Shown here: positions 1 to 32,000 of the stretch, piece after piece
How positions within the stretch are numbered: the first letter of the stretch is position 1
Layout: the number at the start of each line of letters is the position of its first letter
Source: Candidatus Jordarchaeales archaeon
GTDB lineage: Archaea > Asgardarchaeota > Jordiarchaeia > Jordiarchaeales > Freyrarchaeaceae
Direction: 5' to 3'
Assembly (NCBI GenBank): GCA_038889235.1
Contig: JAWAHN010000001.1
Span: 60,001 to 92,000 of the forward strand
Length of the DNA: 32,000 nt
The notes under the pieces: generated by a model
Databases searched by the model: none
What the model saw: only the letters and a program-made list of their open reading frames with translations
Told to the model about the DNA's origin: nothing
Made by a program: the position numbers and the translations under genes

Positions 1-936
1 GGGATCCCGCGTAGGAATGCTATTAGGATCCTTAGGTCGTTTATTAGGCGTGGGGTTGCGAGGGAAGTTGGGGGAAAGGTGCTTTTCAACCCTCAACGTC
101 CCAAAGGGTTTAAGGCTCCCTTCGGCGGTGAAGTCATCGAACTAAGCGTTTCGGTGGATAGAGACTTTATGAACGTTGGGGAGGTAAAGGTTCACCGGGG
201 AGGAGAGCTCGTAGCTTCCATGCCGTGCGTGTTTAGCGAGGAGGGGTTCGTTGTCGACCTAAGCGACTTCCTCGCGTTCTACAGCGACGCTGCAAAGAGG
301 AGCGGTTCACCCTTCTCGGTCAAGAAGGCGTACAACGTTTTCAGGAGACTAATGGAGGGGCGGGGAAACGTTAAAAATGCAGGACAGTGGGAGATAGATG
401 CCGCCCTCGGAGCCATACTGATTTGCGGAGCTATATCGGAGGAGCTTGGACTAGACTATGTAATGACCACGATAGATTCGGCGAGCATCCCTAGGAGGGT
501 CGAAGGCAAGGAGCTCGAGGAGATTAAAAGCACCACGGGGATCGACATTGTAGCAGGCTACTCTTTCCCCACGAAGCATGGCAGAGGGCTTCTGCTATTC
601 GATAAAGCAGGCAAGATCTACTTCTCAATCAAGGGGGAGCTTTTAGCCGACCTAGAAGTCAAAGAGGAGGAGAACATTATAGAGATAGACTTCACGAAAC
701 TGATTGAGGCTTACGCCAAGGTTGCCGAGAAGAAGAAAATGTGCTTCTCGGTTGAAAAAGTGGTTGACAACTTTTTCGCAATGCTTGAAAACGAGGGGAA
801 GATTGAAGACTACTTGAAGTTGGTGAACCGTGACGAAGGCCTCCTCCTGGAGGCAATGTACAGGATAAGCGTGATATTCATGAGACTTAAAGGTAAGGAC
901 GTCACGGCGAAGGTTGCCTATCCGTCCTCCAGCTAG
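1..936 (+). CDS. 5'-truncated hypothetical protein: probable winged-helix end followed by two copies of an unknown ~140-aa domain
   Basis: Frame 1 is open from base 1 (GIPRRNAIRILRSFIRRGVAREVGGKVLFNP..., a helix+wing-like segment), so the GTG at 79 is not the true start. Internal duplication: GEVKVHRGGELVA...FSVKKAYNVF vs GKIYFSIKGELLA...FSVEKVVDNF. Confidence 0.75.
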   Translation, partial: GIPRRNAIRILRSFIRRGVAREVGGKVLFNPQRPKGFKAPFGGEVIELSVSVDRDFMNVGEVKVHRGGELVASMPCVFSEEGFVVDLSDFLAFYSDAAKRSGSPFSVKKAYNVFRRLMEGRGNVKNAGQWEIDAALGAILICGAISEELGLDYVMTTIDSASIPRRVEGKELEEIKSTTGIDIVAGYSFPTKHGRGLLLFDKAGKIYFSIKGELLADLEVKEEENIIEIDFTKLIEAYAKVAEKKKMCFSVEKVVDNFFAMLENEGKIEDYLKLVNRDEGLLLEAMYRISVIFMRLKGKDVTAKVAYPSSS

Positions 937-2000
937 CTTGAAAGCACCCTTTCAACAGACATTAAGCGCATCTTCCACCTTTCGATAGACGAGAGGAACT
1001 CTTTTTTGAGCATTTCAAAGTCGCTGGGCGTGGCCTCCTTGAAAAGCCTATAATAGGACTTCATCTCGTAGAGTGATGGGTGAATGTACCCTATCGTCCT
1101 AACCAGCTGGTTTACCACATTGTTAAGTGTTTCCGCAACCTCGCTTGGAGATCCACCAGTCTCGATTATGTTTTTCAACTTGTTCATGGCTTCCTCGACG
1201 GCGGACGGCTTCGACAATTCCCTGGAAGAGATGATAGTCTCTCTTACGCTCCTCAGCATCTCCAGAAGCTTCTCCGAGTAGTTTTTCATCGACTCAAGGG
1301 CGTTTGCAAGAGAAAACGTCAGCTCGCTGAGTCTCCCTATGTCTCGCGAGTAGCCCTCCAGCTGCTCTAGGATTTTCTTGAAGGCATTAAGGGAACTCTC
1401 CAGGCGCTGCGCCGCGGATGCAAGCGTGCCGAGGTCGCTAATCATAGAGCTACCGGCCAACATGCTTTCCGCCCTCAACACGGCTTCCCTAAACAGCTTT
1501 AAAGCAGACTCAGCCATCTCGTATGGATCTTTAGCCACACTCCTCGCCTCTATGACCGGGCGCTCTACCATAGGAACCTCCACGTCTTCTAACGGTTTGC
1601 CTTCTATCATCGATTCAACCCTCTGGAGGACCAGTTCCTCGTCTCTTCCAAGTACCGGTATGGCTGTCTTATCCATGACGAGAACTATGTAGAGCTCAGC
1701 TCCCAGCTGGCGGAAAATGTAGTTGGCTTCGCCCAGCGACAACGCTATAGTCACACTTTTTCCATTTAGCTTCAGTTCCGACCTAATCCTGTCCACAACT
1801 ATTTTAACCCAGTTCGCAATGACCAGTGTCTTGTTTATCTCGTCCTCAGCCTCGAAACTCGTATCAACCAGGAACCCGTGTTCGCTAACCAACACGAAAC
1901 CCTTAAAGGGGTCTCTAACCAACTTACTGAGCTCGCCGTGAACTTCAAATATGGGGAAAAAGGACAATGCACACCACCAGCCCAAACATACTTCAAACAC
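933..2000 (-). CDS. Roadblock/LC7-like N-terminal domain + coiled coil + C-terminal helical bundle protein
   Basis: FKGFVLVSEHGFLVDTS...helix...VTIALSLGEANYIFRQLGAELYIVLV follows the beta-beta-alpha-beta-beta-beta pattern of Roadblock domains. The middle is heptad-rich and the C-terminus reads HPSLYEM...IERWKMRL. Start codon uncertain. Confidence 0.6.
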   Translation of the reverse strand: MFEVCLGWWCALSFFPIFEVHGELSKLVRDPFKGFVLVSEHGFLVDTSFEAEDEINKTLVIANWVKIVVDRIRSELKLNGKSVTIALSLGEANYIFRQLGAELYIVLVMDKTAIPVLGRDEELVLQRVESMIEGKPLEDVEVPMVERPVIEARSVAKDPYEMAESALKLFREAVLRAESMLAGSSMISDLGTLASAAQRLESSLNAFKKILEQLEGYSRDIGRLSELTFSLANALESMKNYSEKLLEMLRSVRETIISSRELSKPSAVEEAMNKLKNIIETGGSPSEVAETLNNVVNQLVRTIGYIHPSLYEMKSYYRLFKEATPSDFEMLKKEFLSSIERWKMRLMSVERVLSS

Positions 2001-2075
2001 AACTATAAAATTTACGTGTAATTTCAGAGCATGTCGTAAATTTTCCGAAATATATTATCCATGAATGGGAATATT

Positions 2076-3068
2076 TTAACTCCCCTCCACTTTTAGCAAG
2101 AGCTCCCTAATTTTAACGAACACTACTAGTAATATGAGTGAGCCAGTGACCAGCTTGAAAACGAGTAGGAGGAACGTAAGGGGCACCGTGCTGATCACTA
2201 AAACCGCGTTACACACAAGGGAGGATGCGTAAACACCCGCTGCAAAGAGAGCATAGAGGTTCTCGACTTCGTGTGATGGAAGCTGGAGGAAAGATAGAGT
2301 TGCAAGCCCGATTGAAAGCAGAAGGAGGGCCGCTCCTTCTATGCGTGGGTCGCCGCCGAAAAGAGAGGAAGGAAGTATCATGTAGCCTGCATTAAGCTCT
2401 CTAAAGGCGAAAGAGTAGGGTGAGAGAAACTCTGAGAGGGATGCCAGGATCGAGGATATGGTGCCTGTGATGTAGAAAACTTTTTTGTCGATGCCCCACC
2501 CTTTCAGGAAAGAAGATAGTGTTGCAAGAAGACCCAATAAGAGGAGGAAGAGAGAGGAGGCGAGCAGGAGGTTGCCGCTTAGAGTTGAAAACTGGAATTC
2601 AGCTTTCAGTCCAAGGGATGCACCGTACCCTGATGGGGGAGAAAACTGGATGACTAGGGTTAAGGCGGCCTCATATATGCTCGCTGGGAGAGCTGAAAAA
2701 AGCGTGATGGCTTTCGTTAAGGCTATCGCTGTCGACAGTTCGCTCCTCGCTAGCGAAGTGGAGAAAAGGTAGAGGGCGGCTAGCAGGAAGGATATTACGA
2801 GTATCTTTTCCTTGAACATCGAAGCTTTAGTGTAGTTTGCCACTACATATAGAACCATAACACACCCGGTTACTCCTAACAGGGATAAAGTCGCCGTGAT
2901 CGTGGGAGAGGAGGCTGCTTGCAGGAGAATGAGGGCAGGAAAGCCGGTGACGAGGAGATAGTATAACATCGATGTGGAAGTTGATGCAAAAGCGACTATT
3001 GCTTCGAGCGCGAACATGGCCCCGACGAAACCAATAGTCAGATGCCAGTGCCTACTAACAATGGACAT
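2076..3068 (-). CDS. Hypothetical multi-pass membrane protein (~9-10 TM)
   Basis: 330 aa, strongly hydrophobic segments throughout; GGAGG RBS at 3077-3081 (minus strand) before the ATG. Confidence 0.8.
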   Translation of the reverse strand: MSIVSRHWHLTIGFVGAMFALEAIVAFASTSTSMLYYLLVTGFPALILLQAASSPTITATLSLLGVTGCVMVLYVVANYTKASMFKEKILVISFLLAALYLFSTSLARSELSTAIALTKAITLFSALPASIYEAALTLVIQFSPPSGYGASLGLKAEFQFSTLSGNLLLASSLFLLLLGLLATLSSFLKGWGIDKKVFYITGTISSILASLSEFLSPYSFAFRELNAGYMILPSSLFGGDPRIEGAALLLLSIGLATLSFLQLPSHEVENLYALFAAGVYASSLVCNAVLVISTVPLTFLLLVFKLVTGSLILLVVFVKIRELLLKVEGS

Positions 3069-3322
3069 TATCGAAACCTCCTACTAACACCCCAACCCCC
3101 TTTGGAGGGGGTCCGCCTCGCTCAACGGGTAATCTAAGCTGCAGTGCACGAAGCAGTGCAGATTCCACGTAACATTAGATGTTCATGCTACTTAGTTGCG
3201 ACGCTGTCAGAGTAACTTTTAGGCTTGGGGTTGCAAGGGAAGGCATTGAGCACCGAAGTTACCGCGAATTAATCAAATCAGTTAGGTGGTGGTTTAATAG
3301 ATAAATATTGTGTTTTTCAGAT

Positions 3323-3928
3323 CTAGATGAGAGTTACCTCAACCGACCCTTTGTCTATGGTTGCGACGGCGCCCCCCTCAGAGCACTTGCCAACGTTTAC
3401 CACGATCGTATTGCCTAGCTGGCAGCGCCCCCGGGACTCGTGCACGTGGCCGCAGAAAACTATGTCCGGCATAACTGACTCCACGAAAGACTTGAGATAC
3501 TTGTTTCCAATGTTCATCCCATTCCAGGCTTTGTCGCAGCACCCTCTTGGAGGCTCGTGGGAAACGACGACCATAGGCTTCTCGCCTTTCTGTATCGAGG
3601 AAAGGATTTTGGGGTCGAAATTAGCGCTGAGACCGACGAAGTCTACTCCCTTGAAGCTCACCACTTTCCCGTGAATGCACTCCATGCCCTCTAGTGGGAG
3701 CTGCAGGTTGCGGCCCACGGAGTCCATGTTACCCCAGACATAGTACACGCGGAGACCCTCTAACACCTTTAAAACTTGTAGTGCGACCTCAGCTCCCCCA
3801 AGATGGGTTATGTCTCCACACAAAACGACGACGTCCGGCTCAACCCGGTTAATAATTCTTTCCCTTGCATCCCTCAGCACGGCGACATTTCCGTGAATGT
3901 CGGAGAAAGCCACCACCTTCATCAGCAC
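3323..3928 (-). CDS. Metallophosphoesterase (calcineurin-like/Icc family)
   Basis: Motifs DIHGN, CGDITH, GNMD, SHEPP and GHVHE; GAGGTG RBS. Confidence 0.92.
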   Translation of the reverse strand: MLMKVVAFSDIHGNVAVLRDARERIINRVEPDVVVLCGDITHLGGAEVALQVLKVLEGLRVYYVWGNMDSVGRNLQLPLEGMECIHGKVVSFKGVDFVGLSANFDPKILSSIQKGEKPMVVVSHEPPRGCCDKAWNGMNIGNKYLKSFVESVMPDIVFCGHVHESRGRCQLGNTIVVNVGKCSEGGAVATIDKGSVEVTLI

Positions 3929-4153
3929 ACCTCACCGGAAAATGATAGTTCGAAGTTAATAACTTTTTAGGGAGACTTCAAAAAGGCACGCTCTCCAGCA
4001 TTTACATCCTTCGAGGGGCGACGCGTGGTGATGAACGTTAAAGGAAAGCGCCGGTGGCCGAGGAGGCTAATGGACACTTTGACGGCGAAATCCTGAGGTC
4101 TGGCTGCGCTGCTGGTTTTTAGATTTAAAAGGAGCTACACCTTTTGTTTTCTG

Positions 4154-4576
4154 GTGGTATACTTGGAGGTTTACTCGTCGAGGATAGAGGTTAGAAGTAA
4201 AAAGAGGATTGAAGTTCAAGACATAACTAACGAGGTCCAGGCTAAGCTTAGGGAGTCGGGTATAAAGGATGGCGTCTTGTTTCTCTTTAGCCTCCACACA
4301 ACTAACACTCTCGTGTTGAACGAGGGTGAACCTGGGCTAATGGGTGATTTGGAAAGGTGGGTTGGGGAGACATTCGCTAGGCCCGATTATAAGCATGACT
4401 TGATAGACAGAAATGCCGCAGCGCACATAGCGGCTAGCATAACGGGGAACTCCTTGGTACTCCCCGTTGAGGATGGAAGACTCGTACTGGGGGCGTGGCA
4501 GAGGATACTTCACCTAGAGCTAGATGGGCCTAGAACGAGGACGCTGCTCGTGAAAGTGATTGGAAAGGAAGGTTAA
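4154..4576 (+). CDS. yjbQ: YjbQ/UPF0047 family protein (secondary thiamine-phosphate synthase-like)
   Basis: SLHTT, LNEGEPGL, NAAAHI and LGAWQRILHLELDGPRTR family motifs. Confidence 0.9.
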   Translation: MVYLEVYSSRIEVRSKKRIEVQDITNEVQAKLRESGIKDGVLFLFSLHTTNTLVLNEGEPGLMGDLERWVGETFARPDYKHDLIDRNAAAHIAASITGNSLVLPVEDGRLVLGAWQRILHLELDGPRTRTLLVKVIGKEG

Positions 4577-4620
4577 GCGTTTCTCGTGGTGAACAGTTAG
4601 CGTCACTGGAGGGATAGGAT

Positions 4621-5511
4621 TTGAGGTTCGTTAAAGAGCCAGGATGGATATGTGAGGACTGCTTGCTTATAGATGCTTACGGCTGGCAGATTAAGGGGGC
4701 TACATGCGTTTTGGCGGTTAAGGGTTTAGGGGAGGGTGTGCTCATAGAGGCAGCCCACAAGGGGTCAGCTCCTTACGTGCTAGAGGAACTGAAGGAACTT
4801 GGCGGGGTGAAGTGGGTTTTAGTGACGCACAGACATGTTGACCACGCGGGGGGAGTTGCACCGATACTAGAAGCGGTCCCGGGTGTGAGGGTTGCAGCTC
4901 ACCCTGTGACGTTGAGGAACATCGTAGACCCTTCTCGGATAAACGAGGCGACGCGGAGGATGTGGGGGGAGTACGCGGACACCATGAGCCCGGTGGGAAG
5001 CCTTGACAGGCTGGTTGAGCTCGGCGACGGAGACTCTGTTGAAGTGGAAGGAGGGGTGGTGGTTGAGGCGGTGCATACGCCGGGGCACTCATCAGATCAC
5101 CAGGCTTATTACGTCTCCGAGCGCGAGCTCGTTTACCTCGGTGATGCTGGGGGACTTTTATCGTGTGAAACGGGGGTTGTTATTCCAGCGGCTTTCCCGT
5201 CAAGCTTCAACTTTAAAGAGTACTTTAGGTCGCTGGACAGGTTGATGAGCTATGAGCCCAAGGTGTTGGTGTTTTCCCACTTTGGAGCCGTGGTGGGGGG
5301 CGACGCGGTGAAAGCGATCGAGGCATGTGCTGAGACCCTTGAAGACTGGAGGAAACTAGCGTGCGAGCTTGACACACCGGCTTTAGCTGACGAGCTGAAG
5401 AAGAGGTATCTTGGGAAGTTCGCTCTCTTCGAGACAAACGTTAGGAGCTTGATGTTTGACATAATAGCGGTTGGTCTCATCAACGCCCTGAAGAAAGAAG
5501 GAGAAAGGTGA
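4621..5511 (+). CDS. MBL-fold metallo-hydrolase
   Basis: THRHVDHAGG (HxHxDH), HTPGHSSDH, LGDA and FSHFG; GGAGGG RBS upstream. Confidence 0.9.
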   Translation: MRFVKEPGWICEDCLLIDAYGWQIKGATCVLAVKGLGEGVLIEAAHKGSAPYVLEELKELGGVKWVLVTHRHVDHAGGVAPILEAVPGVRVAAHPVTLRNIVDPSRINEATRRMWGEYADTMSPVGSLDRLVELGDGDSVEVEGGVVVEAVHTPGHSSDHQAYYVSERELVYLGDAGGLLSCETGVVIPAAFPSSFNFKEYFRSLDRLMSYEPKVLVFSHFGAVVGGDAVKAIEACAETLEDWRKLACELDTPALADELKKRYLGKFALFETNVRSLMFDIIAVGLINALKKEGER

Positions 5512-5661
5512 CAGTTACTCTAATGCGTCTGCAGTAACCCGCACACTCTTTCACCTAAAATCTAGGCGGCGAACGCGTCATCCACAAGATGGTGTGAAGC
5601 CCAGTTAGTAAAGGAGCCCTAATACTCGCAAAAAATGTTGAGAACTGAAGGAGAGAGAACC

Positions 5662-5669
5662 AAAAAAAA
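5662..5669 (-). terminator. Oligo-T terminator of hsp20
   Basis: T8 run on the minus strand about 11 nt after the hsp20 stop. Confidence 0.55.
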
Positions 5670-5680
5670 GAAGATATCTT

Positions 5681-6274
5681 TCACTCTATTTTTATCGGTT
5701 GTCCCTTTGGTTTTTCCTCTTTCTTCTTCAGCGTTACTTCTAGTATGCCGTTCTTGTACGATGATTTAGCCTGCTGCGGGTCAACCTTGCACGGCAGCTT
5801 TACCTCCTTGTGGTACTTACGCTGCGGTGTGTCAACGGAGACTGTCAACGTGTCCTCTGTTCCATAGAGTTTAATGTCGTCTTTCTCGACGCCTGGAAGT
5901 TCGACGACAACCCTAACTTCGTCGTCTGTTTCGATGACATCAGTCAATGGTTCCCTGTACTCCTGGAACCCTATGCGCGGGCGCCCTGGACCCATTTCTG
6001 GTTTCACGTTGCCGAACTCTTCCACGTGTGGCCTGCCGTCGGGGCCTATGGTTACCCTATATCCGTAGACGAATGGACCCCACTCTCTAACCTTAGTTCC
6101 ATCAGGTAGTGTTCTTTCTCTTACAAGATCTTTCGGAACCCTCCTGGACATCTCCTCAAACTCTTCCCTTATGAAGTCCTCCATATCTCTCATGAAGTTC
6201 TCTATGTCCTCGAAAAGCCACCTGAAGGGGCTTCTTCTCCTAAACCACCTAGACCACCAGTCCTCCATTTGCAC
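5681..6274 (-). CDS. hsp20: Archaeal small heat shock protein (Hsp20, alpha-crystallin domain)
   Basis: GPFVYGYRVTIGPDG, EPLTDVIE, VVVELPGVEKDDI, AKSSYKNGILEV and a C-terminal IKIE (IXI) motif. Confidence 0.95.
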   Translation of the reverse strand: MQMEDWWSRWFRRRSPFRWLFEDIENFMRDMEDFIREEFEEMSRRVPKDLVRERTLPDGTKVREWGPFVYGYRVTIGPDGRPHVEEFGNVKPEMGPGRPRIGFQEYREPLTDVIETDDEVRVVVELPGVEKDDIKLYGTEDTLTVSVDTPQRKYHKEVKLPCKVDPQQAKSSYKNGILEVTLKKKEEKPKGQPIKIE

Positions 6275-6301
6275 GTCCCCCCTTCCTATAAAAAGGACAC
6301 G

Positions 6302-6317
6302 AAAGAATTAATTCTTT
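6302..6317. promoter_or_regulatory. Perfect 16-bp palindrome (candidate operator) between divergent hsp20 and corrinoid-protein genes
   Basis: AAAGAATTAATTCTTT equals its own reverse complement; it lies about 28 bp upstream of the hsp20 start. Confidence 0.45.
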
Positions 6318-6402
6318 TTGGTTTGGAAAAGTGAGAGAACTTGAAGTGTATGCGTGAAGGCGGCGAATAATTAAAGTTTCTGGGAGATTATCTAAAGTTT
6401 AA

Positions 6403-7086
6403 ATGGAAGAACAACCGAGGTTTATGTTGTGGTGGTTTATGGAGAGAGAAAAAGTTATTCTTGAAAGATTAAAGGAGGCTATAGTAAGTCTCGACATCGA
6501 GGGCGTTAAGAAGGCATGTAGAGAGGCGATTGATGCCGGCATACCTGCATATAAGTGTATCAGTGAGGCTATGGCTAAGGGGCTTGAAGTAGTGGGCGAG
6601 AAGTATGAAAGAGGAGAATACTTCTTGGCGGACTTAGTTGTTGCAGGCGAAGCCATGAAGGAGGGAATAAAGATACTTGAGCCCTACTTGAGAACTGGTG
6701 AGGCTGAGAGGTTGGGGAAGGTTGTCATTGGAACTGTTAGGGGGGACATGCACGATATAGGTAAGAATATTGTCGCCACGCTTCTCAGCGGGGCTGGTTT
6801 TGAAGTTATCGACTTGGGAGTTGACGTGCCGACGGAAGCGTTCGTAGAAGCGGTTAGGAAACACAAACCTCACATAGTTGGAATGTCAGCGCTGCTTACG
6901 ACGACCATGGTTGAAATGGAAAACGTTATCAAAGCTCTTGAGCATGCGGGGTTAAGAAACAAAGTTAAGATAATAATCGGCGGGGCTCCTGTGTCGAAAG
7001 AGTATGCCGAAAAAATAGGGGCGGACGCTTACGCTAAAGACGCCGTTGAAGGAGTATCTATCTGCAAGTCGTGGGTTTTAAAGTGA
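6403..7086 (+). CDS. Corrinoid (B12-binding) protein, MtaC/MtbC-like
   Basis: B12-binding motif GDMHDIGKNIV, GFEVIDLGVDV, VGMSALLTTTM, IIGGAPV and an N-terminal cap domain. The true start may be the ATG at 6439. Confidence 0.93.
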   Translation: MEEQPRFMLWWFMEREKVILERLKEAIVSLDIEGVKKACREAIDAGIPAYKCISEAMAKGLEVVGEKYERGEYFLADLVVAGEAMKEGIKILEPYLRTGEAERLGKVVIGTVRGDMHDIGKNIVATLLSGAGFEVIDLGVDVPTEAFVEAVRKHKPHIVGMSALLTTTMVEMENVIKALEHAGLRNKVKIIIGGAPVSKEYAEKIGADAYAKDAVEGVSICKSWVLK

Positions 7087-7125
7087 GAGATAACCGCACT
7101 TTAAACTCCTTTTTTCTCACTTACT

Positions 7126-8286
7126 TCACGGCTTCCACTTCAAACCCTCTTCTAGCATTGCCAGGTAGTTTTCTATTGGAACGTAATTTGTGACGCTGTT
7201 TCCTGAGCCTAGGGCATACCTTCCTCGGGGCATGCACTTGTCTAATATGCTTTTCACGTATGCTCTAAGCTGGCTGGTCTCGTAGCGTGCAAGCTTGTCG
7301 ACGTCTACGCCTCCCAGCACAGCAACTCTGTCACCATACTTCTCCTGGAACTTCCATACGGGCATTATTTCGTCTTGAAACGAGTGGAAGGCATCTATCT
7401 TGACGTCTTCTATTAGGTCTTCCATAACGGCCTCAATGTTTCCGCACGAATGGTACCAGTACATTTTACCATGCCGGTGGGCTAGCTGGGCATACTTCTT
7501 AAACCACGGGAAAACCATTTCCCTGTAAATATCCGGGTTTACCATGGTTCCCTTCTTGTAGCCTAAGTCGTCGGAATGAAATATAGCGCCAACACAGTCG
7601 AATTCAACAACGATCTTGTACTCCTTGTAAAGTCTCTCCGCAACCCAGTCTATGACCGCTTTAACGAGGTCAGGGTCTTCGCGAAGCTTCCTGAAAAGGT
7701 TAACGTAACCCATGATGCGTTCTAAAGCCATCTCCCATATTGTCCCCCCTGCAACCGCCACCTTCATTCCTCCCGGGAGAATTTTCGAGACGAATTCGTA
7801 GGTCTCCTTTATGGGGAGCTCGAGGAAACGCTGCGACTTGAACCGCTCAAACTCCTCCCAAGACGAGACCAAACCCTCCCTTTCCTCGACCCAAACCCTC
7901 TTATACCCCGGCTCGGCAAGTAAGGCGGTGTCATCTGCAAGCCTACGTTTTCCGAAGATTGCCAAGTGGACAAGGAGTCCGACGCCGGGTGAACATACAA
8001 AGTTTTGAACGTAGTCGTAACCCATGTAGTAGTAGAATTTTACGTTAGATCTAGCCATCTCGAAAATATCTATTGGCTGACTTTGTAGCTCGTCTGGTCT
8101 GTAGCGGAGCACGTTTGGGATAGGCTTCATGTCTATCTTCAGCCGTTCAGCTACGGCGTTCATTACTTCAGAGTCAATTGCATACTCTGCAAAGTGGACT
8201 TTTCTGGGCTTTTCCTCCCCCAACAAAACCTCCTTAAACAGCTCAAAGTCGGGTTGGGGTCTTTCTAATGGCAACATGAGCAACAC
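7126..8286 (-). CDS. Uroporphyrinogen decarboxylase / MtaA-CmuA superfamily protein
   Basis: HSDDLGYKKG, YHSCGN, LGGVDVD and LGSGNSVTNYVPIENYLAM are characteristic of UroD-superfamily proteins found near corrinoid proteins. Confidence 0.85.
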   Translation of the reverse strand: MLLMLPLERPQPDFELFKEVLLGEEKPRKVHFAEYAIDSEVMNAVAERLKIDMKPIPNVLRYRPDELQSQPIDIFEMARSNVKFYYYMGYDYVQNFVCSPGVGLLVHLAIFGKRRLADDTALLAEPGYKRVWVEEREGLVSSWEEFERFKSQRFLELPIKETYEFVSKILPGGMKVAVAGGTIWEMALERIMGYVNLFRKLREDPDLVKAVIDWVAERLYKEYKIVVEFDCVGAIFHSDDLGYKKGTMVNPDIYREMVFPWFKKYAQLAHRHGKMYWYHSCGNIEAVMEDLIEDVKIDAFHSFQDEIMPVWKFQEKYGDRVAVLGGVDVDKLARYETSQLRAYVKSILDKCMPRGRYALGSGNSVTNYVPIENYLAMLEEGLKWKP

Positions 8287-8459
8287 CCTCTAAAACCTTG
8301 AAACCACCAACATTTAACTTTGAGTGAAACGAGAGATAAAAATGCCTTCCCTCTTTGTGGTAAAAGCTAGACTGAGGGTGGGGGGTGGGGTGAAAAATTT
8401 AAAAGGAAAGAGCTGCTACTTTTCTGTCGTTCTTTTTTCATGAATGAGATGATGGAAAG

Positions 8460-9728
8460 TTGAAGAGCACGGTCTCTCGCTACGCCAATGCTAAACTATT
8501 AACCTTGTACTTTGCGGGGTTCGTGGGCCCCCTATCCGCTAACACTGTTTTAGCTCTTGTTCCAGTTTTAGAGACAACTTTCGGAGTCGATGTCGGAACA
8601 GTTCTTCTAGCGATACCTTCCCTAATGCTTCCCTTTGCCTTCTTCCAGCTTTTCAGCGGAGCTCTCTCGGATAATTACGGTAGGAGACGCATGCTAGCCT
8701 TAGGCTTCCTTATTTACGGGTCCGGGCTCTTAGTTATAGGGTTCAGCCCGAAGTTCGGCTTTTGGTCCTTTCTCTTGGCAAGGTTCGTGTGCGGAGTGGG
8801 CTACGCGTTCATAGGGCCAGTCCTCCCCGCAGCCATAGGAGATCTCACCGAGTTCAATTATAGAGGGAAGGTTATGGGGATCTATTCGTCGGTTAACACG
8901 TCAGCCATAGCTCTCGGACCGCTGCTCGCCGGCTTTTTCGCCCACTCATGGTGGAACATATACTTTGCGATAAGCGCCATGGCATACACCTCAATGCTTC
9001 TAGTCTGGTTCACTTTAAAAGATTCCAAGCCCAGGAACAACAACTACACGCTTAAACAGGCTTTTTTAGACCTAAGGGAAGTCTGCGTTCTGAAGAGCGC
9101 GATTGCACTGAGCGCTGCCGGCTTCATGGGATTTTTCAGCTTCATGGGCGTTAACTCGTTCGTCTCCGATGCGCTCTCACGTCCACCATTCAACTTCCAG
9201 CCGAGCACTGTGGGCCTGATACTCTCGGTGGGTGGGGGTATAGGCATAGTTCTCTCCCCGGTAAGCGGCTACCTGACCGACAGGTTTGGAAGAGGGAGAA
9301 TAGCATACACCGGTTTAGCCACATGTATTTTCTCCTTGCTACTCATGCTGACCGCGAAAGACTTTGTGACTTTCATTACGTCGATGGCGTTGTTCGGCAT
9401 TGGGAGCAACCTTTTCTGGCTCCCCTTGAACGCTCTCTCAGTTGAACTTAAGCCGGAAAAGAGGGGGACTGTCTCGTCCCTGTTCAACAGCGTTAGATTC
9501 TTTGGCTACGCTCTCGCACCCTACTTTCTAACACCAATATACGAGGATTGGGGGACAGCAGTTCTTTCAGGTTTCCAGTTGGTAATTTTGTTAAGCATAG
9601 TGGTGGGGCTCGCAGTCATACCCATCGTCAGATACTTGGGGCGGCAGGAGCTACCGGAGCGCTTAAAGGCCCCTGAGGTGGAGAAGGCGGCGTTGCCAGA
9701 GGGAGAAAAGTTACCGCCAACCGTGTGA
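8460..9728 (+). CDS. MFS transporter (drug:H+ antiporter-like)
   Basis: About 12 TM; motif A-like SGALSDNYGRRR and GYLTDRFGRGR; RGKVMG and LGPLLAG. Confidence 0.92.
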   Translation: MKSTVSRYANAKLLTLYFAGFVGPLSANTVLALVPVLETTFGVDVGTVLLAIPSLMLPFAFFQLFSGALSDNYGRRRMLALGFLIYGSGLLVIGFSPKFGFWSFLLARFVCGVGYAFIGPVLPAAIGDLTEFNYRGKVMGIYSSVNTSAIALGPLLAGFFAHSWWNIYFAISAMAYTSMLLVWFTLKDSKPRNNNYTLKQAFLDLREVCVLKSAIALSAAGFMGFFSFMGVNSFVSDALSRPPFNFQPSTVGLILSVGGGIGIVLSPVSGYLTDRFGRGRIAYTGLATCIFSLLLMLTAKDFVTFITSMALFGIGSNLFWLPLNALSVELKPEKRGTVSSLFNSVRFFGYALAPYFLTPIYEDWGTAVLSGFQLVILLSIVVGLAVIPIVRYLGRQELPERLKAPEVEKAALPEGEKLPPTV

Positions 9729-9766
9729 GGTGAAAAGTAGGAGAGTCGTGTTTTAAAGGGGAATCT

Positions 9767-10009
9767 TCAGTTAGAGGTTTTCCTAGGCTTTAGAGCCCCG
9801 TAAAAACACCATTTAACACATTCGAAGCACCCCTTACATCCTGGCAGGAATTCTATGCTGACTTTAGTTCCAAGCCTTGAGACCTTTATCATAGACTTCG
9901 AGGGGCTGAAGAACCCGTAGTTCTTGAAGGAGCAGGCGAGCTGGCAGGACAGGCATGCCGTACACTTTTCGGGGTGAACTTCAATGGGTGTCTCCATCAG
10001 CCCACCCAA
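9767..10009 (-). CDS. Small 4Fe-4S dicluster ferredoxin
   Basis: CTACLSCQLAC and CKGCFECVKWC (two CxxCxxCxxxC motifs). The likely start is the ATG of METPIEV. Confidence 0.85.
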   Translation of the reverse strand: MGGLMETPIEVHPEKCTACLSCQLACSFKNYGFFSPSKSMIKVSRLGTKVSIEFLPGCKGCFECVKWCFYGALKPRKTSN

Positions 10010-10095
10010 CTCAAATCCGAAGCTGGCTACTGCAATTTACATTTCATACTGCGAAAATCTAATATGTTTTAGGCGGATTCAGCTTTAAAGGCTAA

Positions 10096-11031
10096 GTGCT
10101 TTTAGCTGGAAGGGGGTTTTCTTTGGACGAAGAATATGACGGAGCCTTGTGGTTTGCAAGCCTGCGAGGCGAGGGCAGAATTTTCATGATGAAGGTTAGA
10201 CCCGTCCACGTCAGGGTTTCCAAGTATCAGAGGATAGAGGTTTACGACTCGGACTACTATGGTAGGATCTTGGTTCTTAACGGAGAGATACAGCTCGCCT
10301 CCCGCTTCAACGCGTATATACACGAGAGCATGGTCCATCCGGCTTTACTCACACATCCAAATCCAAGGAAGGTGCTGATAATAGGTGGAGGGGACGGAGG
10401 TTCGACCACTGAGGCTTTGAAGCACGGAGTGGAGAGCGTGACGGTGGTTGAAATAGACGAGGAAGTAGTGAAGGTGGCTAGGGAGTTCCTGCCTGAGATA
10501 TCTTCAGGTTTCTCCGACCCGAGGGTTAGGCTGGTCTTCGACGACGGACGACACTTCCTCGAAGAGTGCGAAGAAAGGTTCGACGTGATAATAAACGACA
10601 TGTCCGACCCCGTTGGCCCAGCCAAGTCCGTCTTCACCGAGGAGTTCTTCAGACTGGTATACGAGCACTTAGAAGGCGACGGCTTGTTTGCGACACACGT
10701 TGAGTCACCAGACTCTTGTGAAGAATTCTTCTATAGGGCGATCGTCACATTGAAAGCTGTTTTCCCGCTCGTCAGGCCGTACAGAGTTTGGACGCCGCCG
10801 TACGCAGAGTACTGGGGGAGAGTGGTGGCCTCGAAGCTCTACGACCCCTTGAAGTTGAGCATTGGGGAGCTGGACGACAGAATAAGGAGTAGGAAAGTGG
10901 AATTACGGTGGCTGACCCCTGAACTCTATTTTTCGCTCTTCAACTCACTGTCCAAAGATGTCCTGGAGAAAATGGATTCTAGGTGGAAGCCTTTAACTGA
11001 CGCAGACTTCCCGAAGTTTAAAAGAAGGTGA
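10096..11031 (+). CDS. speE: Polyamine aminopropyltransferase (spermidine synthase family)
   Basis: SKYQRIEV, LNGEIQ, YIHESMVHP, IIGGGDGG, VEIDEEV, DDGRHFL and DVIINDMSDPVGPA. Confidence 0.93.
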   Translation: MLLAGRGFSLDEEYDGALWFASLRGEGRIFMMKVRPVHVRVSKYQRIEVYDSDYYGRILVLNGEIQLASRFNAYIHESMVHPALLTHPNPRKVLIIGGGDGGSTTEALKHGVESVTVVEIDEEVVKVAREFLPEISSGFSDPRVRLVFDDGRHFLEECEERFDVIINDMSDPVGPAKSVFTEEFFRLVYEHLEGDGLFATHVESPDSCEEFFYRAIVTLKAVFPLVRPYRVWTPPYAEYWGRVVASKLYDPLKLSIGELDDRIRSRKVELRWLTPELYFSLFNSLSKDVLEKMDSRWKPLTDADFPKFKRR

Positions 11032-11034
11032 AAA

Positions 11035-11406
11035 CTACACTTTACCGCGTAACAGTTCAGTCACATGCATAATCTTCTTTTCCCACTCTTTCCAGTCGCC
11101 CTTCCTCATAATCTTAACAAATTCTGCAGCGCTCATTGGAAGCTTGAAGAAATTGATGAAAGAGCTTATGAGGAGGTACAAGTAACTGTTAGCCACTATA
11201 GGGGAACCAATGTCTTCCATAACGGCATTATAGAAGATTTGAGGGTTTAGGAAAGTTTTAAAAATTACATCGTCAACAGAGCTGGCGCCAAGCCTTTCCT
11301 GAACTGATGAGAGGTACATGTAGAACCCTGGAATGGTTTTACTCGCCCACTCTGTAAAAGTTTTAAGAGCCTTTGAGAGAATTTCAGTGTCAATTCTGTC
11401 AGTCAT
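11035..11406 (-). CDS. Hypothetical all-helical protein (123 aa)
   Basis: Clean ORF filling the gap between speE and the radical SAM gene; amphipathic helices; no recognisable catalytic motif. Confidence 0.7.
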   Translation of the reverse strand: MTDRIDTEILSKALKTFTEWASKTIPGFYMYLSSVQERLGASSVDDVIFKTFLNPQIFYNAVMEDIGSPIVANSYLYLLISSFINFFKLPMSAAEFVKIMRKGDWKEWEKKIMHVTELLRGKV

Positions 11407-11668
11407 TGAAGGTCACACATTGAACAATAGTTAAAGCAATTTTTGCAATATGACGGTAATAAAAATTTTGGAAGAACATTATTTCTCTTTTTATAGTCCT
11501 AGCTTTTGGATTGAGGCTGAAAGGTCTTTGGCTGCTCATCAAGCTAGTCGCTTTCGTTTAAAGCTCTCCACTTTGAGTCGTTTTTGAGCAAGTTCCAGCG
11601 GAACTTCGTGCTTTTAAACCACCTGACATCTACTTGTCGTAGTTGGGGGGTTCTCCCGCTGTCTCGAG

Positions 11669-12643
11669 CTAGAGGGGGCATAGTGGGTCCGGGGTGGAGA
11701 ACGAGCCGTGCGTTAAGTATGATCTGGCCTTACACCCTCCCCTACAGGTTTGCTTGAAAGTGCAAGTTTTACATTTTCCAACTAGTTTTGAGACGTCTTT
11801 GAATTCCTTGTAGACCGGGTTGGCTCTCATCTTTCTCCAGGCTTGTTTTCCGCCCTCTTCCAGCACGTTCCCCAGCTTAAAGTCTAGGACGTCACAGAGG
11901 AGGACGTTTCCAAGGGGGTCTACGTCCATCGAGAGGTCGCTGCACGATCCCGGGTGGACGTACGGGGAGTTCACGAAGGCTTGAGCAAACGGCGTACACC
12001 ACAAGCTGACGGAAATGCCATTCTCCTCGGCTGCGTCCTCAACGCTCTTCACCGCTGATACAATGTTTGAAGGTGTAGGCATTAGGCGGACGCTAGCGTT
12101 CCCGGACGGTATGAGGGGTATCAGGGAGGCGTGATTGCTTCCGAGCTCTGCTGACAACCTAACGAAGTCGCCTGCTTCGTGGAAGTTTAGCGAAGTGATG
12201 GTCATAACCGGGTTAAATGGAACATCGCACTCCTTCAGGAAACGGGCTGCCGCCATGATTTTGTCCCAGGCACCTTGACCTCTTATGAGCTCGCATGTCT
12301 CTTTGGTGGCAGCGTCAAAGCTCAACGAAACATAGACGTCAAGCCTGTTTAGGCGTGCTGCAACTTCTCTGTCTAAGAGGCTTCCATTGGTGACTATTCC
12401 AACGTAGGGGCCCATATTCCTAATGTACCCTAGCAAGTGGAATATGTCGTCTCTGACTAGGGGTTCTCCCCCCGTGACTGAAATGAATCCTGGTCTTAGG
12501 CTAACCATCTCTTCTATAAGCCTTTCGGCTTCCCTTGTCCCAAGCTCAGCTGAAAATCTCCCCCGCACGTAGCAGTGAAAACAACTGCGGTTACACCTTG
12601 CGGTGCAAAGCCAAACAATAAATCCAGGACGCGCCGTAATCAC
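11669..12643 (-). CDS. Radical SAM protein with SPASM domain
   Basis: CTARCNRSCFHC (CxxxCxxC), TGGEPLV, TNGSLL and C-terminal CKTCTFKQTCRGGC...PDPLC; AGGAGG RBS. Confidence 0.93.
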   Translation of the reverse strand: MITARPGFIVWLCTARCNRSCFHCYVRGRFSAELGTREAERLIEEMVSLRPGFISVTGGEPLVRDDIFHLLGYIRNMGPYVGIVTNGSLLDREVAARLNRLDVYVSLSFDAATKETCELIRGQGAWDKIMAAARFLKECDVPFNPVMTITSLNFHEAGDFVRLSAELGSNHASLIPLIPSGNASVRLMPTPSNIVSAVKSVEDAAEENGISVSLWCTPFAQAFVNSPYVHPGSCSDLSMDVDPLGNVLLCDVLDFKLGNVLEEGGKQAWRKMRANPVYKEFKDVSKLVGKCKTCTFKQTCRGGCKARSYLTHGSFSTPDPLCPL

Positions 12644-12864
12644 CTATCCTCCTAAGGGAGAGCACTTACATCCTCTCACTAAACGGTTGAATTGAGGGTT
12701 TAAAATAGGTTTCTAGGAGGAACCAATTAGATCTCAGGCTGATTTTAGGCCTTCAACTCTTGCTTTAAGTGGTGACGGTGAGGTGAAAATGGTGTATGCA
12801 TTGTTGAAAAAGTTTAAACGGCACGCACCTTTTCTTATCTGTAACATGTCCACCCATTGAGGGG

Positions 12865-15800
12865 TTGGCCTTGGTTCTAGATGAGATTAAGAGGAAGTAT
12901 GGGTCGCTGTGTATCCTGGTTGGTGACGGCGGAACGGGTATAGCTGTCTTCACCGCTGGTAGTGCGGGAACAGACCCCGATATGACCGCTGCTCTCGTTT
13001 ACGGTCTGGAGCAAGCTATGAGGGAGCACTCAACGTCGGCTAGGGATGTCTTCTTCGGCGGCTTGTCCCCTCAAGGTGGGTTAAGCTGGTGCGTCAGAAA
13101 GGTCGACATTAGGGGTGAGAGTAGAGAGCTATACGTGGGCGTCATATTGTCTCCGGGTGAGATGTACACGTATGATGTTAACATACTTAACCAGGATGAC
13201 GAAAAAAGGGGGTGGTTCTTCAGGTTTTTAAGGGAAAGCTTGCTGAGTGAGGTCGCCGACGCTGTCGGGGGAGCGGCTGAAGAGGGTTTCGACAAGTTCC
13301 TTAGTAGTGGCCGGAAGCTTGGAGCATCGAAAGAGGTTAAACTGCTCAGGGGAGTCGACGAGTTAGGGGAGACGTACAAGATTCTCTCTAGGGCATATAA
13401 AAAGTTCCAGGAGAGGGAGGAGGGGGTCATGCTCGACGCTTTGACGCGTGAAGGAAAAAGGGTTGACGGGGAGAGAGTTGTTGCTGAGGCAGCTAGAGAG
13501 TTTCTTGAAGCAATCTTCGACGCGCAGGATGTAGATGACGAGGGGGGTGTTTTAGCCGCGCTAAGGGGATTTAGGGATGCTGATGAAGCTTTCACTCACG
13601 TGTGGCTTTCCTGTGCCGAGGCGCTCTGTGAAGCTAACCCGGCTTTCCTATTACTGGCTGGTGGAGAAGAGGAATACCTCGAACTCTTGAAGAGGGCACT
13701 GGAAGAGGCTCTAAAAAATTGGAGGAGTAGAGCGGCGAGAATATTGCTTGACAAGAGGTTTGGGGAGAGCTTCATATTGGATGGTAAAATTACAGTTAGC
13801 CGCGAGAAGCTTGGTGATGTAGGGAGCGTACTGGTTGAGGTAGCGTCAGGACTGGAAGAGGGGCTGCGCAAGAATTTCCCTCTTGTGGCTTTAACCTTCG
13901 AGGTGGCTGGAAGGGGACTTTTAGAGGAACTTGCCGACTACGTTTTCTCACTCGTTCAACATATCCAGGAGAATGTCTTCAGCAATTTCAAGACTAAGGT
14001 CCTTGAGGAGCTTAACGTGGAGAGAATTAGGCTGCTTTACCATGGTTTAACGTTCGAGGAGATTAAAGCAAAAGTTGAGGAATACGTATATGATCGTATG
14101 AGGGAGTTCGAGGAGCAGCTTTACTTCATCAGTAACCTGCTTGTGCTTTCAAGCCCCGTCTTAGAAAGAGCTGGGAGAGAGCTTAGAGATAACGTCTTGG
14201 AGAAGGTTGTCTCGACGGTTATGAAGGGAGAGGTTCCCGTTCTCCTCACAGCGATAAAGCACGTTAAGAGCGCTGTTAAGGACCTGAGGGGCAGGATTTT
14301 TTTGGACGTTGCGGAGGCGTTTCTAAAAGAGGCGGGTGGAGGAGTTATGGCAGCGTTGCCTGCGTTAGGATACATGTTAGAGGAGGCTGGAATGCTTGAC
14401 GCTTTCACCGGGAAGGTGAAGGCCACATGTGAGGAGATGAAGGCACCCCTCGACGTGGAGGGGATCACTGCTAGGCTTATGGAGAGGGGGGCGTTCCTGT
14501 CAGGGTGTGTTGAGGATATCCAGATAGCGGGGAGCGCTTTTATGAGGGGGCTTAAGAAGAGCATAGCTTCGTGGATAGGTAGGATCCTATTGGACGAGCA
14601 TGGCAGGCCGCCCGTTGTCAGGCTTTTGTACAACTCTTACCTTGACCTAGGTGCGAGGGTTAATGGCGCGCGGCTGGCGTTCAAGGTGTTGAGCACGATA
14701 GTCTCCGAGCTAAGAAGAGAGGGTGTTTTTGGAGCTAGAGAGTTAGCTGAGGCAGTTGAAGAGGTGTACGAAACTGTTGTGAAGGAGTTGAGGAGGTTTA
14801 AGGAGGAGGATAAAGCGAGAAAGCTACTTGATAAGGTTTCCAGGAAGGTTGGTGTATCTTTCAGCTCTGTGAAGCAGCTCTCGTCGTACCTAGCTAAGAG
14901 GAAGAGCACGGTTTGGGGTTGGGTGCTCGGGAAGGGTGAGGGAGATGTCATGCTGGTACCCCAGGTTTCGCTAGACCCCAATTACTTGGCTGCATTTTAC
15001 ACGAGGATTTCCGACGTGATCTCTGAGGATGTTTCTCTTTTCAGGGAGATTGTGTCGCTGCTTAAAGGCGCTGGTGTAAACGTTGAGGAAAAGGTTAGGG
15101 ACGCATTGAACCTCCTTGCTGGTGAAGCTAGGAAGCTTAAGGGGATGCGTGGTGTCAAGAGGAGAGTTGAGGAGCTTTTGAAGGAGAAAAGTGTGGGCAT
15201 CTTTAGGCGTCCCGAACCCTTCGAGGAAATTGTTGAAAGGTGGAGAGTTGACCCCTTCTTTGGGGGGCGTGAGGAGTTCTTGGAAGGTTATGTCAGCTGC
15301 ACTTTTTGGGAGGATAAGGATTTGGTGACTTTGCTCGTCGACCGCGCCATTAAGCGTCTCACAGGTCTTAAAGACGAATCCGAACTGGTAAACAAGGTTG
15401 CAGATTCTTTCAAGAGACAGAAGGAGACGTTTAAATTGGCGTTCAAAGTTCTATCTGAGCATTTCTCCCAGTTCACACAGTACTTAGAGTTGCAGAGTAT
15501 CCTAGTTGAACTCTCATTCCTCTCAAACAGCGAGGTTAAGTTCCTGAAGAAACTCGGCTACCCGGACCTCAAAATGGAGTTGAAGACAGTGGAGGAGAAG
15601 GCTGTTAGAGTTGAAGTAGAAGAGGGGAAGCCGTTCGTGGTTCTCGGAGAAGTTGACGGATCGTTTTTCCCAAGGGGTGGGGAGGACGTCAAAGAGTGCC
15701 TTAAAAACTTTGGAGAGTTTAAAGTTAAAAGCGGCGATTCAAAGCTCACTGTCTTATTTGAGCTGCCCGGCTTCGGGGGAGAGGTGGCCAATGTTGCCGA

Positions 15801-15957
15801 GGTAGCTAGAGCGAGCGCGTGGGAGACTTTCATGAAGGAAAACGAAGAGTACTTCAAGGTTTTCAGAGAGGTGTTGGGGCCTGTGGGTCCAGGGGCTCAG
15901 CAGGAGCTTGACATGTTGAAGGAATTCCTAAAATTTAACGTGTTTAAAGCCAAGTGA
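12865..15957 (+). CDS. Large (1030 aa) mostly alpha-helical protein with longin/Roadblock-like N-terminus
   Basis: N-terminal SLCILVGDGGTGIAVF...DPDMTAALVYGLEQAMRE...LYVGVILS resembles longin/Roadblock topology. The rest is E/K/L/R/A-rich amphipathic helices with no TM or enzyme motif. GAAAAAGTTTAAA (BRE/TATA-like) at about 12806-12818. Confidence 0.7.
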   Translation: MALVLDEIKRKYGSLCILVGDGGTGIAVFTAGSAGTDPDMTAALVYGLEQAMREHSTSARDVFFGGLSPQGGLSWCVRKVDIRGESRELYVGVILSPGEMYTYDVNILNQDDEKRGWFFRFLRESLLSEVADAVGGAAEEGFDKFLSSGRKLGASKEVKLLRGVDELGETYKILSRAYKKFQEREEGVMLDALTREGKRVDGERVVAEAAREFLEAIFDAQDVDDEGGVLAALRGFRDADEAFTHVWLSCAEALCEANPAFLLLAGGEEEYLELLKRALEEALKNWRSRAARILLDKRFGESFILDGKITVSREKLGDVGSVLVEVASGLEEGLRKNFPLVALTFEVAGRGLLEELADYVFSLVQHIQENVFSNFKTKVLEELNVERIRLLYHGLTFEEIKAKVEEYVYDRMREFEEQLYFISNLLVLSSPVLERAGRELRDNVLEKVVSTVMKGEVPVLLTAIKHVKSAVKDLRGRIFLDVAEAFLKEAGGGVMAALPALGYMLEEAGMLDAFTGKVKATCEEMKAPLDVEGITARLMERGAFLSGCVEDIQIAGSAFMRGLKKSIASWIGRILLDEHGRPPVVRLLYNSYLDLGARVNGARLAFKVLSTIVSELRREGVFGARELAEAVEEVYETVVKELRRFKEEDKARKLLDKVSRKVGVSFSSVKQLSSYLAKRKSTVWGWVLGKGEGDVMLVPQVSLDPNYLAAFYTRISDVISEDVSLFREIVSLLKGAGVNVEEKVRDALNLLAGEARKLKGMRGVKRRVEELLKEKSVGIFRRPEPFEEIVERWRVDPFFGGREEFLEGYVSCTFWEDKDLVTLLVDRAIKRLTGLKDESELVNKVADSFKRQKETFKLAFKVLSEHFSQFTQYLELQSILVELSFLSNSEVKFLKKLGYPDLKMELKTVEEKAVRVEVEEGKPFVVLGEVDGSFFPRGGEDVKECLKNFGEFKVKSGDSKLTVLFELPGFGGEVANVAEVARASAWETFMKENEEYFKVFREVLGPVGPGAQQELDMLKEFLKFNVFKAK

Positions 15958-16118
15958 ATAAGTCCAAACCGAGGGGTTCTAAAAAGCCGCCTTCAGCCAC
16001 ACTTTTCGGAATAGTTTTGGAAAAGGACGTTTTTTAAGCAAAAAGAGCCTATTCTTTCAAGTCGTGAATGGTTCTTGGTTCCTTTACCACCATGGCCTTG
16101 AACAATCCCGGTCGTGTG

Positions 16119-16478
16119 TTAAGGGGGTTTCTTTTTGGAGGCGGGGACGAAACCTTCGGACAGTATATTGAAGAGGCATTGCGTGCATAGCGACGGGTCT
16201 ACGAACACTAGTTTTACCGCGTTGTAGACTTCGCTAAAGACCTTGCCCTTGACTTTTCTTCCCTTAATCTTCACGTGCTTTCCCGTTGATGGGCAGAGTA
16301 GATACCCGTCTTTTCCTTCAATAACGGCGTTGTAACAGATTTTTTGCTCTCCAGAGAGAGAGCGAAATTCCTTGCTGTTCACGAGAAAAACTTCTGTGAG
16401 TTCTGCTTCGTTAAGGCAGAAACTGTTATCGCTGTCGCGTAACAGGCATGGGCAGCCGCTATAGATTTTAATGTCCAA
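16119..16478 (-). CDS. Small Cys-rich hypothetical protein (possible metal binding)
   Basis: GGAGG RBS before the TTG start; seven Cys including CPC and CTQC; co-oriented with and 67 bp downstream of the Trx-V4R gene. Confidence 0.7.
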   Translation of the reverse strand: MDIKIYSGCPCLLRDSDNSFCLNEAELTEVFLVNSKEFRSLSGEQKICYNAVIEGKDGYLLCPSTGKHVKIKGRKVKGKVFSEVYNAVKLVFVDPSLCTQCLFNILSEGFVPASKKKPP

Positions 16479-16545
16479 CTAGATGCCTCCAGGTATTCAG
16501 CGCTCTTATTTTACGAGCTAAGGGACTATAAAGATTCTAAGAAAA

Positions 16546-17994
16546 TCATTCCATTTCAACGTGGAACTTGCAGTGCTGGTATCCGAGACCCCAACACTCG
16601 ACTTCCTTGGACGAGAAAGGCTTACCAGTTGACTGCTCCATGAACCCCTCTATGAAGCCTTTCTCTAGCCCGCACAAGCTGACACCTATGTTTTCCTGCC
16701 CAGAGGCGAGGGCGCAAGAGTCTACTGTTACGAGGAATGACTTGTCGCTGAGCACCTCCACGTTGCAGTTCGAGTGTATACCGCTCATTAGCATGAATGG
16801 GGAGTTCATGATGTTCTTTAGCTCTATTATCGCTTCTCTGGCTTCCATTTCCTCGCTCGGAGCCAAGAGCTTGCCTAGCCTTTTTCCTGCAAGTCTCAGG
16901 AAGAAGTCCGCGACAGGGTCTGCCAGCTTTATCGAAGTTACTTGCTGCTGTAGGTTCATTATGTGAGTGTAGTCTGAGATGCCAACTCTTATTTTACGTC
17001 CTTCCAGTATGCTTTGCACCATGTTTCTGAAGAGAGTCTTTATGAGGCGGTTGAACGATTCCTCCCTATCAACCCCCTTCCTGGCCGGGTGCGCGGCGGT
17101 CTTTCTGCCTTCAAGCATCTCTTCGTTTAGGGAGAGCTCGAACTCACAGTAAGACGCGCCTAAACCCCAACAGTCCCTCTCGACGACGTATACGCTTTCC
17201 CCCAAAATTGCCTCTGCAAGCCCGCTGAGCATCCCCGCAGTGAAACAGCAGAGAGGCTCGCCTATTACTGGTACGCCAACTGCCGTTGCCAACTCGTAGA
17301 TTCTTACGCGCCCGTAGCACTCGCCTTCCTCCACGACTTCCGCGTTCCTAGCGTCGAAGACCCCTAACTGGTTCTGCTTCAAGTGAAACCTGTCTATGGC
17401 GGTTAAGAAGTTGCTGAACTTCTTCCTGATAGACATGTAGGGGTCTCCCAGTTCCGGTTTTATGTCGTAAAGGAGGCTTGTGAAGGCGCCCATCTTCCCT
17501 GCGAGCTTCCCTATAGAGTAGAGGAGGTTTCCGGCGCTCGCATCCAGCGAGAGGAGGGATATTGTGGCGAGTTGAAGGTTGCTTATGTGGACGTAGTCTC
17601 CTATGTTCTTCCTTATCCTCTCCTTGGAATTTATGCTTTTAACGAAGTTTAGGTTCGCCTCTATGAAAACCTGCTTCGCGCCTACTTCAAGCCTTTCGGC
17701 TCGGGATGGAGCGCTGCGCAGCACACCTTTCATCAGTGCTTCTTCAACCTCTTTCTCGTCCACCATGCCGGATATCACGGGAACGTCGTCAACTATGACA
17801 TATGGCAGGCTCGTAATGTTGTACTCGTCGATAAGCTCATCATGCTCGTCTACGTCGAATACATTCACTGTTACAAACTCATCTCCGAAAAAGCGGGAAA
17901 CAGCTTTCCTAACCATCCGCTCTACGGGGGCACAGAATGCACAATTCTTACTCTTAAAGAAAAGTATCCTTATCGGGACAGACTCCAATATCAT
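16546..17994 (-). CDS. Thioredoxin-like domain + two V4R (vinyl-4-reductase) domains
   Basis: N-terminal CAFC thioredoxin motif with ITSLPYVIV. Two V4R repeats: CCFTAGMLSGLAE...ERDCWGLGASYCEF and CGLEKGFIEGF...EVECWGLGYQHCKF. Confidence 0.88.
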   Translation of the reverse strand: MILESVPIRILFFKSKNCAFCAPVERMVRKAVSRFFGDEFVTVNVFDVDEHDELIDEYNITSLPYVIVDDVPVISGMVDEKEVEEALMKGVLRSAPSRAERLEVGAKQVFIEANLNFVKSINSKERIRKNIGDYVHISNLQLATISLLSLDASAGNLLYSIGKLAGKMGAFTSLLYDIKPELGDPYMSIRKKFSNFLTAIDRFHLKQNQLGVFDARNAEVVEEGECYGRVRIYELATAVGVPVIGEPLCCFTAGMLSGLAEAILGESVYVVERDCWGLGASYCEFELSLNEEMLEGRKTAAHPARKGVDREESFNRLIKTLFRNMVQSILEGRKIRVGISDYTHIMNLQQQVTSIKLADPVADFFLRLAGKRLGKLLAPSEEMEAREAIIELKNIMNSPFMLMSGIHSNCNVEVLSDKSFLVTVDSCALASGQENIGVSLCGLEKGFIEGFMEQSTGKPFSSKEVECWGLGYQHCKFHVEME

Positions 17995-18096
17995 CGCCCT
18001 TAAAGCAACCTCGCAACTAATTAGGGAAGAGAAGACCTTTAACTTTTTTCTCCCCTACTACCCGGCTGCAAAAAAGGGTTAAGAGTGTTTAGGTCG

Positions 18097-18771
18097 CTAG
18101 GTCACGTATTTCAATATCTCTTTTATGTCAAATGGGTTGACGGTGAACATCACGTGCCTTCTAGCTTCCGGCGTCGGGTTTACTCCTATCGTTAACCCAG
18201 CAATCTTAAACATTGGAACGTCTAAGATGTCGTTTCCTATAGCCGCGCACTCCGTGGGCGTTACTCCTTCCCTCCTGGCTATCATGGCTAAGACTTCGGC
18301 TTTCCTCTCCGGCGTCATAGGATTACCAACAATTCTACCGGTTAAGACACCATTCCTAGACTCTACTGGGTTACTGTAAACGTAGTGTATGCCCAAACGT
18401 CTCTTTATGGGGAGGAAGCCTATGTTGCTGCCACCGCAGCTCACCAGCGCCGTCCTGTAACCCAAACTTCTCAAAGTAGCGAAGACCTCGTCGACGCCAG
18501 GTCTGAGCTTTAGCTGTGCCATCATCCTCTTGACGAACTCGACGGGAACCCCGCGCCATAGCTCGGCTCCACGCCTTAAACCCTCTTCAAACCCTATCTC
18601 CCCCTTTGCCATGGCGCTGTACAGTTTGCGCGCAGCGTCGCCAAACCCGAGCTCTTCGGCGAAACGAATGCTATGCTCGCCGTCGTAAAGCACACCGTCA
18701 AAGTCGAATACTACGACTTTCACGTCAATTTTTCTCTGGCGCAAGCTTTGCATGCAGGTGCACCCTCTCAC
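18097..18771 (-). CDS. HAD-superfamily phosphatase (phosphoserine phosphatase-like)
   Basis: Motif I VVFDFDGV, LRPGV, LVSCGG (motif II), K in PERKAE and AIGNDILD (motif IV variant). Confidence 0.85.
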   Translation of the reverse strand: MRGCTCMQSLRQRKIDVKVVVFDFDGVLYDGEHSIRFAEELGFGDAARKLYSAMAKGEIGFEEGLRRGAELWRGVPVEFVKRMMAQLKLRPGVDEVFATLRSLGYRTALVSCGGSNIGFLPIKRRLGIHYVYSNPVESRNGVLTGRIVGNPMTPERKAEVLAMIARREGVTPTECAAIGNDILDVPMFKIAGLTIGVNPTPEARRHVMFTVNPFDIKEILKYVT

Positions 18772-18929
18772 TAAGAATAACGTAGAACCTTATGCGCCGA
18801 GTAGTTTAAAACCCTTTTCGAACAGTGGAGTCGCTTCACCAACCGTGGAGGTTCATTTTAAACGAAAGGCTTATACTTGTGGATCAAGCTCTCTAGTCCA
18901 TTGAAAAGTGGAAGTGGAGGTTAGGAGTT

Positions 18930-19874
18930 TTGGCTGGCCTTCTGAAGGGTAAAGTGGCCATCGTTACCGGTGCCGGGAGAGGTATAGGAAGGGAGGAAGC
19001 GTTGGCGCTGGCCAAAGAAGGAGCTAAAGTCGTCGTCAACGATCTAGGTGGAGGCTTCGACGGGAAAGGGGAGCATCACGGCCCAGCAGACAACGTCGTT
19101 AAGGAGATAAAGGAGATGGGGGGCGAGGCTGTACCGAACTACGATGACGTGTCTAACTTCAACGCGGCGAAGAGAATAATTGACACCGCGATAGAAGCTT
19201 TTGGAAAGCTGGACATACTCGTCAATAACGCCGGGATTCTGCGCGACAGGATGATTTTCAACATGACGGAGGAAGAGTGGGATGCGGTAATAAATGTCCA
19301 TCTTAAGGGTACGTTCAACTGTACTAGGCACGCGTGCGCCTATTGGAGGGAGGAGGCTAAGGCTGGCAAGCCTGTGGCCGGTAGGATAATAAATACCGCT
19401 TCTGACGCCGGCTTGCTGTACAACCCCGGTCAAAGCAACTATGGGGCTGCAAAGGCTGGAATAGTAGCGTTTACCTTGATAGTGGCTAAAGAGATGGCCA
19501 GGTATGGTGTGACTGCGAACGTGATAGTGCCGCTTGCTAGAACAAGACTAACCACGGATGCAACCCCCTCGCTCAAGCCCCTTATGAGTACTCCTGAAGA
19601 GATGACTAAGAAGTATGGCTACGACGTTTTGAGCCCGTATAGCGTGGCGCCCCTAGTAGTGTATCTGGCATCAGATGACGCTAAGGACATAACGGGGCAG
19701 GTTATCAGAGTAGTTGGAGGAAACATGTGGGTGTTGCAGAGCTGGACGTCAATAGGTCCTGTGACTAAGAAGGGGTTCTTCACTCCTGAAGAGATAGGAC
19801 AGAGGTTGCGGGAGTTGTTAGCGAAGCTGCCGCCTAGGGAGGAGATGGCGCACTTGTTCATGAAGCTGCAGTAA
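18930..19874 (+). CDS. Short-chain dehydrogenase/reductase (hydroxyacyl-CoA dehydrogenase-like SDR)
   Basis: TGAGRGIG, VVVNDLG, NNAGILRD, NYGAAKAG (YxxxK) and SPYSVAPLVVYLAS. Confidence 0.93.
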   Translation: MAGLLKGKVAIVTGAGRGIGREEALALAKEGAKVVVNDLGGGFDGKGEHHGPADNVVKEIKEMGGEAVPNYDDVSNFNAAKRIIDTAIEAFGKLDILVNNAGILRDRMIFNMTEEEWDAVINVHLKGTFNCTRHACAYWREEAKAGKPVAGRIINTASDAGLLYNPGQSNYGAAKAGIVAFTLIVAKEMARYGVTANVIVPLARTRLTTDATPSLKPLMSTPEEMTKKYGYDVLSPYSVAPLVVYLASDDAKDITGQVIRVVGGNMWVLQSWTSIGPVTKKGFFTPEEIGQRLRELLAKLPPREEMAHLFMKLQ

Positions 19875-19956
19875 TCTTTCGCCACATCCTTTTCTTTTTC
19901 AACTCCTGATTAGAGAGACAGGGTTATATCTTTACAGTTTTACTTTTAGCTGGCTG

Positions 19957-20973
19957 TTGCTAGATGCCGTGTTATTCGTGATGTGTGGTGATATTTTGGA
20001 AGAGGTTGCCGCTAACATTTACAAGCTGACTGTGCCGATTCCATTCAGGGGGACTGACTATCTCAACATTTACCTTTTGAAGGAGGATAGGCCGGCTATA
20101 ATTGACACAGGGATCGGCGACCAAGTATCTATTGAGAAGATAGTTAGGGGAATTGAGAGCGTAGGGATTAAGATTGACGACGTTGAGTACATAATCACTA
20201 CGCACGAGCACGTTGAACATTTTGGAGGAAATAAGGATTTAAAGGACATTTCGGGGGCCAAGGTTTTCGCACACGAGGTGGCGGCGGACTCAATAGAGGG
20301 GTTCCACAACGCGGTCTTGGAGCTCGGGAAGATAATTGACTCGATGGAGATACCTGCACCGGAGAAGGAGCGACTGAAAATCATCATGCGCTTCAACCTC
20401 ATGATAAAGGTGACCAAAGTTGACAGGAGATTGAGGGACGGAGACAGGATAGACTTGGGGTCGCGCGAGTTGAGGGTGATACATACGCCGGGGCACGCCC
20501 TTGGCCACATATGTCTTTACGACGAGGAGCGAAGGATACTTTTTACAGGCGACCACGTGTTGGGGGAGGGCACGCCCTTCGTCGGATCGGGATTCGGCGG
20601 CATGTTTTACGCTGCCAGTACGGGGAAAAAATGGTGGTTTGAAGGAGACGTCGACCTTTACATCAAGTCCCTGGAAAGACTTTTGAGCCTGGAGTTAGAC
20701 GCCATTCTCCCAGCTCACGGCCCTGTGTCAACAAATCCGTACGAGAGGATCACTGAAACCTTGAAGAGGAAAAAGTTTAGGGAGAGAAAACTAGTCGAAA
20801 TTCTTCAAAAAGGTAGAATGGACCTCGACACTGTGGTAAGGGAACTTTACGGGGAGACTGACGACATATATCTCGTGAGGGGTGCCACTCTAGGCTACTT
20901 GGGCAAGCTCGTCAAGGAGGGCAGGGCGAAGGTTGTTAGGGAGGGAGGAAAGCTCTACTTTGAGCCGGCTTAG
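19957..20973 (+). CDS. MBL-fold hydrolase with C-terminal winged-helix-like tail (LACTB2-like architecture)
   Basis: THEHVEHFGG (HxHxEH variant), HTPGHALGH, FTGDHVL and LPAHG; C-terminal TLGYLGKLVKEGR. The start may be the TTG at 19996 after GGTGA. Confidence 0.88.
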   Translation: MLDAVLFVMCGDILEEVAANIYKLTVPIPFRGTDYLNIYLLKEDRPAIIDTGIGDQVSIEKIVRGIESVGIKIDDVEYIITTHEHVEHFGGNKDLKDISGAKVFAHEVAADSIEGFHNAVLELGKIIDSMEIPAPEKERLKIIMRFNLMIKVTKVDRRLRDGDRIDLGSRELRVIHTPGHALGHICLYDEERRILFTGDHVLGEGTPFVGSGFGGMFYAASTGKKWWFEGDVDLYIKSLERLLSLELDAILPAHGPVSTNPYERITETLKRKKFRERKLVEILQKGRMDLDTVVRELYGETDDIYLVRGATLGYLGKLVKEGRAKVVREGGKLYFEPA

Positions 20974-22424
20974 CGGGACTGTGGCTCTAGGCACTCTGAC
21001 GTAGAGTAGGCGGCTGAGCCGCCTCTGGTGTAGTAGCTTATGATGTTTTTGAGTGCGTTGGCAGCTCTTTCAACGCTTGGGAAAACCGGGATCTTTGCCT
21101 GCACGAACAGGTCGCGCACGTATCTTTGAGCATCCTCGTATGCCACTTGGGGTATCGCGATGAGCACTGGCTTCGCCTCCTTGACCTTCAAGCACTCCTC
21201 GACGAGCATGTTGTAAAATGTCACAGAGAGCGAGGGGTTGTCTATGAAGTCAGCGTAGAAGGAAGGATATTGAACCGCCAGCTCGAAGATCACAGAGTCT
21301 ATTACGCTTTCCTCTTTCAAGGTTTCGAAAACCGTTTTTATGGCGTTCATATTCATGAAGGAGCCGGCTAAGTCTATGGGGTTCGCCACACTAGTCCCAA
21401 CGCTCTGAACCGCCTTAGATAGTTTCGCTCTCGCACCTTCACTCAGCTGCGGTACTTCAAGTCCCACCTCTGAACAGTAGTCAGAGTTAACTACACTAGA
21501 ACCACCGCTAATCGACACCAGTCCAACCCGCCGCCCCTCAACTCTTGGGCAGAACGTGAACGCGAGCACCGTGTCAACCATCTCGTAGAAGCTTTTGACG
21601 GGAATAGCATTACACTGCCTTATCACAGAGTCCCATATCTTAGGCGACCCTGCCAGGGAGCCTGTGTGCGAGGCGGCAGCCCTACCGCCAACCTCAGTTC
21701 TCCCACCCTTCCAAACGACAACAGGCTTCCTAGCTGCAGCCCTCCTCAAAGAGTTGAAGAAGCGCCGGCCGTCGCGCACCCCCTCGATGTAGACTGCTAT
21801 TATCTTGGTTTTAGGGTCCTCGGCCAAGTAGTCTAAGATTTCGGCCGCGTCAACATCGCACCCGTTTCCAAAGCTCACGACAGTGCTAAACCTCAACCCT
21901 GTGACCTTGCCCATGAGCGCGAAGTTTATGGCGTGCCCCCCGCTTTGGGAGACGAAGCCAACCGGTCCCGGGTCGCGGGGTAAATCGGGCCTGAAAGCCA
22001 GCCCGTGCTCGGGATGGTATATCCCCAGGCAGTTCGGGCCTATTATCCTGACCCCGCCGTCCCTAGCTATCCTCACGATTTCCCTTTCCAGCCGCACGCC
22101 TTCCTCTGTTCCAGATTCACTAAACCCTGAAGCGAAAACCACGACGCACTTCACCTCTTTCTTGATGCACTCCTCCATTATTTTTGGTGTCACGCGGGCG
22201 GGGACCTCGGATATCACCAGGTCGACTTTGTCAGGAACGTCGAGGAGACTCGGGTAGAACTTGTACCCGAAGGCTGCCTTAACGTTGGGGTTGACGGGGT
22301 ATATTGCCCCTTTAAATCCGGCTGAAACGAGCGAGCGGAGGAAATAGAATCTGTTCCTGCTCGTCGAGCCAACCACGGCGACGGATTCGGGGTTAAGCAA
22401 ATCTTTAAACTCGTGCTTCCTCAT
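20970..22424 (-). CDS. Acyl-CoA synthetase (NDP-forming) alpha subunit / CoA-binding protein
   Basis: SVAVVGS, YPVNP, IIGPNCLG, SQSGG, SFGNGCDVD and HTGSLAG (phospho-His). No beta/ATP-grasp subunit in the window. Confidence 0.92.
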   Translation of the reverse strand: MRKHEFKDLLNPESVAVVGSTSRNRFYFLRSLVSAGFKGAIYPVNPNVKAAFGYKFYPSLLDVPDKVDLVISEVPARVTPKIMEECIKKEVKCVVVFASGFSESGTEEGVRLEREIVRIARDGGVRIIGPNCLGIYHPEHGLAFRPDLPRDPGPVGFVSQSGGHAINFALMGKVTGLRFSTVVSFGNGCDVDAAEILDYLAEDPKTKIIAVYIEGVRDGRRFFNSLRRAAARKPVVVWKGGRTEVGGRAAASHTGSLAGSPKIWDSVIRQCNAIPVKSFYEMVDTVLAFTFCPRVEGRRVGLVSISGGSSVVNSDYCSEVGLEVPQLSEGARAKLSKAVQSVGTSVANPIDLAGSFMNMNAIKTVFETLKEESVIDSVIFELAVQYPSFYADFIDNPSLSVTFYNMLVEECLKVKEAKPVLIAIPQVAYEDAQRYVRDLFVQAKIPVFPSVERAANALKNIISYYTRGGSAAYSTSECLEPQSR

Positions 22425-22551
22425 TTTTTAAGCACCATCAGGCGAAATTGTTTAGAACTTGAAAAAATTCAGTTTAAATTAAATTTTTCGCATTAAAAAA
22501 GGGTGAGAATTGAGGTAAAAATAGTGAGCTCTGTAAAGCCATGGTAGCAAG

Positions 22552-23808
22552 TTAATCCGCCGCTGAACTTCTGTCTCTTCTAATCCACCTCTTTTTTCTG
22601 ACTTCATCGGCTAGGCGGCGTGTCATTACTAGCGCTGCGACACCTGCAAGAAGGGACACTGGTCCCGTGGCTATGCCACTTAGCAGGTTAGGGAGGAAGT
22701 CTATTGAGGGCGCGGATATGCAAAGAGCCGTCGCCAGCGGCCCAACTGTGAGAGATAGTAGGACTGCGGCGTGAACCAGTGTGCTCGCCTTTGAAAAACC
22801 GTTCTCAGGTTTCTCCACGAAGCCGAGAGCTACGGGTATCGTTAGGTACGGTATGTAGACGCCGGCGATCTCTATTGTCACATCGAACAGGTATGTGATG
22901 CACGCCTTGTAGAGGTCTGCTGGGAACACTACTAGGACGGGAAGCGCCGTGTGGTAGAATGGTATTACAAGCGGTAGCCCGTAACTCACCCAGAGAGACC
23001 TCACAAGTGACTGTACTGGGTCAAGGAGGGTGATAGACGCAGATGCGAAGTCAAAGCCCGCGAAGGGTATGGGTACTCCCACCCATCTTCTGAAGCCGAA
23101 CTGTTGCGGGATGAGGGTGAAGCATAGGGCGTAGTAGGCTATGTAAAGGAAGTAGTGTGTCGTGAATATCCAGAAGCCTCTGCCATTCACGCGTGCGAGT
23201 ATTGCTAGCCCTATGGCGGTCATTATGAGTAAACCGCCCACTGAAACTGGGTTGAAAATCCATCTCAGGCTGTATGTTGAGTTCCACACCGGGATTCCTA
23301 GCAGTCCTATAGATGGGTGAAGCACGCCGGCTACGACTCCTATGCTCTCAACGCCTCTCTCGATTGCTAGGAAAAACGGTGTAAAGAGGAGCACTAGAAG
23401 TAAAGCTGCACGCTTCCTTAGCTTTAGAAACCTAGCGAAAATGTATCCTAGGAGGGCTGGTAGGGCTCCGTCCGTTATGCCTCGCATCACCGCCGGGAGC
23501 CATGTTGGAAGCCATACTCCCCCCATTAGCATTAGGGGGTTGACCGCCCTTATGCCTGACAGTGCAATGTATACCTCAACGGTCGTCCAGGCGACCGCCG
23601 ACATGAGGAAAACCCAGGCGGCCCCTAGTTCACCTTTCCGGAGTAGGTATGCGAGGAGGGCAAACGTTATGGCGATGACCACCAGCGAGCCCGTGTAGAA
23701 GTAACCGTTACTCGTCCTCACAATGTACATCTGGTTCGACAGAACTTGGTATGCTAAAAGGTATAAAGAGTCAGCCGACAAGCGACTCGACCCCCCAAGT
23801 ATTCTCAT
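22552..23808 (-). CDS. Unknown multi-pass membrane protein, paralog A
   Basis: 418 aa hydrophobic ORF sharing many identical blocks with 23961-25124. Confidence 0.85.
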   Translation of the reverse strand: MRILGGSSRLSADSLYLLAYQVLSNQMYIVRTSNGYFYTGSLVVIAITFALLAYLLRKGELGAAWVFLMSAVAWTTVEVYIALSGIRAVNPLMLMGGVWLPTWLPAVMRGITDGALPALLGYIFARFLKLRKRAALLLVLLFTPFFLAIERGVESIGVVAGVLHPSIGLLGIPVWNSTYSLRWIFNPVSVGGLLIMTAIGLAILARVNGRGFWIFTTHYFLYIAYYALCFTLIPQQFGFRRWVGVPIPFAGFDFASASITLLDPVQSLVRSLWVSYGLPLVIPFYHTALPVLVVFPADLYKACITYLFDVTIEIAGVYIPYLTIPVALGFVEKPENGFSKASTLVHAAVLLSLTVGPLATALCISAPSIDFLPNLLSGIATGPVSLLAGVAALVMTRRLADEVRKKRWIRRDRSSAAD

Positions 23809-23960
23809 CTCTTTCTTTCTGGCTTTATTTAAGCGTTCCTACCGGCTGGAGACTGAAGTCGAAGGGAAAGTTTTATGACTTACTGGAAGATATATGGAGG
23901 GGTGATTCTTTCCCATGCTTTAGAGTTTGGCGGAGTGTACTGGTTGGAGGTGAGGGGTGA

Positions 23961-25124
23961 ATGCTCGACCTCCTATCCAACTTGGTATACATTGTGAGGA
24001 CGGCAAACGGCTACTTCTATACTGGTGCAATAATAGTCGTGGCCTTGACTGTCCTCCTCTTGGTTCACGTGGTTAGGAAGGGCTACAGGGGGGCTTTATG
24101 GGTTTTCCTATTGTCCCTAGTGTCTTGGTCGCTCAGTGAGGTTTACTGGGTTGTTTCAGGGGGGCGGCTTGTAACCCCGGTCCAGCTAATGGGTGGGGTG
24201 GTTGTTCCCGAGCTTGTTCCAGCCCTACTCAGGGGTGTGACTGACGGAGCGCTGCCGGTGCTCTTAGCCTATCTATTCGCCGTGAACCTCCACGAGAAGA
24301 GGTTTAGGTGGGTTGCTGGAGTATTGGGTTTCATGGTCCTCTACCTCTTCATTGAGGGGTTCTTTGAAACGATAGGGGCGCGAATAGGCGTTCTTCACCC
24401 TGCCATGATATTGCTGGGGGTTCCTGTCTGGAATGCGACGTACAGCGTTAGATGGGTGTTTAACCCTTTGTCCGTTGGGGGCTTATTGTCCATGACCGTG
24501 CTTGGCTTGGCTGTGACTGCTTGGAGAAGGAGCTACTTGCTGTGGAAGGTTACCTCGCACTACTTCGTCTACCTCGTGATATACACGACGTACGCTTCAC
24601 TTATGGGGCAACTCGTCGGGTTTAAGCGGTGGGTTGGCGTTCCGCTGCCGTTCATAGGCTTCAACCCCGCTAGCATGGCAATCTCCACACTGGACCCACT
24701 TCAATCCTTGCTGAGGCTTGCATGGGTGAGCTACGGTTTGCCCACCATATTCTCCGTGTATCCACTAGCATTCCCCGTTCTACTCGTGGTTCCAGCCAAC
24801 ATTTATGGAGCCTTCTTAGGATACTTCTTCGACGTCACCATAGAGGTTGCAGGGGTGTACCTTCCGTTCATCGCCTTTCCCGTTATGCTGGGACTCGTCG
24901 AACTTCCAGGTAAAGAAGTTGCGAGGTCTGCAGCTCTGCCGCATACGGCCATCCTTTTATCCTTGACAGCTGTGCCACTCGTCCTGGGGGTCTGGTTATC
25001 TTCGAAGGCGCCGCACTTCCCATCATCTTTCGCTCAGGGAGCTATAGGCTTCCTGGCGTTTCTAGCAGTTGGGTTAGTAGTTCTAGTTGTTGTGAAAGCG
25101 CTGAGGGGGAAAAGCGTAGGTTGA
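23961..25124 (+). CDS. Unknown multi-pass membrane protein, paralog B
   Basis: 387 aa hydrophobic ORF with GGAGGTGA RBS; paralog of 22552-23808. Confidence 0.88.
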   Translation: MLDLLSNLVYIVRTANGYFYTGAIIVVALTVLLLVHVVRKGYRGALWVFLLSLVSWSLSEVYWVVSGGRLVTPVQLMGGVVVPELVPALLRGVTDGALPVLLAYLFAVNLHEKRFRWVAGVLGFMVLYLFIEGFFETIGARIGVLHPAMILLGVPVWNATYSVRWVFNPLSVGGLLSMTVLGLAVTAWRRSYLLWKVTSHYFVYLVIYTTYASLMGQLVGFKRWVGVPLPFIGFNPASMAISTLDPLQSLLRLAWVSYGLPTIFSVYPLAFPVLLVVPANIYGAFLGYFFDVTIEVAGVYLPFIAFPVMLGLVELPGKEVARSAALPHTAILLSLTAVPLVLGVWLSSKAPHFPSSFAQGAIGFLAFLAVGLVVLVVVKALRGKSVG

Positions 25125-25196
25125 AGTGAGAAGGGGAAAGTATTTGGGGAGGGAGCCGGAAATATCGAAAATGAGAATAGCCTAGTGGGATCCGGT

Positions 25197-25535
25197 ATGA
25201 GGTTTGTACTAACCGAGAAGGCGCGGACCTATATTGCTTCAGAGGCAGAGAGGATATCCAGAGAGAACGGTACACCTGTCCTAGCTGTTTGGGCAGAGGA
25301 AGTCTACTCTTGAAGAGGAAGCAGGATTGAGGTGCGTGCAGGAGTGCATTACGAGAGAAAGGTTTTGGAGGCAGGTGGCTTCAAAGAAGAGGAGCCCGTT
25401 GACGGGTTGAAGGTCTACGTGCACGAGGAAGCATACAAGTACCTTCCAAGCGAGGTTCACTTGGACTACTTAGGTTACTGGAGAGGGCTGCGCGTCACGA
25501 ACTACGTCTCCGTGAGGCGCGATGGGACCTGTTAA
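25197..25535 (+). CDS. HesB/IscA-like selenoprotein (112 aa; in-frame UGA = Sec39 at 25311-25313)
   Basis: Read-through translation: MRFVLTEKARTYIASEAERISRENGTPVLAVWAEEVYS-U-RGSRIEVRAGVHYERKVLEAGGFKEEEPVDGLKVYVHEEAYKYLPSEVHLDYLGYWRGLRVTNYVSVRRDGTC. Both halves align by eye to the HesB/IscA fold (LTEKA; U at the GGC-SG Cys position; DGLKVYV; LDY; C-terminal GTC). A SECIS-like element follows the stop. Confidence 0.82.
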
Positions 25536-25543
25536 AGTTGTGT

Positions 25544-25585
25544 GAGATGACCCGCCTCCATAAAGAGTGGCGGGGGCGGTGATCT
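25544..25585 (+). promoter_or_regulatory. Eukaryote-type SECIS element in the 3' UTR
   Basis: AUGA at 25547-50. Quartet U48.U83, G49.A82, A50.G81, C51.U80. Helix CCGCCUCC (25552-59) pairs with GGGGGCGG (25572-79). Unpaired AAA at 25562-64. Confidence 0.8.
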
Positions 25586-25630
25586 GGCGGTAATGCACCG
25601 CCAACCTTCCTTTCATTCTTTGGGGTTTCT
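25585..25630 (+). terminator. GC hairpin followed by pyrimidine/T-rich tract
   Basis: TGGCGGT-AATGC-ACCGCCA (25585-25603), then ccttcctttcattcttt. Confidence 0.5.
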
Positions 25631-25683
25631 TGGATTTCCGTCCTTTGTTGTTTGAGCGGATGCCCCCTTTTTGCGAGATTTGA

Positions 25684-26607
25684 TTGCACTGCATGTTTTT
25701 AGGTAAACGTTTTTTAACCTTCTTTGCCACTTTAGTTCCTTCGGTGGTCTCCTTGTTGGATGAGGAGAGGGAGAGGTTGATTAAGCAGGCTGCCAAGGAC
25801 ATAGTTAAGGCGAACAGAGTTGTCGCTTTAACTGGGGCGGGGATTTCTACTGAGAGCGGAATACCCGACTTTAGAGGGCCTAGCGGCTTGTGGAAGAAAT
25901 ATGACCCAGAGGAGTTCACTTTCTCTCGCTTCTTAAGCGATCCGGCCAGATTTTGGAGTGTTCAAATAAGCATAGCTATGGATGGGTTTTCCCTGTTTTC
26001 CGCTGAGCCTAATCCGGCCCACTACGCGCTTGCAAGATTAGAGGAGCTAGGCAAGCTTAACTGCATAATAACGCAGAACATTGACGGATTGCACCAGAAA
26101 GCTGGTAGTAAGAACGTGATAGAGTTTCATGGTAACGTTAGGGAGGCTGTTTGCATAAGGTGTAACAGCATTTTCCCGATAGAAAAGGCTGTCACGAAAG
26201 TCATGGAGGGTGAGTTGCCTCCGTGCTGTGACTACTGTGGAGGCGTTTTGAAGCCGAATGCTGTCCTTTTCGGTGAGCCAATACCCAGGGATGCGCTTTT
26301 GAGGGCTGAAGAGGAGGCGATGCTCTGCGACCTAATGCTGGTGATAGGCACTTCAGCTGTAGTGTACCCCGCAGCCGACCTACCGCGGATAGCTAAGGAG
26401 AAGACGGGGTATGGGTGGAGCATTATGGGCTACCGACCCCAGGTGCTGGGTAAGTATGGAGCGAAGGTGATAGAAATAAACGGGGAGCCCACCCCTCTCA
26501 CTGGGGTGATATCAGACTATATAATAGAGGGAAGGATAGGGGAAATCCTTCCTCGGGTGGTTGAGGAAGTCGAGAGAATGTTGAAGAAGAAAGAGAAGAA
26601 GCCTTAG
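25684..26607 (+). CDS. cobB: NAD-dependent protein deacylase (Sir2 family)
   Basis: GAGISTESGIPDFRG, TQNIDGLH, HGN, CIRC...CDYC Zn site, KPNAVLFGE and IGTSAVVYPAA. The start is probably downstream of the ORF-track start. Confidence 0.95.
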   Translation: MHCMFLGKRFLTFFATLVPSVVSLLDEERERLIKQAAKDIVKANRVVALTGAGISTESGIPDFRGPSGLWKKYDPEEFTFSRFLSDPARFWSVQISIAMDGFSLFSAEPNPAHYALARLEELGKLNCIITQNIDGLHQKAGSKNVIEFHGNVREAVCIRCNSIFPIEKAVTKVMEGELPPCCDYCGGVLKPNAVLFGEPIPRDALLRAEEEAMLCDLMLVIGTSAVVYPAADLPRIAKEKTGYGWSIMGYRPQVLGKYGAKVIEINGEPTPLTGVISDYIIEGRIGEILPRVVEEVERMLKKKEKKP

Positions 26608-27013
26608 GACCTGCGTCGAGCGCAGTTCCCCCAAGCAGACTGTTAATGGTTGTAGCAGGTAGTCTCTGAACGATACTTTTTAATCTCGCGTTTTTGAGGA
26701 TTTTAAGTGGGATGAGGAGGTTGAGAGTCATGGGAGCTTTCGCGATGACCGGAAGTAGCCTCCGACTGCTTAAGCGCCATTGAAAACGTTCTTGTTCACT
26801 TTGTCGTGTGTGCAACCAGGTGGTGAAGATTTTTCCATGTGCTGCATTTCGAAAGCCGCTGTAGTTGTGAATTAGACGGGGCGCTACTTCTGACAGGTAA
26901 GTTTTCAGAGACACTGGTGGCTGGACGCTGAATGATGCTTCCGTGGGAGATTTTCTTAAATATGTTCTCAGCTAGTATTCTTTGAGGTTTCTGTGCGGTA
27001 AGGGGGACTGTGC

Positions 27014-29101
27014 TTGCCTATTTCGAAGGTGAGGAAGCGCGACGGTAGGATAGTTGACTTCGATGCTTCTAAGATTGCTGAAGCGATAAGGAAGGCCTTC
27101 GTGGCTGTTGGTAGGGAGGACGGTGACGCCGCCTGGAGGCTGGCTAGGCAGGTTGTTGAGAGACTTGAGAGAAAGTTTGTGGATAGTATTCCTGGGGTAG
27201 AGGACATTCAGGACGTGGTTGAGGACGTGCTCATAAAGAACGGGTTAACTGATGTGGCGAAGGCGTACATATTGTACAGGAACCAGCGGACTGAGCTCAG
27301 GGAGGCCAAGAGGTTTCTGGGCGTCTGGGATGACTTGAAACTATCTCTTAACGCTGTTAGGGTTTTGGAGAAAAGGTATCTTTTAAAGGACGAGAAAGGG
27401 CGCGTCATCGAAACTCCGTCTGAAATGTTCCAGAGGGTTGCTAGGAGCGTAGCGGTGGCGGACAAGAAGTATGGTGGAGACGTTGACGAGACTGCTAGGC
27501 GCTTCTATAGGGCGATGGTTAACTTGGAGTTCCTGCCTAATTCACCCACCCTTATGAACGCAGGGACCGACATTGGTCAGCTTTCAGCGTGCTTCGTCAT
27601 CCCCGTTGAGGACTCCATTGAGGGGATATTTGACGCGTTGAAATACATGGCTTTGATCCACAAGTCTGGGGGAGGAACAGGTTTCTCTTTCTCCCGCCTG
27701 AGACCTAAAGGGGATGTCGTAAAGTCGACTGGCGGGGTTGCCAGTGGACCTGTATCCTTTATGAGGATTTTCGACGTGGCAACGGAGGTTATAAAGCAGG
27801 GCGGGAGGAGGAGGGGGGCGAACATGGGGATCCTGAGGGTCGACCACCCCGATATAATGGAGTTCGTGACTGCTAAGAGCGAGGAGGGCGTGCTTTCGAA
27901 CTTCAACATTTCAGTTGGCGTGACTGACGAGTTCATGGAGAAAGTTGAGAGGGATGAGGAGTACGACTTGATTAATCCGAGGAACGGTGAGGTCGTGAGG
28001 ACTGTTAGGGCAAGGGATGTCTTCGAGCTCATAGTGGCGAATGCCTGGAAGACAGGCGACCCTGGACTCATTTTCCTGGATGAGATAAACAGGAAGAATC
28101 CGACGCCGAGCCTTGGAGTTATAGAGGCGACTAATCCCTGCGGGGAGGTGCCCTTGCTCCCGTACGAGTCGTGCAACTTAGGGTCTGTTAACCTTTCAAG
28201 GATGGTTTCTAAGGGGGACGTGGACTGGGAGCGTTTAAGTGAAACTGTTAGGCTCGGAGTCCACTTCCTGGATAACGTAATAGACGTCAACAACTACCCG
28301 CTTCCACAGATAGAGACTATGACGAAGGCTAACAGAAAAATCGGCTTAGGCGTTATGGGCTTCGCCGAGATGCTAATACAACTCGAAATACCCTACGACT
28401 CGAAGGAAGCACTTGAAATGGCCAGGAAGGTTATGAGGTTTATCTCTGAGGAGGCGAGAAGGAAGTCTGTAGAGCTCGGGGAGGAGAGGGGATCGTTCCC
28501 GAACTTCGAGAAAAGCGTGTGGGCTAAAAGTTACAGCAGCATGAGGAACGCGACGGTCACCTCTATTGCACCAACGGGGACCATAAGTATAATAGCTGGC
28601 ACTTCAAGTGGCATAGAGCCGCTGTTTGCCGTCGCCTTCGTTAGGAACGTTATAGGCACCAGGCTTATTGAGGTAAATCACTTGTTCGAGAAGATAGCTA
28701 GGGAGAGAGGGTTCTACAGCAGGGAGCTTATGCTCAGGATAGCTAAGGCTGGAACACTGCAGAACGTTGACGGAGTGCCGGACGACGTTAAAAGACTGTT
28801 CGTCACAGCGCTAGACGTAACGCCAGAGTGGCATGTGAGAATGCAGGCAGCGTTCCAGGAGTACGTGGACAACGCGGTTTCGAAGACAGTCAACCTACCC
28901 CACGAAGCGACGCTTGAAGACGTGAGAAAAATCTTCATACTAGCCTACAAGCTGAAGTGTAAGGGTATAACTGTTTACCGCTATGGCAGCAAGAGGGAGC
29001 AAGTACTCTACTTGGGCGTGGCGCCGGGCGAGGAAGAGGAGTACGTGGTGGCGGACTCAGAATATTCGGGCGGCTGCCCGGCATCAGTGTGCCCATTCTG
29101 A
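27014..29101 (+). CDS. nrdJ: Class II (adenosylcobalamin-dependent) ribonucleotide reductase with N-terminal ATP cone
   Basis: ATP cone (KVRKRDGRIVDFDASKI), NSPTLMNAG, LSACFV, TNPCGE, SCNLGS, IGLGVMG, APTGTIS, KGITVYRYGS and C-terminal CPASVC; no intein. Confidence 0.95.
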   Translation: MPISKVRKRDGRIVDFDASKIAEAIRKAFVAVGREDGDAAWRLARQVVERLERKFVDSIPGVEDIQDVVEDVLIKNGLTDVAKAYILYRNQRTELREAKRFLGVWDDLKLSLNAVRVLEKRYLLKDEKGRVIETPSEMFQRVARSVAVADKKYGGDVDETARRFYRAMVNLEFLPNSPTLMNAGTDIGQLSACFVIPVEDSIEGIFDALKYMALIHKSGGGTGFSFSRLRPKGDVVKSTGGVASGPVSFMRIFDVATEVIKQGGRRRGANMGILRVDHPDIMEFVTAKSEEGVLSNFNISVGVTDEFMEKVERDEEYDLINPRNGEVVRTVRARDVFELIVANAWKTGDPGLIFLDEINRKNPTPSLGVIEATNPCGEVPLLPYESCNLGSVNLSRMVSKGDVDWERLSETVRLGVHFLDNVIDVNNYPLPQIETMTKANRKIGLGVMGFAEMLIQLEIPYDSKEALEMARKVMRFISEEARRKSVELGEERGSFPNFEKSVWAKSYSSMRNATVTSIAPTGTISIIAGTSSGIEPLFAVAFVRNVIGTRLIEVNHLFEKIARERGFYSRELMLRIAKAGTLQNVDGVPDDVKRLFVTALDVTPEWHVRMQAAFQEYVDNAVSKTVNLPHEATLEDVRKIFILAYKLKCKGITVYRYGSKREQVLYLGVAPGEEEEYVVADSEYSGGCPASVCPF

Positions 29102-29112
29102 GGTGCAACATT

Positions 29113-29637
29113 TTGAGGCGGTGCTACGTCCACATTTACACTGGAAGCGGAGAGGGGAAAACGCTGACAGCTATGGGAGCGGCCATCAGAGCCATTGGGC
29201 ACGGGTTCAAAGTGATCATTGTGCAGTTCATGAAGGGGAGGAAGGATGTTGGAGAGTACATGTTCATGAAGCGTTTGAAGCCCGAGTGCGAAGTGTACCA
29301 GTTTGGACGGAAGGAGTTCATAGACCTCCACAACCCCCAACCCGTAGACTATGAACTTGCAAAAGCTGGTTTAGAGTTCGCCAGGAGAATTGTCAAGAGG
29401 AAGAAGCCCGATGTGCTAATACTGGATGAAATCAACCTAGCGGTTGCCATAGGACTGCTGAAGGCTGGAGAAGTCCTCCAGCTACTGGAGGAGGCGAAAA
29501 GCTGTATGCTCGTCATCTTAACTGGCAGAGGAGCCCCAAAAGAGCTCGTAGAAGCAGCAGATCTCGTGACGGAAATGCTTGAAGTGAAGCATCCACTAAA
29601 GTTGGGGATCGAAGCGAGAAAGGGGATAGACTACTAA
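29113..29637 (+). CDS. cobO: Cob(I)alamin/cob(I)yrinic acid a,c-diamide adenosyltransferase (CobA/CobO/BtuR type)
   Basis: VHIYTGSGEGKT, VQFMKG, LILDEI, VILTGR, ADLVTEM and GIDY. The TTG start at 29113 follows a GAGGTG RBS that overlaps the nrdJ stop. Confidence 0.93.
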   Translation: MRRCYVHIYTGSGEGKTLTAMGAAIRAIGHGFKVIIVQFMKGRKDVGEYMFMKRLKPECEVYQFGRKEFIDLHNPQPVDYELAKAGLEFARRIVKRKKPDVLILDEINLAVAIGLLKAGEVLQLLEEAKSCMLVILTGRGAPKELVEAADLVTEMLEVKHPLKLGIEARKGIDY

Positions 29638-30464
29638 GCTCAACTTAGAAGCGCCGCTTGGGCGACCAAGGGAGCACACATTTACAGGAACACCTTTTGT
29701 TGAAGGGAAATAGACGCGGTCCTGTCGGTTCGACCGGACGGGCTAGAAGCACCTAACCGTCTTCACAGATCTGCTCTGTGTAACTTGCCTGTTTATCTGC
29801 ACCAAGTTTTATATGAAGTTTCGCTTAATTTTTAAGTTTAAATTTTATTTAAAAAATTGTTGAAATATTACAATTTCTAATTATGATTGAATATCTAAGC
29901 TTTTTCCATTTTTAGAAAATCTTTTTCATTTATGAAAGGCATAGCGGTAATACCGGAGCATAAGAGATTGCCTTCAAAAATCGATGAAATAGAGGAAAAA
30001 GGAAGAGGAGCACCTCTAGTGTAGATGGAAGGAAGGGTTAATAGAGGAGCGGCGTCCGTGCTCGCATGCGGCTCTCTCTAGCATGGAGCCCCGTTTTTCT
30101 AATGCTCGAAGCCTCTTCTCAGGGGGGTTTCACGGTAACTGCGTGTTTCCCCCGGGGACGGCGCGTGTTGAAGGGAGCCCGTTTCTCTTTTCCGGGTTTG
30201 ACGTTGTGCGTTGGCCTGTTTCCCTGTCCTGGCGCGTAATATGCTAGTGTCATCTTGGTGGTATCTAGGTATTTTTGTGGGTGTTACGTTGTATACTCTG
30301 TTTTTGAGTACGGATTCTCGATGCACTCTCCGGAAGACCTCGTATCGTACTCGGTTTCTGCGTATGATGGCGTTTATTCGTGGGCAATCCCCATTCTTTC
30401 CTGTTTTTCATGCCGGTTAGCGATATATACTTGGATTCTGTGTTATGGTACTTGGTGTCTGGGT

Positions 30465-30806
30465 ATGGTCTGGATACGTGTGGTTAGGAGGCCTAGGCTG
30501 CTTGACCCGCGTCACTTTCTTCAGTATTGTTTTAGGACTGAGGAGCAGGTTCAGCAGGCTAGGAAGATTTTGAGGGAGATTGCGGCGAGAGGGGAGGTAC
30601 CTGATAGTGAGTGGAGGTGCTTCCTGATTTCGAGTCCAGGGCTTTACACTAAGGTTATGAAGGCTTTGAGGGAGTTGGGGTTGGTTGAGAAAAGGGAGAG
30701 GCGGTTTGTGCTTAGTAAGGAATTTTCCGCTAGTTTGAGGAGGCTTGCCGACTACTGGGAAGAGTTGTACGAGAGTGTAAAGCGTGGTGAAGTTGTCGAG
30801 TTTTAA
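30465..30806 (+). CDS. Small winged-helix DNA-binding protein (113 aa)
   Basis: From the ATG at 30465: MVWIRVVRRP...LYTKVMKALRELGLVEKRERRFVLSKEFS...W (recognition helix + wing). The longer ORF-track N-terminus from 30255 looks non-coding. Confidence 0.7.
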   Translation: MVWIRVVRRPRLLDPRHFLQYCFRTEEQVQQARKILREIAARGEVPDSEWRCFLISSPGLYTKVMKALRELGLVEKRERRFVLSKEFSASLRRLADYWEELYESVKRGEVVEF

Positions 30807-30807
30807 T

Positions 30808-30857
30808 TGCCTTCATTTGCCTTCAATATGTTACTTTTCTTGCCTTCGAGTGCCTTC
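30808..30857 (+). repeat. Four phased direct repeats of TGCCTTC
   Basis: Copies at 30808, 30818, 30841 and 30851 (spacing 10/23/10); a fifth copy at 29969. Confidence 0.8.
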
Positions 30858-30939
30858 GAAAAATAGAAAAAGTTTTTCATAAAGAGGAAATAGGTGAGAG
30901 TTGACTGAGAGTTTTTGGTTTAAAATGTAAACTGAGAGT

Positions 30940-31998
30940 TTATGTGAGACTGTCGAAGGACGCTAGGTCGTCCAGTACTTTGAGGTCGCGTGGTTTCCTC
31001 AGCGCGGCCGCTAGGATGAGAGCGCAGAGTGCTGAGGTGCACGCGAAAAGTAGCCGGTTGCTTTCCGGCTCTGCGGTCATGCCGTTTAAGTAGAAGAGCT
31101 GCAAAATGAAATAGAGGTGTTCCAGGGTGATGTCGGGCACTCCACCTGCATTATTTCCATTTGAGACCACGTTGTAGGTTATGGATGTCGTGGCGATGTT
31201 ATCCGCCATGTCAACTGCTGCTATGTTTAAGCTGTAAGTTCCTTCTTTCGACGGGGCGTTAAGGGACAGTGTCCAGACTTCGCCGTTTCTGTATGCATTA
31301 ACTCCGTTTACTCTAACGACGGTAACCCCCGTTTCGTCGACTGCTTCCACTATGACTTTTATAGGCTCCCCGGGTCTCGGCGTTGGGTTACTTATATATG
31401 CGATAGCTCTTGGAGGTGTTGCGTCAACGTATATGTTGACAGTTGCGAAACACTCTCCCCCGTTCCCTACAGCGCATATCTGAAGTGTATAGTTCCCCTG
31501 CGCTTGCGGAGCGACAATTACAGCCTCCCAGAGACTTACACTAACGTTGAGCATAGATGTACCGTTTATCGTTACGAGGCCCACTGTCCCATTAGTCTCA
31601 ACTGTAACCTTGATGCTGGCTCCCGGTTTAACTATTGACTTGTTGAGCGAAACGCGCGTTATAACAGGATTTTCGACTTTCGGAACAACTTCAACTTCTA
31701 ATGTTAGTGACGCAGGGGAATATGTCTCGCTTCCAAGGTACTCAATCGTTAAATTGTGCATTCCGGGGGCGGCAAGTTTGGGAACCACGAACAATAGCCT
31801 TTGCGTGTCTGAACCATTAGTTCTTCCAACCGCAACGAGCATGTCGTCAAAATACAGATATACAAGCTGATTTGGAATAGGGTTCTTAAGATTGTCTTTC
31901 AGGCAGAATGTTACACTGTACTGTGAGCCTACGAACACGCTTGTGGGATAAGAGATAACCTCAATCGACGCCCTCGAAATTATTTTGAGAACTACGGA
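30940..31998 (-). CDS. 5'-truncated cell-surface protein with tandem Ig-like domains and a C-terminal membrane anchor
   Basis: The frame is open to the window end (SVVLKIISRASIEVISYPTSVF...). T/V/N-rich beta repeats (KPGASIKVTV...APQAQGNYTLQI; RPGEPIKVIV...APSKEGTYSLNI), many NxS/T sequons, and a hydrophobic C-terminal helix followed by RKPR. Confidence 0.85.
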   Translation of the reverse strand, partial: SVVLKIISRASIEVISYPTSVFVGSQYSVTFCLKDNLKNPIPNQLVYLYFDDMLVAVGRTNGSDTQRLLFVVPKLAAPGMHNLTIEYLGSETYSPASLTLEVEVVPKVENPVITRVSLNKSIVKPGASIKVTVETNGTVGLVTINGTSMLNVSVSLWEAVIVAPQAQGNYTLQICAVGNGGECFATVNIYVDATPPRAIAYISNPTPRPGEPIKVIVEAVDETGVTVVRVNGVNAYRNGEVWTLSLNAPSKEGTYSLNIAAVDMADNIATTSITYNVVSNGNNAGGVPDITLEHLYFILQLFYLNGMTAEPESNRLLFACTSALCALILAAALRKPRDLKVLDDLASFDSLT

Positions 31999-32000
31999 TG

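Follow-up and report, generated by a model that had tools for sequence, protein, structure and literature searches.

Two curated selenoprotein families are among the closest described systems for the gene reported here. HesB-like selenoproteins (TIGR01911) occur in Methanococcales and anaerobic bacteria, carry a UxGP motif according to a 2026 review (PMC13188914), and were the sole IscA-superfamily entry in the archaeal selenoprotein lists that we found. NF041239 is a bacterial CC/Se motif family predicted in Moorella thermoacetica and given with a CxxU motif in the same review (PMC13188914). The accessible portions of the Asgard surveys describe five selenoprotein families in Lokiarchaeota (Mariotti 2016; PMC4989117) and seven in Asgard archaea (Huang 2024; PMC11227280), all of them hydrogenase/Hdr subunits, SelD or thioredoxin-fold proteins, and neither the text nor the 87 supplementary files of Huang 2024 (PMC11227280) mention HesB or IscA. 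A Freyarchaeia genome paper lists HdrA, a Prx-like protein, SPS and VhuU as selenoproteins, and the 2026 review (PMC13188914) counts 11 archaeal families, the Asgard-only ones being a Prx-like protein, an AhpF N-terminal homolog and a DsbA-like protein, none of which has an IscA fold. An earlier note on this DNA, made from the letters alone, had proposed a HesB/IscA-like selenoprotein absent from the described Lokiarchaeota families, and in the accessible portions of PMC4989117 and PMC11227280 it is indeed absent from both the five Lokiarchaeota and the seven Asgard families. As none of the known families and surveys that we compared contains an IscA-fold Asgard selenoprotein, the gene is an IscA-superfamily selenoprotein outside the curated families, and it has an Asgard-type SECIS.

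The window, by which we mean the whole 32,000-nt stretch of DNA analyzed (C1:60001-92000), comes from a genome of 2.14 Mb in 8 contigs that is 95% complete; the closest relatives of this genome carry the names Candidatus Jordarchaeia/Jordarchaeum and Freyarchaeia, and the organism is of the Jordarchaeia type, not a Lokiarchaeon. In agreement with what the earlier note had read, a single plus-strand frame runs from an ATG at 25197-25199 to a TAA at 25533-25535, its sole internal stop being the TGA at 25311-25313 (codon 39), and the gene was missed by ORF calling, which under table 11 cuts it into the pieces 25185..25313 and 25332..25535. The single frame, the orthologs, an AF2 model and selection on both sides of the TGA all mark 25197..25535 (+) as one coding sequence for an IscA-fold selenoprotein of 112 residues. 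The predicted Sec lies in the context EEVYSURGS, and the only Cys is residue 112, which is encoded by the last sense codon (TGT, 25530..25532, +) and is the candidate partner of Sec39. Searches of public protein collections (phmmer against 1.8 billion representatives, and word-index searches) identified no Cys homologs, only fragments or translations with Trp at the TGA. We conclude on comparative grounds that recoding of UGA39 to give a 112-residue product of IscA/HesB fold is very probable, and we regard as likely the explanation as a whole, namely that a Jordarchaeia-type Asgard archaeon has at 25197-25535 (+) a genuine selenoprotein gene, the product of which has an IscA fold.

One line of evidence for recoding is the conservation of the TGA. 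A six-frame search recovered the gene from all four other genomes of the family and all six of the sister family, each copy having exactly one in-frame TGA, and in nine of these ten copies (G001, G002, G003 and G005-G010), which span three genera, the TGA occupies the same column in the context VYSU-R/G-S/G-S-R, counts that are to be read with the common descent of these relatives in mind, as they are not independent samples. The terminal Cys is present in eight of the nine aligned orthologs, the G001 copy being without it. The remaining copy, from a sister genus (G004; locus L025, G004:C56:1290-4475, gene at about 1411-1743), looks degenerate: its N-terminal half is unrecognizable, a TGA elsewhere in the gene stands in place of a conserved Trp codon, and the upper stem of its SECIS is lost. 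The family profile (A1) matched 31 of 400 Asgard genomes from about ten families, nearly every match with one TGA, and the family as a whole extends from the Jordarchaeia/Freyarchaeia, where all 11 genomes searched have it, to Promethearchaeia and to several further families of Asgard archaea. The only invariant columns in an alignment of 21 sequences were Ala9, the Sec column and Phe62; in alignments A1 and A5 the sole member without TGA at the Sec column carries Cys there. This member, the G319 homolog (L074:1504-1827), reads SISGC at the Sec column, has no in-frame stop and is the only Cys form found, so that the homologs with UGA or Cys at residue 39 for which the earlier note had suggested a search both exist, the former among orthologs and distant homologs alike. 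Since exactly one in-frame TGA, at one column, is shared by nine orthologs of three genera and by distant Asgard homologs, its presence is more than chance.

The coding sequence around the TGA points the same way. Pairwise pN/pS was about 0.2-0.5 in the part before the TGA and in the part after it alike, and the codons on its two sides are, by this measure, under similar purifying selection; the UGA is thus conserved among orthologs that also show coding conservation on either side of it, as is expected of a selenoprotein gene. A sequencing error or a recent nonsense mutation, two of the ways in which the earlier note allowed that it might be wrong, did not find support, as the TGA is kept not only in the orthologs but also in a DNA assembly made independently in a different study, which has three differences along the stretch, none of them at the TGA, and in a contig of 688 nt that comes from the metatranscriptome library of a strain 97% identical to this one. 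This contig spans 24936-25624, covering the ORF and the 3' element, and cannot by itself prove transcription or the position of an RNA end. Elsewhere in the genome TGA is an ordinary stop, at which 307 of 942 long frames end, as do the gene upstream and the RNR gene, so the genetic code has not been reassigned.

Downstream of the gene, ten orthologous 3'UTRs define a structured element (25537..25605, +) in which an outer helix encloses two hairpins. The first (25541..25587, +) is a eukaryote-like kink-turn SECIS hairpin, with AUGA at 25547-25550, an apical AAA at 25562-25564 and GA at 25581-25582; it begins 6 nt past the stop codon, placing the AUGA core 12 nt past the stop and 236 nt past the UGA. 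The second, GC-rich hairpin (25586..25602, +), of the form GGCGG-loop-CCGCC, lies directly 3' of it. Pairing across the ten 3'UTRs held in 94% of cells, versus 47-59% when the partners were slid, ten pairs showed compensatory changes, and none of 500 shuffles reached the observed values. Compensatory changes occur in six of the seven pairs of the SECIS upper helix, while the helix of the second hairpin is 100% paired with two compensatory pairs and an invariant GC in its loop. The first hairpin of the orthologs has (A/G)UGA on its 5' side and UGAU on its 3' side, with an upper helix of 7-9 bp and an apical loop rich in A; in place of UGAU the Freyarchaeia orthologs have UAAU, i.e., the AUGA_AA variant, which the accessible part of Huang 2024 (PMC11227280) reports from Helarchaeales and Borrarchaeales. 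The Asgard eSECIS-like elements known as lokiSECIS (Mariotti 2016; PMC4989117) and the type I model (Huang 2024; PMC11227280) are here compared as given in the accessible portions of those papers; all of the type I features, i.e., the AUGA_GA core, the upper helix, unpaired apical adenines and the 3'UTR position, are found in this hairpin. A T-rich tract at 25606..25625 (+) is probably a transcript end: the RNA-library contig of the related strain (24936-25624) stops here, and the run behind that contig has no depth at 25651-25761.

A covariance model built on the first hairpin only (R1) scored 52 bits at 25541-25587, and its only other matches in the whole 2.14-Mb genome were 16 nt past vhuD/mvhD, which has two Sec, and 13 nt past vhuU, which reads DCULGCAAH. 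With filters off, R1 had same-strand matches immediately 3' of 15 homologous genes at 13 loci in other Asgard genomes. It detected no SECIS after the Cys-form G319 homolog, and gave no match at E ≤ 1 after the homologs in L066, L067 and L076, which we take as a diverged element and not as absence. An Rfam search over 24000-27000 returned no SECIS family and only chance matches. A GC-rich second hairpin directly 3' of the kink-turn SECIS was seen in all four 3'UTRs of this genome that were inspected, those of the IscA-like gene, vhuD (C1:749341-749365), vhuU (C3 about 428340-428369, minus strand) and selD (C1 about 554280-554296), its loop containing (A/U)GC(A/G); this hairpin may belong to the recoding signal or form a structure at the end of the transcript.

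The earlier note had made its proposal depend on Sec machinery being encoded in the same genome, and all of its parts were identified. SepSecS (498 bits) and EFSec (306 bits) are adjacent genes on the same strand (C1:350598-353269), and a PSTK-like gene, scoring 192 bits versus a curated cut-off of 290, lies about 21 kb from them (C1:374773-375516, minus strand). SelD (C1:553189-554227) carries a Sec of its own (HGUACK), and its gene is in two frames in this assembly. Within selD, at about 553441-553471, lie 31 nt that contain the inverted repeat CACAGCC/GGCTGTG and the removal of which would restore a conserved SDVY-AKGATE junction; they may be an intron in a protein-coding gene or else reflect a fault in the assembly. 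The tRNA-Sec gene (C1:335995-336137, minus strand) has three introns, which interrupt the D loop (20 nt), the anticodon loop (12 nt) and the T loop (18 nt); with all of them removed it is a 93-nt sequence that Aragorn calls as tRNA-SeC(tca), the acceptor stem being of 9 bp and the D stem of 7 bp. These short inserts make it invisible to Aragorn and Rfam: with them in place no tRNA-Sec was found by Aragorn in the window or the genome, or by Rfam in the genome and 12 relatives, and cloverleaf scans did not find it either. The best candidates that Aragorn and Rfam offered were rejected, being intron-bearing tRNA-Leu and tRNA-Arg genes. An intron-bearing Lokiarchaeal tRNA-Sec has been described (PMC5330540), and the gene found here fits that description. 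The Sec genes are about 250-470 kb from the IscA-like gene on the contig, i.e., there is no linkage. A CRISPR-like array with the repeat CTTTCAATCCCCATTTGTGGGGACT was also observed in this genome, near the end of C2 (minus-strand offset about 498354). With this gene set, UGA39 would be decoded as Sec by the archaeal/eukaryal pathway (tRNA-Sec, PSTK, SepSecS, SelD and EFSec), and the kink-turn hairpin in the 3'UTR would be the recoding signal.

The product could be placed by its fold far more readily than by its sequence. An AlphaFold model computed from ten orthologs (pLDDT 90, pTM 0.80) has, together with its structural matches, a single IscA/HesB-fold domain spanning the TGA, which bears out the earlier observation that the parts on both sides of it are HesB/IscA-like. 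The ten best PDB matches by VIA-align were all IscA/SufA/HesB-type, with Z from 8.7 to 6.0, and the next, an unrelated chain, scored 2.2; the match to E. coli IscA (Z 8.7, rmsd 3.0 Å) covered 93 residues, followed by SufA (8.3) and DsrR (7.8). The top 12 PDB chains by Foldseek were likewise IscA/SufA/HesB-type, with the exception of 9a4q_B (an ODPA-YNER integrative model). A profile-profile alignment (hhalign) against an Asgard IscA profile paired U39 with the GGC(A/S)G Cys (E-value 5.8e-4, probability 29%), the same position to which the earlier note had assigned the UGA; in the model this codon falls in the turn of a β-hairpin (strands 27-38 and 41-52). The HesB/IscA-like assignment therefore stands by fold, but not by sequence, where the protein lies outside PF01521 and TIGR01911 and the nearest family, NF041239, scores below its cut-off. 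Pfam gave no match to the 112-residue protein at E ≤ 10, and NF041239 was the sole NCBIfam match (22.2 bits versus a cut-off of 40), aligning residues 5-101 with positions 5-89 of a profile of 91; in a search of the whole genome this model reached 15.3 bits, again below its cut-off of 40. Among 21 family members, 12 matched NF041239 (best E 3.4e-7), 11 matched PF01521 (best E 8.6e-5) and one matched TIGR01911, weakly (E 0.058), all of these scores being below the cut-offs. TIGR01911 (cut-off 66 bits) matched neither the protein nor, at E ≤ 1, anything in the genome, and its UxGP motif is absent, URGS being found here. A PDB sequence search with the family profile A1 also gave nothing meaningful.

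Comparison of the family members distinguished four subtypes, and indicated that the Sec is fixed while its partner Cys moves. Subtype I, found in Jordarchaeia, Freyarchaeia and three other families, has the Sec and a C-terminal Cys. Subtype II (SUSGYFC, without a tail Cys) and subtype III (SUTMAFCGN, ending in NVYG) are from Promethearchaeia, where the two sometimes occur in tandem, and subtype IV reads GUCG or SUCG. Subtypes other than I have no C-terminal Cys and carry UxxxxC (U+5) or UC (U+1) instead. Of the U39/C112 pair that the earlier note had proposed, the Sec and the terminal Cys were found as described in the Jordarchaeia/Freyarchaeia type; the pair is, however, specific to this one subtype, as the second Cys lies elsewhere in the others.

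The gene neighborhood indicated no pathway. Synteny is kept only within the genus and consists of two paralogous membrane proteins upstream, and Sir2 and a class II RNR downstream; the former are divergently transcribed (22552-23808, minus strand, and 23961-25124, plus strand), about 50% identical and without a Pfam family, and stay with the selenoprotein gene in the genus. At several Promethearchaeia loci (L068, L070, L075, L077 and L078) family members, some of them tandem pairs of two subtypes, adjoin an aconitase-family gene, and a P-type cation ATPase gene is also adjacent at L068, L070, L071, L075 and L082.

The most likely role of the protein, which we propose tentatively and at slightly less than even confidence, is that of an A-type-carrier-like holder of an Fe-S cluster or a metal. 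Sec39 very probably sits at the tip of the β-hairpin, at the site that the first cluster-ligand Cys occupies in A-type Fe-S carriers, and Cys112 on a flexible tail at the C terminus, at the site of the CxC ligands of IscA; an Fe-S cluster or metal ion could then be held between the two, probably across a dimer, and passed to clients. We favor this role on the basis of the placement of the Sec on a ligand position, the tail Cys at the CxC site, the fact that canonical IscA is mostly missing, and the aconitase-family genes beside the Loki-type members. PF01521 had no match in this genome and matched in 5 of 121 Asgard genomes, and it may be that the IscA-like selenoprotein replaces canonical IscA, which was not found here. 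Counting against a carrier role, there are two possible ligands per chain versus three in IscA: of the three ligand Cys that characterize A-type carriers, the first position is taken by Sec and the tail has one Cys instead of CxC. A second Cys that shifts between subtypes is, moreover, at least as typical of a resolving redox Cys as of a fixed ligand set. A bolder form of the same proposal, that Asgard archaea, being mostly without canonical IscA, have a lineage-wide selenium-dependent A-type carrier with Sec as a cluster or metal ligand, and a two-hairpin SECIS in which both hairpins are required, appears doubtful to us.

The alternative that fares best is that the protein is a thiol/selenol oxidoreductase, in which Sec39 would attack a substrate and form a selenenylsulfide with a resolving Cys, the IscA fold serving only as a scaffold; the resolving residue would be Cys112 in this protein, and U+5, U+1 or a second Sec in the other subtypes. 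This would account for the Sec being the sole invariant functional residue with a partner Cys whose position varies by subtype, it agrees with the view that most uncharacterized prokaryotic selenoproteins are redox proteins (2026 review, PMC13188914), and the nearest curated family, NF041239, is listed with a CxxU motif (PMC13188914). Against this, the fold is not thioredoxin-like, the Sec falls precisely where IscA has a cluster ligand, with the C-terminal Cys at the IscA CxC site, and there is no adjacent redox partner gene, and we consider it possible but on balance unlikely. A relay of selenium or sulfur, with a perselenide or persulfide carried on Sec39/Cys112 and handed to SelD or a biosynthetic enzyme, seems to us more improbable still. 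This idea, which rests on analogy, draws on DsrR, which is IscA-like, belongs to the dsr system of sulfur oxidation and is among the best structural matches (Z 7.8), and on the near absence of the family in any but the Sec form, the genomes that have it carrying homologs with an in-frame TGA; the analogy is weak, however, since DsrR has no Cys ligands, and the gene is not linked to selD or to any other Sec gene, these being about 250-470 kb off. Finally, although gene callers give exactly these fragments and the G004 copy looks degenerate, we regard it as highly improbable that this is not a selenoprotein, the TGA being a true stop (through a nonsense mutation or as the boundary of two genes of 38 and 67 codons) or read through with a standard amino acid, because the TGA column is kept across three genera and distant Asgard homologs with selection on both sides, one folded domain extends across it, a covarying SECIS of the vhuD/vhuU type follows it, the lone Cys-form homolog has no detectable SECIS, and other genes of the genome use TGA as a normal stop.

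With an A-type-carrier-like role as the preferred reading, the gene poses a functional question: whether this is a carrier protein in which selenium can ligate an Fe-S or metal center, or an IscA fold put to new use in redox chemistry. New here are the Jordarchaeia/Freyarchaeia form with its Sec39/Cys112 pair and the count of the family across 400 genomes. The Asgard selenoproteome is larger than the published lists, and the added family has a different fold; as a Sec family with nearly no Cys forms, one being found here, it is of a kind that homology-driven surveys miss. The SECIS set of the family, with its second hairpin, also provides extra comparative data on the archaeal-to-eukaryotic SECIS transition. 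Set beside the Asgard eSECIS-like elements as described in the accessible parts of PMC4989117 and PMC11227280, the element has in common with them the AUGA_GA core, the unpaired apical adenines, the 3'UTR location and the AUGA_AA variant, but its hairpin forms a three-way arrangement together with an outer helix and a second hairpin that is conserved, and of such an arrangement we found no description in those parts. The euryarchaeal (methanococcal) SECIS, as far as the accessible source material covers it, is of the GAA_A type, in contrast to the eukaryote-like kink-turn found here.

Among protein families, TIGR01911 (HesB_rel_seleno) resembles the Asgard protein in comprising small single-domain members of the HesB/IscA superfamily with one Sec, but its motif is UxGP, whereas SU(R/G)(G/S)S is found here. 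NF041239 (Moor_selen_rel) is the best-scoring curated model and matches over nearly the full length; its listed motif is CxxU, however, and the Asgard protein has no Cys near the Sec. As NF041239 is listed from a bacterium (Moorella), we infer that it would have a bacterial-type SECIS. Finally, the IscA/SufA/ErpA carriers (PF01521; 1r94, 1s98, 1x0g and 2d2a) share with the Asgard protein the fold of the whole domain, the position of the first ligand Cys, on which Sec39 falls, and a tail Cys, and are set apart from it by the lack of a Pfam match, by a CxC tail versus its single Cys, and by Cys in the place of its Sec.

Follow-up and report, generated by a model that had tools for sequence, protein, structure and literature searches.

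The window that we analysed is a stretch of 32,000 nt from the Candidatus Jordarchaeales archaeon assembly GCA_038889235.1 (contig JAWAHN010000001.1, positions 60,001 to 92,000). On its forward strand it carries a gene that, in read-through translation, extends from the ATG at 25197 to a TAA stop codon at 25533-25535, and whose product (25197-25535, 112 aa) has Cys as its last residue. An in-frame UGA, the presumed Sec codon, occupies positions 25311-25313 of the same strand, in the context YS-U-RGS, and lies 234 nt upstream of the core of the 3' UTR element described below. The stop codon is followed by a gap of 11 nt (25536-25546), after which come AUGA (25547-25550) and C25551. About 100 nt downstream of the element begins the next ORF, which encodes a SIR2-family deacetylase (25684-26607) and is followed by the gene of a class II-like ribonucleotide reductase, made up of an ATP-cone and a barrel (27014-29101). 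The same order, selenoprotein-SIR2-ribonucleotide reductase, was also observed at locus L028, in a genome of the same genus; the host genome and GCA_019057675.1 belong to one genus.

The UGA-containing IscA-like gene

Gene callers divide the coding region into two products of 38 and 67 aa, as would be expected if TGA 25311 were a real stop or the lesion of a pseudogene, if the two small ORFs or neither of them were expressed, and if the hairpin behind the gene had no recoding role; moreover, homologue searches, which covered 400 Asgard genomes, revealed no Cys form of the family that could anchor the position of the Sec residue. We consider this reading extremely improbable on several grounds. 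The family was found in 13 of 400 Asgard genomes (own Asgard family 4/4, sister 6/6, distant 2/5), each with exactly one internal TGA, always at the same column; this column is invariant in alignment A5, and the C-terminal Cys nearly so. Protein identity across the 13 genomes ranges from 26 to 71%, and the conservation runs on past the TGA. The presence of a Sec machinery and of a SECIS element in the genome, reported below, also speaks against a simple stop.

An exhaustive HMMER search retrieved one full-length homologue, P0004, which translates only with the TGA read through, together with several fragments breaking at the TGA position. A word-index protein search gave only the C-terminal fragment of the gene itself, a search for related loci with the single protein as query gave nothing, and a sequence-profile search of the PDB was without meaningful match. 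The read-through product was modelled by AlphaFold as a single compact IscA-like domain (pLDDT 90), in which the residue encoded by the TGA (residue 39) is located where the chain turns from strand E27-38 into strand E41-52, and the best 11 matches in a fold search of the PDB were IscA/SufA/HesB-like proteins. The profiles PF01521 and NF041239 ('CC/Se motif family (seleno)protein') gave collinear matches, weak and below the cut-offs. Taken together, the structural model and the alignments indicate that the gene product is a predicted IscA-fold selenoprotein that always carries Sec. Huang et al. 2024 (PMC11227280) do not list it among their seven Asgard families, nor does a 2026 review among its eleven archaeal selenoprotein families.

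In addition, 5'-truncated copies of the IscA-like gene were observed beside a resolvase gene (L030-L033 and L044, in G115 and four metagenome contigs). They are without the Sec region and have a TGA where the relatives have a Trp codon, while the SECIS element and the hairpin adjoining it (hairpin 2, see below) are kept. The truncated copy beside the resolvase gene is probably a pseudogene originated by a rearrangement.

The hairpin behind the stop codon

The original prediction had placed a eukaryote-type SECIS element at 25544-25585, with AUGA...AAA...GA-U 11 nt after the stop codon, and the reading of the sequence agrees with this description, the start at 25544 lying 3 nt before AUGA. After C25551, the forward strand continues with the 5' arm of helix II (CCGCCUCC, 25552-25559), an apical loop of 12 nt (AUAAAGAGUGGC, 25560-25571), in which the AAA at 25562-25564 is unpaired, as had been anticipated, and the 3' arm (GGGGGCGG, 25572-25579). 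The 3' side of the core (25580-25584) consists of U25580, of G25581 and A25582, which form the GA, and of U25583 and C25584, which belong to the C-stem. Helix II, for which ~10 bp had been proposed, is shorter, with 8 consecutive standard pairs, 7 Watson-Crick and 1 G.U (25552-25559 with 25572-25579).

The bare pattern AUGA-N10-12-AA-N16-26-GA is frequent in the window (39 matches, ~20 being expected from shuffles), thus the pattern alone is no proof, and a looser hairpin descriptor is barely enriched genome-wide (50 matches vs 38 in shuffled sequence). Both hairpins were present in the minimum free energy fold of 25530-25610 (81 nt, z -1.99); in the fold of 25531-25625, which includes 15 more 3' bases, hairpin 2 was again present, and the 3' arm of helix II was re-paired elsewhere, breaking the helix (z -1.64). 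Single-sequence folding is ambiguous and weak evidence, with z values below significance. The Rfam search of the whole window gave nothing at gathering scores, and no SECIS family at E<=10 between 25450 and 25700, as reported also for the Lokiarchaeal elements, which are likewise without an Rfam SECIS match (Mariotti et al. 2016, PMC4989117). The Rfam matches at E<=10 in this interval, to a CRISPR repeat, StyR-143 and a Giardia snoRNA, were discarded as chance. Since pattern, folding and Rfam are indecisive, the case rests on comparison.

The frequency of the pattern, the poor enrichment of the descriptor and the SIR2 ORF starting so close downstream would all suit an element of the 3' end or of the intergenic region that has nothing to do with Sec and shows AUGA...GA by chance, be it a terminator, a SIR2 leader or a hairpin that stabilises the transcript. 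On the other hand, the element was found a few nt after the stop codon in every orthologue, including the copies with other neighbours: at loci L029 and L027 another gene, or one in the opposite orientation, lies downstream, and the element is still there, travelling with the UGA-containing gene rather than with SIR2. It also persists behind the truncated copy beside the resolvase gene. Furthermore, three bases of the core, U, G and A, are invariant (alignments A4, A6 and A8), as are the second base of the 3' GA and the loop adenines 25563-25564 (alignment A6); the first base of the 3' GA varies between G and A among the relatives, the latter giving the AUGA_AA variant, which was found along with GUGA_GA, both of them published.

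While these positions stay fixed, the helix covaries. In a set of 18 core hairpins, which takes in mvhD and vhuU of the host genome and the FrhD genes of three other families, 96.1% of the cells were paired and 10/10 pairs were changed on both sides, compared to 45-56% in slid controls, and none of 500 shuffles equalled the observed values. For helix II alone, in the 18 sequences, 95.8% of the cells were paired and all 8 pairs were changed on both sides. When the whole structure was evaluated in the 14 orthologous UTRs, 94.2% of the cells were paired and 12 of the 16 pairs were changed on both sides (slid controls, 43-56%). What stands above chance, at the level of sequence comparison, is this covariation together with the recurrence of the same architecture, specifically behind five other UGA-containing genes of the genome (see below). 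An unrelated hairpin is, on this evidence, very improbable, and we regard 25544-25584 as very probably the working SECIS element of gene 25197-25535, of the Asgard kink-turn type.

The comparison of the elements also bears on the register of the core. The two pairs of the putative C-stem, G25544-C25584 and A25545-U25583 (5' strand, 25544-25545), both covary: in the 18 elements the pair A25545-U25583 appears as AU in 12 and as GC in 6, the pair G25544-C25584 appears as GC in 12 and otherwise as CG, GU, UA or UG, and 97% of the cells of the two pairs are paired. By this covariation the base after the 3' GA pairs three positions before the 5' G, leaving the three bases G-A-U bulged; with the next two, G25549 and A25550 of AUGA, they span 25546-25550. 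The alignment thus speaks for the layout of a classical kink-turn, with its 3-nt bulge, rather than for a U25548.U25583 pair. Drawing on what is known of kink-turns and SECIS elements, we infer that G25549 and A25550 would face A25582 and G25581 as sheared pairs. The non-Watson-Crick quartet originally proposed (U.U, G.A, A.G, C.U) is therefore to be revised: its G.A/A.G tandem is possible, but the core is better taken as a classical kink-turn than as a quartet with U.U and C.U, U25583 pairing with A25545 according to the covariation in the 18 elements.

Other SECIS elements, the Sec machinery and the adjoining hairpin

The elements expected behind selD, hdrA, mvhD/vhuD and vhuU of the same genome were found, 9-21 nt after the genes. 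The element 12 nt after hdrA, a gene with two UGA, is of type II, with an AUGA..AA core; that 21 nt after mvhD (mvhD/vhuD, also with two UGA) is of type I; a third follows a 55-aa vhuU-like gene by 18 nt, and a fourth, of type II, follows selD by 9 nt. The sixth element of the genome, counting that of the window, is located behind a second mvhD (C1:441647). The two in-frame UGA of hdrA (C1:746678-748742) are in the contexts VCK-U-G and DDCAI-U-IL; hdrA has its own type II SECIS and the adjoining mvhD (C1:748864-749336) a separate one of type I. According to published surveys, hdrA and frhD share one element. At the FrhD loci L095, L096 and L100 (families f28 and f20) the UGA stop of the gene is the UGA of the SECIS core, and coding sequence and recoding signal overlap by one codon. 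A search of the 400 genomes with PF02662 gave only Cys forms among the matches listed and was of no help in finding SECIS elements.

Covariance models were built from separate sets of elements. Model R1, made only from the UTRs of the IscA-like family, matched the UTRs of mvhD, vhuU and hdrA end to end, hairpin 2 included (21, 17.8 and 12.1 bits, respectively), and on the whole genome vhuU was its second-best match. The same model misaligned the type II element of selD and gave partial local alignments only on the loci of family f20, for which reason alignment A7 was left unused; its match at C1:670803, inside a coding region, was rejected as a false positive. Model R3, for which elements of two further Asgard families were the sole input, had its best match in the window exactly at 25541-25586 (15.1 bits, E 0.28). 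Model R2, which consists of the core hairpin alone, hairpin 2 being excluded, gave matches in 34 of 151 genomes, exclusively in the Asgard families f1, f2, f20 and f28, a result in favour of the original interpretation. On the whole genome, R2 and R3 found no further type I element beyond those already known, and R3 gave no match when a first-look filter was applied. Of the covariance-model check that had been suggested, then, our own Asgard models produced matches, while the Rfam SECIS families produced none.

Sec decoding, which the element had been taken to support, agrees with the gene content: the UGA is in frame in 13/13 carrying genomes, and the host encodes EFsec (C1:350598, 306 bits), SepSecS, side by side with it (412 bits), a SelD with UGA at its active site (HG-U-ACK), and a tRNA with UCA anticodon. 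This tRNA (C1:335996-336138, minus strand), read by eye, has CUUCAAA as its anticodon loop, an acceptor stem of 9 bp, an encoded CCA and a T loop of the normal kind, and is interrupted by insertions, as an intron-split tRNA-Sec. It was missed by both Rfam RF01852 and ARAGORN. The best RF01852 match was an intron-bearing tRNA-Leu(UAA), not tRNA-Sec; a tRNA-Sec search with anticodon-loop descriptors gave nothing, and ARAGORN at relaxed thresholds gave noise only, with ten candidates without an Rfam match. In the whole genome ARAGORN reported only 14 tRNAs, most of them with introns. The only L7Ae-family genes of the genome, in which L7Ae is encoded at C1:612950, are two small ORFs of 127 and 110 aa, and no SBP2 was found in it.

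We also observed that selD (C1:553189-554227, outside the window) is split between two frames, SDVY being followed by 31 nt and then by AKGATEIVGF in another frame. The 31-nt insertion (~C1:553441-553471) contains the inverted repeat CACAGCC/GGCUGUG and its removal would restore SDVY-AKGA; either an assembly error or a small intron of tRNA type within a protein-coding gene could account for it. Elsewhere in the genome, repeats CUUUCAAUCCCCAUUUGUGGGG with spacers, resembling CRISPR arrays, are located at C2:~3345 and C3:~468739.

Directly behind the core hairpin of the window lies hairpin 2 (25586-25602, forward strand), with the stem GGCGGU/ACCGCC and the loop AAUGC; should the closing U-A pair be open, the loop would become UAAUGCA, with G-C-A in it. 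A short G+C-rich hairpin, 0-3 nt after the core hairpin, was observed in all six elements of the genome and in the orthologues, and its loop almost always contains GC, usually as GCA or GCG. In most of these elements an outer helix, P1, encloses both hairpins. Its pairing is strong at L028 and L035, two orthologues from the same genus (AAGAGGGG/CCCCUCUU), and in families f19 and f20; in the window its 5' strand, which overlaps the stop codon (25534-25546), is possible and weak, and only interrupted pairings can be drawn, so that P1 would be marginal in this copy. The UGA-containing FrhD genes of families f19, f20 and f28 have the same layout, and the three-way junction of core arm, hairpin 2 and outer helix is conserved in five Asgard families. 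A literature search for 'SECIS' with 'three-way junction' found no mention of a side arm, and neither side hairpin nor outer helix is mentioned in the main texts, figures aside, of Mariotti 2016 (PMC4989117) and Huang 2024 (PMC11227280).

These observations raise the question whether the kink-turn hairpin is needed but insufficient, the functional SECIS being the whole junction and hairpin 2, with its G-C-A loop, a second recognition site; the 42-nt element of the original prediction would then make up only part of the signal. Such a reading draws on the position of hairpin 2 directly after the core in 6/6 elements of the genome, on the 14 orthologues, in which hairpin 2 taken alone is 100% paired with 3 of its 5 pairs changed on both sides, on its occurrence in families f19, f20 and f28, and on the GC kept in its loop. 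Moreover, in f20 a hairpin adjoins 15-16 of the 17 matches of R2, compared to 2.4-3.9% of the background positions at the same loci; the 17 matches include near-identical orthologues and amount to ~13 independent ones. The published models, however, work without hairpin 2, and its conservation could also reflect folding, mRNA stability or 3'-end formation. We therefore judge the insufficiency of the kink-turn hairpin to be almost, but not quite, as probable as its sufficiency, and the participation of hairpin 2 in the functional signal, considered on the alignments, as conceivable and a little short of evenly balanced. More tentatively still, the Asgard SECIS may be a three-way junction composed of an outer helix, of the 3-nt-bulge kink-turn arm with its A-rich loop, and of a side hairpin keeping G-C-A (G-Y-R), in which L7Ae would read the kink-turn and the side hairpin would serve EFsec or another factor as a second determinant.

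Proposed working and comparison with known systems

With 25544-25584 taken as the SECIS element of the IscA-like gene, a possible sequence of events can be outlined. G25549.A25582 and A25550.G25581 would form the sheared tandem of a kink-turn between the 2-bp C-stem and the 8-bp helix II, and the latter would present the A-rich apical loop in the 3' UTR of the mRNA. The kink-turn fold, possibly together with the adjacent hairpin 2 and the outer helix, would mark the transcript, and EFsec would deliver Sec-tRNA(UCA) to the UGA at 25311-25313 in place of termination. The reader of the kink-turn is plausibly L7Ae, because no SBP2 exists, in agreement with the reported absence of SBP2 from Asgard archaea in the literature; if ribosomal L7Ae does read the kink-turn, it would plausibly be a forerunner of the L7Ae domain of SBP2. 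What we observed is the sequence with its conservation and covariation, the recurrence of the element behind further genes containing UGA, and the Sec machinery; the sheared pairs, the reader, the read-through and the part played by hairpin 2 are what we infer.

No structural bridge between the selenocysteine decoding of archaea and that of eukaryotes is known other than the Asgard SECIS elements, and their bearing on the origin of the eukaryotic Sec system, noted in the original prediction, has been pointed out before (Mariotti 2016, PMC4989117; Sun 2021, PMC9723677; Huang 2024, PMC11227280). The element of the window confirms that the Asgard type is in use in a Jordarchaeia-like order, and illustrates how a SECIS signal can flag selenoprotein genes missed by homology-based surveys, here that of an IscA-fold protein. 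The comparative set adds two refinements to the model, the classical kink-turn register and the side hairpin, conserved as one arm of a three-way junction; should both be functional, they would narrow the search for the archaeal SECIS-binding factor and improve SECIS-based gene finding in Asgard genomes.

Eukaryote-like SECIS elements have been published for Lokiarchaeia, Thorarchaeia, Sifarchaeia and Jordarchaeia (for the last, Sun et al. 2021, PMC9723677), and the Asgard type I is known as lokiSECIS (Mariotti 2016, PMC4989117) or 'eSECIS-like type I' (Huang, Xiao & Zhang 2024, PMC11227280). The element agrees with the published type I model (Huang et al. 2024) in all its points: the core 5'-GA...[G/A]A-3' is given by G25549 and A25550 with G25581 and A25582; the stem, for which 7-15 bp with <=2 mismatches are specified, has 8 consecutive pairs; the loop, of 8-20 nt without ministem and starting with unpaired adenines, corresponds to the 12 nt of AUAAAGAGUGGC; and, as the model asks, the element lies in a 3' UTR, 11 nt after the stop codon of a gene whose Sec UGA is in frame, and the genome has the Sec machinery. 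It is thus a further example of a published Asgard type; it serves the IscA-like family, which is not in the lists consulted, and would form one arm of a three-armed RNA that is not part of the published models.

Compared to lokiSECIS, the element shares the 3' UTR position near the stop codon, AUGA...GA, a single helix of 8-9 bp, a loop of 11-12 nt with an A-rich start, and the lack of SBP2. It departs from the strict consensus of 9 bp, an 11-nt loop and a last G, having 8 bp and 12 nt, and as last loop base C25571 in place of the 'ultraconserved' G; the stem reaches 9 bp only if C25551.U25580 is counted, and the G of the loop is at 25569-25570. It differs, in addition, in serving a family outside the listed ones, and in the adjoining hairpin 2 and outer helix, on which the main text of the lokiSECIS paper is silent.

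With the eukaryotic SECIS elements (RF00031 and others, read by SBP2) the window element has in common a core that resembles a kink-turn and bears AUGA at its 5' side and GA at its 3' side, adenines left unpaired ~11 nt beyond the core, the location in the 3' UTR and a presumed effect, over a distance, on a UGA located upstream. By contrast, the comparison supports a 3-nt-bulge kink-turn with a 2-bp C-stem, not a quartet containing U.U; helix I carries an inserted third arm; and in place of the SBP2 by which the eukaryotic elements are recognised, the genome holds only its two small L7Ae-family genes. The eukaryote-type label thus stands as a likeness, that of the Asgard type I, and not as membership, no Rfam SECIS family having matched at E<=10. 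The Euryarchaeal SECIS elements (Methanococcales, Methanopyrus) resemble it in their place, the 3' UTR of selenoprotein genes in archaea, and in working with the PSTK/SepSecS/EFsec machinery; they have a GAA_A bulge and a G+C-rich lower stem, whereas the core of the window element is AUGA/GA. Reading of the sequence between 25536 and the next ORF found no GAA_A asymmetric bulge with a 3-bp G-C upper stem, consistent with the original view that the element is not of the methanococcal type.

The archaeal kink-turns bound by L7Ae, such as those of the box C/D sRNAs and Kt-7 of the rRNA, are composed of a C-stem, a 3-nt bulge, a tandem G.A/A.G and a non-canonical pair. The element would show a closely analogous arrangement, with the C-stem, the 3-nt bulge, the tandem and then C25551.U25580 opening the second helix; unlike them, it is located in the 3' UTR of an mRNA, and has a conserved A-rich loop and a side hairpin. 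The sequence of the element and its covarying C-stem are compatible with kink-turn geometry and with putative binding by a protein of the L7Ae class.
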